Source of the DNA: Dehalococcoidia bacterium
GTDB taxonomy: Bacteria; Chloroflexota; Dehalococcoidia; Lucifugimonadales; UBA3495
Length of the DNA: 64,000 nucleotides
Direction of reading: 5' to 3'
NCBI GenBank assembly: GCA_963665735.1
Contig: OY762444.1
Coordinates: forward strand, 2,025,828-2,089,827
The position numbers and the translations under genes were made by a program. Below the pieces are notes generated by a model, which was not told the origin of the DNA, searched no databases, and was given only the letters and a program-made list of their open reading frames with translations. Position 1 is the stretch's first letter. The number at the start of each line of letters is the position of its first letter. Shown piece by piece: positions 1 to 64,000 of the stretch.

Positions 1-115
1 CGTCTCCGGTAGGCATTTTTTGCACCAACACTCCCCGGATAAGCTCGTAGCGGTCGCCGTTGCGGGGCAGGGCCAGCAACTCTTCTGCGGTTATCAGTTT
101 TTGTTCGGTGGTCAT
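1..115 (-). CDS. Uma2-family putative endonuclease, N-terminal part (truncated by window edge)
   Basis: Manual translation from ATG at 115: MTTEQKLITAEELLALPRNGDRYELIRGVLVQKMPTGD, the typical Uma2 N-terminus (T.EE...LP....RYEL..G.L..M). Confidence 0.75.
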   Translation of the reverse strand, partial: MTTEQKLITAEELLALPRNGDRYELIRGVLVQKMPTGD

Positions 116-217
116 TGGTCAACGCTCACGCTTGGCCCTTAGCTGGCGCCGGAATGGGGGTGGATAGTTGGGGGGGTATCATCAAATCAAGCCGTTAATC
201 CTGAAAGCTACGGATGC

Positions 218-515
218 CACCCCCTCCCTAACCCTCCCCCTACCAGGGGGAGGGGATTTATCACACACCTCTAAGGGCGCCGGTTGTGGATTTCCGCTTT
301 CGCCGGAATGACGGTGGAGGCGGGGATGATTTTCGTCCAAGGATGGGTTGGCCAACCCCCTCCCTAACCCTCCCCCTGGTAGGGGGAGGGGATTTATCAC
401 ACACCTCTAAGGGCGCCGGTTGTGGATTCCCGCTTTCGCCGGAATGATTTTTCACCTAGGGCGGGGGGCCAACCCCCTCCCCAACCCTCCCTCTGGTAGG
501 GGGAGGGGGTTTTGT
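218..515. repeat. Composite palindromic repeat cluster with a ~136 bp tandem unit
   Basis: Three CCCTCCCC-N-GGGGAGGG hairpins and two GGATT(T/C)CCGCTTTCGCCGGAATGA palindromes; the unit at ~221 recurs at ~357. Confidence 0.85.
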
Positions 516-516
516 G

Positions 517-1383
517 TTAGTCGGCGGTGGGGGTGGGTTGGGGTTCGGTTAGGCCGTATTTGCGTTCCAGTTCGTAGATTTGGTCGAGGCCGAGGAGGCC
601 GGCTACGTCCCAGCGGGTGCCGAAACGGTCGGGGTTGACTCGCCCTTCGTGTTTCAGTTCCTCAAAGGCTTCCCGCACCTGCTTGTAGATTAGCCAGATG
701 GTGCTGCCGCAAATCATCAGCTTGTAGCCCAGGGAGGCGACTTCCTGGGTAGTGGTCAGGTCGCCGTTATACATCCGGAGCAGTTCGGCGAGGTCGTCGG
801 CGTAGGCGCGCAGGTCGTCCAGGGTCTTGATGCCGTCAACGAAAACCATGTCGGCCCCGGCGTCGCGGTAGGCCCGGCAGCGGCGCACGGTGTCCTCCCA
901 GCCGGTGACGGCGTAGGCGTCGCAGCGGGCGATAATCACGAAGTCCGGGTCGCGGCGGGCGTCCAGGGCGGCGCGGATTTTCTGGACGTGCTCTTCCAGG
1001 GGGACTACCTGTTTGCCCTCGAAAAAGCCGCACTTCTTGGGGAATACCTGGTCTTCGATATGGATTCCGGCGACGCCGGCGGCCTCGTATTCCCGGACGG
1101 TGCGCTGGACGTTGAGGGCGTTGCCGTAGCCGGTATCGGCGTCGCAGACTACGGGGATGTCAACGGCGTTGGCGATGTACTTGGCGTTGGCGACCATTTC
1201 GGTCATGGTCAGCAGGCCGACGTCGGGGAAACCGCGCTCGGCGGCGGTGCCGGCGCCGGTCATGTAAACGGCGTTGAACCCGACGGTTTCGGCGATGCGG
1301 GCGTGGAGGCCGTTGATGACGAAGGGGGCGACGATGAGGCCGTCGGAGTTGAGCATTTGGCGGAGCTTGGCGGCGGTGGTCAT
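517..1383 (-). CDS. Isocitrate lyase/PEP mutase superfamily enzyme (PrpB/oxaloacetate-lyase-like)
   Basis: Motifs DADTGYG, IEDQ..PKKCG, IIARCDA, GAD.VF; AGGAGG RBS. Confidence 0.9.
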   Translation of the reverse strand: MTTAAKLRQMLNSDGLIVAPFVINGLHARIAETVGFNAVYMTGAGTAAERGFPDVGLLTMTEMVANAKYIANAVDIPVVCDADTGYGNALNVQRTVREYEAAGVAGIHIEDQVFPKKCGFFEGKQVVPLEEHVQKIRAALDARRDPDFVIIARCDAYAVTGWEDTVRRCRAYRDAGADMVFVDGIKTLDDLRAYADDLAELLRMYNGDLTTTQEVASLGYKLMICGSTIWLIYKQVREAFEELKHEGRVNPDRFGTRWDVAGLLGLDQIYELERKYGLTEPQPTPTAD

Positions 1384-1416
1384 GGCTGTTTCCTCCTGAA
1401 AGTTAGGGGTGATGAT

Positions 1417-2046
1417 TTACGCCTGGGGGCGCAAGGGGTGGCTGTTGATGACTTGCCAACGCAGGTCGGCGGCCCAACCGCCTTGATTCCAGTCGTCGCC
1501 GGCGGCGTCGGACTCGAAACGGATAAGGACCAACTGGCCCAGGGTGGCGCATTGGGGCAGTTCGGAGCCGTCAAAGGCGCCGGCGGCGAAAGTGACCGCG
1601 CTTTGGAAAACGGCCGGGGGCAGATTAGAGCGCTGCATCAGGGCGATGCGGAGAGCCGGGTTGTCCTGCTGCGGGATTGGCTGGCGGCGGTTCAGGACTT
1701 CGATTATAGAAGTCCGCAATTCGGTCACGGTCGGGCGTTGTTCGCCGGCGTCGGTAAATTCCAGGTAGATGCTGCCGCCGTTTTCCTCTTCGGAGACGAC
1801 ACCCTGGCGGCACAGGTAAACGTCGGGATGGTCGCGCCGGAATTGAGCGGCCAGTTCGTCCAGGCCGGCGTCCACCGAGGGAGCCGCGTCGTCCTCGCAT
1901 TGGAAGTAGTCAACCAGGGGCAGGTGGACCATGTGCATTTCGGCGGCCCAGGCCGCGTACTGGGAGCAGATGGTCTGGCGGGCGTGATGGACGCCGACGG
2001 TGAAGGAGGGCTGCAGCACCAGGGAAATGCCGTATCTGACAGACAA
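1417..2046 (-). CDS. Hypothetical protein, possibly a degenerate 2H-phosphoesterase (2'-5' RNA ligase-like) fold
   Basis: 209 aa ORF in operon context with TTG start; VHLPL at the first HxT-like position, second His motif not seen. Confidence 0.55.
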   Translation of the reverse strand: MSVRYGISLVLQPSFTVGVHHARQTICSQYAAWAAEMHMVHLPLVDYFQCEDDAAPSVDAGLDELAAQFRRDHPDVYLCRQGVVSEEENGGSIYLEFTDAGEQRPTVTELRTSIIEVLNRRQPIPQQDNPALRIALMQRSNLPPAVFQSAVTFAAGAFDGSELPQCATLGQLVLIRFESDAAGDDWNQGGWAADLRWQVINSHPLRPQA

Positions 2047-2076
2047 GAGTTAACTCCGCATCGAGCCGGGGGCGGC

Positions 2077-2442
2077 TTAACTGAAAACGCGAGTCCACAT
2101 GGGGGAGGTGGCTATCAGCAGCAGGGCAGCGGCTATCGCCAGGGCCAAGGGCCAACCGAAGAGCCGTCCGGTTCCGGCGGGGCGGTTTTCTTCCGCCGCA
2201 CCATCTTCCGGGAGTTCCAGCACCGTCCGGGAAAGGGCTGCGTCGTCCTGGTAAACGTACAGGGCGTGGGGGAGGTTGAAGGCCGAACCCCACAGGCCGG
2301 GGCCGCCGTGGAGACTTTTGACCAGGGAGGGGATGCCTTCCTGGTCGAGACGCTGGGCGGCCATACGGGCCAACGGTTCGTTGGGGAACATGGTCAGCAG
2401 GACTTGTTTGCGCCGGGCGGCGGGGTCGCGTCGGTGGGACAT
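2077..2442 (-). CDS. DUF2007-like (putative signal-transducing) protein with C-terminal TM helix
   Basis: F.NE..A.M....L..EGIP pattern, V...D...A..L pattern and hydrophobic C-terminus; start re-called at ATG 2442. Confidence 0.7.
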   Translation of the reverse strand: MSHRRDPAARRKQVLLTMFPNEPLARMAAQRLDQEGIPSLVKSLHGGPGLWGSAFNLPHALYVYQDDAALSRTVLELPEDGAAEENRPAGTGRLFGWPLALAIAAALLLIATSPMWTRVFS

Positions 2443-2742
2443 GGGGCCTCCGCGAGTTGTTGGGGTGATTATAGCAGAGGAAGGTTGGGAAAGGGTTTGG
2501 ATTGGGCAGCGTTCCGTTTCAGGTGGTTTTCCTGCATTGGTGGGCAAGTATAAGCATCGCGACTTTCCTGGATTCCGGCCTTCGCCGGAATGACGGTTGG
2601 GGGTGGGAGGTTTTGAGTGGGTGACGTGGTTGTTAATGGGGCGGTTCACCCCCTCCCCAACCCTCCCCCTGGTAGGGGGAGGGGTTATTAAACGCCCCTG
2701 ACGCAGCTCTTGCCGACTTTGCAATTGTCCTGATGGTTTGGG

Positions 2743-2857
2743 CAGGACGATTGCAAAGTGTGGATACCAACGCTACGGACAGGAATGTCCATGCCACCAT
2801 CCAAACGTCCATGCTACGGACAGGACGGCCATTGGCCCCTACTTTGCAATCGTCCTG
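2743..2857. mobile_element. MITE with 17 bp perfect terminal inverted repeats (ISAs1-like ends)
   Basis: CAGGACGATTGCAAAGT ... ACTTTGCAATCGTCCTG; 10 bp flanks ATGGTTTGGG/GGGGTTTGGG match 8/10. Confidence 0.7.
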
Positions 2858-2896
2858 GGGGTTTGGGATTTCGGGGTGTTGAGGGGTTGGCGGTTG

Positions 2897-2905
2897 TGAT
2901 ATACT
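2897..2905 (+). promoter_or_regulatory. Extended -10 promoter of the tRNA cluster
   Basis: TGaTATACT 16 nt upstream of tRNA-Leu. Confidence 0.6.
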
Positions 2906-2921
2906 ATTGGCCTAGCAACGG

Positions 2922-3008
2922 GCCGAGGTGGTGGAATAGGTAGACACGCGGTCTTGAGGGGGCCGTGGGCGAAAGCCCGTGTGGGTTCAAGTCCCGCCCT
3001 CGGCACCA
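2922..3008 (+). tRNA. tRNA-Leu(GAG)
   Basis: GCCGAGG/CCTCGGC acceptor stem, anticodon loop TTGAGGG, long variable arm, GGTTCAAGTCC T-arm, encoded CCA. Confidence 0.96.
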
Positions 3009-3036
3009 GACGCCCGATGGTGGGCGTTGCGGATAA

Positions 3037-3112
3037 GGCGACGTAGCCAAGTGGTTAAGGCGGAGGTCTGCAAAACCTCTATGCGGCGGTTCGAATCCGC
3101 CCGTCGCCTCCA
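3037..3112 (+). tRNA. tRNA-Cys(GCA)
   Basis: GGCGACG/CGTCGCC stem, anticodon loop CTGCAAA, GGTTCGAATCC, T discriminator plus CCA. Confidence 0.96.
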
Positions 3113-3156
3113 AAAATTCCCCCAGACGGCAACCGGCGCGAGACAGGTCAAGGAAG

Positions 3157-3242
3157 GCCGGGGTGGCGGAACGGTAGACGCGGCGGACTTAAAATCCGCT
3201 ACCCGCAAGGGTGTGTGGGTTCGAGTCCCTCTCCCGGCACCA
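3157..3242 (+). tRNA. tRNA-Leu(TAA)
   Basis: GCCGGGG/TCCCGGC stem, anticodon loop CTTAAAA, variable arm, GGTTCGAGTCC, CCA. Confidence 0.96.
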
Positions 3243-3256
3243 GCAGGAAGGGTACA

Positions 3257-3289
3257 GGCGGCTGCCCGATTGGGGGGGCCGCCTTTTTT
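3257..3289 (+). terminator. Rho-independent terminator after the tRNA cluster
   Basis: GGCGGC...GCCGCC hairpin followed by a T-run. Confidence 0.75.
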
Positions 3290-3311
3290 GGTTGGGTGGG
3301 TGGAAGTAGAT

Positions 3312-3542
3312 ATGTCAGTATGCGCGGTATGTCATGGCAAGAATCTGCAAGAGCAGTTGGTTGACAAGGTATTTAATGTCAACGGGCGTTACGTTTTGGT
3401 CACCGGGATTCCGACAACGGTATGCCGGAATTGTGGCGAGCGGTCTTTCAGCGGTGAAACTACGGAGAAGGTTCGCCGGTTGGTGCATAGCGGCGTAAAT
3501 CCCAAAGAATCCGTGTCCATGCCGGTGTACGAGTTTGCCTGA
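3312..3542 (+). CDS. YgiT-type zinc-finger protein (MqsA-like antitoxin domain)
   Basis: MSVCAVC...GIPTTVCRNCGE, two CxxC motifs, 76 aa; start re-called at ATG 3312. Confidence 0.85.
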   Translation: MSVCAVCHGKNLQEQLVDKVFNVNGRYVLVTGIPTTVCRNCGERSFSGETTEKVRRLVHSGVNPKESVSMPVYEFA

Positions 3543-3594
3543 TTGCCGGGCCTGACAGTCGCGCCATTAAGGGCTGCTTGGGGTGGGGCAATCA

Positions 3595-4370
3595 AGAAAT
3601 TCCAGCCCCGTAGCTCCGGTGAAAAGCGGGAATGACGGTCATTCGGGGGCCAACGTCAGCCTTGGCGGGGATTTCTGGATTCCGGCCTTCGCCGGAATGA
3701 CGGTTGGGAGCGGGCGTATTTTGGTTGGGGGATTTGTCTCCGGCAACGGGCCCGGTTGTCAATGTTGGTAGGGGCGGGTTTGAAACCCGCCCCTACGGGT
3801 GGTTAGGACGGTTAGGGGATGGCGAGGTTGGTCTGGGGGAAGGATTTTGGATTCTTCGCTGCGCTCAGAATGACATGGAAGGGCCAGGATGACGTGGGGG
3901 TGCAAGGAGGTGGATTCCCGCTTTCGCGGGAATGACGGTTTGGGGGGCCAGAATGACGTTGGGGTTGACCCCCTCCCCAACCCTCCCCCTACCAGGGGGA
4001 GGGGGTTTTTCGCGAATGGCGATGGTCCTGGCGGTTCGGGATTTCTGGATTCCGGCCTTCGCCGGAATGACGGTTGGGGACGCGGGTATGACGGTTGGGG
4101 GGCACGGCAACGTCAGCCTTGGAGGGGATTTCTGGATTCCGGCCTTCGCCGGAATGACGGTTGGGGACGCGGGTATGACGGTTGGGGGGCACGGCAACGT
4201 CAGCCTTGGAGGGGATTTCTGGATTCCGGCTTTCGCCGGAATGACGGTCATTCGGGGGTCAACGTCAGTGTTGGCGGGGATTTCTGGATTCCGGCCTTCG
4301 CCGGAATGACGGGTTGGGGGCGTGGGTATGACGGTTGGGGGTGTTGGAATGACGGGTTGGGGGGGTGACG
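3595..4370. repeat. Large mosaic of REP/dRS3-like palindromes including 87 bp tandem units
   Basis: About 7 GGATTCC-N-GGAATGAC palindromes (copies at 4047, 4134, 4221 spaced 87 bp), a GTAG-type REP at ~3768, a GATTCTTCGCTGCGCTCAGAATGAC element at ~3850, and a C/G hairpin. Confidence 0.9.
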
Positions 4371-4458
4371 GGGGTTTATACCGCAACACCGATGGGGCCG
4401 CCGCATCGCCAAACATGATGCGGCGGCTTTGCTTTTGCCTTGGGGTTGGGGTTGCGGG

Positions 4459-5319
4459 TTAGGTTGCGGCTGCTGCGCCGGGGGACCAGTTGTAGATGCT
4501 GGTCAGGCTTGCGCCCATTAGCGTGGCGCGCTCGGCGTCGGAGAGTTGGTCGGTGACGCGGAAGGCTTCGACGCCCTGTTCGTAGTTCAGCAGCCTGACG
4601 GCCCTCGTCCAGTCGGTGCCCCACATACAACGGTCAAGGCCGTAGGCGTTGAATATCTGGGAAAGAGGTTCCCAGATGTCGGGGTAGGGAAAGGGCTGAT
4701 GGGACAGGGTGCAAGCCCCGGAAATCTTGATTACTACGTTGTCGCACTCGGCCAGGGACAGCACGTTGTCCAGGTCGGCGAAGGGTTCCGGCGGGGCCGG
4801 CGGCTCGAAGGGCTGGGCTATGCCAACGTGGTCAATGACGATGCGGGTTTCGGGATGGCGGCGGGCCAGTTCGCGCAGCAGGGGCAGCTTGGTGGAACAC
4901 ATGACGTTGACGGGAACGCCGGCCCGTCCGCCGGCGGCGAAGATTTCGTTGAGGCCGGGATGGTCGGCCTGGTAGTCCCCGGCTGACAGCATGACGCGGG
5001 CGCCGACTACGCCGGGGGTGGCCGTCCATTCGGTCATGTCGGCGGCGATGGTTTCGGATTCGGGGTCGAAGGGCTTAATCAGGCCGAACCGGGCGGGATG
5101 TTGAGCGTACACTTCCAGGATGTAGCTGGCGTCGTAGCGGTAGAGGGAGTAGGGGGAAATGAGCAGGGCGCCGTCAACGCCCACCGAGTCCATCGCCGCT
5201 ACCATGTCGTCGCCGGTTACTTCGTCGGGGCCGGTGAGGAATCCGGCCCAGGGGCGTTCCGGTCGGTTGCGCTCGTAGGTATGCACCTGGCAGTCAATTG
5301 TGGGAGTCCGAGTCGCCAT
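4459..5319 (-). CDS. Amidohydrolase_2 family metallo-hydrolase (lactonase-like)
   Basis: IDCQVH, VIDHVG, V.IKISG and R.MWGTDW motifs; AGGAG RBS. Confidence 0.9.
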   Translation of the reverse strand: MATRTPTIDCQVHTYERNRPERPWAGFLTGPDEVTGDDMVAAMDSVGVDGALLISPYSLYRYDASYILEVYAQHPARFGLIKPFDPESETIAADMTEWTATPGVVGARVMLSAGDYQADHPGLNEIFAAGGRAGVPVNVMCSTKLPLLRELARRHPETRIVIDHVGIAQPFEPPAPPEPFADLDNVLSLAECDNVVIKISGACTLSHQPFPYPDIWEPLSQIFNAYGLDRCMWGTDWTRAVRLLNYEQGVEAFRVTDQLSDAERATLMGASLTSIYNWSPGAAAAT

Positions 5320-5568
5320 TGTTTTTCTCCTTGCCCGTTGGTTGATTTGGGGGTTGGGGGGCGCTGTTCCGGGTTTATGCCAGTTTACACCTTGGCGGGG
5401 GTTTTTGGGGACGACCCCCTCCCTAACCCTCCCCCTGGTAGGGGGAGGGGATTTTGTGCGACGGGGACAGACCTTTTGGATGTAATTCTGAGCACAGCGA
5501 AGAATCTAAAATTCTTGCCGTAACCATCTTTCGACTCCCGGAGGGGGGCTTTGGCGGAGGATTTTAGA

Positions 5569-5760
5569 CCCTTCACTTCGTTCAGGGTAACATGGGGGGC
5601 GCGTTCAGGGTGACATGATGGAGTTCAGGGTTACGCGCCGAAGGTCAGGGTGACATGATGGAGTTCAGGGTTACGCGCCGAAGGTCAGGGTGACATGATG
5701 GAGTTCAGGGTTACGCGCCGAAGGTCAGGGTGACATGGGGGCGCGTTCAGGGTGACATGA
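5569..5760. repeat. 40 bp tandem repeat (three exact copies, 20 bp sub-period) extending from a REP-like element end
   Basis: TCAGGGTGACATGATGGAGTTCAGGGTTACGCGCCGAAGG x3 at 5605-5724. Confidence 0.9.
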
Positions 5761-6216
5761 CGGAGGCCAGGGCTGCGGACATTAAGTTCGGGGCTGCGGG
5801 CTGAGGCCAGGGTTATGGGCGGAAGTCAAAATGCGATTGCCGGGATGTTTTTGGGGGCGGTCTTGTCAATTGGGCGGGGGCATTTTAGACTTTGGGGGAT
5901 GATTGCGCCGTTGGTTATGTCGTCCACAGGGTTTCCGGCGGCGGGGCGGGCAGGCTTTTTTGGCGGCGATGCCCGCTGCCACCGGGGGAATGGGTCGTGG
6001 ATGAGTTGCGGGGTGCGATGAATGGAGCGGCGGTTTCAGATTGCGGGCTGGATGGTGTTCCTGGTTTGCAGCTTGTTGTTCATCGGGCAAAGCTGGCTGG
6101 CGCGGGATGCGCTGGGGCTGGCGGCGGGAATTACGTTTTTCGTGGGGTGTTTGTTGTTTCTGGCGCCTTTTGTGGCAAGATACAAGGGCAAGAGATAGGC
6201 TTTTTACGGGCCTAGC

Positions 6217-6459
6217 GGTATGGGATGACCGGAGTTTCACCCCCATTCCTTCGGCGCCGCTCAGGACAGGCTCTAACCTTCCCCCTCGAAGGGGGAAGGG
6301 ACTTGGTTCCGGCTTTCGCGGACATGGCGGTTCCGGGGCAAGAGGTATGGGATGACCGGAGTTTCACCCCCATTCCTTCGGCACCGCTCAGGACAGGCTC
6401 TAACCTTCCCCCGTCGAGGGGGAAGGGACTTGACTCCGGCTTTCGCGGACATGGCGGTT
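6217..6459. repeat. Direct repeat of a composite palindromic unit (127 bp period)
   Basis: GGTATGGGATGACCGGAGTTTCACC... at 6217 and 6344. Confidence 0.85.
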
Positions 6460-6528
6460 TCCGAGAGATTATCCAGCCTTGCCCGGTGTTGGGGATAAGG
6501 CTTTCAACCGGCTTTTGGAGGGGTTTTT

Positions 6529-8274
6529 ACGGCGACGCAGGTTGTTCAGAATCCACGCTATGAGGCGGACGAAAAGCCGCCCTTCCTGACCTCGCTGGGG
6601 CTGGGGTTGCAGTTCAGCATGATTGCCTCGGCGACGCTGCTGGTGACGCCGGTTATCGTCGCCAATGCGTCGGGGCTGGGCGAGTCCCAATTGACCTGGA
6701 TGGTGTTCGCCTCGCTGCTGGTGGTGGGGGTGTCCACGCTGTTGCAGGTGCGCCGGCTGGGGCCGGTGGGGGCCGGCGCGGTGCTGCCCCTGTTCACCGC
6801 CGCTTTCTCCATTCCCTTCTGCATCACGGCGTTGGTGGACGGGGGGCCGGCGACGCTGACGACGTTGATTCTGGTGACGGGAATAATCCAGGTGATTATT
6901 TCCCGGTGGCTGTTCATTCTGCGGCGAATCGTGACGCCGGTGGTGGGCGGCACGGTGATGATGATTCTATCCATCACGCTGGCGTCGGTGGTTTTCGGGC
7001 TGCTGGATGAGGCGTCGCAGTCGGAGCCGGTGGCGGCGCCGCTGACGGCGCTGGTTACGCTGGTGGTGGTGGGAGCGCTGACGCTGCGGGGCACCGCGGC
7101 ACTGCGGCTGTGGGCGCCGGTGATTGGCATAACCGTGGGGTGCGTGGTGGCCGCCGGGTTCGGCATTTATGACTTGCAACGGGCGATACAAGCGCCGTGG
7201 GTGGGAGTTCCCCGGGAATGGCCGGGGTTGGGGGTGGATTTCGGGGTAGGTTTCTGGACGCTGCTGCCGTCGTTCCTGTTTCTGGGGGTGATTAACTCGA
7301 TTCAGGCCAACGGGGAGGCCATCGCGCAACAACGGGTGGCCCGGCGGGAACCGCAAGCGGTGGACTTCCGCCAGGTGCAGGGAACGATGGCCGGCGCCGG
7401 GGTGGGCAACCTGCTGGCCGCCGTTGCCGGGGCGGTGCCCAACGTCATCAATCCGGGAATCGTGTCGTTTACGCAGATAACCGGGGTGGCGGCCCGGCGG
7501 GTGGGTTACTGCATCGGGTTCACGTTCATCGTGGTGGCGTTTTTGCCCAAGTTGTCGGGATTCCTCAGCACCATACCGGGGCCGGTGATGACGGGATACC
7601 TAATCATGGTGACGGGGACTCTTTTCGCGGAGGGGGCGCGGACGGTCATACAGACGGAGCAGAATCGGCAGAAACTGACGGTGGCGGGGGTGGCTTTCTG
7701 GATTGGGGCGGCTTTCCAGTTCGGGTTGTTCAATATGCCGAACTTGCATCCGGTGTTGACGACGCTGCTGAAAAGCGGCATTACCACCGGGGGGGTGTTA
7801 GCGTTGGGGGCAGTGCTGTTCCTGGAGCTTACGGACAAACGGCGGATGCGTTTTGAGTCGCCGCTGCACATTGACGCCTTGCCGGAGTTGAACGAATTTA
7901 TCACCAAGTTCGCCAATAGCCGGGGGTGGGGCGACGCGATGAAAGACCGGCTGAGCGCGGTGGCGGAGGAAACGCTGTTGACGCTGGCCCCGCTGGACCT
8001 GGAGGCGGAGGACGATGGGGAAGAGGTGAACCGGCGGTTGGTGGTGGTGGCGTCCAGCGAGGGGGCGGTGGCGGACCTGGAATTTATCGGCGGGGGGAAC
8101 GACGCCAACCTGGAGGACCAAATCCAGCAACTACAGCAGCACGATCAGGAAACGCCGCTGGAGTATGAAATATCCCTGCGTCTGTTGCGGCAGTATGCCT
8201 CATCGGTGCAGCACCGGGTTTACCACGACACGGACATTATTACGCTGCGGGTGGGGCCGCCGGGGCCGCGGTAG
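6529..8274 (+). CDS. NCS2 (uracil/xanthine) permease fused to a C-terminal degenerate HATPase_c/RsbW-like domain
   Basis: Many TM helices with NCS2 motifs (P.V.GTV, TGVAARRVG, IPGPV..G) and a ~140 aa soluble tail. The frame extends upstream of 6607 to ACG 6529 behind GGAGG and includes YEADEKPP. Confidence 0.85.
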   Translation, partial: TATQVVQNPRYEADEKPPFLTSLGLGLQFSMIASATLLVTPVIVANASGLGESQLTWMVFASLLVVGVSTLLQVRRLGPVGAGAVLPLFTAAFSIPFCITALVDGGPATLTTLILVTGIIQVIISRWLFILRRIVTPVVGGTVMMILSITLASVVFGLLDEASQSEPVAAPLTALVTLVVVGALTLRGTAALRLWAPVIGITVGCVVAAGFGIYDLQRAIQAPWVGVPREWPGLGVDFGVGFWTLLPSFLFLGVINSIQANGEAIAQQRVARREPQAVDFRQVQGTMAGAGVGNLLAAVAGAVPNVINPGIVSFTQITGVAARRVGYCIGFTFIVVAFLPKLSGFLSTIPGPVMTGYLIMVTGTLFAEGARTVIQTEQNRQKLTVAGVAFWIGAAFQFGLFNMPNLHPVLTTLLKSGITTGGVLALGAVLFLELTDKRRMRFESPLHIDALPELNEFITKFANSRGWGDAMKDRLSAVAEETLLTLAPLDLEAEDDGEEVNRRLVVVASSEGAVADLEFIGGGNDANLEDQIQQLQQHDQETPLEYEISLRLLRQYASSVQHRVYHDTDIITLRVGPPGPR

Positions 8275-8872
8275 GGAAGGTTGGGGGCGATGTGGTTCAC
8301 CCCCACCCCGGCCCTCCCCCTGGTAGGGGGAGGGGGTTTTTGTTTGGGGTATTTCGTGGAGGCGAGGTTGGTTTGGGATGGGGTTTCTGGATTCGGGCCT
8401 TCGCCGGAATGACGGTTGGGGGGCGGTGTGGTTACGGGATGGCAGTGATGGTAACGGCAAGGATTTGAGATTCTTCGCTACGCTCAGAATGACATGGGAG
8501 GGTGGGGGTTGGGGGTTTTCCCATGACCGTTTTGGTGATTGGCGTTGGTAGGGGCGCACGGCCATGCGCCCCTACGGGTGGCTGGGACGTTAGGGGATGC
8601 TAGGTTGGTTTGGGAGGGGGTTTCTGGATTCCGGCCTTCGCCGGAATGACGGGTTGGGGGGGTGGGAATGACGGTTGGGGTGTGGTGGAGTGACGGTAGT
8701 AGCGGCAAGGTCGGTGGGGCAACCACAAGGGTTGCCCCTACTGGGGACGCCACCCCCACCCTAACCCTCCCCCTCGTAGGGGGAGGGGATTTTGCGCGCC
8801 TGTCCTGCCATCTCGTGGGGGAGGGGATTTTTTTGGCGCCTGTCCTGCCATTCCCTGTCTTGGCGGGAGGCG

Positions 8873-10750
8873 CTAATGGATGCCGTCGAGGGCGCGGTCG
8901 AGGTTCAGGGCGGAGCTTATCAGGGCCAGGTGGGTGAAGGCTTGGGGGAAGTTGCCCAGGCTTTCGCCGCTGTGTCCGGTCTCTTCGGCGTAAAGTCCCA
9001 GGTGGTTGGCGTAGCCCAGCATCTTCTCGAACATTAGCTGGGCCTGGTCGAGACGGGCGGGGTCGGACCAGCCGGCGCGGGTCAGGGCCTCTACCAGCCA
9101 GAAGGTGCAGATGTTGAAGGTTCCTTCCTGGCCGGCCATGCCGTCGGGGGAACGCTCAACGTCGTAGCGGTACACCAAGCTGTTGGAGACCAGCCCACCC
9201 TCTTCCGGGGAACGGTTAATGGCGTCCAGGGTCTGAATCATGCGGGGGTCGTTGGGGGCCATGAAAAAGACCAGGGGCATGATGAGGTTGGAGGCGTCCA
9301 GGTTGTCGCTGCCGTAAGCCTGGACGAAGGCTTTGCGGTCTTCGTTCCAGCCCCGTTTCATAATGTCTTCGTAAATCAGGTCGCGGGTGCGGTGCCAGCG
9401 TTCCCGGTCGGCGGGGAAGGAACGGCCGTCGGCGACGCGCAAGGCCCGGTCAAGAGCAACCCAGCACATCAGCTTGGAATAGACGAAGTGGTCCTGGCCG
9501 CTGCGGATTTCCCAGATGCCTTCGTCGGGGCGCTGCCAGTTGTCGCAGACCCAGTTAATCAACCGGCGCAGGTGGTCCCAGAAGTCGTAGGAAATGGGGT
9601 GGCCGTAGCGGTTGTAGAGATAAACGGCGTCCATTAACTCGCCGTAGATGTCCAGCTGGAGTTGGTCATAGGCGCCGTTGCCGATACGCACCGGGCGGGA
9701 ACCGCGGTAGCCGTCCAGGTGGGTCAAAGCGTCTTCGAGCAGGTGGTGGCGTCCGTCAATGCCGTACATGATTTGGAGAGCCTCATCCGGTTCAAGCTCG
9801 GTAATGCGGGCCTCAACCCAGTTCATAAACCGGGTGGCCTCGTCGGTAAAGCCGATGCGGAGCAGGGCGTAGAGGGTAAAAGCGGCGTCGCGAATCCAGG
9901 TGTAGCGGTAGTCCCAATTGCGTTCACCGCCCATTTCCTCGGGGAGGCTGCAAGTGGGGGCGGCGATGATGGCGCCGGTGGGGTGGTAGGTTAGGAGTTT
10001 CAGCACCAAGGCGGAGCGTTCCACGATTTCCCGCCAGCGGCCCCGGTAGGTGCACTGGGACAGCCAACGGCGCCAGTAGGTAACGGTGTCCTCGAAAATG
10101 CGCTGACTTTCGTCCTGGGAGAAGGGCGGGAGGTAGTCGCCGCACTTTTCGCAAACGTCGCCGATGGCGAAGGCGACGGTCTGGCCTTCGCGCAGGGTAA
10201 ATTCGGCCACCATGCCCTCGCCGGGGGGAGAGTCGTAGTCGGGGAGGCAGCGTTCCAGGGGGACGTTGGCGGACAACTGGAGCCAGGTGGGACTGTAATC
10301 GGGGACGAAGTAGGCGCCGGAATCCGCCAGTTCGACTACCTTGTGGGTGTCACGCCCGTAGTCGAAGGCCGGGAAACATTCCATGCGGAACCGCATGGAG
10401 CCGCGGACGACGTTGACCCGGCGCACCAGTTCGTTGTGTTCGTGGTCGTATTGGGACTGGTCGGTCTCCATTGGCATGAAGTCGGTGACTTCGCCGACGC
10501 CGTCGGGGGAGAGGAACCGGGTGACCAGCACGTTGGTCTGGGGCCAGTAGATTTGCTTTTGGTTCAGGCCGGCGGTGGTGGGGGCGATTCGGAAATGGCC
10601 GCCCCTGGTATCGTCGAGGATGGCGCCGAAAACGCTGGGGGAGTCGAAGCCGGGCATACAGAACCAGTCAATGGAGCCGTTCATGCCCACCAGGGCGACG
10701 GTGTGCATATTGCCGATGACGCCGTAGTTCTCGATTGGCTGATAGCCCAT
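8873..10750 (-). CDS. Glycoside hydrolase family 15 (trehalase/glucoamylase-like)
   Basis: [28 protein letters not shown] and GNFPQAFTH motifs. Confidence 0.95.
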
Positions 10751-10935
10751 GCCGGACCCTCGGTTGAAGGAATTGGCGGGCCGGGCCGGCCCACCCTGGC
10801 CGTCGCAACGGCGTTACTATATTAACAGGATGCAACCGGCGATGGTCAGGGGTTTGGGTTGAATCGTTGGGCGGTTTCACATTCCCGGACGGCGATGGTT
10901 TTCCCGCCAAACTCCGTGCGGGGCGGCGCGCCCGG

Positions 10936-10944
10936 TGGTATAAT
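10936..10944 (+). promoter_or_regulatory. Extended -10 promoter
   Basis: TGgTATAAT upstream of the AAGGAG RBS of 10965. Confidence 0.6.
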
Positions 10945-10964
10945 CAGCCCACCGAAGGAGTCCC

Positions 10965-11732
10965 ATGACAACCATCAACGACATCGCCGACCTGGTGCGC
11001 ATAATCCGTGAACAACCGGAATGGGCTGATACCCTGCGGGGCATCCTCCTGGGCCGGGAACTTCTGGAACTGCCGGAACGGTTTGCCCGTTTCGTAGAGG
11101 CCACCGAGCGCAACTTTGAGGTGGTCAACGCCCGCCTGGAACAGCTGGAGGCCGGCCAACAACAGCTGGAGGCCGGCCAACAACGGCTGGAAACCGAGTT
11201 GGTGGATTTCAAGGACAGCGTGAACCGGCGGCTGGACCGGATGGACGGACGGCTGGACCGGATGGATGGACGCATGGACCGGATGGACGGACGCATGGAT
11301 AATGCCTTAGGAACCCTCTACGAGTTACACATCGGGAAAAACCTCCAAAGCATCGCCGGTCAAAAACTTGGACTCCGCAGCGCCAGGGTACTTCACGGCT
11401 CTCCCACCGGCAGCGATTTGCCGTTCCTCCGCCGTTCCGAATCGGCGGTGGATAGGGGCCTAATTACCTGGGAGCAGCACGACCTCCTTTGGAATGCCGA
11501 TTTCATCGTCACCGGACGCAGTAGGGCCGATGGAACCCCCGTGCAGGCCGTCGGCGAGGCCAGCATCACCGCCGGCAACGACGACATTGACCGCGCCCAG
11601 GAACGGGCCGACATCCTGGCTGCCTTGACCGGCCAGCCGGCAACCCCCGTCGTCGTCTGCGCCAACATTGACGACGAGCGGGAACGGCGAGCCCGGGACC
11701 AAGGCGTCACCGTCGTCCTGGCCCCCCAATAG
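10965..11732 (+). CDS. Coiled-coil heptad-repeat protein with a PD-(D/E)xK-like C-terminal domain
   Basis: QQLEAGQ and R(L/M)DRMDG repeats followed by ADFIV.G...AVGEAS; RBS present. Confidence 0.75.
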   Translation: MTTINDIADLVRIIREQPEWADTLRGILLGRELLELPERFARFVEATERNFEVVNARLEQLEAGQQQLEAGQQRLETELVDFKDSVNRRLDRMDGRLDRMDGRMDRMDGRMDNALGTLYELHIGKNLQSIAGQKLGLRSARVLHGSPTGSDLPFLRRSESAVDRGLITWEQHDLLWNADFIVTGRSRADGTPVQAVGEASITAGNDDIDRAQERADILAALTGQPATPVVVCANIDDERERRARDQGVTVVLAPQ

Positions 11733-11798
11733 CCCCTACCAGGGACATCCCCCAAGGCGAAAATCCCCGCGCGCATCGCCTTCATCCCCTCCCCTGTT

Positions 11799-11963
11799 CA
11801 GGACGATTGCAAAGTCCGCCGCCCAAGGATGGGAGGTGGTTCGGGACGGGGTTACATACCTCCGACGTGAGGTTCACCCCCATCCTAACCTTGCCCCGTC
11901 AAGGGGGAAGGGACTATTGAAACACCTCCCAACACTGTTCCTACCGGCTTTGCAATCGTCCTG
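11799..11963. mobile_element. MITE with CAGGACGATTGCAAAG terminal inverted repeats carrying an internal C/G hairpin
   Basis: Same ends as 2743-2857; the right-hand part is also present at ~26690-26775. Confidence 0.65.
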
Positions 11964-12014
11964 TCTCCCTATTAGGGAGAGGGTGACACTCCCCTCCCCC
12001 TTGACTGCACAGCG

Positions 12015-13763
12015 CTACTGGTCCACGTGGCAACTGATGATGTCTATTCCGTGATACTTGCGGTGGTGCACCGATGAGGCGTAGTGGCGGAGGATGCGGA
12101 TGGACAATTCCTGTTCGTCTGCCAGCGACTGGTCCTGGCCCAGATAGGCCACCCGGTTCTCGATATTCCCCTGGATGGCGTCGCCGGAAGCGACTACGAT
12201 TTCAAGCTCCGCGGAGGCACCGTCGGGGCGAATGGTGGCAACCAACCGGCGCTTTTGCTCTACAGGGCCGGCGCTGTCCTGGTCAATCTCTTCATTGAGC
12301 AGGCTAAGTATGACCTCTTCTCCCACCAGGCGCAGCCGGTCTTTCCCGGCCTCCGGCCAGGAATGTTTGTCGGCGAACCGGCTGAGGAAATCGTCCATGT
12401 CGTTCAGGGAGGACTCGGACAGGTCAATCTGGAGCTTGCTGGCGCGAAAACCGGATAATTCGGTGAATGCGGTCATGGCCATGGCCGCCATTCCGCCCAT
12501 GACGATGGGACTGCCGGCCAGATGACTGGCAACCCCATCGAAGAATCCGCTCAAAGCCCCGGCGGACAGGCCCAACACCATAGAGACCCCGGCGATGGCC
12601 GTCTTCTTCTGGTCAACCTGGCCGGCAAAGACCGTTTTCGCGCCCTCGATAAAAAGATTGCCGAAGATGATGACGTAAACCGCGCTAACCACCGGGCTGG
12701 GAATGGCGACCAATACGGCCAGCAGCTTGGAAAAGAAGGCGACGGCTATGGTCAACAGTCCCAGATATATCCCGACGCTCCTGGCGGCGATGCCGTTAAA
12801 GCCGATATAGACCACGGTGGTTGACCAGGGCGCGGCGACAGTCAAGGTTCCCAGGAGGCCGGAAAGCAAGGTTCCCACGCCGTAAACATTCATGCCCCCC
12901 TGCACCGCGCGGAAGTCAACGGCGGATTGATTGCGGTAGGAGGCGTGGTAAATTACCGATAAGTCGCCCACCGCTTTCATAAAGGCGGTGAGATTCACGA
13001 ACACAAAGACCGGGAGCAACGCCCAGAACTCCGGGCCAAAGGCCAGGTCCAGCCCCGGCCACCCGGTTTGGGGCAGGCGCAGCCACGGAGTATCAAATAT
13101 GATGCCAGCGTCGTAACTGCCCAGGGGCATGGCTACAATCAGACCGACGGCTACGGTGACGGGCAAAATCCACATCCGCCAGGCCGGTCTTTCGTGCAGG
13201 GATATGAAGATACCGGCGGCCAAAGCCGCTATTCCCGGGGCCAGGAAAAGGGCCGTTGATTGGCCTTCCGCCGGAACGACGGCCCGGTTGATGATGAAAG
13301 GCACCGCCGAAACCGCCACCAGCATTACCACTATGCCGCTGACCGTCTGGGTAAATATGCGGCGCAGGGAGGCCAGGCGCAGGGTCAAAACGGATTGAAC
13401 CAGGGTAGAGGCCACCACCAGGCTGGCCAGCAAACCGGGGCCTCCGGCGTGGAGGGCCAAGGCGCAAACCGCCAGGAAGGGGACATTGAAGTTGGCGACA
13501 ACTAGGCCGCCGGAGCCGAAATGCCGCAGCCGGAGGGTTTGCAGAATCATGCTGGCCCCGGTGACTGCCAGCGCCGTAAATGTCACCCATGACAGATAGG
13601 CTTCGGACTCGCCGGAGGCCCGCACCACCAGCGCGGTCAGCATGATGAGGCCGATGGTGTTGGGTATGAATATCTGGACAGCCGAGGCTATCGCCAGCAG
13701 CGGCGGACACTTCTCATCCGGTTGGTACTGGATTCCGGGGCGTCGGTGGGCTTTTCCGAACAT
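12015..13763 (-). CDS. NCS2 permease with C-terminal degenerate HATPase_c/RsbW-like domain (paralog of 6529-8274)
   Basis: YQPDEK.PP N-terminus, VDFR..QG, AARSVG, IPSPV; tail KDRLRLVGEE...ELSIRILRHYASSV.HR.YH..DII. Confidence 0.85.
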   Translation of the reverse strand: MFGKAHRRPGIQYQPDEKCPPLLAIASAVQIFIPNTIGLIMLTALVVRASGESEAYLSWVTFTALAVTGASMILQTLRLRHFGSGGLVVANFNVPFLAVCALALHAGGPGLLASLVVASTLVQSVLTLRLASLRRIFTQTVSGIVVMLVAVSAVPFIINRAVVPAEGQSTALFLAPGIAALAAGIFISLHERPAWRMWILPVTVAVGLIVAMPLGSYDAGIIFDTPWLRLPQTGWPGLDLAFGPEFWALLPVFVFVNLTAFMKAVGDLSVIYHASYRNQSAVDFRAVQGGMNVYGVGTLLSGLLGTLTVAAPWSTTVVYIGFNGIAARSVGIYLGLLTIAVAFFSKLLAVLVAIPSPVVSAVYVIIFGNLFIEGAKTVFAGQVDQKKTAIAGVSMVLGLSAGALSGFFDGVASHLAGSPIVMGGMAAMAMTAFTELSGFRASKLQIDLSESSLNDMDDFLSRFADKHSWPEAGKDRLRLVGEEVILSLLNEEIDQDSAGPVEQKRRLVATIRPDGASAELEIVVASGDAIQGNIENRVAYLGQDQSLADEQELSIRILRHYASSVHHRKYHGIDIISCHVDQ

Positions 13764-14131
13764 TTAGATAAAACCCCAAGCCGCGATAGCGCGACGATAA
13801 ATCGCCGCTGCCGGCTGCACTGGGGGGATTTTATCATCATCCACCATTCACGCGGGGATAAGTCCGCCGAATAGGTCAGGGCCTTTCGATTGTTGCAGTG
13901 TTCACCCCAATGTTACCTTGAACGAAGTGAAGGGTCTAACATTCCAAGGGTAAGGCGACCCCTTCGACTATGCTCAGGACAGGGTTGGCGAAGGCAAGAA
14001 TTTTAGATTCTTCGCTATGCTCAGAATAGCATGGGGATTGCTTAGAATGACATACTTGGGACATTGACCGAAAATCAAAAAACCCTGCTCCGAATAGATG
14101 CACTAGAAATCATTTTATGGACATGATACCG

Positions 14132-14149
14132 TGTATTAAGGGCAATACA
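14132..14149. promoter_or_regulatory. Putative operator, TGTATT-N6-AATACA
   Basis: Perfect 6-6-6 dyad in the AT-rich divergent intergenic region, ~50 nt upstream of 14201. Confidence 0.35.
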
Positions 14150-14200
14150 TTAGTCCCCGTTGAATCAACCAGGGGACACCAAACGGGAGGGGTCTGATTC

Positions 14201-17200
14201 ATGTTGCGAACCGGGCGAGGGCACAAAGCGGGGGCCAACGGCACAAAACGGAATAACCGGCGAGCGCCGGCCGGGGTCAGAGCATTGTTCTTGTTTCTGT
14301 TGGCGGCTTCCTTTGCGGCCTTGGTAGCTGCCTGCGGGGAAGACCCTTCGCCAACGGCAGTCCCCGCGCCAACCGCGGCCCCGCAGCCGGCGCCGGCCGC
14401 TACTACGGCTCCGCAACCGACGCCAACGGCTACGACAGCCCCGCAACCGACGCCCGCGCCCGCGCCTGCGCCGACGGCCACCCCGCAACCGACTCCGGCG
14501 CCCACGGCCACCCCGACTCCGGAGCCGACGCCGATGCCAGCGCCTACGCCGGCGCCCGAACCTCAACCTGACGAGACGGAAGCCGAGGCCGCCACCCGCG
14601 CCTATATAACGAGCGCCATTGAATACTACGGAGAGAACGGGCCGGACGCCACCGTCGAGTTCTACAAGTCTCCGGCGGGTATCCAGAACGGGCTGATGCT
14701 GACCCTCGTGGACAAATCCGAAGGCAAATTGCTGATTTACCCAACCCTTCCCTCTCTGGAAGGCCAATACGTTGGCCCAGGCTCGTCATTTCCCGGCCTC
14801 GCGGGGTTGCTGAGAGCTGCCTCCGCGGAGGGTTACTGGACTAATTTTCGGAGCATAAACCCGGTCACCAAGCAGGAAGAACCACGGCGCATTTTGGCCG
14901 TGCTTCACGATGGCCTGGTGTTCTTTGCCAGCCATTCGATCCTGACGGAGGATGTAGCGGATTCCACCCAGGAATACGTGGAAAAGGCCATAGCCAGGTA
15001 CGAAAAGGACGAGCTGGAGGCGACCATCGAGCATTACAACAGCCTGGACAGCCTGGACGGGCAGTTCTACCTGTTCCTTATCGGCGCCGACGACAACTAC
15101 CTGGCTCATCCCATCTTTCCCCACCTCATCGGGTCTGACATCAAGGACGTGGTGGGTTCCGACGGGCAGGAATTGGGCCAGGAGATAGCCGAGGCCACCG
15201 AAGAAGGCATCTGGGTGGAATACCTGTGGCCCCATCCCGTATCGCGGAAGGAGCAACAAAAGGTCACTTGGGCCGTCCGCCACGACGGGCTGATATTCGC
15301 CTCCGGTTATTACGCCGGCGGCCTCGAGGTCGAGGTTCCGCCCTGGCAGGACGCCGACCCCCGGGAATACACCGTCCAGTACGTGAACCGGGCCATTGAG
15401 CGTTACGAGCAGGACGGGCTGGAATCCATGCTCAACTACTACAACAGCGTCGCCAGCTTTGAAGGCGAATGGTATCTCTTCGCCACAGACGAAAACGACA
15501 TCTATCACGTCCATCCCCTGCTGCCCGGGCTGATAGGGAAGGACATCAAGGACGTGGTGGGTTCGGACGGTTACGAATTAGGCAAGGAACTGGCCAAGGC
15601 CACCGAGGAAGGCGTTTGGGTGGAATACCTGTGGCCGCACCCGGTAACGCTGAAAGAGGTTCCCAAGGTGGGTTACGCGGTGCGCCGAGACGGGATGCTC
15701 TTCGCCTCCGGCTACTACGTTCAGGTTGACGACCCGCCGGCCCATACCCAAGCCTACGTGCAACAAGCTATCGAGTACTACCAGGCCAACGGGCTGGAAT
15801 CCACCATCGCCCATTACAACAGCCAGGACAGCGTTGACGGCCAGTGGAGCTTGACCCTGGCGGATAAGAAGGACATCGTGCGCGTCGCTATCCTGACGCC
15901 CGGACTGGTAGGCACCGACTTGAAAGACCTGGGCGCGGGGGCGATTCGTCAGATTGGCAAAGAATTCGCGGCGGCCACCGAGAGGGGCCGCTGGGTGAGC
16001 CACGTCTTCCCCAACATACGGTCTTCGGAGACCCTGTACGCCCATAATTGGGTCATCCGCCACGATGGGCTGCTTTTCATGTCGCGCTACTACGACGACA
16101 GTCCGGAAGTGCCGGACACGGCGAAGACTGATGACGCGCTGACGCTGGCCTACGTTCAAAAGGCGATAGGTCGGTACGAGAGGGAAGGGCTGGATGCGAC
16201 GGTCGCCTACTACAACAGCGAAGAGAGCGTGGAGGGCGAGCGTGGACTCCGAATCTACGACGCCGCAACCCAGACGATGCTGGCGTCTGGGTTGTTCCCG
16301 GTGGAAAGAGGAGAGAAACGTCTCTCTATCGGTTCCCTGTCCGAGCTGGTGAAATTCTTCGAGGGGGCAACTGAGGAGGCGCGGTGGTTGGATAAAGTGG
16401 GCCACGACAGGAATTTCCAAGATGTTCCCAAGCGTGTAGTCGCGATACTTCATGACGGGCTGGTGTTCTCCGCCAGCCACGTTACCCTCCAGGAAAATGT
16501 GGCTGAGGCCACCAAGCATTACGTGAGCAGGGCGATAGCCCGCTACGACGAAGAGGGACTGGACGCGACAGTGGCCCATTTCAACAGCCAGGAAAGCCTA
16601 GATGGGAACTTCTATCTGTTCCTCATCGGGGCGGACGACATCTACGTTGCCCATCCGATATTCCCACACCTGATAGGAACGGACATAAAGGACGTGGTGG
16701 GTTCGGACGGGCAGGAACTGGGCAAGGAGATAGCGCAGGCGACCGAGGACGGGATATGGGTTGAGTACCTATGGCCCAACCCTATTACACGGATTGAGGA
16801 GTACAAGACCACCTGGGCTATCCGGCACAACGGGCTGATATTCGCGTCGGGCTACTACACGGCCGGGGATGAGGTATTGGAGACGCCGTGGAAGGATGCC
16901 GACCCGCGCGAGTACACAGTGGATTACGTGGACCGCGCTATCGCTCGGTACGAGAGGGACGGTCCGGACGCGATGAAGGCGTACTACAACAGCGTGGCGA
17001 GTTTTGAGGGCCAGTGGTATCTGTTCGCGATGGACGAGAACGACATATACATCGTTCATTCGCTGCTTCCGCGCCTGATAGGAACGGACATAAAGGACGT
17101 GGTGGGTTCGGACGGGTATGAGTTGGGCAAGGAGATAGCGAAGGCGACGGAGGAGGGCATCTGGGTGGAATATCTGTGGCCCCATCCGGTGACGCTTAGG

Positions 17201-17653
17201 GACGCTCCCAAGGTTGGGTACGCCAAACGGCACGACGGCATGATATTCGCTTCGGGCTACTATCCGGAAGTCTCAGATCCCAGGGCGTACACCGAAGATT
17301 ACGTGCAGACGGCGATAGACTACTACGAGGCGAATGGGCTGGATGCGACGGTCGCCTACTACAACAGTCAGGAAAGCGTGGATGGACAGTGGTACCTGAT
17401 CCTCGCGGACGGCTCGGACGGCATCGGCTTGGTACATCCGATTACGTCCATAGCAGTTGGCAAAGACATCAGGATTCTCAAGGGCTTCATAGCTGGAGAG
17501 CCAGTCGGCGAGTTGATTTTCAACGCGCCAGAGGAAGGACACTGGTTCGAATTCCTGTTCGCTCTCTCCAACACGTCGGAGATATTGACCAAGCATATGT
17601 GGTCAATCCGACACGCCGGGCTGATATTCACGTCGGGCTACTACGCCGACTAG
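14201..17653 (+). CDS. Lipoprotein with Pro/Thr/Ala linker and eight tandem single-Cache domains
   Basis: Lipobox LVAAC; PTA repeats; eight units of YV..AI..Y...G / YLF....D....HP / G.WVEY.WP.P / HDG..F.SGYY. Confidence 0.9.
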   Translation: MLRTGRGHKAGANGTKRNNRRAPAGVRALFLFLLAASFAALVAACGEDPSPTAVPAPTAAPQPAPAATTAPQPTPTATTAPQPTPAPAPAPTATPQPTPAPTATPTPEPTPMPAPTPAPEPQPDETEAEAATRAYITSAIEYYGENGPDATVEFYKSPAGIQNGLMLTLVDKSEGKLLIYPTLPSLEGQYVGPGSSFPGLAGLLRAASAEGYWTNFRSINPVTKQEEPRRILAVLHDGLVFFASHSILTEDVADSTQEYVEKAIARYEKDELEATIEHYNSLDSLDGQFYLFLIGADDNYLAHPIFPHLIGSDIKDVVGSDGQELGQEIAEATEEGIWVEYLWPHPVSRKEQQKVTWAVRHDGLIFASGYYAGGLEVEVPPWQDADPREYTVQYVNRAIERYEQDGLESMLNYYNSVASFEGEWYLFATDENDIYHVHPLLPGLIGKDIKDVVGSDGYELGKELAKATEEGVWVEYLWPHPVTLKEVPKVGYAVRRDGMLFASGYYVQVDDPPAHTQAYVQQAIEYYQANGLESTIAHYNSQDSVDGQWSLTLADKKDIVRVAILTPGLVGTDLKDLGAGAIRQIGKEFAAATERGRWVSHVFPNIRSSETLYAHNWVIRHDGLLFMSRYYDDSPEVPDTAKTDDALTLAYVQKAIGRYEREGLDATVAYYNSEESVEGERGLRIYDAATQTMLASGLFPVERGEKRLSIGSLSELVKFFEGATEEARWLDKVGHDRNFQDVPKRVVAILHDGLVFSASHVTLQENVAEATKHYVSRAIARYDEEGLDATVAHFNSQESLDGNFYLFLIGADDIYVAHPIFPHLIGTDIKDVVGSDGQELGKEIAQATEDGIWVEYLWPNPITRIEEYKTTWAIRHNGLIFASGYYTAGDEVLETPWKDADPREYTVDYVDRAIARYERDGPDAMKAYYNSVASFEGQWYLFAMDENDIYIVHSLLPRLIGTDIKDVVGSDGYELGKEIAKATEEGIWVEYLWPHPVTLRDAPKVGYAKRHDGMIFASGYYPEVSDPRAYTEDYVQTAIDYYEANGLDATVAYYNSQESVDGQWYLILADGSDGIGLVHPITSIAVGKDIRILKGFIAGEPVGELIFNAPEEGHWFEFLFALSNTSEILTKHMWSIRHAGLIFTSGYYAD

Positions 17654-18074
17654 CCCGGCGTTCCCGACTCTGCCAACTGACCGATGACGCCCTGACCCGC
17701 GCCGGCGCGGGTCAGGGGTTTAGGTTGAATCGTTGGCGGTTTGGCGGTGGCGGCATGGTTCCGCCGCAACCCCGCCCGTGGAATGGGCGGGGTTTTGATT
17801 TTCCGTCCACCCGTGAATATGTAATTCTGAGCAAAGCGAAGAATCTAAAATTCTTGCCTTCGACAACGCGGCCTTGCCAGAATGATTCTAGACCCTTCAC
17901 TTCGTTCAGGGTGACATGGATGGGGTTGAGGGAAACAATAAAAACGACACTGCTGGAATGAGGGAGAGGATGGAATCGTCCGGCGGACAAAGGTAGAATA
18001 GCCGCCGCCAACAAGGGTATATTATCCGGGGCAATTGCGGGAGGCCGGCCCCGCAATGGTGGGATTGCGCCGGG

Positions 18075-19016
18075 TTGGGCCGGGCCGAATCTGGACAAGG
18101 AACGCGGCAGCCACAGTTGGACGCGATAGAAAACACTACCGGGGAAGTTGGAAGGGGAAACCCGCCGGGGCCGCAATCGGGGGCGTGGCGGGTGGTGCGT
18201 TTTTGCCGGAGGGTGGTAAAGGCGCATTTCTTCGAGTGGACGATAATCGGGGTTATCCTGGCCAACAGCGTGCTGCTGGGGATGGGAACGTCGGTTTACC
18301 TGGAGGAACACTACGGCAACTGGCTGCACCTGGGTAACCAGGTGGCGCTGGCGATTTTCATCATCGAAGCGGTCTTGAAGATTACCGCCGTGGCGCCCCG
18401 GATAGACCGCTACTTCAAGGACGGCTGGAACCTTTTCGACTTCGCGATTATCGTGTTTGCCCTGGTGCCGATGACCGGGCAGTTCGCGATGATTGCGCGG
18501 CTGGCGCGGCTGCTGCGGGTCTTGCGGCTCATATCCGCCATCAAGGAACTGCGGCTTATCGTCACGGCGTTGGTGCGCTCCATTCCCAGCGTGGGCCACG
18601 TGATGATGCTGATGGGCATTATCGTTTACATTTATGCCATCGTGGGGTATCACCTGTTCCACCAGCACGACCCGGACAACTGGCGCACCCTGGGGGTTTC
18701 GGTGCTGACGCTGTTCAACATCATTACGCTGGAAGGGTGGACGGAGGTGATGCGGAAGGCGATGGAGTTGAATCCGCTGGCCTGGATTTACTTCGTCAGC
18801 TTTGTGGTTGTCGGCACTTTCGTGGCGATAAATATGTTCATCGCCGTAATCATCAACAACCTGGACGAGGCCAAGGCGGAGCGTCTGCGGGATTTGCAGA
18901 CGCCGCCCTCGCAGGAAGAGCTGCTGCGGGAGATACGGTCGGCGCGGGAGGCATTGCGACGGCTGGAGGAACGGCTGGACAACGAAGACCGTCCGCAAAC
19001 CGGGGCCGGGGGTTGA
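18075..19016 (+). CDS. Voltage-gated cation channel (BacNav/Cav family); true start may be downstream
   Basis: YFKDGWNLFDF, S4 RLARLLRVLR, filter TLEGW, S6 N.FIAVII and C-terminal coiled coil. Confidence 0.92.
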   Translation: MGRAESGQGTRQPQLDAIENTTGEVGRGNPPGPQSGAWRVVRFCRRVVKAHFFEWTIIGVILANSVLLGMGTSVYLEEHYGNWLHLGNQVALAIFIIEAVLKITAVAPRIDRYFKDGWNLFDFAIIVFALVPMTGQFAMIARLARLLRVLRLISAIKELRLIVTALVRSIPSVGHVMMLMGIIVYIYAIVGYHLFHQHDPDNWRTLGVSVLTLFNIITLEGWTEVMRKAMELNPLAWIYFVSFVVVGTFVAINMFIAVIINNLDEAKAERLRDLQTPPSQEELLREIRSAREALRRLEERLDNEDRPQTGAGG

Positions 19017-19093
19017 CCGCCGTTGGGTGGCCGGGGCTGATATACTCTTGGGGGCAACTAACGGCTACGGCGGACGCGGCAAGGGCAAAGGCT

Positions 19094-20029
19094 ATGCAGG
19101 GACAAATCGCAATTCCCAAATGGGCCAGTTACCCTTTCATGTTGGCGGCGGTTCTGGATGGAACGCAGGACTACCGCTGGCGTCGGTGGCGCGACGGATG
19201 GTTTTCGGGCGTGCTGGCAGGGAACCTGATACACCTGCGGCAGACCGGGGACGTTCTGGAGTACCGGGCCAACGCTGATTTGGACGACCTGCTGCACGGC
19301 TATTTCCGGTTGGACGATGATATTGACGCCATTTACAACGAAATATCGGAGCGGGATGAGTATGTTGGGCGCCTGGTGCGAAAATATCCCAACTTCCGCC
19401 TGCTTAGGCAGCCTGACCCGTGGGAGTGTGTCGTTTCTTACATTTGCGCGGCCAACAACTCCATTGAGCGCATTGGAGCGATTGTCGAAAAGGTAGCTGA
19501 GACTCTGGGCCAGCCGATTGAGTTGGATGGGGAAGTCCGGCGCACTTTCCCAACGGCTGAAATGGTGGTTGACGCCGGGGTGGAGCCGTTGAGGGAGTTG
19601 CGGCTGGGACTTAGCCGACATGACAAGATAATGGCCGCCGCCCAGCGAGTCTTGGACGGAAGGTTGAACCTGCCTCACCTGGCGCAACCGGAAGCCTCCT
19701 ACGCCGAGGCAAAGGGCCGGTTGATAGAATGTGACGGAATCGGGGAAAAGATTGCGGACTGCATCGCGTTATTTTCGCTGGGCAAGACGGAAGCCTTCCC
19801 GGTGGATGTTCATGTGGGTAGAGCGGTGGAAGGTCGTTTATCCTCCGATAAGCCAACCACAAGGACGCAAAGGGTAAGCCAAGCGCGGCAACTTTTCGGG
19901 AAGTACGCTGGCTACGCCAACCAGTTTCTATTTCAGGGGCAACGGGATGAGGGTGGCGCTCAATCCCAAGGCGTTGAAAATGCCCGCCCCGCTGCGGTTA
20001 CTGACCGAAAGACAGGGAGAGCGGACCTA
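19094..20029 (+). CDS. 8-oxoguanine DNA glycosylase (OGG1/HhH-GPD) domain, reading in frame into the next gene
   Basis: LLRQPDPWECVVSYI, FPT, GIGEKIADC, AFPVDVH, YAGYANQFLF; no stop codon before 20030. Confidence 0.85.
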
Positions 20030-21220
20030 ATGCTGGAAATGCGGCCCATAACTCCGGGGGAGTTTGCGCAGTGGACCCGGGCCGAGGCGCGGGCCTACGG
20101 CAACCGGCTGAATGTTGACCCGGAGGTACTGCGGCCTCACTTCGATTTGGATCGTTCGATTGCGGTTTTCGACCGGGGGGGAATTGTTGGGGGCGCGCAT
20201 TCGCACTTGCAGGAAATTTCCGTTCCAGGCGGAACGGCGGCGGTGGCGGCGGTGGCCAATGTCGCCGTCCAGCCCACCCACCGGCGGCAGGGGATTATGA
20301 GCCGGATGATGCGCCACCAGATTAAGGATGTTTATCGGCGGGGTGAGCCGCTGGCGGCGTTGTTCGCATCGGAAAGCGGCATTTACGGACGGTTCGGCTA
20401 CGGCGTGGGGTCTTTCCGGGAGCAGTGGAGCATTGAACGGCAGCATACGGGATACGCCCGGCGATACCCGACTTCGGGGCGGTTCTTTTTCGTTGACCCG
20501 GCAGACTTGGCTGACGAACTTCCGCAGGTTTCCCGCCGGAGCACCGCCGGCCGTCCTGGAGTCATTGAAAAGCCCCTGGCGTTGTGGGAGCGGGAGTCCC
20601 AGGCCCCGGAGCACCGGCAAGGGGGGCGGGGCGGCTTGTTCTACGTGGCTTATGCGGAAGGCGGCCAGGTGGCGGGGTACGCCAAGTATCGCACCGATGG
20701 GGGGACGCTGACCGTCAATGAGTTGATGGCGACGACCACGGAGTCCTACGCGGCGTTGTGGCGGTTTTGCTTTGACGTTGACCTGGTTGCGACTACCGTT
20801 GCGGAGCGGCGTCCGGTGGATGACCCGCTGCCGTGGATGCTGGCCGACCCGCGGCGGCTGCAACGGTCAGTCCGCGACGGGATGTGGCTGCGGTTGGTTG
20901 ATGTGGCGGCGGCCCTGGAGTCGCGGCGTTACCTGGCCGAGGGTCGGCTGGTGTTGGAAGTAGAGGACGATGTATGTCCCTGGAACCAGGGGCGGTTGGC
21001 GTTGGAAGGTTCCACCGAAGGGGCCTTGTGCCGGAAGTCCGGGGCATCGGCGGACTTGGCGTTGGGGGTCGCCGCGCTGGCCGCGGCCTACCTGGGCGGC
21101 GCCAGTTTCACGACGCTGGGCCAAGCCGGGCTGGTGGAGGAACGCACGGACGGGGCGTTGTTGAAGGCTGACCGGATGTTTGCCACGCAACTGCAACCCT
21201 GGGCGCCCCATAATTTTTAG
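20030..21220 (+). CDS. Eis-family GNAT acetyltransferase with SCP2-like C-terminus
   Basis: VAVQPTHRRQG, AALFASE..IYGRFGYG, WLRLVDV..AL..R.Y, L...YLGG; own GGGAGA RBS and ATG. Confidence 0.9.
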   Translation: MLEMRPITPGEFAQWTRAEARAYGNRLNVDPEVLRPHFDLDRSIAVFDRGGIVGGAHSHLQEISVPGGTAAVAAVANVAVQPTHRRQGIMSRMMRHQIKDVYRRGEPLAALFASESGIYGRFGYGVGSFREQWSIERQHTGYARRYPTSGRFFFVDPADLADELPQVSRRSTAGRPGVIEKPLALWERESQAPEHRQGGRGGLFYVAYAEGGQVAGYAKYRTDGGTLTVNELMATTTESYAALWRFCFDVDLVATTVAERRPVDDPLPWMLADPRRLQRSVRDGMWLRLVDVAAALESRRYLAEGRLVLEVEDDVCPWNQGRLALEGSTEGALCRKSGASADLALGVAALAAAYLGGASFTTLGQAGLVEERTDGALLKADRMFATQLQPWAPHNF

Positions 21221-21323
21221 GCGTGGGCCACGGCGATTCGCGCGGGGTTAAACATTCCCGGCTGAAATCGCCGGGAAGGTGCAGGGGCGGGCTAATCCGG
21301 GGGTAATGCGCCGGGTTGGGGGT

Positions 21324-21752
21324 TTAGCCCTGGGGCGGGGGCGGTTCGTTGAAGGGCTGGCCGTTGGCCTGGGCTTGCAGGAACCGGAGATACCAGGCTT
21401 GCCAAGCCTGACGTTCTTCCTGCCGGCCTACCTGCCGGCCTTCTTCCATTCCTTCCTGACGGCCCTCTTGCAAGCCTTCTTCGCGGCCTACCTGCCGGCC
21501 TTCTTCCTTGAGTTTCCTTATTCGTCCTGCTGCAAACAGTACCATGAGATGCTTTAATCCCTCCCAACCGATTATTGTCAACAGGGCCATGCCCCCGGAT
21601 ACGCTGAACACAGTGCCCAGCAAGTCCATAATGTTGTCGCTCCGCCAAGCGTCCCAGATTAGCCACAACGCCAGGCAGGAAACGATGAACGATACGACGA
21701 AGGCGATGCAGTATATTATACCCAATGCGCGAAGTTGGTCGTTTACCGACAT
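21324..21752 (-). CDS. Two-TM membrane protein with (EG.Q/E) tetrapeptide repeats, copy 1
   Basis: Two hydrophobic helices, EEGRQVGREEG repeats and WQAW..R...GQPFNEPPP tail. Confidence 0.75.
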   Translation of the reverse strand: MSVNDQLRALGIIYCIAFVVSFIVSCLALWLIWDAWRSDNIMDLLGTVFSVSGGMALLTIIGWEGLKHLMVLFAAGRIRKLKEEGRQVGREEGLQEGRQEGMEEGRQVGRQEERQAWQAWYLRFLQAQANGQPFNEPPPPQG

Positions 21753-21952
21753 CTTCCAACCACCATTACCGAGTTTCAATGTCGGTTCTTACGTTAGAAG
21801 TACGCCGGAAGGGTGTCAACCGGCTTCTGTCACTTCCTGGGCAGGAATGGATTGGCGAAAGTTGCTGATTTCGTCCGCGCCCGCCGGAGTGCAATTTCCG
21901 GGCGAAATGCCCTTACCATTTCCGCAGAGTCAAACGCCTTGGAGTTCGGGGG

Positions 21953-22417
21953 TCAGCCCTGGGGCGGGGGCGGTTCGTTGAAGGGCTGGCCGTTGGCCTG
22001 GGCTTGCAGGAACCGGAGATACCAGGCTTGCCAAGCCTGACGTTCTTCCTGCCGACCCTCTGCCATTCCTTCCTTCCGGCCTTGTTCTATTCCTTCCTGT
22101 TTGCCTTCTTGCCTACCCTCCTGTCGGCCCTCTTGCAAGCCTTCTTCGCGGCCTACCTGCCGGCCCTCTTCCTTGAGTTTTTTGATTCGTCCCGCTGCAA
22201 ACAGTACCATGAGATGCTTTAATCCCTCCCAACCGATTATTGTCAACAGGGCCATGCCCCCGGATACGCTGAACACAGTGCCCAGCAAGTCCATAATGTT
22301 GTCGCTCCGCCAAGCGTCCCAGATTAACCACAGCGCCAGGCAGGAAACGATGAACGATACGACGAAGGCGATGCAGTAAATTATACCAAGAGAGCGGAGC
22401 TGGTCGTTTACCGACAT
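21953..22417 (-). CDS. Two-TM membrane protein with tetrapeptide repeats, copy 2
   Basis: Nearly identical to 21324-21752 with 12 more residues in the repeat tract. Confidence 0.75.
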   Translation of the reverse strand: MSVNDQLRSLGIIYCIAFVVSFIVSCLALWLIWDAWRSDNIMDLLGTVFSVSGGMALLTIIGWEGLKHLMVLFAAGRIKKLKEEGRQVGREEGLQEGRQEGRQEGKQEGIEQGRKEGMAEGRQEERQAWQAWYLRFLQAQANGQPFNEPPPPQG

Positions 22418-22687
22418 CTTCCAACCACCCTTGCCGAGTTTCAATGTCGGTTCTTACGTTAGAAGTACGCTAGAAGGGTGTCAACCGGCTTGTGTCACCT
22501 CTTCGGCCATCTGGGAACGCGCCCGGTTGCCGGTGCAGATTACCAGGATTTTCACCGGGGTTGGCCAGCTCATTGTTTCTCCTTACGTTTAGCGGGTGGC
22601 CGGGGCGTTGGGGCGAATGTGTTATTCTGGCGGCGGGGCGGCGTCCGTGAGTCAAGATTAGCGCAATTGCCGCCGGGAGGGAACCTT

Positions 22688-24064
22688 ATGGCTGATTCTA
22701 CGGCTACCAGGGCCATGATTGAATGGATGTCGGCGACGGAGTTTGGCGACCTGCCCGAAGACGTTCAGCGCATAACCCGAATGGCCTTGTACGACGGCGT
22801 GGGGAGCATTCTGGCCTGCTCGATGCTGCCGGTGGCGCAGCGATTGAGGGAGTTCGTCAACATTGCCGGGGGCGCCGCCGATTGCACCGTCATCGGTTCC
22901 GACCGGCGCACTTCGGTATTGAACGCCGCCCTGGTCAACGGCACGATGGGCCACGCCGACGAAGTTGACCCCATTGACGCTTTCGATACCAGGGGGAGCC
23001 ACGTCATGGCGTCCAGCATCGCCGCCGCTTTGACCGTGGGACAGTTGTTGGACGCTCCGGGCATTCAAGTGTTGCGGGGAGTGGCCCTTGGCTACGAGTT
23101 TTCCAAGCGGGTCCATGCGGTAGCGGCGCGGGTGCAGCGGGAAACGGGCCGGTCGGTCAGTCCCTTTGATGAAGGCAACACGATGGGCGCAACGGTTGCC
23201 GCCGCCATTGCCGCCGGGCTTTCGCCGGAACAACTGGACGTTGCCTTGACCTTGGGGGCGCATCTGGCCTGCGGGATTACGGCTTTTCACCGGGAGTCGC
23301 GGCACCAAACCAAGTCTTTCACCCGGGGCGGCCTGGGGGCGCAGAACGGGGCCACCGCCGCGCTGATGTCCAAGGCGGACTACGACTCGCCCCGGGACAT
23401 TCTGGACGGGCATGGCGGCCTTTTCGACAGTTACCTGGGAATCCAGACCCCCGGCGATGATTTTCTGGCCGGCTTGGGCCAGGATTTCGTCATCCGGGGC
23501 TTGATTTTCAAGCGGGCCAGTTCCGGGGGCGGACTCCAGGCCCCCAGACAGGCCCTCTTGGAGCTTGTCGCCGAGCATGGGTTGACCGCCGGCGACATGG
23601 AGGCGATTCAGGTGGAAATGCGGCCCGGCGACGTGGACAGCTATTTCACCAGCAACCGGCATCCCGCCGACTGCGGCGACGCTCTGGCCTTGGCCGCGCT
23701 GTACGGCGGGATGGGGTTCAAAGAGGCGCACCAGGAACGCCACTGCGCCAGCCCGGAGTTTCGGGATATGCGGCCCAGGATTACGGTACGGCCCCGGGAG
23801 GACTGGAATGCCCCGCGCTTCCGGCTGCATACGGCGGTTACGGTGACTACCAAGGACGGGCGCAGTTTGCGGAATGAGACGGATTACCGCCTGATGACGG
23901 AAGAGGATTTGGACGCCAAGTTTGCCTACCTGGTGGGATTGCGGGCCGGGGCGGACAAGGCGGCAGAGTTGGCGGTGACGTTGAAGGGTTTGGAGACGGT
24001 GGGGAACGTGGCGGACGTTATGGCGCAATTGGAGCTTCCCGAAGTGGATATTGAGGAGGTTTAA
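22688..24064 (+). CDS. MmgE/PrpD family protein
   Basis: AALVNGTMGHADEVD, H....AAL, GYE, K....G..A.NG motifs; GGAGG RBS before ATG 22688. Confidence 0.9.
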   Translation: MADSTATRAMIEWMSATEFGDLPEDVQRITRMALYDGVGSILACSMLPVAQRLREFVNIAGGAADCTVIGSDRRTSVLNAALVNGTMGHADEVDPIDAFDTRGSHVMASSIAAALTVGQLLDAPGIQVLRGVALGYEFSKRVHAVAARVQRETGRSVSPFDEGNTMGATVAAAIAAGLSPEQLDVALTLGAHLACGITAFHRESRHQTKSFTRGGLGAQNGATAALMSKADYDSPRDILDGHGGLFDSYLGIQTPGDDFLAGLGQDFVIRGLIFKRASSGGGLQAPRQALLELVAEHGLTAGDMEAIQVEMRPGDVDSYFTSNRHPADCGDALALAALYGGMGFKEAHQERHCASPEFRDMRPRITVRPREDWNAPRFRLHTAVTVTTKDGRSLRNETDYRLMTEEDLDAKFAYLVGLRAGADKAAELAVTLKGLETVGNVADVMAQLELPEVDIEEV

Positions 24065-24209
24065 GCCCCTGAGTTAGGGGATTGGCCGGTTTCCGCAGGG
24101 GGTATTGGGTAATTGGGACGGTCTTGGGGATTAGGATTTCTGGATTCCGGCCCCGTATCGTGGTACGGGGCCGGCTTTTCGCCGGAATGACGGTGGTGGA
24201 GTGGGGGAG

Positions 24210-25313
24210 TCAACTGGCGGGGGCGCAGTTAAATTCTACTTGCAGCGCATCTTTGTTGGTTGGGGCGTCGTCTTCGATGGTGATGTCGCGATCGAAGACC
24301 CGCAGGGGGGAGTTGCCGGCCAGGTCTTCCAAGTGGGGCGCTATGGTCAGGCGGCAAGGCCCGGTGTCCCAGGGATTTTCCGGGGAAAACCGCCAACTGC
24401 GTTCCTCCGGGCCGATTTCACCCTGTCCAGACACGGGGGTTCCGTCCGTCGTTTTGACGGTCAAGCAGTGCTGCAACAGGGCTTGGTCAAGGGGGTGGTC
24501 AAACTCTACGGTCAGGGGCTGCGCGGAACCGGCGACGGGTGGGATCAGTTTCCAGTTATGGAGGGCGATTCGTTCCCGCCGGGGTGGGCCGACGCGGTAG
24601 CAGCGTTCCGCCCCGGCAACCAACGGGCGTCCCCCGGCGTCGCGGAAATCGGGGGCAACCATGACCTTGACCGGCACGCCCTCAACCAGGGGGTAGCCGG
24701 CTTCCAGGTTGGGGGCCAGCCCGCGCTTGATGCGTCCGGGGTCTAACAGCATGGTCAGGCGGCGGCGGGACGGGTCCCAAAGCTCCGGCGGAGTCGGCAG
24801 AAAGACGCCTTCCAGCAACTCGCCGTTGTCCTGGCGGCAGACGGTGATAGCCTGGGCGGCCCAACCCTCGCTCATGGGGGTGGAAAAGTGGACGTAAACC
24901 TTTAACAGGTTGACCGGGATTTCGGCGGCGGTGGGATAGATGGCGACGACTTCGGTGGTGGGCGTAGCGGCGACGGTGGGGCGTTGGATGGTCAAGACCT
25001 GCGGGCCGTCCTGGGATGCGCCGGAATCAACCACCACGGCATAACTCATCCCGTCGCGAAAGGGGAACCGGGGCATAAAGCAGACGGATTCCGGTTCCAA
25101 GACGAAACTGCCGGCGATGGTCGGGAAGGCCCGGTAATCGTCGCCGGCGGTGGCAAGAACGTCGCTGGGCAGGATGACCACCCGGCGAGCTAACTCGCCG
25201 GGGGTCAATCCGCACAATTCCGCGAACTCGGTATCGGGCCAGCCGGTGATTAGGAGGCAGCCGCTCCCCTGCCGGTCGGCAAATTCGAGGCGCAGCCGGC
25301 GGGTTTGGGTCAC
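24210..25313 (-). CDS. Hypothetical protein with Ig-like (Big_5-type) segments
   Basis: F.PRFPF..G..Y, IYPT...P.NLLK.Y..FS.PM, LDPGRIKRG, LEDLAGN; start overlaps the upstream stop (GTGA). Confidence 0.75.
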   Translation of the reverse strand: MTQTRRLRLEFADRQGSGCLLITGWPDTEFAELCGLTPGELARRVVILPSDVLATAGDDYRAFPTIAGSFVLEPESVCFMPRFPFRDGMSYAVVVDSGASQDGPQVLTIQRPTVAATPTTEVVAIYPTAAEIPVNLLKVYVHFSTPMSEGWAAQAITVCRQDNGELLEGVFLPTPPELWDPSRRRLTMLLDPGRIKRGLAPNLEAGYPLVEGVPVKVMVAPDFRDAGGRPLVAGAERCYRVGPPRRERIALHNWKLIPPVAGSAQPLTVEFDHPLDQALLQHCLTVKTTDGTPVSGQGEIGPEERSWRFSPENPWDTGPCRLTIAPHLEDLAGNSPLRVFDRDITIEDDAPTNKDALQVEFNCAPAS

Positions 25314-26404
25314 AGCGTATCGGTGGCGTAGGAATGGAGGTGGCTGTGGCCGTCGTCGTCCTGCTGGAGCATCAGCACCCCGCTGCCGTTGAGGTTGACC
25401 ATGCGCTTGACGCCGGGATGGGGCAGCAATTGGCGGGGGACGCCGTTGGGCGGAGTCACCGGGTTGGCCGGGCTGCTGTCCATATCCCGGTCGGGCACGG
25501 TCAGCGGGCCTTGCTGGTCAATGTCGGCGCAGGCAACCTTAATCAGCGGGTGGCGGTCGTTGCAGACCAGCAGATACTCGCCGCCGTCCTGCTCGAAGGA
25601 AATGAGGTCCAACGGACGGTTGTGGGCGCCAAGTTCGGCCACGGTCTTGCCCTTGACCTGCTGGCCCGGCGCGAACTCGTCCAGGTTGAACTGGACTACC
25701 GGGGTGCAGGTGTAGCTGGCGAGGATTTTGGCGTTGCCCTGGTAAGGGACGAAGGCGCGGATGGGGGCCGCCGTTTCGTACTGGCCGTGGGAAACGTGGA
25801 AGATTTCCAGGGAGTTGGCGTCGAAACCGCCGTTGAAGGGGAAGGGAATCCGCCGCAGGGTGGAGGAAAATTCCTCGTTGGAAGTTCCGGCCACCAGCAG
25901 CAGACCGTCCACGAAGGACATATCGGTGACGGTGACGGTTCGCAACTGCTGGCGGGAAACCTGGCGGGGGTCGTCCGCGTCGGCGGCGTCGTGGAGAATG
26001 GTCTGGGAAAAGGCGACGTTTTCCAGGGAAACGTCGCTGATGTTCCCGTCGCCGTTGACCTTGACGATGACGGGAAGGGCGTCGTCGCCAGCGCCGCGCA
26101 TGACGGAGACGTAGAGGTTGTCGGACGCGGGATGCACGGCCATGTCCTGAATGGCAACGTCTTCGCGGGCGCAGCCGAGGTAGGCGGCCAGGGCGGTATC
26201 GAAGTTTTCCAGGTCGAGGGCATGGGGGCCGCTGCCGGTTTCGTTGTCGTCAACGTCAATGGCGAAAATGGCGGCGCCGACGTTGTCGCCGACGAAAAGG
26301 ATTCCGGCGGGGCCGAAGGCGAGGGAACCCGCCGACTTGACGGACGGCGTACCGACTTCCAATCCAAATTCTTCCAGGTGGGTAGTTGTTCCGTATTCAA
26401 CCAT
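25310..26404 (-). CDS. Hypothetical protein, likely beta-propeller
   Basis: LAFGP.G.LFVGD, DMAVHP, VAG.SNEEF, H..HG.YET, YTCTP; AGGAGG RBS. Confidence 0.8.
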   Translation of the reverse strand: MVEYGTTTHLEEFGLEVGTPSVKSAGSLAFGPAGILFVGDNVGAAIFAIDVDDNETGSGPHALDLENFDTALAAYLGCAREDVAIQDMAVHPASDNLYVSVMRGAGDDALPVIVKVNGDGNISDVSLENVAFSQTILHDAADADDPRQVSRQQLRTVTVTDMSFVDGLLLVAGTSNEEFSSTLRRIPFPFNGGFDANSLEIFHVSHGQYETAAPIRAFVPYQGNAKILASYTCTPVVQFNLDEFAPGQQVKGKTVAELGAHNRPLDLISFEQDGGEYLLVCNDRHPLIKVACADIDQQGPLTVPDRDMDSSPANPVTPPNGVPRQLLPHPGVKRMVNLNGSGVLMLQQDDDGHSHLHSYATDTL

Positions 26405-26870
26405 AGCGTCCTCCTACGCAATGACTTCGTTCATCCCGGACAGTTTAGCATTATGTCGGACGTATCGCCACCGCCGGGCGGGTTTTTCGGTTGGGCAACG
26501 ATGATTGGGATGGGGTTTCTGGATTCCGGCCTTCGCCGGAATGACGGTTGTGGAGTGGGGGAGTTTTTTGGTTGGGCGACGATGGTTGGGGATGGGGAAA
26601 GGGCGGGTTTCAAACCCGCCCCTACGGACGACCGTCGTGGGTTTGTCGCCACTGGGACCCTTGCCCCGGTGGGGGTAGGGGGACGCACCCCCATCCTAAC
26701 CTTCCATCGTCAAGGGGGAAGGGACTGTTGAAATGCCTCCCAACACTGTTCCTACCGAATTTGCAATCGTCCTGTCCGTCTCCCCAACTCGCCGTACCTG
26801 GATTCATGCCGTATAATGGCCCTTGTCCATTCGTTGACCGCCAACACCCGCCAACCCCCGGAGGTTGAGC

Positions 26871-27554
26871 ATGACCACCGCCAGGCCCGAAACTGTCCAA
26901 AGTCCCTTCCGGCTGCCCGACCCGCCGGAGCGAGATCCAGACGACATGACCAGCGCCAAGCACCTGGCCGAAAACGGCAATATGCACCACCTCAAACTCC
27001 ACCTGGGCCGGCCGGAAACAACTATCGTCAAGGCGGAACTGTTCCTGGCCAACGACCGCCGCGGCCCGGAAACCAATTTCCGCATCCCCGATCTTCTCGT
27101 CGCCTTTGACGCCAACCCCGAGCTTTACGAGGCGAACAACGGCTACGTGGTGTCCGAACAGGGAAAGCCCCCGGACTTCGTGCTGGAGATAGCGTCGCCC
27201 AGCACCAGGGCGGCGGACAACAACACCAAGCGGGACTTCTACGCCCGTCACGGCGTCCGGGAATACTGGCGGTTTGACCAGGAGGACGGGCGCAGTTCGG
27301 TAAAACTGGCCGGCGACCGGCTGGTTCAGGGTCACTACCAACCCATTGCCATTGAGGAGCCGGAGGAAGGTATCCTCCAGGGATACAGCCCGGCTCTGCA
27401 CCTTTATCTGCGCTGGGAGCTTGGGGAACTGCGCTGGCATGACCCGGCCACCGACAGCCACATCGCCACCTTCGCCCAGGAGCGGGAAGCCCGCCTGGCT
27501 GCCGAGGCCCGCATCCGCGAACTGGAAGAACGGCTGTCCCGTCGGAACTCCTGA
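26871..27554 (+). CDS. Uma2-family putative endonuclease
   Basis: PDLLVAF, PDFVLEIASPST...D...K..FY...GV.EYWRFD; TATAAT at 26812 and GGAGG RBS. Confidence 0.92.
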   Translation: MTTARPETVQSPFRLPDPPERDPDDMTSAKHLAENGNMHHLKLHLGRPETTIVKAELFLANDRRGPETNFRIPDLLVAFDANPELYEANNGYVVSEQGKPPDFVLEIASPSTRAADNNTKRDFYARHGVREYWRFDQEDGRSSVKLAGDRLVQGHYQPIAIEEPEEGILQGYSPALHLYLRWELGELRWHDPATDSHIATFAQEREARLAAEARIRELEERLSRRNS

Positions 27555-27575
27555 CTTGGAAAAGGAACCACTCAC

Positions 27576-27956
27576 GTGACTGAACAGACGCGCATAACGC
27601 CGGCCGACTTTTTCTGCAACGCCGCCGCGCAGGAAGCCGGATTCTCCGGCCAATTCTGGCTCGACGCCTACAACCTCTACCTGGATGCGGTGGAAAGCGA
27701 CCCAACCCCGTCCTTTGACAAATGGGAGATTGAACGCACGGTGCTGGTTCCCTTCCGGGGCAGCCGGGTAGAGGTGCTGGTCCGGGACCAGCCTGACGGA
27801 CGGGAATACAGTGTCCTCAGACTTACCGCGTTCCCCGCCGGCGAAGGTTCCGAGCCTCGCCGGATAGACCGTTGGTACCTGCTCGGAGCCGGCGGGGAGG
27901 AAACCCCTGCCCCGCTGGGAGAAGCAGTCCTCCCTGACTATATCCACCGCTGGTAG
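27576..27956 (+). CDS. Hypothetical protein
   Basis: 126 aa ORF with AAGGA RBS directly after the Uma2 gene. Confidence 0.6.
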   Translation: MTEQTRITPADFFCNAAAQEAGFSGQFWLDAYNLYLDAVESDPTPSFDKWEIERTVLVPFRGSRVEVLVRDQPDGREYSVLRLTAFPAGEGSEPRRIDRWYLLGAGGEETPAPLGEAVLPDYIHRW

Positions 27957-28076
27957 CAACGGCCCGCGCGCCGCCCGGCTTGATGCGGAGGGGTCGTTTG
28001 TTGTTCGTCCCAACGTCTCCACCAAAGCACGGTATGTTGCGGCCCTGCGACTTGGGCCGGAATGATTTTCACCCAT

Positions 28077-28341
28077 CGGCAAGGGTAGGGGTTAGTGGGG
28101 AGTTTTGGGGATAGACAATGGGCTTGGGGATAGGGTTTCTGGATTCCGGCCTTCGCCGGAATGACGGTGGAGGGCCGGAATGACGGTCTAACTTTGGAAA
28201 GGCCCGGCGTATCGGCACGGGTAGGGGTTAGTGGGGAGTTTTGGGGATAGACGATGGGCTTGGGGATAGGGTTTCTGGATTCCGGCCTTCGCCGGAATGA
28301 CGGTGGAGGGCCGGAATGACGGTCTAACTTTGGAAAGGCCC
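28077..28341. repeat. 136 bp-period direct repeat built around a dRS3-like palindrome
   Basis: Palindromes at 28141 and 28277 with duplicated flanks. Confidence 0.85.
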
Positions 28342-28534
28342 TGACCATCGGCCTGGCCCATCGGCGGGGTTTACTTCCCCTGAGCAGCAAATGATGATAG
28401 ATTGCTGTTTGGACAATTCCTTTGGTGGCCACGGGCGCGTTCCCCACATACGGTTGGTTCGGGCGTTTTCGGCTGGAAACCGGCGAGAAACCTCCGGGCC
28501 ATCCATTCATTTATCCATTCAGATGAGTTAAGAC

Positions 28535-30223
28535 ATGGCCAAGATGAGCGGAGGAGAAGCCCTCGCGAAGTCTCTTGTAAGAGAAGGCGTCGAGGTCGTG
28601 TTCGGAATTCCGGGCATACAGATTTACGGCATTGTAGCGGCGCTGCGGGATGAGCCGGGCATTCGTATGATTACGACCCGCCACGAACAGGCGGCGGCGT
28701 ACATGGCCGACGGCTACGCCCGCGCATCGGGCCAGCCAGGGGTCGCGCTGGTGGTCCCGGGCGTGGGTCTCTACAATGCGGCCGCCGGCCTGACCAACGC
28801 CTACTCCCGCTCCACGCCCGTTCTTCTCATCGCCGGTCAGATTCCGCGCGGGGCTATCGGCAAGAACCTGGGCGCCCCCCACGAAATCGCTGACCAGGCC
28901 GGCACGGTGCGCTCCGTGACCAAGTGGCAGCGGCAAGCATCCAGGCCCCGCGAAGTACCGGGCGTCGTGTTCGAAGCGTTCAGGCAGATGCGTACCGGCC
29001 GCCCCCGTCCCGTACTTATCGAGATGCCCCCCGATGCCGGGGTGGAACGCGAAGAGGTTGAGCTGCGGAATCCCGCCCGTATCTCCAGGATAGTACCCAA
29101 TCCGCAAGACCTTCGAGAGGCCGCCCAAGTCATAGCGGAATCCAGTACGCCCCTGATATACGCGGGAGGCGGCGTGGCCCGCTCCGACGCCGAAGAAGCC
29201 CTGGTCAAGCTGGCGGAGGCGACGAACATCCCCGTTGTTACGTCCAGCGGCGGCAAGGGAACCATCCCGGACAACCATCCGCTGTCTTACGGCTCCTGCT
29301 TCAGTCCCAGAGGCGAGAGACAGGAGATGAACCAGCTCTACGAGGTGATGCAGTCCGCCGACGTGGTGATAGGAATTGGCGCGCGTTTCGCCCTTGGCAA
29401 TCCGGCCGGCGAGGCGTCCACGCTGGTGAACATCAACATTGACGACGCCGAACTAACGAGGCACCAGGCGAACACGATTCCTCTGCACGGCGACGCCGGG
29501 GCGACAATCGAGGCGTTGCTTCCCTACCTTATCAAGGCCGGGGCCGGAGGGCGTCCGTCCCCCGTCGAAGCGGTTCGCGCGGCCCGCCGGCTGATAGCCT
29601 ACTACGACATTCGACTCAAAGAGCCGCAGTACGCGGTTCTGGAGGCTATGCAGAGGGGCATCCCGGAAGATGCCTTCATAGTTTGGGACGTTACTCAACT
29701 CGGCTGGTACGCCCGCACCCACTACCAGGTCAACCACCCGAAGACGTACATAGACTCCGGCTACTCGTTCAACCTTGGCTACGCCTTTCCCACCGCGCTG
29801 GGGGTCAAGGTAGCCCAGCCCGACCGCCCGGTCATCTGCGTGGCCGGAGACGGGGGGTTCATGTTCAACTCTTCGGAGCTTTCCATCGCTGTAAAGTACG
29901 GCCTCAATGTCGTGACCGTGGTCTTCAGAAACGACTCTTACGGCAATGTTTCCAGCGACCTGGACGAGGCGTTTGGCGGAGCCTATGAGACCGACCTGCA
30001 CAACCCCGACCTGGTGAGATTCGCCGAGTCCTTCGGCGCGGTCGGCATGAGAGCGGACGACCCGATAGAGTTGGAGAAGTTGATTCCCCTGGCGTTGGAG
30101 CGGCGGAGTCCGGTGATTATTGACGTGCCCATCGGAGAAATGCCCATCCCCAGGGCCCCCCAATTAGCGCCATTTTATCGGCTGCCCTGGACCATGCCCC
30201 AAGAGGGCCTCATACAGTCCTGA
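28535..30223 (+). CDS. Thiamine-pyrophosphate-dependent enzyme (acetolactate-synthase-like family)
   Basis: FGIPG, RHEQAAAYMADGYAR, GDGGF...N TPP motif, NPD...AESFG. Confidence 0.93.
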   Translation: MAKMSGGEALAKSLVREGVEVVFGIPGIQIYGIVAALRDEPGIRMITTRHEQAAAYMADGYARASGQPGVALVVPGVGLYNAAAGLTNAYSRSTPVLLIAGQIPRGAIGKNLGAPHEIADQAGTVRSVTKWQRQASRPREVPGVVFEAFRQMRTGRPRPVLIEMPPDAGVEREEVELRNPARISRIVPNPQDLREAAQVIAESSTPLIYAGGGVARSDAEEALVKLAEATNIPVVTSSGGKGTIPDNHPLSYGSCFSPRGERQEMNQLYEVMQSADVVIGIGARFALGNPAGEASTLVNINIDDAELTRHQANTIPLHGDAGATIEALLPYLIKAGAGGRPSPVEAVRAARRLIAYYDIRLKEPQYAVLEAMQRGIPEDAFIVWDVTQLGWYARTHYQVNHPKTYIDSGYSFNLGYAFPTALGVKVAQPDRPVICVAGDGGFMFNSSELSIAVKYGLNVVTVVFRNDSYGNVSSDLDEAFGGAYETDLHNPDLVRFAESFGAVGMRADDPIELEKLIPLALERRSPVIIDVPIGEMPIPRAPQLAPFYRLPWTMPQEGLIQS

Positions 30224-30271
30224 TACGCAGTCCTGATACGCCGGTCCAGGTTTCGGGGTGACGGTGGGGGT

Positions 30272-30472
30272 TTACATTTTTATTTTCTTTTCGCCGGACA
30301 GGTAGGCGTCGGGTTCTCTTTGGAAGGCGCGGTTGCAGCCGGGGCCGCAGAAGTAGTAGGTCTGGCCCTGGTATTCGCAGCTGCCGCCGGGGGGGTTGGT
30401 GGTATCCACCTGCATATCGCATACCGGGCACAGGGCTTGGTCGGCGCGTTTTTTGAAGAAGGGGAGTCTCAT
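30272..30472 (-). CDS. YHS/TRASH-domain small protein
   Basis: CPVCDM.V...Y.G.TYYFC...C...F...P..Y; start re-called at ATG 30472. Confidence 0.85.
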
Positions 30473-30765
30473 TTTTTGGCGTCTCCGTTGGGGGTTTGGA
30501 TTGGAGTGGAACCGGGGTTCACCCCCTCCCCAGCCCTCCCCCTGAATAGGGGGAGGGAGTTTTTGACTTTTCCCCACTGATGGGGGTTCTTGGCGCATCT
30601 TCTAGGGCGTGTCGCCAAAATCATCCGTTGCAGTCCTCGCATCTCCACCGTCATACCGACCTGCGCCGGTATCCAGGACTCCTTTGCTTGAAGGACGCTG
30701 TTCCGTGCTTGGAATTTCTGGATTCCGGCTTTCGCCGGAATGACGGTGGTATATGGCGACACTCC

Positions 30766-31707
30766 CTAGGAAAATTCGGAGAGGACTTGCAGGGTGCGGT
30801 CAATGGAACCTTCCCGGTCGTCGCCGGCGTGGACTACTGAGACCAGGATTTCGCCGACGCCCAAGGCTGACAGGTTTTGCAGTCCTTCCCGCACGTCGTC
30901 CTCGCCGCCGGAAATGACGGTGCCGGCAATCATACCGTCGCTCCAGGTCTCTTCGGTGGCCTCCGGGTAGCCGGCATCCACGAACATTTGTTGGTAGAAG
31001 GGCAGCCGGGGATAGTTGGAAAGCTGCTGCTGGACTGCTACCCGGATTTCGTCGCGGTTGTCGTGGACGCAGACCGGGGCGTGGGCGATGACCGGGGGCG
31101 CGGCCCGGCCGGCGGATTCCGCTCCCGCGGCCACTCCGGGCAGGGCGACTTGCTCGATGTAAGAGGACGGGCAGACCCAGGTTATCGCGCCGTCGGCCTC
31201 TTCACCGCAAGCGCGGAAGGAACCGGAACGCAGGGCCGAGGCCATGATTGGCACGTCCACCGGGGCGGGGATGGCGGCGTGGGCGTGGTAAAACTGACCG
31301 TCGAAGTCCACCGAACCCTCTTGCAACAGGGCTTTGAGGATGCGGACGTACTCGACCAGGTGGGCCAGGGGGGAACGGAAGGCGAATCCGAACATGGCGC
31401 GGGTGGTGGGCGCGTGGCTGGGGCCGACGCCAAGGCGGAAGCGGCCGGGGGCCAGTTGGGCCAGCACCTGCACCTGCTGGGCGGTGACGATGGGATGGCG
31501 GGGGTAGGTGGGGACGATGGAGGTGCCGAAGGTCATGCCGTCGAACCGTTCCGCCGCCGCGCCGAAGAGGGTCAGCCCGTCCAGGCCGGCCCCGCCGGTG
31601 GTCAGCCAGACGGCGGGGATTCCCGCCTGCTGGACGCGCTCAATGTTTGCCATGACGCCGGCCACGTCGGGGGCGGAAACCGCGACGCCGATTTTGATGT
31701 TGGTCAT
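30766..31707 (-). CDS. LLM-class flavin/F420-dependent oxidoreductase
   Basis: GTSIVPTYPRHP, GRFRLGVGPSH, P+..AL......GE.ADG. Confidence 0.92.
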   Translation of the reverse strand: MTNIKIGVAVSAPDVAGVMANIERVQQAGIPAVWLTTGGAGLDGLTLFGAAAERFDGMTFGTSIVPTYPRHPIVTAQQVQVLAQLAPGRFRLGVGPSHAPTTRAMFGFAFRSPLAHLVEYVRILKALLQEGSVDFDGQFYHAHAAIPAPVDVPIMASALRSGSFRACGEEADGAITWVCPSSYIEQVALPGVAAGAESAGRAAPPVIAHAPVCVHDNRDEIRVAVQQQLSNYPRLPFYQQMFVDAGYPEATEETWSDGMIAGTVISGGEDDVREGLQNLSALGVGEILVSVVHAGDDREGSIDRTLQVLSEFS

Positions 31708-32044
31708 TGGGGTTTGTCCTCCTGTTTGGGGATTTTCCGGGGTGTATTCCAGTTTTCGCTATTTTGACATGATTGCCCGGTAGCCGTCACCATTGCGTTG
31801 ATGGCTAACCCGTCATGCCGGCATCCGGGATTGCTTGCCCTTTTGTACGTTTCCCGTCTTGGATTTTCTGGGTTCCGGCCCCGTATCAAGTACGGGGTGA
31901 CGTTCTTTCGCCGGAATGACGGTGGAAGTGTTCCTTCGCCCCCATCCTAACATTATCCCTTAGAGTGGGAAGGGATTTGGCGGGGTTTTCACCCCCATCC
32001 TAACCTTCCCCCGTCAAGGGGGAAGGGACTTTTTCGACACGCCA

Positions 32045-32278
32045 TTACCTGCGGCTCAGGGTATTGCTGCCTTCGTCCACGTAAACGGTTTCTTCCACCA
32101 GGGAGATTTGGATTTGCTGGCGGTAAACGCCTCCGGGGATTGGCCGCTCGGCGTTGTATAGTTCCACGTTCCAGTCCACCCGGTCAACCCTGGGGCCGCC
32201 AGCCAGGGACTCGCGGAGGATGCGGCCTTCCATTTTAACGCCGGGGTCTATTCCCAGCAGATGCAAAACGGTGGGGGG
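32045..32278 (-). pseudogene. Duplicated 3' end (~230 bp) of the alkaline-phosphatase-family gene at 42231-43697
   Basis: Near-identical to 42231-42463 (HLLGIDPG...VDEGS). Confidence 0.9.
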
Positions 32279-32389
32279 GTGCCAACGCGCGTTGGCAACC
32301 CCCTATTATGTGACCAACGCGGATAGAACGGGCTGGATTGACTATCTGTTATTGCCCGGAGTTTTGCAATTTCCTACTAATTCTCCTGG

Positions 32390-32419
32390 TTGACAAGAAC
32401 GGCGCTGGCGGTGTATGTT
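32390..32419 (+). promoter_or_regulatory. Sigma70-like promoter
   Basis: TTGACA-N18-TATGTT. Confidence 0.4.
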
Positions 32420-32465
32420 GCCTAGTTGGTACATTGTCTCATTAAAATCTGAAGGGGGATGCTGT

Positions 32466-32745
32466 ATGAATACGCAGCGCCAAGTACCTGTTACCGTCCT
32501 CGCCAACTTCCCCGGCTCTGGCAGGACGACCCTGCTCAACCGAATCTTGACTGAGCAGCGTGGAACCGGACGGGTACATGGCCCCGAGCAAGGCTACATC
32601 CGATGTGGGCGCAGGTACCCTGATGGTGGTCATCGGCCCCAACGGAGCGGGTAAGAACGCCTGGTTCAATGCAATTGCCGGGCTGCTCCCCGTTCACCAG
32701 GGGGGAGTGACCCTTGGCAAGGTGGGCCGGCGAAGACGGGCGTAG
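32466..32745 (+). pseudogene. Chimeric remnant: degenerate COG0523 GTPase 5' end followed by a metal-ABC ATPase Walker A fragment
   Basis: [28 protein letters not shown] mirrors the start at 32850; then VIGPNGAGK...IAGLL...G.V in another frame. Confidence 0.75.
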
Positions 32746-32849
32746 GCCCAGGCCCTCCGGCTAGTTGCAGTGGCATTTCAATGACGTCGTCGTCCAGCTA
32801 CGCTTTTGAGCGATACATTGTATCAACAAAAACAGAAGGGGGATTCAAT

Positions 32850-34277
32850 ATGAACACGCAGCGTAAAGTACCAGTTACCATCCTCACCGGCTTCCTCGGT
32901 TCCGGCAAGACTACCCTACTCAACAGAATCCTGAGCGAGGAGCACGGCAAGCGCATCGCCGTGATTGAAAACGAATTTGGGGAGGTCGGCATTGACCAGG
33001 CCCTCGTCATCAACGCCGACGAAGAGGTCTTCGAGATGTCGAACGGTTGCATCTGCTGCACGGTGCGCGGAGACCTGATTCGGGTGCTCAACAATCTCAA
33101 CAAGCGCCGCGACAAGTTCGACTATGTGTTGGTGGAAACCACGGGGCTAGCCGATCCCGGCCCGGTCGCGCAGACGTTCTTCATGGACGACGAGCTTCGC
33201 GCCGAATACGCGCTTGACGGGATAGTCACGCTCGTTGATGCAGCCCACATTAACCAGCAGCTTGGCCGAAGCGCCGAAAGCACCGAGCAAATCGCGTTCG
33301 CAGACGTCCTCGTCCTCAACAAGACGGACCTGGTCAACGGCGAGACCCTTGACAGCCTGGAAGCTCGACTTCGAGGCATGAATCGAATGGCCCGAGTCGT
33401 CCGCAGCGAGCGAGCGAACGTACCCGTGGACACTGTGCTCGACCTCAGCGCCTTCGACCTGGAGCAGGTGCTCGAGCGTCGGCCCACCTTCCTCGAGCCG
33501 GAGTATCCCTTCGAATGGACGGGGGTCTATTCCCTCGCTGCCGGCCGCTACGAACTCAACCTTTCCGACGGGCCTGACCCGGCAATGTCGCTGATCGTCG
33601 TGCCTGACCAGGGCACGGATGACGCTGCCCTCCGGGAGAGCGCGGAGTGGTGTGTGCGGCAGTACGCCGAACCTGCGAAGGTCGTTCATCCAGGGGAAGA
33701 GATTCCGGTGGGTGAGCACGCGAACCTCCGGCTCGATGTTCCAGGACGCAAGTCCTTCTTCATTGCCGTGGATACGCCGGGGCGGTTTGGCCTCTACGCC
33801 CAGCACCTCCCGGAGGAGTTCAATCTCCAACTGAGGAACGCAGATGGAGAGGCTTTCCAAATGGGGGGCAACTTTTGCGCCGAGCCTGCCTGCACCGAGA
33901 CAGAGACAGACACACGACGCATCAAGGGAGCGGCGGTTCCCTTCGAGGCTGACCGAACCTGGGTCGCGCAGCACGAGCATGACGACGAGGTGGGGTCTAT
34001 CTCTATCGAGATAGACGGCGATGCCGATCCTGAAAAGCTCAACGCCTGGCTGGGCCAACTGCTCCGGGAGCGCGGGGTGGACATCTTCCGAATGAAGGGC
34101 TTCATCAGCGTCGCGGGGCAGTCGCGCCGCTTCGTCTTCCAAGGGGTTCATATGCTCTTTGACGGCCAGCCGGATCAAGAATGGGGGGACGCGCCCCGCC
34201 GCAACCAACTGGTCTTCATCGGCCGCAACCTGGATGGACAGAGTATGCGGGAGGGGTTCGAATCATGCCTGATTTAG
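32850..34277 (+). CDS. COG0523 (CobW/ZigA-type) G3E GTPase metallochaperone
   Basis: [30 protein letters not shown], CobW_C R.KG...QGVH...LVFIGRNLD. Confidence 0.95.
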
Positions 34278-35365
34278 ATGCCGGCAGCCAAATGGGCGTT
34301 CTTAACCCGGGCTGGTCTGCGGCGGTAGGCGACTACGCTATCGCCGGGGGGTGGAGCCTGCGTGGTGAGGCGCTAGTGGTCGGCGACGCCGAGGGTGGCG
34401 TTTACGCCTTTGACGGCAAGTCCGGCGCGACCGCTTGGGAGCGGCCCCGAGTTCATGACGGTGGTATGCTCTCGATGGCAGTCCACCCCAGCGGAGCCGC
34501 GTTAGCCACGGCCGGCCAGGATGGACAGGTGTTAATCTGGGACGCCGCCGAAGGTCAGGTTAGCCGGGCTGTCGCCGTCGGCAGCGATTGGGTGGAAAAC
34601 GTGACGTGGTCGCCGGACGGCCAATGGTTGGCGGCCTCCTGCTCCCGGCAGGTTCATGTTTATGACAAGGACGGCGCCGAGGTATGGCGGTCTGATAATC
34701 ATCCCAGCACCGTCAGCGCGGTCGCCTGGTCAGGCGTAGGCGAATTGGCGACGGCCTGTTACGGTCGAGTGACGTTCTTCAGAGCAGCCACCGGCGAGCT
34801 TCGCCAAAAGCTGGAGTGGCAGGGGTCCCTGGTGTCAATGGTGCTAAGCTCGGATGGGGGTATCGTAGTCTGCGGCAGCCAGGACAACTCGGTGCACTTC
34901 TGGCGTCGCTCCACGGGGCAGGACTCCGAGATGTTTGGATATCCTGGCAAGCCCTCGGCCCTGGCTTTCGATGACACCGGCACCCTTTTGGCCACCGGCG
35001 GAGGGGAGGCGGTGACGGTCTGGAGCTTTCGGAGAAAGGGTCCCGAAGGCACGCGGCCCGGCGTCCTGGATTTTCACATTCTACCCATTACGACTCTTGC
35101 CTTCGCTCCCGGGTCGATGCGTCTGGCATCGGGGGGGCGTGATGGCGCCGTGGTTGTGTGGTCCCTGCAAAGAAATGGAAAGGGCGGCCCGATAGGGGCC
35201 GAGAATGTGGGGGACGCAGTGGCGAAGCTGTACTGGCATCCCAATGGGGACGCGCTGGCTGCCCTCGACGCCCAGGGCGGCGTGACGGTTTGGCAGATAG
35301 GACAAACCAGAGGCCGAATCAGACGCCCACGCCCGGAGCCTGGCCCCAGTGCGGACAGCGGCTGA
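34265..35365 (+). CDS. WD40-repeat protein
   Basis: Repeated [26 protein letters not shown] and [11 protein letters not shown]; overlaps the GTPase stop. Confidence 0.9.
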
Positions 35366-35453
35366 CTGTCCGACCACCCATCGGGCAATCCTACCCGTTG
35401 CCCCTGAACCAGGCATCAGCACTTACGTATCAAAACCCATTTGGAGGACCGTT

Positions 35454-37166
35454 TTGCCAAAAATAATGATACATAGTGTCAACAGTATTATTCCGGGGGC
35501 GTTGGCCCTGTTGATGGTGTTGGCATTGGCCTGCGGGGCCGCAGCCCCTGCTACGGAAAACGCCCCGGCGCCCGCAGCAACCGCAGCGCCGGCGCTTCCG
35601 ACAGCAACCACGGCTCAACAACAATCTTCGCCAGCGACCGGAGCATCGGAACAGCCGGCGGCTCCGGCGGCAACGACCGATGATGGGGAACGTCCCATCC
35701 TGAACGCTGGCGTCATCTGGTTGGACAGTCCCCTGGACCCGGTGGAGAGCGGCTGGGTCGCCAACCAATCGGGAATGTCGGAGAACCTGTTCCGACTGTC
35801 AGGAACCACCCTCAGCCCCGAACCTTGGCTGGCGACGGAGGCCACTCAAGTGGACTCCCTGACCTGGAAGATAGGGATCCGGACGGGTGTCAAATTCCAC
35901 AACGGGAACGTGATGGATGCCCAAGCGGTCAAGGCTTCCCTGGAAAGGGCTATCCGATTGTCGCCGGCGTCTGCCGATATATTGTCCCTGGACACCATAA
36001 CGGTCGAGGACGAGCAAACCATCACCATCACAACGACGGCGCCACAACCCACACTTCCGGGCCTGTTGATTACGCCGTCGCTGGCCATTACCGACGCGGC
36101 GGCAGCGGACACCGCCGGCGAGGGCAATATCATTGCAGCGCGCGCCCTTACCGGGCCGTACATTCCCACCGAATACGTCCAGTTGGAACACCTTGACAGC
36201 GTAGCCAACGACGAATACTGGGGTGGAGCGCCCCCGCTGGCCGGCATCAATCACATCGCCATTCCCGACACCAACAGCCGGGAGCTGGCCCTGCAAGCCG
36301 GGGACATTGACGTTGCTATCAACGTATCACCGGATGGAGCCCGGGCCATTAACGCCCACCAAGGCACACACACCCAGACCGCCGGCATCGGCACGTCCCT
36401 GGTCCTGTGGTGGGTCAATTTCGAGCGCGGCACGCTGGCCGACCCTCTGGTACGCCGGGCGGTGGCCCACGCCATTGACCGGGAGAGCATCGCCGGCTTG
36501 GTCGCCCCCGCCGGCTCCGGGTCCTTCGCCGAACTGCTACTCCCGGAAGTCCTGGCGCCCTGTCCCGACGTGAGCGCGCCGGGCTACGACCCTGACGAAG
36601 CCCGCGATTTGCTGGCGCAGGCCGGCTATGTCGACAGCGACGGCGACGGAATCCTGGACAAGGAGGGTCAGCCCCTGGAAATTATTATCGGCGGTTATCC
36701 CGAGCGGTTCCAGCTGCCTATCATGGCCGAGGCCGCCCAGTCCATGCTGGCCGACGTGGGCATCAAGGCCGAAGTGCTTATCACCGAATGGTCGGTGGTC
36801 AAGGAACCCGCCTGGGACCTCTTCGGCTGGTACAACGGTGTGGTGCAGGCCGGGGGAGACCCGGTGTTTAACATCAGCAAGTTCGCCGGGTTGAGGGCCG
36901 ACGCCGGCGGCAGCGGGGCCAACAACTATGGTCACTACGACAATTCCGGTCTCGCGGACATAGTTGCCCCCTCCGTCTCGGTGGCCGATCTGGAGGGTCG
37001 AAAGCAGATTGCCTGCGAGGCTCTGGCGGTAATCACCGAAGAAACGGCATTCTTGCCGGTGGCGCACGTGAATATGGCGTACGGTGTCAGTGACCGGGTC
37101 ACCGATTTCGAGGCCCACCCATCCAGTCTGTATTTCTTCAACCACCGCGTCGGGCTAAGCGAGTGA
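35454..37166 (+). CDS. ABC transporter substrate-binding lipoprotein, family 5 (nickel/metallophore/peptide)
   Basis: Lipobox LALAC, PA-rich linker, P.LA..., GVKFHNG..DA..VK.S, VRRAVAHAIDR; TTG start behind GGAGG. Confidence 0.9.
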   Translation: MPKIMIHSVNSIIPGALALLMVLALACGAAAPATENAPAPAATAAPALPTATTAQQQSSPATGASEQPAAPAATTDDGERPILNAGVIWLDSPLDPVESGWVANQSGMSENLFRLSGTTLSPEPWLATEATQVDSLTWKIGIRTGVKFHNGNVMDAQAVKASLERAIRLSPASADILSLDTITVEDEQTITITTTAPQPTLPGLLITPSLAITDAAAADTAGEGNIIAARALTGPYIPTEYVQLEHLDSVANDEYWGGAPPLAGINHIAIPDTNSRELALQAGDIDVAINVSPDGARAINAHQGTHTQTAGIGTSLVLWWVNFERGTLADPLVRRAVAHAIDRESIAGLVAPAGSGSFAELLLPEVLAPCPDVSAPGYDPDEARDLLAQAGYVDSDGDGILDKEGQPLEIIIGGYPERFQLPIMAEAAQSMLADVGIKAEVLITEWSVVKEPAWDLFGWYNGVVQAGGDPVFNISKFAGLRADAGGSGANNYGHYDNSGLADIVAPSVSVADLEGRKQIACEALAVITEETAFLPVAHVNMAYGVSDRVTDFEAHPSSLYFFNHRVGLSE

Positions 37167-37207
37167 TGACGGAAAGGCATGGCTGACCCAGATAGAGTAT
37201 TCCAGGC

Positions 37208-38155
37208 ATGGGAGCATACCTAGTCCGACGGTTGGCCACACTGCCGCTGCTGCTGTTGGGAATCTCGGCGGTCAGCTTCGCGCTGCTGAACGTGGCGCCG
37301 GGAGATCCCGCCGAGATGGCCCTGCGCCATCGCAACCCCGGCCAGATGCCCAGCCCGGCCGCAGTGGCAGCCATGCGCGCCGAGCTGGGCCTGGATGCGC
37401 CCCTTCTAGTGCAATACACTCGCTGGATGTCCCGGGCGTTGGCGGGCGACATGGGCCGTTCCTACGTGACCGAGCAGCCGGTGGCAGCCCAGTTGGCGCG
37501 CCGCACCGCCCCGACGGCCCTGCTCACCGCGGCGGCCCTGGGGCTGGCGCTGCTGGTCGCCGTACCCGTAGGCATCCTGTCCGCTCAGCAAAGGGGCAGC
37601 GCCTTGGATTCCGTCGTCCGCCTGGCGGCGCTGGTGGGCGCGGCGGCTCCGTCCTACGCCCTGGCCTTCGGACTAATCATCCTGTTCGCGGTGAAACTGT
37701 CCTGGTTGCCAACCCTGGGCTACGGGTCGCCTGCCCAGATAGTACTGCCGGCCATCGCGCTGTCCCTGGCGCCCATGGCTCAGCTAATGCGACTGATACG
37801 GGCCAGTATGCTGGAAACCCTGGGTCAGGACTACATCCGCACGGCGCGGGCCAAGGGACTGCCCGAACAGACCGTCGCCACCGGGCACGCCCTGCACAAC
37901 GCGCTGCTGCCGGCCATCGGAGCCACCGGAGTTAACCTGGGCTACCTGCTCGGCGGCGCCGTGATAGTGGAGACCATCTTCACCTGGCCCGGCTTGGGTC
38001 AGTTGATGGTGGGCGCGGCGATGACCCGGGACTACCCCGTGGTCCAGGGGTTCGTAACTTACATTGCCGTGGTAGTGCTTCTGGCCAACCTGGCGGCTGA
38101 CATTGCCCTCCGCATCGCAGACCCGCGCCTGGGCTACGAACGGGGCGAGGTTTAA
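37208..38155 (+). CDS. ABC permease, DppB/NikB type
   Basis: PGDPA, LGLD.P...QY, DYIRTARAKGL, RDYPVVQG. Confidence 0.93.
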   Translation: MGAYLVRRLATLPLLLLGISAVSFALLNVAPGDPAEMALRHRNPGQMPSPAAVAAMRAELGLDAPLLVQYTRWMSRALAGDMGRSYVTEQPVAAQLARRTAPTALLTAAALGLALLVAVPVGILSAQQRGSALDSVVRLAALVGAAAPSYALAFGLIILFAVKLSWLPTLGYGSPAQIVLPAIALSLAPMAQLMRLIRASMLETLGQDYIRTARAKGLPEQTVATGHALHNALLPAIGATGVNLGYLLGGAVIVETIFTWPGLGQLMVGAAMTRDYPVVQGFVTYIAVVVLLANLAADIALRIADPRLGYERGEV

Positions 38156-38161
38156 CGGATA

Positions 38162-39067
38162 ATGATTGGCAATACCCAAACGGTCAGGGAACGGTTCCCC
38201 TCCACCGTCATCCTCGGCGGTTCCCGACGACGCCGGCAGTGGACCCGGCTGCTGCGGGAACCGGGAACCGCCCTGGGGCTGTTTCTGGTGACGACCCTCC
38301 TGCTGGCGGGACTGGTGGCGCCCTGGCTTCCCCTGGATGACCCAACCCGTATCAACCTGTCTAACAGACTGCTCCCGCCGTCCCTGGAAAATCCTCTGGG
38401 AACCGACCACCTGGGCCGGGACACCTTCAGCCGCATTGTCCACGGCGCCCGTATGACCCTGCTGGCCGCCGCGGCCACCCTGGCCCTCAGCATGACCATC
38501 GCGTTGGCGGTGGGCATAGTGTCCGGATACCACGGCGGCTGGACAGACACGGCGTTGATGGGGGTAGTGGACCTGTTGCTGGCCTTTCCTTCGCTAATCC
38601 TGGCGCTGGCCGTGGCCGGCGCTTTGGGCCCCGGTCTGTTCAACGTGCTGCTGGCCGCCGGGGCCGTGTGGTGGGTCGGCCACGCCCGCATCATTCGCGG
38701 GATAACCCTGGGGGCGCGACGGATGGAGTACGTGACGGCGGCGCGGGCCGCCGGGGCTGGCAACCTGCGCATCATTTTCCGGCACATCGCGCCGAATATC
38801 CTTGGCCCCATCGTCGTAATCGCCTCTCTGGATGTCGGCTGGATCATCCTGGGAATCGCCGGTCTCAACTTCCTTGGGCTTGGGGCGCAGCCGCCCACGC
38901 CGGAGTGGGGCGCCATGCTCAACGACGCCCGCCCTCACTTGCAGACCGCGCCCCGCCTGCTGCTTTTGCCGGGGTTGGCTATCTTCATCGCGGTATTGGG
39001 GTTCAACCTGCTGGGGGACGGCCTGCGGGACCTGCTGGACCCCCGTATCCGACGACCACGGGGCTGA
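38162..39067 (+). CDS. ABC permease, DppC/NikC type
   Basis: LGTDHLGRD, EYV.AARA.GA, PPTPEWG.ML, GDGLRDLLDP. Confidence 0.93.
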   Translation: MIGNTQTVRERFPSTVILGGSRRRRQWTRLLREPGTALGLFLVTTLLLAGLVAPWLPLDDPTRINLSNRLLPPSLENPLGTDHLGRDTFSRIVHGARMTLLAAAATLALSMTIALAVGIVSGYHGGWTDTALMGVVDLLLAFPSLILALAVAGALGPGLFNVLLAAGAVWWVGHARIIRGITLGARRMEYVTAARAAGAGNLRIIFRHIAPNILGPIVVIASLDVGWIILGIAGLNFLGLGAQPPTPEWGAMLNDARPHLQTAPRLLLLPGLAIFIAVLGFNLLGDGLRDLLDPRIRRPRG

Positions 39068-39526
39068 CCGGGGAGGAGGAAGCTCCTTATGCGCCAGTCG
39101 GTTCAGGCAAGTCCAGTCTTGCAACTTCGGTCGAATTCCTCGCGGCAAGAAATTCTTTCGGCAGCGGAGACTGGCTGAAGATAGAGTTGATGCTCTTCGG
39201 CGGGGCTTTCCTGATTCTACTCCCTTGACCTTCATTGGTTGATGTTCTCCTCTTCCGGGTTGGTTCTTAGATGAAGAAGGGAATGGACAGGACGGCTCCC
39301 GAGAGTACGGATCCCGTTATCGCCGTCATGGCGTATATTGCCGCCGTCGCTTGCACCGGCACCCGCCATTTGTGAATGGTGCTGTCGGGGGAAATGGATA
39401 TGACGGTGGGCGTGGTTACCGCTCCGGCGATTCCCAGCGCCAGGGTCAGGATGTTGAAGGTCGCTCTGGCAACTCGGTTGTTTCGAGTTTCCATCCTTCT
39501 CTCCTTTCGCCCGTTGCCCGGGAGTA

Positions 39527-39685
39527 TCACGCCGTTAGTTCCATAGTTGCCAGGTCGAGGGCGCCGCGAGCGGTGTAGTGGGGTTTGCCCCGGCGCTCCT
39601 CCAGTGTCTCCTCCATGATTCCCCGGATCGGCTTTCCCTTGACTACTTCCAACAGCTTTTGCCGGTCGGTCTTTCGCTTTCGCAT
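39527..39685 (-). CDS. Small basic protein divergent from an XRE remnant (mobile-element regulator-like)
   Basis: MRKRKTDRQKLLE...; GGAGG RBS; divergent promoter region with TGgTATAAT at 39799. Confidence 0.4.
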   Translation of the reverse strand: MRKRKTDRQKLLEVVKGKPIRGIMEETLEERRGKPHYTARGALDLATMELTA

Positions 39686-39868
39686 AGTCCCTCCATGTCT
39701 GCGTGCTTGTGCCGGGATGCCGCTCGTTTCCCATAATACGGTGTGCAACCGCTTTCTTTTTTGTGGCGGGTAGAGTGTGGATTTGGACTGGCCCCGGCTG
39801 GTATAATTTCCTCCGTATCGGCCTGCATAATGGCTGCCGTAACAGTTTGTGCAGGGTGGTGATTCACC

Positions 39869-40060
39869 GTGTCAGCGCTCCTTGACCGCATCAGGGAAGC
39901 GCGTCAGTCCCTGGGCTGGACCCAAGAGAGGCCGGCGGCGATAGGGACACCATCGGGTCCTGGGAGCGGGGACGGATGGGCCTGGACAAGCTCCGGGTCA
40001 TGGGACTGGCCCACCTGTACGGCCGTCCCCTGTCCTGGTTCTATGACTACGAGGACGCCT
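39869..40060 (+). pseudogene. XRE-family HTH regulator remnant (frameshifted)
   Basis: DRIREARQSLGWTQE, continuing in another frame as ...LAHLYGRPLSWF. Confidence 0.6.
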
Positions 40061-40094
40061 ACGTTTCCCCCTTGCACGAGGAGGCGGAGCTCCA

Positions 40095-40445
40095 CCAGGC
40101 CAAGTCCGGCAGGAGTCGGGTGATTCCCTTGGTGGATGAGTCCCTGGCTCTGTTGAAGTCCCTGCGCGAGGACGGCGTGCCGGAGTCCGGTTTCTTATTT
40201 CCCGGCTCCGACGGCGGCCCCCTGTCGCCTGGTGGGTTGTCCTACGCCTTATCCCGGGCCGGGGCGGGACTGGAGGGACTTCGTTTCCGCGACCTGCGGC
40301 ACACTCATGCTTAGCTGATGTTGGCTGCGGGGGTTCACCTCAAGGTGGTCTCGGGGCGGCTGGGACACAGCAGTGTGGTTACCACCAGTGACATCTACAG
40401 CCACGTGCTGCCTAGTGGGCAGCAGGTGGCGGTTGAACGGTTTGG
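40095..40445 (+). pseudogene. Tyrosine integrase C-terminal remnant with internal stop
   Basis: KSGRSRVIPL, FLFP, RFRDLRHTHA*LMLAAGVHLKVVSGRLGHSS...T.DIYSH (TAG at 40312). Confidence 0.85.
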
Positions 40446-40577
40446 AGTTGCATGGAGAATCCGGTAGAATCATGGAACCGCGGGGAATGACGATGCCCCT
40501 CCGGATACCCCGGAGGATGTTAAAAGGATGTCAAAACTCTCTTGACGGGTTGTTGTTGAACCCGTTTTCGTGTTCGT

Positions 40578-40653
40578 GGGCCGTTAGCTCAGCTGGCAGA
40601 GCACCGGACTTTTAATCCGGGTGTCGTGGGTTCGATCCCCACACGGCCCACCA
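40578..40653 (+). tRNA. tRNA-Lys(TTT)
   Basis: GGGCCGT/ACGGCCC stem, TAGCTCAG D-arm, anticodon loop CTTTTAA, GGTTCGATCCC, CCA. Confidence 0.96.
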
Positions 40654-40739
40654 AAGGCGGATTCTGCTGTTCGTTGGGTGGCTTGCGCGGGTGGCGGTGG
40701 AGGCGCTGGCTATTGGGGAAGTTCATGGTGCGAAAAGGA

Positions 40740-41486
40740 CTAGCGCCAATCATTTCCCGGCATTATGCGGAACATGAATTCGTCGAACATAGGAACTGTG
40801 AAAGCGGTATCACCGCGGCTTGGGCTCCACACCATTCCTTTGTTAATCAGCTGGTTGCGGGTAGGCACAAGTGATTGGACCGAACGTTCAATCACCTGCG
40901 CTATATCCCCGGAACGGTGGGGGCCTTCGCCCAATTGGGCCATCGCTCGCAGGTATTTCCTTTCGGCAGGAGTAAGCCGGTCAAACCTGACTCGAAAGAA
41001 ACTTTCGTCCAATCCGGCAATAGCCTGAACGGATGCAGATTCAACTAAAGACGCTGCGATGGGAGAACTATCTGCGACATCCCAAAGATGCTTCCCCCAC
41101 TCTTGTAGGAAATATGGATAACAATGCGTTTGTGCGACTACCAAGTCAAGAGCGGCGTCCTCAATCTCTACTTCTTCGGCCCGCGCGGGATTGGCAAGCG
41201 CCAACTTCGCATCTTCCGGGGACAACGGCCCGATGACCGGGAAGTCGAAGCGGCGTTCAGCGCAGGATTTTGCTTTACCCATTCGGCCGCGGATTTGGGG
41301 CAACCCGGCGCCAATCATGGCAACCGGAAGCTGCCTCTGGGCTGTCCGGTGCAACGCCGTAATCAGAGCCGCCAATTCGCCCTCAGGCACGTATTGAATT
41401 TCGTCAAGGAATATCGCTACGCAACTTTCCTCGGCTTTGGCAGCAGCGCCAACTACTTCAATCAAGTCCGACAAGTCTGATTCCAA
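40740..41486 (-). pseudogene. N-terminally truncated AAA+/STAND-like ATP-binding protein with winged-helix C-terminus
   Basis: Walker B IFLDEIQ, YPYFLQ.WG, RLT..ER.YL.AMA, L..KG; no Walker A; looks lower in GC. Confidence 0.7.
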
Positions 41487-41826
41487 GTCCCGTTGTCGGC
41501 CAAGCCAGGTTCCGATACATTCTCTCTGCTAGGCCGCGCGGACTCTTCAATAGAATTTCAGGGGCTGCCGAAGTCTGACGGTATATGCCCAGGATGGCCA
41601 GCAAAGGGGAGACAGTGTACAAGGGTTGTAGCGGATATTGTATATTTCCGTGGCGTCTTCGGGACGATTGCGAAGTCCGCGCTTGGGATTTCTGGATTCC
41701 GGCTTTTGCCGGAATGATGGTTGTTGATGCAGGAGTGATGTTTCCAATGATGTTTGATGTTTTTCTTGGGGGTTTTCACCCTCACCCTCCCCCTACGAAC
41801 GCGTGATGCAAAATAAATGCCGACGT

Positions 41827-42025
41827 TCAACAACTGAGGAGGGTGGCGAAGGCCGGACCGGGGCAGCCAAAGAGCCGGTTCAGCCGAAGGCCCAGGTTCA
41901 GGGCGCACACCTGGGCCGCCACCCGGGGCAGCAACCCCCAGGGGGTGCGGGCCTGGGGATAGTCCGGGTGGAAGGTTCCTTCCAACCGCCCGTTGATGGT
42001 CTCCACCATCTGCCGCCGGCGATGA
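41827..42025 (-). mobile_element. IS982-like transposase C-terminal fragment
   Basis: RRQMVETING.L......ARTPWGLL.RVAA...A.N. Confidence 0.6.
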
Positions 42026-42230
42026 TGCTGCCGTCGTATGTCAATTTGCATCACGTGTTGAGGGGGAGGGGATATTCACACAACCTCTGGCAGGGTCTTT
42101 TGATATGCAACCCTGAACGACCTTTCACCCAGGTCTGAAATCCCTCCCAAAAGACGACGCTGGCAATGGCAAGAATTTTGGATTCTTCGCTTTGCTCAGA
42201 ATAACATACGGGGGTAGTGGGAGTGGGATA

Positions 42231-43697
42231 TTAGCGGCGGCCCAGGGCGCTGCTGCCTTCGTCCACGTAAACGGTTTCTTCCACCAGGGAGATTTGGATT
42301 TGCTGGCGGTAAACGCCGCCGGGGATTGGCCGCTCGGCGTTGTATAGTTCCACGTTCCAGTCCACCCGGTCAACCCTGGGGCCGCCAGCCAGGGCCTCGC
42401 GGAGGATGCGGCCTTCCATTTTAATGCCGGGGTCTATTCCCAGCAGATGCAAAACCGTGGGGGCGATGTCGGTGTTGCCCGTCGGCGCGATTGCGGCGGC
42501 GCGTTTCTTGAAGTTGGGGCCGGCGGCGAAAAGGATGTTGTGGAGTTCGTGGGGACTCATGGAGCCGTGGTTGCCCTGGCCGGGGATTCCGCCGGTGGAA
42601 TAGACCTGCCCGGCGTATCCGGCGGGGTTGGGACTGCCGTTCCAACGCATGGATACGGCGATTTCCGGGGCGCGGGGGCCTTCGGCGCCCACCAGGAAGG
42701 CGGGCAGCGTACCGGGCAAGGTGCCGGCGGCGTCGGAGGCCACCATCGGGCCGCACCAGGGTTGTCCCATCAGCCATTGGGCCAGCCGGTCGGCAGTTTC
42801 GGGGTCGCTTTGATGGACGTAGAACAGGGCGGAGCCGCCGTTGGGGGCCATTGCCACGCCGCTGGGTTGGTCAACCGGGGGAAAACCGGCCCGGCGCAGT
42901 TGGGTTTCCACGTCCACGGTTTCCATGATGGTGGAATAGCCGTGGTCGGAAACCACCATGACGTTGGTGGAGCGATGGCGGCCCGACTGTGCCAGCCAAT
43001 GCAGGAGGCGGCCAAACTCGGCGTCGGCTTCGCGGACGGACTGGTTGGACAAGTCGGAGCCAACGCCGGCGTCGTGCTGGGACTTGTCCGGTTCGGATGA
43101 CCAGAGCAGGGCCACCTGGGTTTGACGTTCCGGGATAACGTACTCGGTCAGGATTTGGACGGCGTGGGCCAGGCGCGGCGTGTTGGGCCGCACTTCCGCC
43201 GGCCAGGGACCGAATCGTTGGATGATTTCTTCGTGAAGGCCGTCGGGAAGGGAAAAGTCGGGGTGGATGGTAGCGCCGCCGGACTGGTGCGCGTTGGGGT
43301 TGTGCAGGTAGGCGTTGCCGTTGGTGCCGACGCCGACGGCAACGTATTCGCCGCCGTGCCGGGAAAGGATGTCGGCCAGGGTGGGGGCCAGCAAGACCCG
43401 CACGGTCTTGGCCTGGACTTGGACAAGTTCGGGTTGCAGGGCGGGAATGACGCGGTGGGGGTCAAATTCGGGGATGAGCAGGTTGTTGGCGGCGATGCCG
43501 TGATTGCCGGGAGTCAGGCCGGTGACGATGCTGGCGGCGTTGGCGCGGGTGACGGTGGGATAGACGGGATGGTGGCGGCGGAAGGTGACGCCGCGGGCGG
43601 CGAAGGCCGACAGGTGGGGCATGAGGCCGGGGTTGACTTGGGCCGGCTGGAGGCCGTCGAAGACGACGATTAAGACGGTGGGGGTGGGGTTAGTCAT
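42231..43697 (-). CDS. Alkaline phosphatase superfamily (NPP/phosphonoacetate-hydrolase-like) protein
   Basis: VFDGL, PTVT..N (Thr nucleophile), EPDKSQH, VVSDHG, HGS, DIAPT. Confidence 0.9.
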   Translation of the reverse strand: MTNPTPTVLIVVFDGLQPAQVNPGLMPHLSAFAARGVTFRRHHPVYPTVTRANAASIVTGLTPGNHGIAANNLLIPEFDPHRVIPALQPELVQVQAKTVRVLLAPTLADILSRHGGEYVAVGVGTNGNAYLHNPNAHQSGGATIHPDFSLPDGLHEEIIQRFGPWPAEVRPNTPRLAHAVQILTEYVIPERQTQVALLWSSEPDKSQHDAGVGSDLSNQSVREADAEFGRLLHWLAQSGRHRSTNVMVVSDHGYSTIMETVDVETQLRRAGFPPVDQPSGVAMAPNGGSALFYVHQSDPETADRLAQWLMGQPWCGPMVASDAAGTLPGTLPAFLVGAEGPRAPEIAVSMRWNGSPNPAGYAGQVYSTGGIPGQGNHGSMSPHELHNILFAAGPNFKKRAAAIAPTGNTDIAPTVLHLLGIDPGIKMEGRILREALAGGPRVDRVDWNVELYNAERPIPGGVYRQQIQISLVEETVYVDEGSSALGRR

Positions 43698-43895
43698 GGA
43701 CGTTCCCAATTGGATGCCACCCCCTCCCTAACCCTCCCCCTGGTAGGGGGAGGGGATTTCTCACACACCCTCTCAGGTTCTTCGGATAAGGCGTCGTTGG
43801 CTGCGGCAAGGATTTTGGATTCTTCGCTTTGCTCAGAATTACATGGTTGGGGGTAGGTGGCGGGATAAACCCGTCACCGGCGAGGGTGTTGGTCG

Positions 43896-44813
43896 TCATG
43901 GCTGGTCACCGCTGGGGCGGACGGAGTGGCCGCCGAACTGACGGCGCAGGGCGGCCAGCAGCCGACCGCCGAAGGGTTCTTCCTGGCGGGAGCGGAATCG
44001 CTGGAACAGGGACAGCGTTATGACCGGGGCGGGTACGGCCAGGTCAACGGATTCCTGCACCGTCCAGCGGCCTTCGCCGGAGTCGTCAACGTAGGACTGG
44101 AGGCTTTCCAGGTTGGGGTCTTCTTCCAGGGCGGACACGGCCAAGTCCAGCAGCCAGGAACGGACTACGCTGCCGTAACGCCAAGTGTCGGCGATTTGGC
44201 GCAAGTCCAGGTCAAACTCTTGCTTGGCGTCCAGAATCTCAAAGCCCTCGGCGTAGGCTTGCATCAGGCCGTACTCGACGCCGTTGTGGACCATCTTGAC
44301 GAAGTGACCGGCGCCCACCGGCCCGACGTGGCTGTAACCCTTATCAGAGGCCGGGGCCAAGGTCTGAAAGATGGGTTCCAGCCGGCGGAAGTCGGCGTCA
44401 CTGCCGCCAATCATCAGGGAATAGCCCTGGGTCAAGCCCCAAACGCCGCCGCTGGTGCCAACGTCCATGAATCCCAAGCCGTGTTGGGCCAGCATTTCGC
44501 CGCGGCGGAGGCTGTCGCGGTAGTTGGAGTTGCCGCCGTCAAGGATGGTATCGCCGGGGGAGAGCAGGGGTATGAGTTGGTCAATGGCGCCCTGGGTGGC
44601 GTCGCCGGGGGGAACCATGACCCAGACGGCGCGGGGCGGAGACAGGGCGCGAACCAAGGCTCCGGGCGACGATGCGGCTACGGCTCCCTGGGCGCGGCTG
44701 GCGGTGACGGCTCCGGCGTCGCGGTCATAGACTACGATGCGGTGGCCGCCCAGCAAGAGGCGTTGGGCCATGTTGCCGCCCATGCGTCCGAGGCCGACTA
44801 AGCCGATTTCCAA
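43896..44813 (-). CDS. gnd: Decarboxylating 6-phosphogluconate dehydrogenase, short form
   Basis: GLGRMG, DGGNS, SGGVWG, KMVHNG.EY, SGEGRW, R..FGGH. Confidence 0.95.
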   Translation of the reverse strand: MEIGLVGLGRMGGNMAQRLLLGGHRIVVYDRDAGAVTASRAQGAVAASSPGALVRALSPPRAVWVMVPPGDATQGAIDQLIPLLSPGDTILDGGNSNYRDSLRRGEMLAQHGLGFMDVGTSGGVWGLTQGYSLMIGGSDADFRRLEPIFQTLAPASDKGYSHVGPVGAGHFVKMVHNGVEYGLMQAYAEGFEILDAKQEFDLDLRQIADTWRYGSVVRSWLLDLAVSALEEDPNLESLQSYVDDSGEGRWTVQESVDLAVPAPVITLSLFQRFRSRQEEPFGGRLLAALRRQFGGHSVRPSGDQP

Positions 44814-44966
44814 GGTTTTTCGCTCCTATGGTTTAGGGATTTGGATTCCCGCTTGCGCGGGAATGACGGTTGGGTTGTTTTGGCCGGTTGTTAAGGGTGG
44901 GAATTCTGGGATTTCACCCCCTCCCCAACCCTCCCCCTACCAGGGGGAGGGGGTTGTGGGGGCTTT

Positions 44967-45887
44967 TCAGTCGGCGGTTTGGGTCTTGGCGTTGATGAAA
45001 AGTTGATGGAGGCGGGAGTAGTTGTTGGATATGGCGGTTACGGCCTGGGCGCGGGAGAGTTCGCCGTTTTTGTGCCGGACGATGGGCTGCCAGAAAACGG
45101 TGCGGCCTACGGCGAATCCGATGACGGCCGGGGACTGGGCGGCGACGGTCAGCCAGTGGTCAACCTTGGCGGCGTCTTCACCCCGGCCCAGGATGATGAT
45201 TCCCACGTCGTCGCGTCCGCCGGCCCGCACCTGTCGAGCCACCAGTTCCAGGGAGTCCGGGGCGTCAATGCCTTCCAACTTCCAAACGTCGGGTTCAACG
45301 CCGGCGTCCTGCAACTGGGCAATGGCCTGGGCCATCAAGCCGGGGCGCAGGTCGGCGTCAAAAGTGCCGGAGGCCGATTGTTCCGGGGTGGGCGGGACGA
45401 TTAACTCGAACATGAACTTGAGGCCGGCGGTGTGTACGGCGTCGGAGGCGGTCTTTAACCGGCCCCGCTGCCGTTGGTTCAAGTCGGCGTCGCCGTCGGG
45501 GTTGTAGCGCACCAACGCCTTGGCGAAGGCTACTTTGGCCTCCAGCAGCTTGTCCAGGAAGGCGTCGCCGTACTCGAAATCGAACTCTTCCTGGCCGCTC
45601 TTTTCCATACAGGTGCAAGCGGTGAAACCGCGCTGGTGGGCGTCGGCCAGAATTTCCGCGCCGTACTGCTGGTCAACCAGGATGGCGGAGGTGTCGGAGG
45701 CGATGCCGCCGGCTACAGATTCCAGGTATCCGTCGTAGATGATGCGCTTGTAGCTGGACAGCAGGGGCACCGATTCGGGAGGCACCGCCGCGCCGCTGAC
45801 GCCCAGCAATCCGGCCTCGAAGCTGCCCCGGTGGTCGAAGGGGAGGATGAAAAGGTCTTTACCGTAACCTGCGCCGCTAGCGGCCAT
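44967..45887 (-). CDS. DUF2090 / LacD-like class I aldolase-fold protein
   Basis: LPFDHRGS, EKSG, K.LVRYNP, PDVWKLEG, LGRG, GFAVGRT. Confidence 0.85.
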   Translation of the reverse strand: MAASGAGYGKDLFILPFDHRGSFEAGLLGVSGAAVPPESVPLLSSYKRIIYDGYLESVAGGIASDTSAILVDQQYGAEILADAHQRGFTACTCMEKSGQEEFDFEYGDAFLDKLLEAKVAFAKALVRYNPDGDADLNQRQRGRLKTASDAVHTAGLKFMFELIVPPTPEQSASGTFDADLRPGLMAQAIAQLQDAGVEPDVWKLEGIDAPDSLELVARQVRAGGRDDVGIIILGRGEDAAKVDHWLTVAAQSPAVIGFAVGRTVFWQPIVRHKNGELSRAQAVTAISNNYSRLHQLFINAKTQTAD

Positions 45888-45903
45888 AAAACCTCCCGGC
45901 GGG

Positions 45904-47535
45904 TCAGTCCGCCAGTTCCGCAATCAATTTTTTCAGCCCCTCATCGGAGTCGCCGCCCGGCAGTACGATGCGGGCGCAGCGACGGCCGATTTCCCGCAAC
46001 GCCTGGAAGTCGCCCAGGGATTGAGCGTCGTTCAGGGTGGCGAAGGAAAAGGGGCAGCCGGGGATGTCAATTTCGTCCTGATGCTCGGCGACAAGCTGCA
46101 AGAACAGGCCGGAGTTGGGGCCGCCCTTGTGCAGTTGGCCGGTGGAATGAAGGTAGCGCGGGCCGTAGCCGACGGTGGCGGCGATGCAGTGTCGGGCCAT
46201 GACCCGCCGGCGCAAGTCGTCCAGGGCCGATTCCATTTCCGGGGTAGGAAGTCCATAGACCAGCACGGCCAGGTAGTCCCCGGCGTTGGCGTCGGCCAGC
46301 AATTCCTTGATAGAGCCGACGTTTTCCATTGCGGGCAGCTTGCCGCCGGCGCGGTAGTCATCCAACATCCGGTCGGTGCGGTCTTTGGCCGATTGCACGT
46401 CTGGCTGGTCGAAGGGGTGAATCCCCAAGGCTGCCCCGGCTGCGGCGGTGGCAAATTCCCACCGGAAAAACTCGGCGCCAAGGTCGTAACCGTCGGCCAA
46501 GTCCAACTGCATTACCGGCTGGCCGGCGGCGGTCAACCGGCGGCAAGTTTCGTCCCAAAGGTCGTTGTCGTCGCCGGCCAAGCGCAGATAGACGAAAAGA
46601 CGGTCATGGCCGTAGGCGTCGGGGGGCATGGCGGGTTCGCCGGCTACCGGGATAATGCCGGTGGATTCTTTGCCCAGACTTTCGGCCAGCATTTGCTCAA
46701 CCCACAACCCGAAGGCGGCGATGGCCGGGGATGCGGCGATGGTAAGTTTATCCCGGCCCTGGCGTTGGGCTTGGGCCATGACCAGGCCGAGTTGGAATCC
46801 GGGGTTTTCGGCGACAGGAACGTCCGGGCCGCAGGCTTGGCGCATGGCGTCGGCGCGGGCCAGCAGCCGGGACAGGTCAACGCCGGAAAGGGCCGCCGGA
46901 ACCAGGCCAAAGTAGGACAGCACGGAGTAGCGTCCGCCAATGTCCGGCGGGTTGAGGAAGGCGCGGCGGAATCCGGTTGCGGCGGCCAGCCGTTCCAGGG
47001 AAGTACCGGGGTCGGTGACGGCGGCGAAATTCCCGCCGGCCAAGTCCGGGCCGACGGCGGTTTCCACCAGGGCGCGGAAGTGGGCGTAAAGGGTGTTGGG
47101 TTCGATAGTGGAGCCGGACTTGGAGGATACCAGGAACAGGGTCTTGGCCGGGTCAATGCGGCGGGTGACGGCGGCTATCTGCGCCGGCAGGGTGGAATCA
47201 AGGACGATAAGCTGCGGGTACTCGCCGGAGTCGGGAGCGATGGTCTGGCGGAGGACTTCGGGGCCGAGACTGCTGCCGCCCATGCCCAGCAGGACGACGT
47301 GACGAATCCCGGCGTCGCGGACTTGGCCGGCGAACCGCTCCAGGTCGGGGACTTGCGCCCGCATGGACTCAATGCAGGTCAGCCAGCCCAGCCGGTCGGT
47401 GATTTCCGTTGGGTCGGGTTTCCAAAGGGTATGGTCACCCTGCCACAGACGGCGCGGGGCGTCCTGCCGGCCCATTTGGGCAGCCAAAGCGTCAATGTCG
47501 GGCAAGTTTGCGGTCAAGGAAGGCGTTACAACCAT
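45904..47535 (-). CDS. pgi: Glucose-6-phosphate isomerase (Tal-Pgi type)
   Basis: RLGWL, GMGGSSL, SSKSG.T.E, GGRYS, EQ..AES.GK, FDQPDV..AK, HSTGQLHKGG. Confidence 0.92.
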   Translation of the reverse strand: MVVTPSLTANLPDIDALAAQMGRQDAPRRLWQGDHTLWKPDPTEITDRLGWLTCIESMRAQVPDLERFAGQVRDAGIRHVVLLGMGGSSLGPEVLRQTIAPDSGEYPQLIVLDSTLPAQIAAVTRRIDPAKTLFLVSSKSGSTIEPNTLYAHFRALVETAVGPDLAGGNFAAVTDPGTSLERLAAATGFRRAFLNPPDIGGRYSVLSYFGLVPAALSGVDLSRLLARADAMRQACGPDVPVAENPGFQLGLVMAQAQRQGRDKLTIAASPAIAAFGLWVEQMLAESLGKESTGIIPVAGEPAMPPDAYGHDRLFVYLRLAGDDNDLWDETCRRLTAAGQPVMQLDLADGYDLGAEFFRWEFATAAAGAALGIHPFDQPDVQSAKDRTDRMLDDYRAGGKLPAMENVGSIKELLADANAGDYLAVLVYGLPTPEMESALDDLRRRVMARHCIAATVGYGPRYLHSTGQLHKGGPNSGLFLQLVAEHQDEIDIPGCPFSFATLNDAQSLGDFQALREIGRRCARIVLPGGDSDEGLKKLIAELAD

Positions 47536-47540
47536 GAGGA

Positions 47541-48674
47541 TTAGCGGGGCGCTTGTTGGGCCAGCAGCAGTTGGGAACGCTTTATTTCGATGTTGTCGAA
47601 AAGCAGGTCAAAGGAATCGGCGAAGGCTTTAACCCCGTCGGTCAGCAGTTGGTCGGTGATGGCCGTCATGCTGACGCCGGCCTGGGCCACCGATTCCAGG
47701 ACTGCGGCGGCCTGGGCAACGCCTTCGGTCACGGCCTGGCAAACATCGCCGTGGTCAATGAAGGCGTCCAGGGTGGCGTCGGGCATGGTGTTGACGGTAT
47801 CGGCGCCCATCAGGGTATCCACGTACAGGACATCGCTGTATTCCGGGTTCTTGGTGCCGGTGCTGGCCCACAGGGGCCGCTGCACCCGCGCGCCCTTGGC
47901 TTGCAGCCGTTGGAACCGCTCAGTGGCAAAGGTTTCCTGGAAGGCTTGGTAGGCCAGCTTGGCGTTGGCGACGGCGGCTTGGCCCATCAAGCGGCTGATT
48001 TCGCCGTTGCCGGCGCTGAGCCGGGCGGCCAGTTCGTTGTCAACGGCGGTGTCAACGCGGCTGACGAAGAAGGAGGCCACCGACGCGATTTTGGAGAGGT
48101 CGCCGCCCTTTTCGGACAAGTCCTCCAGCCCGGCGATGTATGCCTCGCGCACCTGGGCGTAGGCGTCCAGGGAGAAAATCAGGGTTACGTTGACGTTGAC
48201 GCCCTGGCCGATGAGCTGGCGGATGGCGGGTATTCCTTCCGGGGTGGCGGGAACCTTAATCAGCACGTTGGGCCGGTCGAGGGTGCGGAAGAAACGGGCA
48301 GCCTGCTCGACGGTGCCGGCGGTGTCGTGGGCCAGGTGGGGGTTGACTTCCAGGGAGGCGTAGCCGTCCACGCCGTTGCTGCGGTCATAGGCGGGGCGCA
48401 GCAGGTCGGCGGCGGCCTGAATGTCGCTGACCACCAGGTCCTCATAGATGTCGTTGGCGGATTTGCCGGCGTCGGCCAGTCGGAGGAGCGCGTCGTCGTA
48501 ATCGGCGCTGCCGGAAATGGCCTTCTCAAAGATGGTGGGGTTGGCGGTGAGGCCGCTGACGCCCTGGTCAATGAGGGACTGCAAGGCGCCGGAGGCAATC
48601 ATGCCCCGGCTGATGTTGTCGTACCAGATGGACTGGCCCAGGGCGTTGGCCCGGCGGATGTTTTCGGCTGACAT
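47541..48674 (-). CDS. tal: Transaldolase
   Basis: T.NPTIF, IKVPAT, NVTLIFS, SFFVSRVD, LWASTGTK, TVNTMP. Confidence 0.96.
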   Translation of the reverse strand: MSAENIRRANALGQSIWYDNISRGMIASGALQSLIDQGVSGLTANPTIFEKAISGSADYDDALLRLADAGKSANDIYEDLVVSDIQAAADLLRPAYDRSNGVDGYASLEVNPHLAHDTAGTVEQAARFFRTLDRPNVLIKVPATPEGIPAIRQLIGQGVNVNVTLIFSLDAYAQVREAYIAGLEDLSEKGGDLSKIASVASFFVSRVDTAVDNELAARLSAGNGEISRLMGQAAVANAKLAYQAFQETFATERFQRLQAKGARVQRPLWASTGTKNPEYSDVLYVDTLMGADTVNTMPDATLDAFIDHGDVCQAVTEGVAQAAAVLESVAQAGVSMTAITDQLLTDGVKAFADSFDLLFDNIEIKRSQLLLAQQAPR

Positions 48675-48709
48675 GATGCGGCTCCCGGGTATGGATTTTT
48701 TGGTTGGGG

Positions 48710-49185
48710 GATTTACCCCCTCCCTGGCCCTCCCCCTGGTAGGGGGAAGGGATTTTGCCCTCTACCGTCATACCGGCGCAAGCCGGTATCCAGGATTCCT
48801 TGCGACTGCCGAGGTTGTTGTGTGCTTGGGATTTCTGGATTCTGGCGAAAGCCGGAATGACGATACATCCTCAAGCATTCTTATTGTTGCGGGACTGGCC
48901 GGTTTGACGGGTTTCACCCCCATCCTAACCTTCCCCCGTCAAGGGGGAGGGGATTTTTGCCCTCTACCGTCATACCGGCGCAGGCCGGTATCCAGGATTC
49001 CTTGCGACTGCCGAGGTTGTTGTGTGCTCGGGATTTCTGGATTCCGGCTCCTTCGGCTATGCTCAGGACAGGTTTCGCTGGAATGACGATACATCCTCAA
49101 GTATTCTTATCGTTAAAGGACTGGCCGGTTTAACGGGTTTCACCCCCATCCTAACCTTCCCCCGTCAAGGGGGAAGGGATTTTTT
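48710..49185. repeat. ~200 bp tandem duplication of a REP doublet plus hairpin
   Basis: CCGTCATACCGGCGCA.GCCGGTATCC...GGAATGACGATACATCCTCAAG at ~48765 and ~48967. Confidence 0.85.
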
Positions 49186-49197
49186 CATTGGCTTGGG

Positions 49198-51204
49198 TTA
49201 CGCCAGCAGGGACAGGGCTTCTTGGACTACGCGCTGGGGGGTCAGGCGGAATTTTTCGTAGAGGACTTCGCCGGGGGCGGAGGCGCCGAAATGGGGGACG
49301 CCGACGGCCTTGCCTTCCAGTCCCACGTAACGCTCCCAGCCCAGGGGTGACGAGGCTTCGATGGATACCCGCGCTTTGATTTCCGGGGGCAGTACCCGAT
49401 GCCGGTACTCTTCGGGCTGAGAGTCGAACAGTCCCCAGGCGGGCAGGGAAACCACGCGGGCCGGGATTCCCTGGTCTTCCAGTTGCTGGCCGGCGTTCAG
49501 GGCGATGACGACTTCGGAGCCGCTGGCCAGCAGGATTACGGCGGGGTTGGGACCGGATTCCCACAGGACGTAGCCGCCCTTCTGGACGCCGGAGGCCGGG
49601 GCCAGGGCGGAACGGTCCAGCACGGGCAGGTTCTGGCGGCTGAGGGCCAGTGCGGTGGGGCCGTTCTTGCGGGACAAGGCTACTTTCCACGCCTCGACGG
49701 TTTCGGTGGCGTCGGCGGGGCGGATGACTTCCAGGTTGGGAATGGCGCGCAGTCCCAAAAGCTGCTCAATGGGCTGGTGGGTCGGGCCGTCCTGGCCCAA
49801 GCCGACGGAATCGTGGGTAAAGACATAGACCACGCGCTGGCCCATCAAAGCCCCCAGCCGGATGGCCGGGCGCATATAGTCGGAAAAGAGCAGGAAGGTG
49901 GCGGTGTAGGGAATGGCGCCGCCGTGGAGGGCGATGCCGTTGGCAACCGACCCCATTGCGTGTTCGCGGACGCCGAAATGGAAGTTGCGCCCGCCGTAGG
50001 CGCCGGGGCCGAAGTCTCCGGCGTCGCTCAGCAGGGTCTTGGTGGAGGGGGCCAAGTCTGCCGAGCCGCCCAACAGGGTTGGCACCTTGGCGGCAATAGC
50101 GTTCATCACGGCTCCCCCGGCGTCCCTGGTGGAAACGGACTGGCCGGCATCGGTGAAAAGCTGGCCCAGGCCCAAGTCCCAACCTTCGGGCAGTTCGCCG
50201 CGCAGTTCGGTTTGCAGCCGTTGGGCGTCGTCGGGGAAGGTTTTGGCGTAACGCTCCATCTGGTTTTCCCAGTCCACTTGCCAACGGCGGCCCCGTTCCA
50301 CGGCCTCGCGGAAATGGGCCACCGCCGCCTCCGGGGTGGCAAAGGGTTCGGGGTACAGCCAGCCCAGGTTCTGCTTGGTCAGTTGGGTTTCGTCGGGGCC
50401 GAGGGGTTCGCCGTGGACACCGCCGGTGCCGGCCTTGTTGGGGCTGCCGTGGCCGATGACGGTCTGGCAGATAATCAGGCTGGGGCGTTTGGTCTCTTTC
50501 TGGGCCTCGACGATGGCGGCGTCAATGTCGGACAGGCTGGTTCCCTGCACCGGGCCGATGACCTGCCAGCCGTAGGCTTCAAATCGCTGGCCCACGTTTT
50601 CCAGGAAGGCGATGTCGGTGTCGCCTTCGATGGATATGCCGTTGTCGTCGTAGAAGTAGATGAGCTTGCCCAGCCCCAGGGTGCCGGCCAGAGACGCGGC
50701 CTCGGCGGCCACGCCTTCCTGGAGGTCGCCGTCGGAAACGATAGCGTAGGTGCGGTGGTCAATGATTTCGTGGCTCTGGCGGTTGTAGCGTTGGGCCAGC
50801 CAACGCTCGGCGATGGCCATGCCGACGCCGTTGGCGAAACCCTGACCCAGCGGGCCGGTGGTCAACTCCACGCCGGAGGCCAGGTCGTACTCGGGATGGC
50901 CGGGGGTCTTGCTGCCCCACTGCCGGAAGTTTTTCAAGTCGTCCAGGGAGATTTCGTAGCCGGTCAGGTGGAGCAGGCTGTAAAGCAGGGCCGAGGCGTG
51001 GCCGTTGGACAGGATGAAACGGTCGCGGTTGGGCCAGGCCGGGTCGTTGGGGTTGTGTTTCAGGAACCTATCCCACAGGACGTAGGCCAGGGGGGCGTCG
51101 CCCATCGGCGCGCCGGGGTGGCCGGAGCGAGCCTGTTCCACGGCGTCCACCGCCAGAAACCGGATGGTGTTGATACAAAGCTCGTCCAGTTTAGCGTCTG
51201 ACAT
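49198..51204 (-). CDS. tkt: Transketolase
   Basis: SGHPG, GHPE, TGPLGQG, DGD.QEG, GVREH, THDS.G.G.DGPTHQP; start re-called at ATG 51204. Confidence 0.97.
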
Positions 51205-51526
51205 CCTGGCCCCCTGGGTACAAACTTGCCGCCCCGATTCGCTGATGCGCCCAACCTCCGGTACAATTATATAACTTAATTGCGATTTACCCAAATTGGG
51301 GCTGGTTGGGGGTTGAGGATTCCCGCTTTCGCGGGAATGACGGGTTGGGCGGGGGATGATTTTCCACCCAGGGGCGGGTTTTTCACACAGAGGCACAGAG
51401 TTCGCAGAGGATCGGGGAGTTTTTGGTGGGTGATGATGGTTTGGAGTCTTGGGGATTTCTGGATTCCGGCTTTCGCCGGAATGACGGGTTGGGGGATGCG
51501 GGCGATTTTGGGTTGGGGATTGGGGG

Positions 51527-52225
51527 TTAGTCGCGTTCCATGCTGGCTACTACGGTTTTTACGCCGGTCTGGAGGGTCTCAAAGACTTCGCGGACGCTGC
51601 GGCGGGCGTCCACCATCTCGAAGTTGTGGCGGCGGGCCAGGTCGCGAAATTCGTGAATGAGGTCGCTCTGGTACTGGATAAAGGTGTCGTAAAGGTCTCG
51701 GCCCCGCAGGTAGTCCTCTCCCGATTCCCAATGGTCCAGCTCCCGGTTGGCCAGCACCCGGGGCAGCAGGTCTTGTACGTCAATGTCGAGGAAAAACACC
51801 TGGTCGGGAACCAGGGCGAACTCGAAAACGTCGTCCAGCCAGCGGGCCGGCACGCCCCGGGCCCGGGCCCGGGCGATGATGGAGAAGATGTAGCGGTCAA
51901 CCAGGGCCACCTTGCCGGCCTGGAGGGCCGGGATGATGCTCTTTTCCAGCCTGTCCCAAAAGTCGGTGGCGTAGAAGAGGTTGAGGGTGATGGCGTCCAG
52001 GGTATGCCCCCGCATGGCCCGGTCAATGCCGTCGGCGGCCAGGTCGGAGCGGCGGAATCCGGTGTCCAGCACGGCGTAACCCTCGGTTTCCAGCCATTCT
52101 TTGAGCATGGCGATTTGCACGGAGCGGCCCACGCCGTCGGTGCCTTCGACGACGATTAGCCGGCCGGGCATGGGTTCCCAACTGGCGCCGGGGGGAGTGT
52201 GGCCGTAAAAGGTGGGGACTTTCAT
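51527..52225 (-). CDS. Thymidylate-kinase-fold protein B (P-loop Lys replaced by Arg)
   Basis: [19 protein letters not shown]....DRY; AGGAG RBS. Confidence 0.85.
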
Positions 52226-52480
52226 TCCGGCTCTCCTGAAGGGGTTAGTAGTCTGTAACCATTGAATTGTTGGTTAATCCGGTTGCAAGCCGTCGGGCGG
52301 CCCGGCAAGGCAACTTGTCTCATTCCCTCCGCAGGGGTGCGGGCGGGTTTGAAACCCGCTCCTACGCCGGGAAACGGACCCCCACCCCAACCCTCCCCCT
52401 GGCCAGGGGGAGGGGGCTTTTGGATTGCGCCGGTATGACGGGTTTGTTGGGTTAGTCATAAATCAAACCGGAACAGCCAA

Positions 52481-53311
52481 CTAGCTGTCGGTTTCCAGCG
52501 GGTTGTCGGGGAGTTTCCGGGAACCGGGGGGGCGGATGTACCGCCCGGTAAGGCTGGCGCTGCTCAGGGCTTCGGTAAGGCTCTGGCCCTGAATGGTCAT
52601 GGTTCCGTCCAGCAGCGGCTCAACGTACTTCCGCACCATGCGCTGCTGGACGGCGATGGGCAAGGTGGCGTCAATGGTTATCAGCCCGTACTCTTCGGCC
52701 AGACTGTCGTACTCGTCCAGCAAGCGGCCCTGGAATACCCGGAAGGAATCGGCCCGGCTGGCGGCAAAGCCCATGTCCTGCCCCGACTCGTAGAAACCGA
52801 TTTCCTCCCGGCCCACGCTGATGCGGCGGATGGACTCTTCCAGCGGCACCTTGAAATAGAGGCCCAGGGAGGGCTGGACGGCGAAAGAGTAGATGCGGCG
52901 CAGCCAATCCCGGTCAACGCCGCGGGCGGCGTCGCGGGCAAAGGCGGTATAGACGTAGCGGTCGGCCAGCACGATGGTGCCGGCTTTCAGGGCGGGCATA
53001 ATCTGGGTATGGACGCGGCTGGCGAAGTCGGCGGCGTGAATCAGGCTGAAGGACATGGGGGTAAGCAGCCGGTTGTCCTTACCGCGCTTGGTGGTGCGCC
53101 GCACGATGGGGGAAGAGTTCCACTCGGTGAAAACCGTCACCAGGTTCAGGGTGCGGAGCCACTTTTCCAGCAGGTCAATCTGGGTGCTTTTGCCGGAGCC
53201 GTCAATGCCCTCGACGATGATTAGACGGCCGGGATACTCGCCGTCGTTGGGGTGTTCGCCAAAGCGCTCACCCATCGCGAAACTGGTTGGCTTGTTGCCG
53301 TTGTCGTTCAT
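52481..53311 (-). CDS. Thymidylate-kinase-fold protein A
   Basis: LIIVEGIDGSGKSTQ, TEWNSS, ADRY; start coupled to the ppx stop (TAATG). Confidence 0.88.
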   Translation of the reverse strand: MNDNGNKPTSFAMGERFGEHPNDGEYPGRLIIVEGIDGSGKSTQIDLLEKWLRTLNLVTVFTEWNSSPIVRRTTKRGKDNRLLTPMSFSLIHAADFASRVHTQIMPALKAGTIVLADRYVYTAFARDAARGVDRDWLRRIYSFAVQPSLGLYFKVPLEESIRRISVGREEIGFYESGQDMGFAASRADSFRVFQGRLLDEYDSLAEEYGLITIDATLPIAVQQRMVRKYVEPLLDGTMTIQGQSLTEALSSASLTGRYIRPPGSRKLPDNPLETDS

Positions 53312-54909
53312 TATTCGGCCCTCCCTATTTCCAGAGGTTCGTTGAACTCGCGCTCCCAGCGGTCGCGCACCTGGGGTTCGGCGGCCCGGGACCAGGCCGG
53401 GGTGGTGATGACCAGCCGCCCGTCGCGGCGGGCGATGGTGACGGATTCTTCCGGGCAGTTGGGGGGCAGCCGTCTTTCCAGTTCGTCGGCCAGCAGCAGG
53501 ACGGCGGCGGCCTGGCCCAAGCGTCGCTTGTCGCCGCCGGAAAGAACCTGGGACTGGCGGAATTGGCGGGGGAGGCGGCCCCGTTCCGCCACCAGCATGA
53601 CGCCGGCAATCTGGGCCGATTCCCGATGGGTGAATCCGGGCAAGTCGGAACGGACTACCACGGCGGCGGCGCGGTTGAGGCGGTTGTAGAAGTCCATTGC
53701 GCTGCCGATGTCCAGCAGCAGGGCGGCGCACTGGAGAGAGCCGGTCAAGCGGCGGTGACGGCCCCGCCAAGCCTGGGTTGCGATGCGGCGGGCAAAGGCG
53801 GCCCGGCGTCGGCCCCGCTGGGAAAACCGGGGGGCGAACCGGCTCAACAAGTCCATGAGTCCGGCGAACCGGACGCGGGAACGGCCCGGCAATGAATAGC
53901 GTCCGTTGGCCGGCAAGGGGTCGGATTGGCGGGCCAGCCCCTCGCGCAAGCCCTGGCCGGAAACCAGGATGCCGTTGGCGTCGGCGTGTTCCATGAGGGC
54001 CTGGGCGACGACGGCGCCGCCGACGACGGAATGGGCGCGGTCGGGGTTCATGCCGGACATTCCGAGGCGCTCGTCCCGGTCGGCTTGGGACAATTGGGCG
54101 GTCAGTTCCCCCAAGGGTTGGGCGTCAATGCGGTAGCCGTGCATCCGCAGGATGGGGTAGGGCCAGCGGCGGCGGTCGAGCTTGGACAGCAGACGAATGG
54201 AGCCTCCGGAGCCGATGAGGGTTCCCCGGGGCCGCAGCCGGGGGACTTCGGCATCGGCCAAAACGCTGCGGACGTGGCAGAAAGCGGCGGCCAGGTCTGC
54301 CGGGTCGGGGCGGTCGGTCAGCCGGAACATATTGGCGATGCGGAGGCTGCCCAGGGGGAGAGAGCAGACGTTTTCCAGAGAACGGTCGGCGAATTGCACC
54401 AGTTCGATGCTGCCGCCGCCGATGTCGGCCAGCAGGCCGTGGTCAACGGGGAGACCGTGGACGGCGCCGATGAAACAGTAAACGGCCTCTTCCTGGCCGC
54501 TGATGATGCGGAGGTTGACGCCATAGCGTTGGAAGGCGGCGGCGGTGATGGCGGAGACGTTGCCGGATTCGCGCAGGGCGGCGGTGCCAACGGCGTTGAT
54601 GGTCTCCACGCCGTAGCCGAGGCAGACCATTACGAAGTCCTCAATGGCGTCCAGGGTGTTGGCGACGCCGGCGGGGGAAAGATACCCGTCGGGGCCGACG
54701 TGACTCATCAAGTCCAGGTTCATGCTCTGCTGGGCGATGACTTCGATTCCGCCGCCGTCGTTGACGCGCATGACCACGGCGCGGGCCGAGCCGGAACCAA
54801 CGTCAATGACGGCGGTATAGCGTTCCCGGTCACGGTCGCCGTTCCAGGCGGGGGAGTAGGCGGGCCGGGCGGCCAGCAGGGCCGGGGCGTCGTCGTAACT
54901 GATGGTCAT
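53311..54909 (-). CDS. ppx: Ppx/GppA exopolyphosphatase family protein
   Basis: IDVGS, TAALRE, ISG.EEA, DIGGGS.E, SLPLG, GLREG; degenerate HD domain (LLLDIG). Confidence 0.88.
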   Translation of the reverse strand: MTISYDDAPALLAARPAYSPAWNGDRDRERYTAVIDVGSGSARAVVMRVNDGGGIEVIAQQSMNLDLMSHVGPDGYLSPAGVANTLDAIEDFVMVCLGYGVETINAVGTAALRESGNVSAITAAAFQRYGVNLRIISGQEEAVYCFIGAVHGLPVDHGLLADIGGGSIELVQFADRSLENVCSLPLGSLRIANMFRLTDRPDPADLAAAFCHVRSVLADAEVPRLRPRGTLIGSGGSIRLLSKLDRRRWPYPILRMHGYRIDAQPLGELTAQLSQADRDERLGMSGMNPDRAHSVVGGAVVAQALMEHADANGILVSGQGLREGLARQSDPLPANGRYSLPGRSRVRFAGLMDLLSRFAPRFSQRGRRRAAFARRIATQAWRGRHRRLTGSLQCAALLLDIGSAMDFYNRLNRAAAVVVRSDLPGFTHRESAQIAGVMLVAERGRLPRQFRQSQVLSGGDKRRLGQAAAVLLLADELERRLPPNCPEESVTIARRDGRLVITTPAWSRAAEPQVRDRWEREFNEPLEIGRAE

Positions 54910-55465
54910 GGGCGGCCCGGCCTCCGGTTAATCCGGTTCATAAAGGAATGTCCTTCCCGGTGGGTTGGGGCATCGCCGGGGATGCGGCGGTTGACAGATT
55001 GGGCGATGTGTCCACCCCAATGATAAGTTGGCGGGGTTTGTAGATGCAAGATTTTTTTGGGTGGTTCGCCATCACCCCGGCCCTATCCCCCGGAGAGGGC
55101 CGCACCCCCTCCCCAACCCTCCCCCTGGATAGGGGGAGGGGGTTTTGGGTTTTGCGCCAACGGCATCACCAAGGCCAGCGTCGGCTTTGGCTGGGATTTC
55201 TGGATTCCGGCTTTCGCCGGAATGACGGTTGGGGGTGGGGAGTTTTGGGGTAGGCGACGATGGTTTGGGATAAGGGTGTCAGGGCAACCACAAGGGTTGC
55301 CCCTACGTCACCGCCCGGCACGGAATTTTGACATTGGCTTTGGGGAGTTTTGGGGTGGTAGGAGCGCACGGCGGTGCGCCCCTACGTGGGAATGGCAATG
55401 GCCGTTAACCGTGGTAAGGCGCCGGCGGGGGAAGGTTTTCCGTCGGGGTTGGTGCGCGGGCGGCG

Positions 55466-55494
55466 TTGACACTTTTGGCATGGGACATTAGCAT
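55466..55494 (+). promoter_or_regulatory. Sigma70 promoter of the amino-acid ABC operon
   Basis: TTGACA-N17-TAGCAT. Confidence 0.65.
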
Positions 55495-55555
55495 AGAAGA
55501 TAGAGTGACGCTGTCACTATCCGAAGAAAATGGATTTGGAGGGACTGGTTTCGTT

Positions 55556-56725
55556 TTGAGCTTGCGAATTTTACTGGCAACGATACTCATTCTAGCCTTG
55601 GGTCTTATGGCCTGCTCCCAGGGGGACGACGCTGCTACGGAGGCCATGAGGTCGGAAAATGAGGCGATGAAGTCTCAGATAGCGTCCATGGAAGCCGAGA
55701 TGGAGGGCATGAAGTCCGACATGGCCAGCGGAATGGGCGCCGTGATGGAGGGCAACCGACTGGCAGCAGTCCGGGAGCGGGGCAAGGTTATCTGCGCCAG
55801 CCGGGACGACGTGCCGGGTTACGGCGCGTTGGACGCCGGCGGCAATAACGTCGGGTTTGACATTGACCTCTGCCGCGCCCTGGCCGCCGCAGTGCTGGGC
55901 GACCAGAACGCCATCGAAATCCGCCTGATTACCGCCGCCGAGCGGGGGCCGACCATCCAGTCGGGCGAGGTGGATATGCTGGTTCGCACCGTTACCTGGA
56001 CCACCTCGCGGGACGCCGGCTGGGGCAACTACGCCCAGACGATGTTCTACGACGGACAAGGGTTTATGGCGCGGAAGAGTCTGGGCGTCAACAGCGCGTT
56101 GGAGTTGACCGACGCCACCGTCTGCGTAACCCAAGGCACCACGACGGAGCTTAACCTGCAAGACTTTTCCAACCAGAACGGGCTGAACATCTCGCCGTTG
56201 ACCTTTGAGGACACCGACGCGGTGGTGGCGGCCTACGAAGGCGAGCAGTGCGACGCCTTTACCAACGACCGCTCCCAGTTGGCGGCCCTGGGTACGGCCC
56301 TTTCCAACCGGGCTGACCACGTGATTCTGCCGGAGACCATTTCCGAGGAACCCCTTGGCCCGGTGGTTCCCCACGGCGATGACCAGTGGTTCGACATCGT
56401 GAAGACGGTCATGGGCATCCTCATCTACGCGGAGGCTTACGGGGTAGGCCAGGGCAGCGTGCCGACCGCCGCTACCGGCGACAAGAAGGTTGACCGGCTC
56501 TTTGGCCTGGAAGGGGCCTTCGGACAGGAGGAACTGGGCCTCGGCAACACCGTTGCCCAGGACGTTGTCAAGGCCGTTGGCAACTACGGCGAGATTTACG
56601 ACCGCAACCTGGGACCCAGCGGCATTAACCTGCCGCGGGAAAACGGGCGCAACGCTCTGTGGGCCAACGCCCCTTGCTCCGACTGTCCCAAAGGCGGACA
56701 GATTTACTCGGCTCCGTTGCGGTAA
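55556..56725 (+). CDS. aapJ: General L-amino-acid ABC transporter substrate-binding lipoprotein (AapJ/BztA type)
   Basis: Lipobox LMAC; GFD.D.CRA.AAA, TWT.SRD, YDGQGF, GTTTE.N, S.EPLGP, VGNYGEIYDRN. Confidence 0.9.
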   Translation: MSLRILLATILILALGLMACSQGDDAATEAMRSENEAMKSQIASMEAEMEGMKSDMASGMGAVMEGNRLAAVRERGKVICASRDDVPGYGALDAGGNNVGFDIDLCRALAAAVLGDQNAIEIRLITAAERGPTIQSGEVDMLVRTVTWTTSRDAGWGNYAQTMFYDGQGFMARKSLGVNSALELTDATVCVTQGTTTELNLQDFSNQNGLNISPLTFEDTDAVVAAYEGEQCDAFTNDRSQLAALGTALSNRADHVILPETISEEPLGPVVPHGDDQWFDIVKTVMGILIYAEAYGVGQGSVPTAATGDKKVDRLFGLEGAFGQEELGLGNTVAQDVVKAVGNYGEIYDRNLGPSGINLPRENGRNALWANAPCSDCPKGGQIYSAPLR

Positions 56726-57077
56726 GTTACGGGCGCGCGGGATGCTGATGGGGACGGACGGGTTAACTGTCCGTCCCCATTTTGTTTGCGCCGCGTTGGG
56801 GGGCGACTTGGAAATGGCGGTTGGTTTTCCCGTTCGCCCTGAGCTTTCTCACCCAGGGCCGTCCGTTCATGGTTCGACAAGCTCACCACGAACGGACTCC
56901 CGGTTCACCCATCAGTCCAACGGTGGCGGACTACTGGAAAGGGCGCTCAAAAATCCCCTCCCCATCGCAAGGGGAGGATTAGGGCGGGTGTCAAACCCCG
57001 TTGCCGCACACCGTTTATAATGGGCTAGAGGTAAGAAATGCCGCCGGGGGTTGACGCCGGCGGCGGGGCTTTTTGAT

Positions 57078-58286
57078 ATGGCGGCTGTTCCACAACTGTT
57101 GACCTACCAGGGCATACCGTTTTGGCGGCACGTCCGGGTTATCCAGTGGGCCACGCAAGTAATTTCCGCCGTGGTGGTGGTGGCGCTGGTCGTCTGGTTT
57201 TTCACCAATATGGTCAACGCCATCCAGGACCGGGACATTCCCCACGGTTTCAGTTTCCTGTCCCGGGAATATCAGACGCCCATCGGGGAACACTTCCTGC
57301 CCTACGAGTCGTCGGACACATTCCTGTACGCCCTGGGCGTGGGCATCGTGAACACTGTGGTGGTTGCCGTTGCGGGGGTAATCCTGGCAACCCTGCTGGG
57401 CCTGTTCATCGGCGTGGCCCGGCTGTCCACCAACTGGATAGTGTCCAAGCTGGCGACGGTCTATATCGAGTTTTTCCGCAACGTGCCGCTGCTGGTGCAG
57501 TTGTTCTTCTGGTTCTACATCGTCCTGGCCCTGCCGACGATACGGGAAGGATACGTTATCGGCGGCCTGTTCTACGTCAACAACCGGGGAATCTCGCTGC
57601 CCTGGCCGCAGGCGTCCGATTACACGGTGGCCCTGGTCTGGCTGGGCGCGGCGATAGTCGCCCTGGGGGTGGGCCTGGCGGCTAACAAGCGGCTTTCCCG
57701 GAGGGAGGCACGGACGGGACTTCCTTCTTATCCCATTGTGGTTGGGGCCGGAGCCGCAATAATCATCGGCGGCGCCGCCTGGCTGGCTTTGAGCATTTTC
57801 ACCGGCGATTCGCCGTTCTTCATTTCGACGCCGGAGCCTCATGGCCGGTTCGGGAATATCGCGGGCGGTTTCACCGCCCGGTCGGGCTTGCTGGTGCTGC
57901 TGATTGGCCTGGTGATGTACACCGCCAGCTTTATCGCCGAAATCGTCCGGGCCGGAATCCAGTCGGTAGGACGGGGACAGACCGAGGCGGCGCGGGCCTT
58001 GGGACTGTCGCCAATGAAAACCCTGCGCAGCGTCACGTTCCCCCAGGCTTTGCGGGTCATCGTTCCGCCCCTGATAAGCCAATTCCTGAATCTGACCAAG
58101 AACAGCAGTTTGGGCGGCGCGGTGGCGTACAGCGACCTGACCAGCATAGCAGTGACCATGACCCAGACCGCGCCGGCGGTTTCCATATTCATGTTAATCA
58201 TGGCGGCGTACCTGGCCATGAGCTTAACCTGGTCGTTGATTGGCAACCTGTATAACCGCTACATCCAATACGGCAGAAGGAATTGA
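57078..58286 (+). CDS. aapQ: Amino-acid ABC permease (AapQ type)
   Basis: GF.FL, ARLS.NW, FRNVPLL, AEIVRAGI..V..GQ.EAA, LNLTKNSSL. Confidence 0.9.
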   Translation: MAAVPQLLTYQGIPFWRHVRVIQWATQVISAVVVVALVVWFFTNMVNAIQDRDIPHGFSFLSREYQTPIGEHFLPYESSDTFLYALGVGIVNTVVVAVAGVILATLLGLFIGVARLSTNWIVSKLATVYIEFFRNVPLLVQLFFWFYIVLALPTIREGYVIGGLFYVNNRGISLPWPQASDYTVALVWLGAAIVALGVGLAANKRLSRREARTGLPSYPIVVGAGAAIIIGGAAWLALSIFTGDSPFFISTPEPHGRFGNIAGGFTARSGLLVLLIGLVMYTASFIAEIVRAGIQSVGRGQTEAARALGLSPMKTLRSVTFPQALRVIVPPLISQFLNLTKNSSLGGAVAYSDLTSIAVTMTQTAPAVSIFMLIMAAYLAMSLTWSLIGNLYNRYIQYGRRN

Positions 58287-59533
58287 TGGCCGCGCCCGCT
58301 ACTCAGGCCCGGGAGACTCCGCTGCCGCCCCGTTCCGAGGTGGGTGTAATCGGCTGGCTGCACGCCAACCTTTTCAGCACCTGGTACAACACGGTTCTAA
58401 CGGTTATTTCCGTTACCCTCCTGGTACTGGCCCTGTGGTTCGGCTTGAAGTGGGTTTTCGCCGACGCCGATTGGACGGTAATCGTGGAACTGGGCGGGCG
58501 TTTCGTGTTGGGCCGGTACAACACCGAGGCCGCCTGCGCCGGGCAAAACTGTTTCTGGCGGCCCCAGGCTGCCCTGCTGCTGGTCGTCGTGGTGCTGGGC
58601 GCGGCCTGGGGGCTGCGGGGCAACCCGACGGCTCGGAACGTGGCCCTGCTGGTGGCCGGAGTTTCCGCAGCCTTCGCCTTTCTGCCGTACAGCCTGGAAA
58701 CGATGGGCTGGGACGTGCGGCTTTTGCTGCTGGCCAACCTGCCGGCCCTGGCCGTGGGTTGGGCCTTGGCCCGCTACACTCCCCTGGGCACCGGGATGCG
58801 GATAGCCTTAATGGGCGTGGGGGCGTTCTTCCTGACCTTGATTTTGATGCGCGGCGTGGCGGGTGTGCCGGGACTCCAGCCGGTTTCGGTGATTTACTGG
58901 GGCGGGCTGACGCTGAACCTGATTCTGGCCGTGGGCGGCATTACGCTGAGCCTGCCCATCGGAATCGCGCTGGCCCTGGGACGGCGCAGCAACCTGCCGG
59001 TGGTAAAAGTCCTGTGCGTGGCGTTTATCGAGTTGTTCCGTGGGGTGCCGCTGATTACCCTGCTGTTCATGTCCCAAGTGCTGGTGCCGCTGGCGTTCCC
59101 GGAGGATATGCCGCAAAACTCGCTGTTCCGCGCCGCCGTGGTCATTACCCTGTTCAGTTCGGCTTACATGGCGGAGAACATACGGGGGGGACTGCAAGCC
59201 CTGCATCTGGGGCAGGCCGAGGCGGCGCGGGCTTTGGGACTGGCCGGCTGGCAAACCACGCTGCTGATTACGCTGCCCCAAGCTGTCCGCAACGTGATTC
59301 CCGCCATCGTGGGACAGTTCATCAGCCTGTTCAAAGATACGACCCTGGTATATATCATAGGGATGCAGGATGTTTTGACCATCGGACGTTCTTTCATCCA
59401 GAGCAACCCGGAGTATCTGCCCAACGCTCCGGAATTGTTTGTATTCGTTGCGGTGGTTTTCTGGATTTTCACCTATACCATGTCCCACGTCAGCCGGCGG
59501 ATTGAGGACACGCTGGGCGTGGGGCAGCGCTAG
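58286..59533 (+). CDS. aapM: Amino-acid ABC permease (AapM type)
   Basis: W...NLFS, WGGL.L, LALGRRS, RGVPLIT, AE..RGGLQA, LFKDTTL. Confidence 0.9.
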   Translation: MAAPATQARETPLPPRSEVGVIGWLHANLFSTWYNTVLTVISVTLLVLALWFGLKWVFADADWTVIVELGGRFVLGRYNTEAACAGQNCFWRPQAALLLVVVVLGAAWGLRGNPTARNVALLVAGVSAAFAFLPYSLETMGWDVRLLLLANLPALAVGWALARYTPLGTGMRIALMGVGAFFLTLILMRGVAGVPGLQPVSVIYWGGLTLNLILAVGGITLSLPIGIALALGRRSNLPVVKVLCVAFIELFRGVPLITLLFMSQVLVPLAFPEDMPQNSLFRAAVVITLFSSAYMAENIRGGLQALHLGQAEAARALGLAGWQTTLLITLPQAVRNVIPAIVGQFISLFKDTTLVYIIGMQDVLTIGRSFIQSNPEYLPNAPELFVFVAVVFWIFTYTMSHVSRRIEDTLGVGQR

Positions 59534-59735
59534 CAAAGCAGCTTGTTGAACTGGCGTAGGGTTAAAGATTTGTCGTCATTCCGGCGAAAGCCGGAATCCA
59601 GAAAGTCCAGGCATGGAACGCCCTTGAGGGCAAGGATTCCTGGATACCGGCCTGCGCCGGTATGACGGGTTTTCCGGGCCGTCATCAATGCAGCGGTGGC
59701 GGCTTCTTAGCCGAAACCAATACGGGAGTTACAGC

Positions 59736-60530
59736 ATGGCTGATATTCAGGTGGATGGAAAGAGCGCGGAGGAGATTCTGGCTCTGCCCATGGAAGAGCG
59801 GGACGACATCATAATCTGCGAAAACATCTACAAGTGGTACGGCAATTTCTGCGCCATCCAGGACGTAAGCATGAAGGTCAAGCGGGGCGAGGTGGTGGTG
59901 GTTTTCGGGCCGTCCGGGTCGGGCAAGTCCACCTTTATCCGCATGATAAACCGGCTGGAGCAGCACCAATCGGGGCGCATCATCGTGGACGGCATCGAAA
60001 TGACCAACGACTTGCGGAACCTGGACGCCATTCGCCGGGAAGTGGGGATGGTCTTCCAGCAGTTCAACCTGTTTCCGCACATGACGGTGCTGGACAACAT
60101 TACGCTGGCGCCGCGGCGGGTGCGCCACACTCCCAGGGACGACGCCAACGCCACGGCGATGCAGCTGCTGGAACGGGTGGGAATCCCGGAGCAGGCGGCC
60201 AAGTACCCGGCGGAGCTTTCCGGCGGGCAGCAGCAGCGGGTGGCTATTGCCCGCGCGCTGGCGATGCAGCCCAACGTGATGCTGTTCGACGAGCCTACGT
60301 CGGCGCTGGACCCGGAGATGATTAAGGAAGTGCTGGACGTGATGCGGGAGTTGGCGGAGACGGGAATGACGATGATGTGCGTGACGCACGAAATGGGGTT
60401 TGCGCGGGAGGTGGCGGACCGGATGGCCTTCTTCGACGGCGGCGCGCTGGTGGAGGTGGGAACGCCGGAGCAGATTTTCAACGCGCCCCAGGAAGAGCGG
60501 ACGCAAGCGTTTTTGGACCAGATTTTGTAG
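59736..60530 (+). CDS. aapP: Amino-acid ABC ATPase (AapP/GlnQ type)
   Basis: [36 protein letters not shown]. Confidence 0.93.
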
Positions 60531-60747
60531 GGGGGCTTGGATTCCGGCTTTCGCCGGGATGACGGTAGTTGCGGCAGGGGTACGGGCAGGTTGAAAATCT
60601 GGCCCACCAATTAGGCGGGGAGTTTTCGGGAATGGCGACGGCTTTGCCAATTAGGATTTCTGGATTCCGGCTTTCGCCGGAATGACGGTTAGAATTGCGA
60701 AAAGGGGAATGGCCAGAGTCGCGGGCTATTAGGGGACAGATACGGCC

Positions 60748-61008
60748 TTATTGCCGCACCAGGCCAAGGCGCTGAACATCCGCAAGAGTCCATTGAGTCT
60801 GACTCAAGAATTTCGCCAATGTTCCTACCGGAAGAGTGTCGGCCCCCCGGTGGTAGTGCAGAACCACCCTTCTGTTGCCAGAGTCCCGGTAAACCCGTTG
60901 GGAACCCCGGCTGCGGCGGGCTATAAATCCGTCCCGTTCCAACGCCCGCACCAAATCCCTGACCGGCGTATTCCTGAGCAGGAAAACCAGGTTGCCCGGA
61001 GTAGTCAC
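60748..61008 (-). CDS. hicA: HicA-family toxin
   Basis: L.RDGF...R.RGS...Y......V..H....LP.GTL..+L. Confidence 0.8.
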   Translation of the reverse strand: MTTPGNLVFLLRNTPVRDLVRALERDGFIARRSRGSQRVYRDSGNRRVVLHYHRGADTLPVGTLAKFLSQTQWTLADVQRLGLVRQ

Positions 61009-61223
61009 CCTATTACTACTTGCAAGGTCTCAATGGCCTCTATGGGAACCTCTTCGCCACACTCCAGCATATCTTCAACGACCAAATGCGCCGCATCGTG
61101 CAGAGATTGGAGAGCATCTTCCCGAGTGTACCCCCAAGTAGCGCAACCGGGCAGGGAGTCTATCCATGCGCTCCAGCGGCCGTCCTCTTCTTCTTGCAGG
61201 GAAACCCGGAAGGTGTAGGTCAT
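61005..61223 (-). CDS. hicB: HicB-family antitoxin (short, no DNA-binding domain)
   Basis: EEDG.W......LPGC.T.G.T.E.AL...... Confidence 0.88.
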   Translation of the reverse strand: MTYTFRVSLQEEEDGRWSAWIDSLPGCATWGYTREDALQSLHDAAHLVVEDMLECGEEVPIEAIETLQVVIG

Positions 61224-61580
61224 ATAGCAACGTCCTGGGAAATGACGAGGTATAGATTCAGACAAGGTTGGCAGAAGAAAAACCCGGTGTCAACGGGCCG
61301 GAAGGTTTTCGACCCCACCCCCCTTCTCCCCTTGGGGAAGGGGTTTTCTGGCGTTGCGGGCGGTGTTTTGGGCTTGGGATTTCTGGATTCCGGCTTTCGC
61401 CGGAATGACGTTGGAGGCGCAAAAAACCTTCCCCGTGACAGGGGGATTTTGGGGGTTTGGCGGGTTATGGGTTAGAACGTAGGGGCGGGTTTCAAACCCG
61501 CCCCTACGTTTTGATTGCAGGGGTTTCACCCCCACCCCAACCCTCCCCTTGCCAGGGGGAGGGGTTTCCCCGCGCCGGGG

Positions 61581-62633
61581 TTACTTGTTCTTGGTGTAAA
61601 CCTGGATGCGGGTGCGGAAGGGTTCCAGAACCAGGATGCGGCCCTCCGGGTCCACTTCCACGGCGATGGGGTGCCAGAAGAACTTTTCGCGCTCCAGGCC
61701 CCAGGCCACTTCCCGCTCCTTCCACATATAGTCGTTGGAGTCCAGCTTGGCGACGCCCCACTTGGACAGGGTGCCGTCGCCCAGGAAGGTGTGGACGTGG
61801 TTGCCGTTGGCATCGAACATCTGGAAGCGGTCGTTGGCCCAGTCGGTGACGTAGATGTCGCCGTCCTTGTCCACCGCGACGCCGGTGGGCCGGTTGAACT
61901 CGCCATGACCGCTGCCGGAGCGTCCAATCTGCATCAGGAACTCGCCGTCGGAGTTGAACTTCTGGACGCGGTCGTTGCGCCAGTCGGCGACGTAAACATT
62001 GTCTTCGGCGTCAATGGCGATACCCCAGGGGTAGTTGAACTGGCCTTCGCCGGAGCCGAGGCTGCCCCACTTGGCGAGGAATTTGCCGTCCCTGGTGAAC
62101 TTCTGGACGCGATGGTTGTCGGCGTCCACCAGGAAGAGGTTGTCCTGGCTGTCGAAGGCGATGCCGGCGGGCTTGTTGAACTCGCCGTCGCCGTCGCCAA
62201 CGGTTCCCCACTTGTAGAGGAACTCGCCGTCCTCGTTCCAGACGGAAACCCGCTGGAGCAGTTCGTCGGTGACGTAAACATTGTCCTCGCTGTCAATGGC
62301 GACGCTGCGGGGGCCGAAGATGTCGCCGTCGCCCTCGCCGCCGGTGGAGAACTGGCCGAGGAACTCTTCTTCAACGGTGAGCATGGTGATGCGCTTGAGC
62401 TCGATCCGGTACTCGTAAGAGCGGTTGGGGACGTACATACAGCCGGTGCGGGGGTTGACGGCCATGTCCACCGGGTAGCGGAAACCCTGGCCGGTCTGCT
62501 CGCCGCGGCCGATGGAGTGGCTGTAGGTCAGGGGCGGGGGCGAAGTCTGGTCGTCCACCGGCAGGACCACCTCGGGGGCGTGTTCCCGGGCCGGGCCCCA
62601 GTAATTGTCGTTGAAAACCTGTTGTGCAACCAT
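61581..62633 (-). CDS. NHL-repeat six-bladed beta-propeller protein
   Basis: Repeated GEFN.P.GIA.D...N.YV.D..N.RVQKF. Confidence 0.93.
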   Translation of the reverse strand: MVAQQVFNDNYWGPAREHAPEVVLPVDDQTSPPPLTYSHSIGRGEQTGQGFRYPVDMAVNPRTGCMYVPNRSYEYRIELKRITMLTVEEEFLGQFSTGGEGDGDIFGPRSVAIDSEDNVYVTDELLQRVSVWNEDGEFLYKWGTVGDGDGEFNKPAGIAFDSQDNLFLVDADNHRVQKFTRDGKFLAKWGSLGSGEGQFNYPWGIAIDAEDNVYVADWRNDRVQKFNSDGEFLMQIGRSGSGHGEFNRPTGVAVDKDGDIYVTDWANDRFQMFDANGNHVHTFLGDGTLSKWGVAKLDSNDYMWKEREVAWGLEREKFFWHPIAVEVDPEGRILVLEPFRTRIQVYTKNK

Positions 62634-62722
62634 TTTAACCTCACTTTGTCGAGTAATGGTCGGGAGGGGTTAGCCCCTCCCCGGCCCTCCCCCGGTTAGG
62701 GGGAGGGGACTTGGGACGGTGG

Positions 62723-63853
62723 TTAAAACAGGTCGAGTTTCTCGAAGGAGCCGTTGACGATGGGCTTGGCGTCCAGGCCCATCCAGTCCTCAAGCAGGGA
62801 GGAGTAGAGGCCCCGGAAGTCGTAGTTGAACTGGAGGTCGCCGTCGGCCTGCTTGGCCGGGTCAAGGGAGGGGTATTCGGAGTAGAGGCCGCCCTTGACG
62901 TTATCGCCCACCACCAGGGCGCAGCCGCCGGTGCCGTGGTCGGTGCCGGAGCCGTTGTCCCGGACGCGCCGCCCGAACTCGGTGAAGATGAGCATGGTCA
63001 CGTTGTCGCCCAGGTCGTGTTCGTGCAGGTCGTCGAAGAAGTCCTGGACGTAGTTGGAAACGTCGCTCCACAGGGACGCCTGCAAGGTCAGGGCGCTGCC
63101 GTGGAGGTCGAAGCTGTTGTACGGCGAGGTGGTGTAGAGGATGCGGGTGCCCACGTCGCCGATGATGGTCTGGGCCATCATGCGGACGTAGCGGGCCACC
63201 GGGTTGTTGCCGTACTCCACGCTGGACTCGTACATATCCGGCACGGTCTTGAGGATGTCGGCGCCCTTGAAGGCGTCCATGCCCGTCTGGGACAGGTAAT
63301 CGTAGGTGAAGGTGCCGCCCAGGGTGGGGGAGTAGATGCGGCTGAAGGTGTCCAGAGCGGTGGCGCGCTCTTCGTCCTCAATGCCGGTCAGCAGGCCGTA
63401 GGTGGCCAAGTTGCCGACGGAGGCGACGGGAACGCCGGGGAGGGCCAGGGCGTGGGGAAGGCCGCGCCCGAAGTTGACGCCGGTCAGCACGTTTTCCTTG
63501 TTGGGGTCAATGTCGCGGATGGTGCGGCCCAGCCAGCCCTCGGTGGCGAGGATGTCGGGTTCGCAGGTGTGCCAAACGTCCATTGACCGGAAGTGGGAGC
63601 GGTTGCAGTTGGGGAAACCGACTCCCTGGATAACCGCCACCTTGCCCTCGTCGTAGAGGTTCTTCAAGGGGCCCATGCTGGGGTGGAAACCCACCTTGTC
63701 GTCCAGGGCCAGGACGGACTCGGCGGGGATACCCAAGCTGGGGCGCTCATCGTAGTAGTGGGGGTCGCCGTAAGGCACCACGGTGTTGATGCCGTCGTTG
63801 CCGCCGGACAACTGGACTACTACCAGTATGGGGTCTTTCTTGGTAGAGGTCAT
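62723..63853 (-). CDS. DUF1501 family protein
   Basis: QLSGGNDG.N.VVP, RSHFRS...W, GWLGR, FD.H, EFGR...N.SGTDHG; GGAGG RBS before ATG 63853. Confidence 0.92.
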   Translation of the reverse strand: MTSTKKDPILVVVQLSGGNDGINTVVPYGDPHYYDERPSLGIPAESVLALDDKVGFHPSMGPLKNLYDEGKVAVIQGVGFPNCNRSHFRSMDVWHTCEPDILATEGWLGRTIRDIDPNKENVLTGVNFGRGLPHALALPGVPVASVGNLATYGLLTGIEDEERATALDTFSRIYSPTLGGTFTYDYLSQTGMDAFKGADILKTVPDMYESSVEYGNNPVARYVRMMAQTIIGDVGTRILYTTSPYNSFDLHGSALTLQASLWSDVSNYVQDFFDDLHEHDLGDNVTMLIFTEFGRRVRDNGSGTDHGTGGCALVVGDNVKGGLYSEYPSLDPAKQADGDLQFNYDFRGLYSSLLEDWMGLDAKPIVNGSFEKLDLF

Positions 63854-63947
63854 TGCTTTCCCTCCTTTACAGGTTTGCGGGGTTGGAACCCGGCCTTTCC
63901 ATTGCTGACAGGGAAGGCCGGGGCCGTTCCGTAGCCGACTGGTTCGC

Positions 63948-64000
63948 CTAGACGAACTGGAAGTCCTGGGTGGAGACAATCATCTGGAGCATCTGGGCGA
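63948..64000 (-). CDS. C-terminus of a probable DUF1800 protein (partial)
   Basis: ...QMLQMIVSTQDFQFV* (LI.S.P.FQ-like ending) directly upstream of DUF1501. Confidence 0.6.
   Translation of the reverse strand, partial: AQMLQMIVSTQDFQFV

Follow-up and report, generated by a model that had tools for sequence, protein, structure and literature searches.

What do bacteria gain from eight Cache domains in series that lead into no signalling domain? Cache domains are regarded as the chief sensors that prokaryotes expose outside the cell, and they had until then been found solely in proteins that also contain a signalling output (Upadhyay et al., 2016; PMC4822843). The gene analysed here lies in a window of 64,000 nucleotides (the whole stretch of DNA under analysis) from a Dehalococcoidia bacterium and belongs to a family that departs from this sensor picture, namely output-less arrays of 4, 8 or 12 Cache domains, predicted to be lipid-anchored and strictly tied to one atypical carrier that itself has a tail modelled as anti-sigma-factor-like. 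No description of the family was found in the literature searched. The reading we tentatively prefer, at a little under an even chance, is a tethered multivalent carboxylate-capture array serving the adjacent NCS2-fold carrier, rather than a classical receptor.

Architecture and fold of the eight-domain protein

The single open frame at 14201–17653 (+) encodes a predicted lipoprotein of 1150 aa, in which a signal peptide with lipobox Cys45 is followed by a Pro/Thr/Ala linker of about 80 aa and by eight Cache domains of about 125 aa each in an ABCD-ABCD order (Table 1). The first-pass annotation had set the start at 14570, which agrees with the onset of the domain array (residue 127, nt 14579) but not with the ORF, which begins 370 nt earlier; the earlier start adds the signal peptide with its lipobox (..LVAAC) and the linker. 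A GGGAGG ribosome-binding site lies 9 nt 5' of the ATG. The V-A-A-C segment follows a basic and then a hydrophobic segment and agrees with the lipobox pattern [LVI][ASTVI][GAS]C. Of 86 related ORFs, 73 have a lipobox-like Cys, and the genome encodes Lgt and LspA of the lipoprotein pathway. The protein is predicted from its sequence to be lipid-modified and surface-exposed. The N-terminal signal peptide is its only hydrophobic segment, and the C-terminus lies 2 residues past the last strand motif (..SGYYAD-stop). In relatives, the linker measures 25–149 aa, with a median of 64. The intergenic region shared with the permease gene gave no Rfam match and contains one copy, at about 13880–14032, of a dispersed repeat of about 150 nt.

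Table 1. Features of the Cache array gene, its partner and the DNA around them (positions in the window).
Feature	Position	Strand	Details
Atypical NCS2-fold (SupE-like) permease, divergent to the Cache gene	12015..13763	-	582 aa; Pfam Xan_ur_permease, E 4e-24
Permease cytoplasmic C-terminal tail, predicted RsbW/SpoIIAB/UsfX-like fold	12018..12455	-	last 146 aa; AlphaFold pLDDT 77.9, pTM 0.75
Divergent intergenic region common to the Cache and permease genes	13764..14200	.	437 bp; from the sequence
Lipoprotein signal peptide (predicted)	14201..14335	+	basic n-region, hydrophobic core, lipobox V-A-A-C, Cys45 (translation)
Pro/Thr/Ala-rich linker	14336..14578	+	residues 46-126; degenerate repeats of about 30-42 nt (repeat family D4)
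D1, type A Cache	14579..14950	+	residues 127-250; carboxylate pocket residues not kept
D2, type B sCache_2	14951..15355	+	residues 251-385; Tyr/His/Tyr/Lys pocket intact
D3, type C sCache_2	15356..15730	+	residues 386-510; Tyr/His/Tyr/Lys pocket intact
D4, type D Cache	15731..16126	+	residues 511-642; pocket replaced by Ser/Ala/His/Ala
D5, type A, second block, divergent	16127..16495	+	residues 643-765; pocket residues not kept
D6, type B	16496..16900	+	residues 766-900; pocket intact
D7, type C	16901..17275	+	residues 901-1025; pocket intact
D8, type D, pocket Tyr, His and Lys unusually kept	17276..17653	+	residues 1026-1150; stop codon directly after
Two terminator-like hairpins closing the transcription unit	17690..17794	+	12-bp stems; at 17690-17717 and 17768-17794

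The Cache identity of the eight repeats is confirmed, far beyond chance. A Pfam scan, by which the Cache assignment of the first-pass annotation was checked, returned sCache_2 (PF17200) with an E-value of 3.1e-38 and a score of 131.6 bits (cut-off 25), over four stretches that are all B- or C-type domains (D2, D3, D6 and D7). Types A and D are joined to these by profile-profile comparison, in which the family profiles of all four types align with one another over their full length, with hhalign probabilities of 99.9–100% and E-values of 1e-35 to 1e-62. In the AlphaFold model of the first block (pLDDT 80.7), all four domains are predicted to run helix-helix-strand-strand-helix-strand-strand-strand. 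The modelled domain B superposes on three carboxylate sensors, 4K08, 2QHK and 5G4Y (Z 15.5–16.2, rmsd 2.4–3.0, 122–126 residues), which are also the nearest solved sequences to the Cache domains here, while the models of domains C and A gave a structural match at Z 11.8 and matches to Cache/PDC domains at Z about 10, respectively.

The pairing of domains 1/5, 2/6, 3/7 and 4/8 proposed earlier is reproduced, with identities of 33%, 70%, 79% and 50%, each the top off-diagonal value of its row. As had been noticed, HDGLVF.ASH ends both D1 and D5, and DADPREYTV...NSVASFEG.WYLF is common to D3 and D7. This pairing, together with the 58% identity between the two blocks, bears out the duplication of a four-domain block. 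Contigs of three public runs span the junction between the blocks (16126/16127) with zero differences, so that the duplication cannot be put down to faulty assembly; the sample from which the window comes may be among these runs.

Binding pockets and family relatives

In PscD, the carboxylate is held by Tyr90, His103, Tyr143 and Lys156, between Trp92 and Trp145 (PMC5062169). In the alignment, the equivalents of positions 90/103/143/156 in D2, D3, D6 and D7 are Tyr, His, Tyr and Lys, accompanied by Phe and Trp. Relatives keep these residues in 110–112 of 118 B domains and in 111–112 of 115 C domains; in their A and D domains the residues are not kept. The first-pass annotation had types B and C keeping their motifs and types A and D losing them, which is right for B and C and for D1, D4 and D5, but not for D8, where Tyr, His and Lys occupy three of the four carboxylate-binding positions, with Phe at 143. 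Among the relatives' D-type domains (n = 112), the positions kept in D8 carry Tyr in 6, His in 2 and Lys in 2. Mean pairwise identity among 61 single-block proteins is 83% for B, 86% for C, 62% for A and 69% for D, and at the sequence level B and C are the conserved core of the family. By its residues, the B/C pocket is of the carboxylate type, as in sCache_2 chemoreceptor domains, and the ligand class of the array is probably a small organic acid. Nucleobases, which had also been put forward as ligands, find no support, the paired permease being devoid of the NAT substrate-site residues and the intact pockets being of carboxylate type.

The sCache_2 chemoreceptor domains of PscD (PscD-SD, 5G4Y/5G4Z), Adeh_3718 (4K08) and a V. 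parahaemolyticus MCP (2QHK/4EXO) share the fold, the sequence family and the B/C pocket residues with the array. In contrast to these receptors, however, the array has neither two flanking transmembrane helices nor an MCP or kinase output, and it sets eight domains in series on a putative lipid anchor, half of them with remodelled pockets. The receptor architecture, with a Cache domain between two transmembrane helices and then a cytoplasmic output domain, is found neither in this protein nor in the 86 related ORFs. Sixty of these ORFs consist of a single ABCD block with the same end point, nine have two blocks and four have three, in line with the earlier view that the protein naturally ends without an output domain. 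The Pfam columns of the 120 homologues listed show no signalling output domain, and neither do the 28 long relatives scanned; homologs continuing into signalling domains were thus looked for and none was found, and the reading of the gene as a truncation is not borne out. The blocks of the proteins at L061, L065, L072 and L019/L026 each cluster with blocks of their own protein, and such recurrent block duplication is compatible with selection on copy number.

The permease and its pairing with the array

The partner permease matches the family HMM (PF00860) and fits the 14-helix core, its family profile aligning with those of UapA (E 3e-21) and UraA (E 2e-13 to 4e-14). Its NCBIfam equivalog and subfamily scores are far under the cut-offs, and it has neither the Glu of TM8 nor the Gln/Glu-Asn signature of TM10 of the NAT substrate site: 'ACECIGD' of UapA aligns to 'afvkavgd' in the permease consensus and 'FAQNNVV' to 'paatvvy', regions whose UapA residues we take to be substrate-binding positions. 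For the modelled C-terminal tail, Foldseek against the PDB returned UsfX (8ih8_C, E 3e-7, TM 0.74), RsbW (6m37, TM 0.78–0.80) and SpoIIAB (1tid/1th8), with TM values of 0.64–0.80 overall; the atlas lead was HATPase_c_2, and Pfam gave no match. Orthologs and the four paralogs from the same genome all keep the tail, and 19 columns of its alignment are invariant. This alignment contains no visible glycine-rich ATP-binding motifs, so kinase activity of the tail is doubtful. None of these four paralogs has a Cache neighbour, and the carrier type therefore works without a Cache array. The Cache-paired permease forms a separate ortholog group, with 85 positions that are conserved among the orthologs yet different in all four paralogs.

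At 69 of 78 related loci, the Cache gene has as its direct neighbour a permease ortholog with at least 69% identity. The pair occurs in three arrangements (62 matches divergent, seven convergent and two co-directional), and since it is mostly divergent and not an operon, co-transcription is not implied. No permease lies within about 6 kb at 4 of the 78 loci, all with full flanks (L054, L069, L070 and L076). Clustering of all flanking ORFs yielded only two conserved genes, the Cache array and the permease; the next cluster, an SSF symporter, reached 10 of 78 loci, and the window's other neighbours (GH15, a 255-aa ORF, an ion channel, OGG-GNAT and PrpD) were each found at none of them. In a 400-genome sample of the class, the permease ortholog and the ABCD ortholog occur in the same 24 genomes, at adjacent coordinates, and no genome has either one alone. 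A second pair, seen in at least six genomes and checked in three, consists of a shorter paralogous Cache-only protein encoded 94–262 bp upstream of a permease paralog, on the same strand, this permease being roughly 40% identical to the one paired with the array. It follows that the link between Cache protein and carrier arose, or was maintained, on more than one occasion. A search for fusions of Cache and permease gave none, which speaks weakly against an array that serves the carrier.

Candidate functions of the pair

As a capture array, the protein would be lipid-anchored and wholly extracytoplasmic, its eight Cache domains kept at a distance from the membrane by a flexible Pro/Thr-rich stalk. 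It would serve the atypical NCS2-fold carrier, encoded divergently, as an external partner that binds the ligand. D2, D3, D6, D7 and probably D8 would hold a small organic acid by its carboxylate group as sCache_2 chemoreceptor domains do, and the A and D domains may be faster-evolving remodelled spacers, or perhaps docking or second-ligand modules. Ligand bound and re-bound beside the membrane would reach a higher local concentration and be passed to the carrier for uptake, and duplication of the ABCD block (one, two or three copies in the family) would add capacity and avidity. The domain layout, the kept pocket residues and the paired genes are established by the data; we infer the class of ligand, and that the array contacts the carrier physically and hands its ligand over to it. 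To our knowledge, there is no precedent for a Cache pocket that delivers what it binds to a carrier. Delivery does not call for a long series of sites, which counts against the capture array, and the modelled RsbW-like tail of the carrier fits signalling at least as well as capture.

The closest transport parallels are found in the TRAP (DctPQM), TTT (TctABC) and TAXI systems, where an extracytoplasmic binding protein is genetically paired with a secondary carrier, organic acids are typical ligands, and the binding protein is lipid-anchored in organisms without an outer membrane. The likeness lies in the gene order: the gene of the putative binding protein is conserved beside that of a carrier (69 of 78 loci; 24 of 400 genomes). 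However, the binder here is Cache/PAS-like with many sites, whereas there it is a Venus flytrap with one site, and the carrier is NCS2-fold with a putative RsbW-like tail instead of DctQM or TctAB, encoded mostly divergently and not in an operon. The Pfam families found were Cache for the binder and Xan_ur_permease for the carrier, and not DctP/TctC/TAXI with DctQM/TctAB.

Alternatively, the pair may be a sensor in trans (a transceptor), which we regard as unlikely, though a serious competitor: the Cache array would be the input module and the adjacent NCS2-fold protein the transducer. The loaded Cache domains would act on the conformational cycle of the carrier, whose RsbW/UsfX-like tail would bind or release a STAS-type or sigma-type partner, so that the pair reports an external acid to a partner-switching network or the network gates uptake. 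Coupling of a carboxylate-binding Cache/PDC domain to a carboxylate carrier as co-sensor is known from DcuS-DctA/DcuB and CitA-type systems, and the domains of CitA and DcuS are among the structural matches of the models (Z 9.6–10.1). In those systems, however, the Cache domain is within the kinase and the carrier is DctA or DcuB, whereas here there is no kinase and the sole signalling-type module is on the carrier. The predicted resemblance of the tail to the anti-sigma factors UsfX, RsbW and SpoIIAB and its conservation across orthologs and paralogs argue for signalling, as do the STAS proteins encoded in the genome analysed here. A published gene table for a cluster from a sponge symbiont places a SupE-like permease next to the gene of an anti-anti-sigma factor (PMC3908369), and Cache domains are otherwise known almost only as sensor inputs (PMC4822843). 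On the other hand, no STAS, sigma or phosphatase gene is present in the window or conserved beside the pair at the 78 loci; the tail is common to paralogs without a Cache partner and is thus not specific to the pairing; its kinase activity is doubtful; and up to 12 serial domains exceed the needs of a sensor. If the array feeds the carrier, the pair would represent a new class of binding-protein-assisted secondary transport with a PAS-like fold; if it signals through the carrier, a new wiring of a sensor. Either outcome would assign a function to a transporter family abundant in uncultured Dehalococcoidia/Chloroflexota and help to identify the dissolved organic acids that these bacteria import.

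Quite improbable, in our view, is a hitherto undescribed three-layer 'sensing carrier' in which the Cache array reads the acid and docks on an NCS2-fold carrier without a nucleobase site, and the tail, probably kinase-dead, links a STAS partner-switching network to occupancy or transport. Sensitivity and dynamic range would then be set by how many ABCD blocks are present (1, 2 or 3, or 16 B-like domains in one relative). Such a pair would be the prokaryotic equivalent of alpha2-delta and its channel, but would give its output in trans. Alpha2-delta is a wholly extracellular, GPI-anchored auxiliary subunit of voltage-gated calcium channels. Like the array as proposed here, alpha2-delta and Cachd1 are lipid-anchored and lie wholly outside the cell, contain several Cache modules, lack an output domain and work for a transport protein in the membrane. 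According to PDB titles, amino-acid-like carboxylates, gabapentin among them, bind in one of the Cache pockets of alpha2-delta. Both are among the top multi-domain Foldseek matches, although they match domain by domain only (whole-chain TM 0.13–0.16, rmsd above 20 A). Alpha2-delta is, by contrast, eukaryotic; it combines dCache_1-type modules with a VWA domain, and its partner is a channel. In the array no VWA match was found, and dCache_1 reached 31.8 bits against a cut-off of 45. The likeness is an analogy, not membership.

The first-pass annotation took the protein for a multivalent surface ligand scavenger. Its surface location (lipoprotein signal, long linker, Lgt/LspA) and its multivalency stand, but a free-standing scavenger falls short because the gene is half of a conserved two-gene module with the permease. 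Such a retention layer, which would hold acids at the surface for any transporter and make no specific contact with the carrier, appears to us highly improbable; the gene pairing would then reflect shared regulation or a shared substrate only. The multivalency, the long flexible stalk and the intact pockets suit it, as do the other Cache-only proteins of this genome, which have no permease neighbour, and a 2099-aa relative with 16 B-like domains in series. Nevertheless, neither gene occurs without the other in the 400-genome sample, and adjacency maintained through three arrangements is tighter than a shared substrate alone usually gives. In nine of the 28 long relatives scanned, the Cache domains are joined to extracellular modules (subtilase+PPC+RCC1, 5'-nucleotidase C, SLH, LRR, Laminin_G_3+Ig), fusions that would suit a surface module of general binding function just as well as the partner of a transporter. 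A lectin-like adhesin or envelope-binding module, with multi-site avidity for polymers that bear carboxylates (acidic glycans of the host matrix or the cell wall, for example), is the least probable of these readings. In its favour, the fusions are to modules typical of surface and secreted proteins and the domain copy number varies from 4 to 16 as in adhesins; against it, the B/C pocket corresponds to the closed pockets that take C2/C3 acids, and an adhesin gives no reason for pairing with one carrier.

The family of the partner is that of the SupE-type permeases of the 'sup'/'swf' polyketide clusters of sponge symbionts, which are of the same NCS2 type and about 560–580 aa long. Compared with these, the Cache-paired permease is a distinct ortholog group, 36–40% identical to the other own-genome paralogs, and the SupE-type permease literature searched contains no mention of a Cache partner or of the tail fold. 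One of the permease paralogs in the genome analysed here adjoins a KS-AT-DH polyketide synthase.

Layout and fold of the Cache array

The Cache array is encoded by a single long open frame for 1150 aa, with a GGGAGG motif 9 nt 5' of the ATG and two strong terminator-like hairpins 3' of the stop codon (coordinates of all features are listed in the table). The N-terminus runs from a basic stretch through a hydrophobic core to a V-A-A-C lipobox with Cys45, followed by a Pro/Thr/Ala-rich linker of about 80 residues and eight repeats of about 125 residues (D1–D8), and the protein ends two residues past the last repeat. The genome has genes for Lgt and LspA, which makes lipid anchoring plausible. 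Apart from the N-terminal signal region, the array has no flanking transmembrane (TM) helices and no output domain, so that a receptor architecture does not apply.

Pfam sCache_2 matched the protein at an E-value of 3e-38 in four stretches, corresponding to D2, D3, D6, and D7 (types B and C). The profiles of types A (D1/D5), B, C, and D (D4/D8) align with each other over their full length at an hhalign probability of 99.9–100%, and the A and D types are therefore Cache domains as well. Pairwise identity is 33% for D1/D5, 70% for D2/D6, 79% for D3/D7, and 50% for D4/D8, and 58% between block 1 (D1–D4) and block 2 (D5–D8). The eight Cache domains in paired, duplicated blocks that the first-pass annotation had described are thus borne out by family match, profile comparison, and identities alike, and the motifs it quoted are found in the protein. 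The junction between the two blocks is spanned without a single difference by contigs of three public runs, which may include the window's own sample. No RNA run figures among the five runs checked for expression. Matches to Pfam HTH_29, HTH_28, and HTH_23 are treated as spurious, as no stretch passes alone and they coincide with the helices at the N-terminal ends of the Cache domains.

An AlphaFold model of block 1 (pLDDT 80.7, pTM 0.49) has an identical order of secondary structures in each domain, while the pTM makes the mutual placement of the domains unreliable. Structural comparison, covering domains A, B, and C but not D singly, matched domain B to 4K08, 2QHK, and 5G4Y at Z scores of 15.5–16.2, domain C at 11.8, and domain A to Cache/PDC domains at about 10. 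PscD binds its carboxylate through Tyr90, His103, Tyr143, and Lys156, between Trp92 and Trp145 (PMC5062169). The same Tyr-His-Tyr-Lys set occupies these positions in D2, D3, D6, and D7, flanked by Phe and Trp. D1, D4, and D5 keep none of the four hydrogen-bonding residues, save one Lys in D5, and D8 retains the Tyr, His, and Lys. The earlier claim that the A and D types have lost their motifs is accordingly right for three of these four domains and fails for D8.

Relatives and block number

A total of 206 stretches encoding relatives were found in species-representative genomes, nearly all of them metagenome-assembled and labelled Dehalococcoidia or Chloroflexota, and 78 loci were retained. 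They hold 86 related ORFs, including 60 with one ABCD block, nine with ABCD-ABCD, four with three blocks, and 13 variants. A lipobox-like Cys is present in 73 of these ORFs, and in all 86 the protein ends with the last domain. The four pocket residues are kept in 110–112 of 118 B domains and 111–112 of 115 C domains, whereas the D domains carry Thr, Ala, Phe, and Ala there, and three of the pocket positions in the A domains have a conserved Tyr, Gly, and Arg. Mean pairwise identity is 83% among B and 86% among C domains, versus 62% among A and 69% among D domains. By this measure the B and C domains form the conserved core of the array. Word depth in three metagenome runs is 10–80 times higher across the DNA encoding B and C domains than elsewhere in the gene, and near-identical B/C-coding sequence is therefore present in many other community members.

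A tree of the individual blocks, built with FastTree and bearing no support values other than SH-like ones, revealed several independent block duplications. Block 1 of the window grouped among single-block proteins (80% to the relative at locus L006), and block 2 formed a long branch with a best match of 64%. An exhaustive profile search yielded 203 clusters at E ≤ 1e-30. The longest array seen in it, P0124, is a 2099-aa lipoprotein with no domains other than 16 B-like sCache_2 copies in tandem; a word search for relatives above 2013 aa had returned none, a weak blank in view of this protein. No signalling output domain was detected in the 28 long relatives scanned, and neither these nor the 86 ORFs include homologs continuing into TM or signalling domains, the finding named at the outset as one that would refute the first proposal and point to truncation here. 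Some of the long relatives (P0181, P0239, P0251, P0198, P0136, P0128, P0158, and P0169) have Cache domains fused to subtilase+PPC+RCC1, 5'-nucleotidase C, SLH, LRR, or Laminin_G_3+Ig, and Cache domains of this family serve as extracellular modules outside signalling proteins. A lectin-like adhesin would fit such company, but the B/C pocket matches closed pockets for C2/C3 acids, and this reading is very improbable.

The adjoining permease and possible functions

A permease ortholog of at least 69% identity directly adjoins the Cache gene in 69 of the 78 loci. At locus L059 the match drops to 54%, and at L074 the sole candidate is a 34% paralog 3.2 kb off; a permease neighbor is absent in seven loci, three of them cut by contig ends and four with full flanks. 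The two genes are divergent in 62 matches, convergent in seven, and co-directional in two. Clustering of all flanking ORFs left the Cache and permease genes as the sole conserved ones: no regulator, enzyme, or STAS gene recurs as a third, the runner-up being an SSF symporter (10 of 78 loci), and GH15, the 255-aa ORF, OGG-GNAT, and PrpD each adjoin the Cache gene in none. Among 400 genomes sampled from the class, with the top three candidates per genome scored, the permease and ABCD orthologs occurred in the same 24, at adjacent coordinates, and either alone in none.

A second, paralogous Cache/permease pair is an operon-like version of the first. In six genomes, three of which were checked, a shorter Cache-only protein is encoded 94–262 bp upstream of a permease paralog of about 40% identity on the same strand. 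The window's own genome carries four more permease paralogs and two more Cache-only ORFs, all unpaired. No Cache-permease fusion was found, a weak negative; just one permease relative is longer, being fused to a ketosynthase. One paralog adjoins a polyketide synthase gene, an arrangement also known from the sponge-symbiont 'sup' clusters.

Table. Coordinates of the Cache gene, the permeases, and neighboring or related features
Feature	Position	Strand	Remarks
Cache array gene	14201-17653	+	
DNA with raised word depth	15070-15850; 16640-17110		B/C domains
NCS2-fold permease (carrier), 582 aa	12015-13763	-	Divergent, upstream of Cache gene
Carrier tail	12018-12455	-	Last 146 residues
Permease paralog, 580-aa type	6607-8274	+	36% identical, same tail, 4 kb away, no Cache neighbor
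Dispersed repeat, two copies	13880-14032; 17819-17917		Inverted, flanking Cache gene
Ion-channel gene	18075-19016	+	Bacterial voltage-gated type (Ion_trans E 4e-51), directly downstream of Cache gene
OGG-GNAT gene	18737-21220	+	
Cache-only ORF, 512 aa	G000:C1:2781918-2783456	+	Window's own genome; collagen-like linker, three domains, no output, no adjoining permease
Cache-only ORF, 297 aa	G000:C1:2299162-2300055	-	Two domains, no output, no adjoining permease
KS-AT-DH polyketide synthase, 1528 aa	G000:C1:3263129-3267715	-	Adjoins the next entry
Permease paralog	G000:C1:3268115-3269842		
Second pair (Cache/permease), L099	2704-4578/809-2554	-	Collagen-like linker; other genome of the class
Second pair, L100	2608-4203/769-2514	-	As L099
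Second pair, L101	1788-2867/3129-4880	+	As L099

The carrier scores far under the NCBIfam cut-offs. Its family profile aligns with UapA and UraA, and the positions of the TM8 Glu and TM10 Gln-Asn, residues of the NCS2 substrate site, are not kept. By both measures it is an atypical NCS2-fold permease. Relatives at L015, L028, L030, L031, and L039 carry a TGA at codon 6–8 of the stretch that corresponds to the window's permease, and the true permease start is therefore probably a few codons past the first ATG; at L020 (7184-8917), codon 382 of the permease is an in-frame TAG.

Array anatomy and gene pairing point most readily to a multivalent, tethered protein that binds a small organic acid on behalf of the adjoining carrier, a reading that we favor tentatively and hold to be a little short of probable. 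The array would capture the acid on its tether and feed it to the carrier. No ortholog-specific extracellular insertion that could mark a docking site was found in the carrier.

The main rival is signalling through the carrier's tail. The tail has no Pfam match, and its model (pLDDT 77.9, pTM 0.75) resembles UsfX, RsbW, and SpoIIAB, so that an anti-sigma-factor-like fold is predicted. It is conserved in all five permease paralogs of the genome, and a published gene table places a SupE-like permease next to the gene for an anti-anti-sigma factor (PMC3908369). The genome's STAS genes are distant from the window, and signalling of this kind is rather unlikely, though a serious contender. A scavenger independent of any partner, close to the surface ligand scavenger first proposed, would suit the unpaired Cache-only ORFs but sits poorly with the pairing across the class, and is improbable.

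Compared with known systems, the domains belong with those of sCache_2 receptors, but the array lacks the receptors' flanking TM helices and output. It resembles TRAP and TTT binding proteins in genetic logic but departs from them in fold and carrier. In design, the nearest analogy comes from calcium channels, whose alpha2-delta subunit is lipid-anchored and contains several Cache modules; its Foldseek matches are only domain by domain. This analogy makes a link to the ion-channel gene next door tempting; however, such a gene adjoins the Cache gene in none of the 78 loci and its position here is coincidental. A full-text literature search, outside subscription journals and supplements, returned no account of Cache arrays without an output domain, nor of Cache-NCS2 pairing. 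What this window newly contributes is the two-block form, the recurrence of block duplication, the pocket triad retained by D8, and a picture that takes in array, carrier, and tail together.

Surrounding DNA

The divergent intergenic region has no Rfam match to a riboswitch or other RNA at E-values up to 1. The Cache gene is flanked by inverted copies of a dispersed repeat of about 150 nt, with arms of 58 nt (86% complementary) and 29 nt (93%). Across the 3.9-Mb genome blastn returns about 230 hits to the repeat, whose word depth in the metagenome runs is also very high; it looks like a MITE/REP-like element. A mobile unit around the Cache gene was rejected, the flanks being two copies of this repeat. 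Farther downstream, OGG_N and HhH-GPD 8-oxoguanine glycosylase domains share one frame with an Eis-like GNAT/SCP2 acetyltransferase; since the listed 5' end of this frame runs into the channel gene, translation probably begins farther downstream.

Follow-up and report, generated by a model that had tools for sequence, protein, structure and literature searches.

Three genes of a Dehalococcoidia bacterium (Chloroflexota) very probably form a polyphosphate (polyP) operon, in which ppx is followed by two thymidylate-kinase-like genes, A and B, whose products would together constitute the polyphosphate kinase PPK3, with A as its catalytic subunit and B as a regulatory activator. The genes lie in a window of 64,000 nucleotides (GCA_963665735.1, OY762444.1:2025828-2089827), which is the whole stretch of DNA analysed and from whose first letter all positions are counted. 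PPK3 has been described as a polyphosphate kinase in which two paralogues, both exapted dTMP kinases encoded beside ppx, form a heteromer (Höfmann et al., J Biol Chem 2026, PMC12995831). The module is most likely a member of this already published family. An earlier note on this DNA had proposed that A and B form a heteromeric polyP- or alarmone-related kinase rather than a dTMP kinase. The polyP part of that proposal is supported by homology to PPK3, clade membership, gene inventory and synteny, and the alarmone part found no specific support.

Organization of the locus

Table 1. Features of the ppx-A-B module, with positions in the window
Feature	Position	Strand	Description
ppx	53311..54909	minus	Ppx/GppA-family exopolyphosphatase, 532 aa; first gene of the module
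TMK-like A	52481..53311	minus	276 aa; predicted catalytic subunit, cPPK3 type
A-B spacer	52226..52480		255 nt
TMK-like B	51527..52225	minus	232 aa; predicted regulatory subunit, rPPK3 type

At the ppx-to-A junction, which reads GAATAATGAAC on the minus strand, the ppx stop TAA and the A start ATG have one base in common, bearing out the translational coupling (TAATG) reported in the earlier note. The motifs that it had listed are likewise present: GIDGSGKST and EWNSS in A (53183..53209 and 53111..53125) and GTDGVGRS in B (52121..52144). It had also stated that B follows A, which is correct as to order but not as to direct abutment, given the spacer between them (Table 1). This spacer carries a GGAGAG ribosome-binding site ahead of B and, at about 52377..52422, a dispersed palindromic repeat of about 45 nt, whose stem is a 10-bp hairpin. 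A search of the genome with the spacer gave at least 66 matches, about 60 of which were the repeat outside the spacer (40 of 599 first-look candidates were scored). The entire spacer was not unusually stable in folding (z = -1.71), and the corresponding distance in 10 relatives was 43-199 nt. A scan for promoter-like sites found none, and terminator-like sites numbered five against a shuffle mean of 4.1, with nothing above shuffled controls in either case. The DNA of the locus is listed in four sequencing runs, all from one study and none of them RNA.

The ppx product matched Pfam PF02541 (Ppx-GppA) with 169.9 bits (cut-off, 27), scored weakly for domain III (24.1 bits, below the cut-off of 27.3) and reached 227.7 bits with NCBIfam TIGR03706, under the cut-off of 307. 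Its closest solved relatives are PPX/GppA enzymes, the top one being 6pc0 (129 bits), which is annotated as guanosine pentaphosphate phosphohydrolase. PF02541 had a single match in the genome, which leaves ppx as its one identified Ppx/GppA gene. Genes for SixA and CHAD were not detected at the locus, nor did the genome as a whole yield a CHAD domain.

Predicted catalytic and regulatory subunits

A and B have the fold, P-loop, DRX motif and PF02223 domain in common with canonical dTMP kinase (Tmk, TIGR00041), but differ from it in scoring below the TIGR00041 equivalog cut-off of 83.25 bits (82.7 for A and 72.2 for B; PF02223, 74.6 and 79 bits, respectively) and in the absence of REPG. The EWNSS segment of A (E63-WNSS-67) aligns with REPG of the two canonical Tmk proteins of the same genome, and B has GFRRS in its place. 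In addition, A and B share a (F/H)(Y/W)ESG.D lid segment (F173-YESGQD-179 in A and H165-WESGED-171 in B), which had been considered atypical of housekeeping Tmk and is indeed absent from both canonical proteins.

For both proteins, the top match in sequence and in fold was ST1543 of Sulfurisphaera tokodaii (2plr, 4nzy, 4rzx and 5h70), deposited as 'dTMP kinase'. In the PDB search, A matched it (2plr/5h70) with 177.5 bits, an E-value of 2.9e-51 and 41-44% identity, followed by a canonical TMK with 54 bits; B matched it with 112.3 bits and 30-32% identity, followed by a match of 53 bits. The model of A (pLDDT 90.9) superposed on ST1543 with a TM score by target of 0.88-0.92, and that of B (pLDDT 86) with 0.81-0.83 and, by target, 0.90-0.93. 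ST1543 and A share TEWNSS, DRYIYTAYARD-like and lid motifs. This protein, also known as STK_15430, is named as a cPPK3 homologue (PMC12995831). It is a lone catalytic-type subunit solved by itself, and no heteromer structure was present among the matches.

The P-loop Lys, DRX Arg and lid Arg of the catalytic type are kept in A (P-loop G35-IDGSGKST-43; DRY at 52955..52963), and K41, R118 and R163 are invariant in the alignment. R99 and R126 of A correspond to basic residues that are conserved in PPK3-type rows, and the Tmk proteins of the genome have L and Q at these positions. In the set formed by A and the 119 close homologues listed for it (n=120), GKS and DRY were each found in 120 and EWNSS in 116. 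At its N terminus A also has a conserved extension of about 27 aa, and at its C terminus a tail of about 40 aa. Judged from its best solved relative and these motifs, A is most likely of the catalytic type (cPPK3), with loss of the dTMP site suggested by the replacement of REPG by EWNSS.

In the P-loop of B (G28-TDGVGRS-35), an Arg occupies the position of the Walker-A Lys. P-loop kinases with this replacement usually can no longer transfer phosphoryl groups, which counts against a catalytic B. In the set formed by B and the 120 close homologues listed for it (n=121), GRS was present in 120, DRY in 118 and HWESG in all 121. The Walker-A Arg is common to B and four of five archaeal regulatory-type proteins. 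B has no counterpart of the lid arginine at position 168 of A or of the Lys at position 78. It retains the DRX arginine (D110-R111-Y112), and R92, R111, R119, R123 and R156 are all kept, at positions where the catalytic type has conserved basic residues; the five archaeal proteins have DGY, and the DRX arginine is described as replaced in rPPK3s (PMC12995831). Because of this retention, the assignment of B to the regulatory type (rPPK3), which we consider most likely, rests on phylogeny and gene position rather than on the DRX motif. B would then be catalytically inactive, although its inactivity cannot be taken as established, since the DRX Arg and most of the conserved basic residues are still in place.

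Phylogenetic placement

A branch with 100/100 support split the A- and B-type proteins from Tmk1 and Tmk2 of the same genome. In this tree Saci_2019 and Saci_2020, the two subunits of the archaeal enzyme, were represented by the proteins of a 2.7-kb archaeal contig and their homologues; the contig was a single one, found by a scan with one Sulfolobales-like query, and has the gene order sixA-ppx-c-r. A clustered with the catalytic-type proteins. B fell into a clade with the archaeal regulatory-type proteins (n=5, identified solely by the DGY motif and by following a cPPK3-like gene on the contig) and with a fused Alicyclobacillaceae protein, represented by its C-terminal half, with support of 99/93 under LG+G4 and 96/91 under LG+C20; within it, long branches meet where the archaeal proteins join the fused half. 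A tree forcing the Chloroflexota A and B proteins to be sisters was rejected (p-AU 0.004).

Model of the A-B complex

A 1:1 model of A (residues 20-245) with B (12-228) scored 0.71, compared with 0.00 for the best of three controls; among solved complexes 58 of 80 attained this mark, and among mismatched pairs 2 of 110. The model runs agreed in at least 94% of contacts, with a partner pLDDT of at least 80. The predicted interface comprises residues 69-102 and 133-143 of A and 61-95 and 129-136 of B. It looks like the helical surface at which the subunits meet in solved homodimers of dTMP kinase, and the favourable score may therefore stem from that likeness. With this reservation, the model supports, without showing it, binding of A to B.

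Polyphosphate kinases in the genome

The genome is a single contig with an estimated completeness of 96.5%. Following the suggestion to look for a separate canonical tmk and for ppk1 and ppk2, we found two canonical tmk genes at distant sites (PF02223, 171 and 169 bits), both with REPG and DRF, and profile searches of the genome gave no match for PPK1 (PF02503, PF13090) or PPK2 (PF03976). A+B is thus most likely the only recognizable polyphosphate kinase of this genome and would, given that neither PPK1 nor PPK2 was found, be its sole polyP route. Two RelA/SpoT-domain proteins are encoded, at about 490 and 690 kb from the module.

Conservation of the gene arrangement

Within the order, an orthologue of A was present in 11 of 41 genomes, with a B-type gene following it in each. 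The order ppx-A-B was preserved at all 10 relatives' loci that were fetched (11/11 carriers including our own locus), and flanking genes differed at 9 of these 10 loci despite the retention of ppx-A-B. This arrangement is not due to chance. The stop and start codons of ppx and A overlapped by 1 or 4 nt at 9 of 11 loci. PPK1 and PPK2 were both absent in 10 of the 11 carriers.

At the level of the phylum, A-type genes were detected in 82 of 401 genomes and 33 of 216 genera. B-type genes occurred in 76 of the 401 genomes and never outside the A carriers; in each case (76/76) B lay directly downstream of A on the same strand. We also fetched 14 loci of distant carriers, one to three per family from 11 families. 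A second TMK-like gene followed A at all 14, and ppx was directly upstream of A in just three. Phosphate- or polyP-linked neighbours or fused domains, namely ppx, CHAD, PhoU, CYTH and HD/Ppx domain III, were observed at nine of these loci, and fusions among the homologues included TMK-TMK, TMK-TMK-HD/Ppx_III and NUDIX-TMK. Of the linkages to ppx, CHAD, sixA and phoU that were to be checked, ppx accompanies the pair in all carriers of the order, CHAD and PhoU occur at some of the distant loci, and sixA and CHAD are missing from the locus itself.

We also considered whether PPK3 replaces PPK1 and PPK2. Among the 82 carriers in the phylum, PPK1 was found in 25, PPK2 in 50, both in 16 and neither in 23. 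The idea holds in the order of our bacterium and is weak across the phylum, where 59 of the 82 carriers have PPK1 and/or PPK2, so that PPK3 is no clean replacement of the two. Among the 319 non-carriers, PPK1 was present in 176 and PPK2 in 145; no statistical test was applied to this comparison since related genomes are not independent.

Comparison with known systems

The reference enzyme of the family is SaPPK3 of Sulfolobus acidocaldarius, an alpha2beta2 complex of cPPK3 (Saci_2019) and rPPK3 (Saci_2020), modelled with the regulatory dimer at its core, in which Saci_2019 has PPK activity that is raised by Saci_2020, and Saci_2020 is reported to have neither PPK nor dTMPK activity (PMC12995831). 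Our module resembles SaPPK3 in several respects. Two adjacent paralogues of the dTMPK superfamily come right after ppx, the catalytic before the regulatory one; the genome, which is without PPK1 and PPK2, has a canonical dTMPK at another site; and the two proteins belong to catalytic- and regulatory-type clades. A heteromer is predicted here as well. The published gene neighbourhood of the family includes ppx, SixA, CHAD, NUDIX and Pst, and most PPK3 carriers are stated to be without PPK1 and PPK2 (PMC12995831). In contrast to SaPPK3, the present module is bacterial, from Chloroflexota and not from a thermoacidophile. Its operon has neither sixA nor CHAD, A has the N-terminal extension and C-terminal tail, and B keeps the DRX arginine, the sole change being Walker-A Lys-to-Arg.

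PPK2 (PF03976) and PPK3 are both P-loop kinases that act on polyP. The ADP and polyP sites of PPK3 are swapped relative to PPK2, and a parallel has been drawn between PPK3 and the two-domain class II PPK2, each combining an active unit with an inactive paralogous one (PMC12995831). The link to PPK2 implied in the earlier note did not hold up: a Pfam scan at E <= 0.01 matched A and B to PF02223 only, with no PF03976, and the family is PPK3, within the dTMPK superfamily. PADLOC matched A and B weakly (33-38 bits) to a TMK-like candidate model of a defence system, PDC-M51B, which we read as generic fold similarity; a role in defence was accordingly rejected.

Alternative interpretations

The arginines retained in B and its widely conserved DRY motif would suit an enzyme in which both subunits are catalytic, B providing a second active site, for example for AMP phosphorylation or for polyP binding or priming, and the heteromer performing two steps. 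The near-invariance of the Walker-A Arg also hints at selection for function rather than decay. Nevertheless, the loss of the lid Arg and of the Lys at the position of A 78, together with the lack of either activity reported for the archaeal counterpart Saci_2020 (PMC12995831), makes this reading rather improbable. An ordinary nucleoside-monophosphate kinase activity of A and B, on dTMP or a related substrate and with an incidental adjacency to ppx, would fit the Pfam Thymidylate_kin scores of 75-79 bits, the score of A just under the TIGR00041 cut-off and the name 'dTMP kinase' given to homologues in public sources. Yet two canonical tmk genes are present elsewhere, REPG is replaced in both proteins, and conservation extends to the gene pair as well as to its polyP-linked neighbours; in addition, the closest characterized relatives are without dTMPK activity, which in Sulfolobus was found for a third paralogue only (PMC12995831). 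We therefore give this possibility very little weight.

Equally hard to credit is an alarmone module, in which Ppx/GppA would hydrolyse pppGpp, and guanine nucleotides would be the substrates of A and B. It draws on the annotation of 6pc0, on the two RelA/SpoT-domain proteins and on ppx being the lone Ppx/GppA gene, but the RelA/SpoT genes are far from the module, neighbours in the phylum (CHAD, PhoU, CYTH and HD/Ppx_III) indicate polyP or phosphate, and GTP is described as not used as a donor by SaPPK3 (PMC12995831).

Under the preferred reading, a PPK3 with a catalytic A and a regulatory B, we infer both the reaction and its direction in vivo. A, in which P-loop, DRY motif and lid are all intact, would use them to bind ATP or ADP and would move the terminal phosphate reversibly between ATP and the end of polyP (ATP + polyP(n) <-> ADP + polyP(n+1)). 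B would bind A by the helical face with which dTMP kinases dimerize, and would activate it. The translationally coupled Ppx may hydrolyse polyP from the chain end, and at a low ATP/ADP ratio A+B could regenerate ATP from polyP. Among the papers listed by literature searches, those on this family were confined to the Sulfolobus work, with no assay of a bacterial member, so the function assigned here derives from homology and genomic context.

Implications

The definition of PPK3 dates from 2024-2026 and is based on a single archaeal enzyme; its further occurrence is given as "a few taxonomically scattered bacteria", and Data S1 flags four of the 83 Chloroflexota rows covered as PPK3-positive (PMC12995831). 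Our survey suggests a wider spread than reported, with carriers making up about a fifth of the sampled Chloroflexota genomes. Because the bacterial B keeps the DRX arginine, these proteins offer a natural test of what turns the second subunit off. It is possible, though unlikely in our view, that B in Chloroflexota PPK3 is no dead scaffold and that the enzyme has two different working sites and serves as the sole polyP synthase in carriers without PPK1 and PPK2; if so, the second site would be a polyP-binding/priming or AMP-phosphorylating one beside the ADP/ATP site. Homologues are publicly labelled 'dTMP kinase', and surveys that count ppk1 and ppk2 alone would score the carriers as incapable of polyP synthesis, which bears on studies of phosphorus cycling and wastewater.

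Organization of the ppx locus

The ppx gene is followed on the same strand by two thymidylate-kinase-like (TMK-like) genes, here called A and B. As the earlier note had read from the sequence, the stop codon of ppx overlaps the start codon of A in a translational-coupling TAATG. The motifs GIDGSGKST and EWNSS are found in A and GTDGVGRS in B, and both proteins share an (F/H)(Y/W)ESG.D segment that, in our alignment, is indeed absent from Tmk1 and Tmk2, the two canonical dTMP kinases of the genome containing the window (G000). The order of A and B was also read correctly, but the genes do not abut: 255 nt lie between them, compared to 43-199 nt in ten relatives. This spacer is unusually long because it contains a palindromic repeat of ~45 nt (core CCCCCTCCCCCTGGCCAGGGGGAGGG), which is dispersed through G000 and looks like a REP-type intergenic element. 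Searching G000 with the whole spacer as query gave at least 66 matches, ~60 of them outside the spacer, with 40 of 599 first-look candidates scored. A similar hairpin was seen elsewhere in the window. The genes directly downstream of B, identified from their translations, encode transketolase, transaldolase and glucose-6-phosphate isomerase, and an amino-acid ABC transporter lies on the far side of ppx.

Coordinates of the module, its surroundings and the canonical tmk genes
Feature	Position	Strand	Properties
ppx	53311..54909	minus	532 aa; Pfam Ppx-GppA, 169.9 bits
TMK-like A	52481..53311	minus	276 aa; Pfam Thymidylate_kin, 74.6 bits
TMK-like B	51527..52225	minus	232 aa; Pfam Thymidylate_kin, 79.0 bits
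Palindromic repeat	~52377..52422		in A-B spacer
Similar hairpin	55117..55140		
Transketolase, transaldolase, glucose-6-phosphate isomerase genes	45904..51201	minus	downstream of B
ABC transporter	55466..60530	plus	
Canonical tmk (L001)	G000:C1:2861735-2862340		171 bits; REPG and DRF
Canonical tmk (L002)	G000:C1:1240593-1241147		169 bits; REPG and DRF

Relation to PPK3

According to a recent study, two 'thymidylate kinases' beside ppx in Sulfolobus acidocaldarius form a heteromeric family-3 polyphosphate kinase, PPK3 (Höfmann et al., J Biol Chem 2026, PMC12995831). Saci_2019 is the catalytic subunit (cPPK3), Saci_2020 is the regulatory subunit (rPPK3), which is inactive alone and activates Saci_2019, and dTMP kinase activity is confined to a third paralogue. 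The same text describes PPK3 carriers as having several dTMPK paralogues, mostly missing PPK1 and PPK2 and always encoding both subunits, and names ST1543 (STK_15430) of Sulfurisphaera tokodaii, whose structure was deposited as 'dTMP kinase', as the cPPK3 homologue (PMC12995831).

G000 (one contig, 3.92 Mb, 96.5% complete) has four TMK-family genes, namely A, B and two separate canonical tmk genes. Neither PPK1 domains nor PPK2 were found in it, and a CHAD domain search of this genome gave no match. The ppx of the module is its one Ppx/GppA gene, and two RelA/SpoT-domain genes are both distant from the module. A (82.7 bits) and B (72.2 bits) scored under the 83.25 cut-off of the NCBIfam dTMP-kinase equivalog. 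ST1543 was the top solved structure for both A (177.5 bits; runner-up 54) and B (112.3 bits; runner-up 53). It was also the best structural match (rmsd ~2 Å) of both predicted folds (pLDDT 90.9 for A and 86.0 for B), whereas canonical TMKs gave 2.2-4.4 Å with A and ~3-4 Å with B. Nearest named homologues were from 'Chloroflexota bacterium' MAGs. Conserved N-terminal extensions precede the first strand in A (residues 11-27; A-type consensus MGxRxGxHPxDxxYPG) and B (residues 5-20; B-type FYGHTPPG); the archaeal proteins compared have no such extensions. In the predicted model, the A segment has pLDDT >90 and no regular secondary structure.

The earlier note had proposed that A and B form a heteromeric polyphosphate- or alarmone-related kinase rather than a dTMP kinase. 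It had in effect rediscovered PPK3 from sequence; ST1543 as closest structure and a regulatory-type clade for B (see below) fit this reading. Judged from sequence, the ppx-A-B locus is a bacterial PPK3 member, itself uncharacterised but of a kind already known. Among the papers listed by our literature searches, none was found to assay a bacterial PPK3 member.

Putative catalytic and regulatory subunits

As archaeal reference we used contig L015, obtained by a genome-contig search with a Sulfolobales-like representative, which stands in for the archaeal pair. Its gene order is sixA, ppx, cPPK3-like and a second TMK-like gene cut by the contig end; full-length homologues of the latter served as archaeal second subunits.

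Aligned motifs of PPK3-type proteins
Type	P-loop	REPG position	DRX
A-type	GxDGSGKS	EWNSS	DRY
B-type	GTDGVGR(S/T)	GFRRS	DRY
Archaeal second subunit	GxEGxGRT (Arg in 4/5)		DGY
Fused Alicyclobacillaceae protein P0243, C-terminal half	degenerate		DRY

Among A and its listed close homologues (n=120), GKS and DRY were present in all. Among B and its listed close homologues (n=121), GRS was found in 120, DRY in 118 and HWESG in 121. The rPPK3s described in PMC12995831 have lost the DRX arginine; B, in contrast, keeps it and has a changed Walker-A residue. That B retains this arginine and most conserved basic residues counts against its being an rPPK3-like inactive subunit.

In maximum-likelihood trees (59 rows; LG+G4 and LG+C20), a branch with 100/100 support set all PPK3-type rows apart from Tmk1 and Tmk2. 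B fell in one clade with the archaeal second subunits and the C-terminal half of P0243 under both LG+G4 (together with two representatives; support 99/93) and LG+C20 (96/91), although the archaeal rows have unusual composition and long branches meet here. Under LG+C20, A grouped with the N-terminal half of P0243 and with five representatives (99/96). A constrained tree with Chloroflexota A and B as sisters was rejected (p-AU 0.004, for a group chosen after tree inspection).

A 1:1 model of A(20-245) and B(12-228) scored 0.71, compared to 0.00 for the best of three controls; this mark was attained for 58 out of 80 solved complexes, as against 2 out of 110 mismatched pairs. Contact agreement between runs was at least 94% and partner pLDDT at least 80. 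The modelled interface (A 69-102 and 133-143; B 61-95 and 129-136) resembles the homodimer surface of dTMP kinase, so the pass may reflect this likeness. The model thus qualified supports binding of A to B.

Distribution and synteny

In 41 genomes of the order, an A orthologue occurred in 11, each with a B-type gene after it: G000, 7/7 of the same genus, 2/17 of other genera of the family and 1/16 of other families. PPK1 was found in 0/41 and PPK2 in 5/41, one of the five being an A carrier. The synteny with ppx proposed earlier held in all ten relatives' loci (ppx-A-B), and the ppx-A stop/start overlap in 9/11 order loci; flanking genes were not conserved with the module, except the ABC transporter, in the closest relative alone.

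In an even phylum sample (401 genomes, at least 80% complete), A-type genes occurred in 82 genomes and 33/216 genera. B-type genes (E <= 1e-42) occurred in 76 genomes, all A carriers, directly downstream of A on the same strand. Six A carriers had no B-type match; in one of them A lies at the edge of a contig, and the other five come from a single family. In each of the loci retrieved from three of those five (L025, L028 and L029 of genomes G275, G202 and G259), A is followed by a longer, more divergent second TMK-like gene (~435 aa), which in two cases carries a fused HD/Ppx-GppA domain III module. An MgtC/DUF4956 membrane protein precedes each pair, and a CYTH protein follows that of L025. 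This arrangement is a distinct operon variant.

Among the 82 carriers, 25 had PPK1, 50 PPK2, 16 both and 23 neither; among 319 non-carriers, 190 had one or both and 129 neither. These tallies take in three genomes flagged unpublished (G078, G376 and G304), all non-carriers, and no PPK3 claim rests on them. In distant carriers, ppx lay directly upstream in 3/14. The suggested association with CHAD and PhoU, unsupported for CHAD in G000, was seen in some of these distant loci: CHAD in three, one with a Ppx-CHAD fusion 2.6 kb away, and PhoU with a histidine kinase. Other neighbours were CYTH, HD/Ppx_III and MgtC/DUF4956, and in 5/14 loci they had no evident polyphosphate link. Linkage to ppx and absence of PPK1/PPK2 are lineage-specific, not general.

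Fusions of the kinase domain

A matched 271 representative clusters at E <= 1e-30. Fusion types among the best 150 of the 50%-identity representatives included tandem TMK-TMK, TMK-TMK-HD/Ppx_III, NUDIX-TMK, InPase-TMK in polyvalent proteins, and MFS with a TMK-like domain and APH/DUF2252 (~1,000-1,300 aa), plus a shorter one with SPX. The long proteins P0299, P0307, P0314, P0315, P0319 and P0346 (794-1,276 aa) combine MFS and APH/DUF2252 with a cPPK3-like domain that shares 44-50% identity with A. P0315, which derives from an Ancoracysta twista (protist; EukProt) transcript, contains SPX but lacks MFS, and could represent a PPK3-type enzyme of eukaryotes that is linked to SPX; a term search did not find the word SPX in the main text of PMC12995831. 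In P0333, P0360 and P0362 the kinase domain is joined to an 'InPase' pyrophosphatase domain; P0333 (2,575 aa) also has an ART-PolyVal domain, the domain arrangement of mobile-element polyvalent proteins.

Implications

SaPPK3, the S. acidocaldarius pair, was measured to build polyphosphate at high ATP/ADP and to return ATP at low (PMC12995831). By analogy, A would be the active ATP:polyP phosphotransferase and B, with its altered Walker-A residue, a paralogous and probably inactive activator. A+B would build polyphosphate at high ATP/ADP and give back ATP at low, and Ppx would trim the polymer. Since G000 has no other PPK, A+B would carry out both polyphosphate building and ATP return.

PMC12995831 places PPK3 outside archaea in 'a few taxonomically scattered bacteria', and in part 229 of its Data S1 the PPK3-positive flag stands in 4 of the 83 Chloroflexota rows counted. 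Our analysis adds that PPK3-type genes are widespread in this phylum, and that their putative regulatory subunit has a lesion different from that described there for rPPK3.
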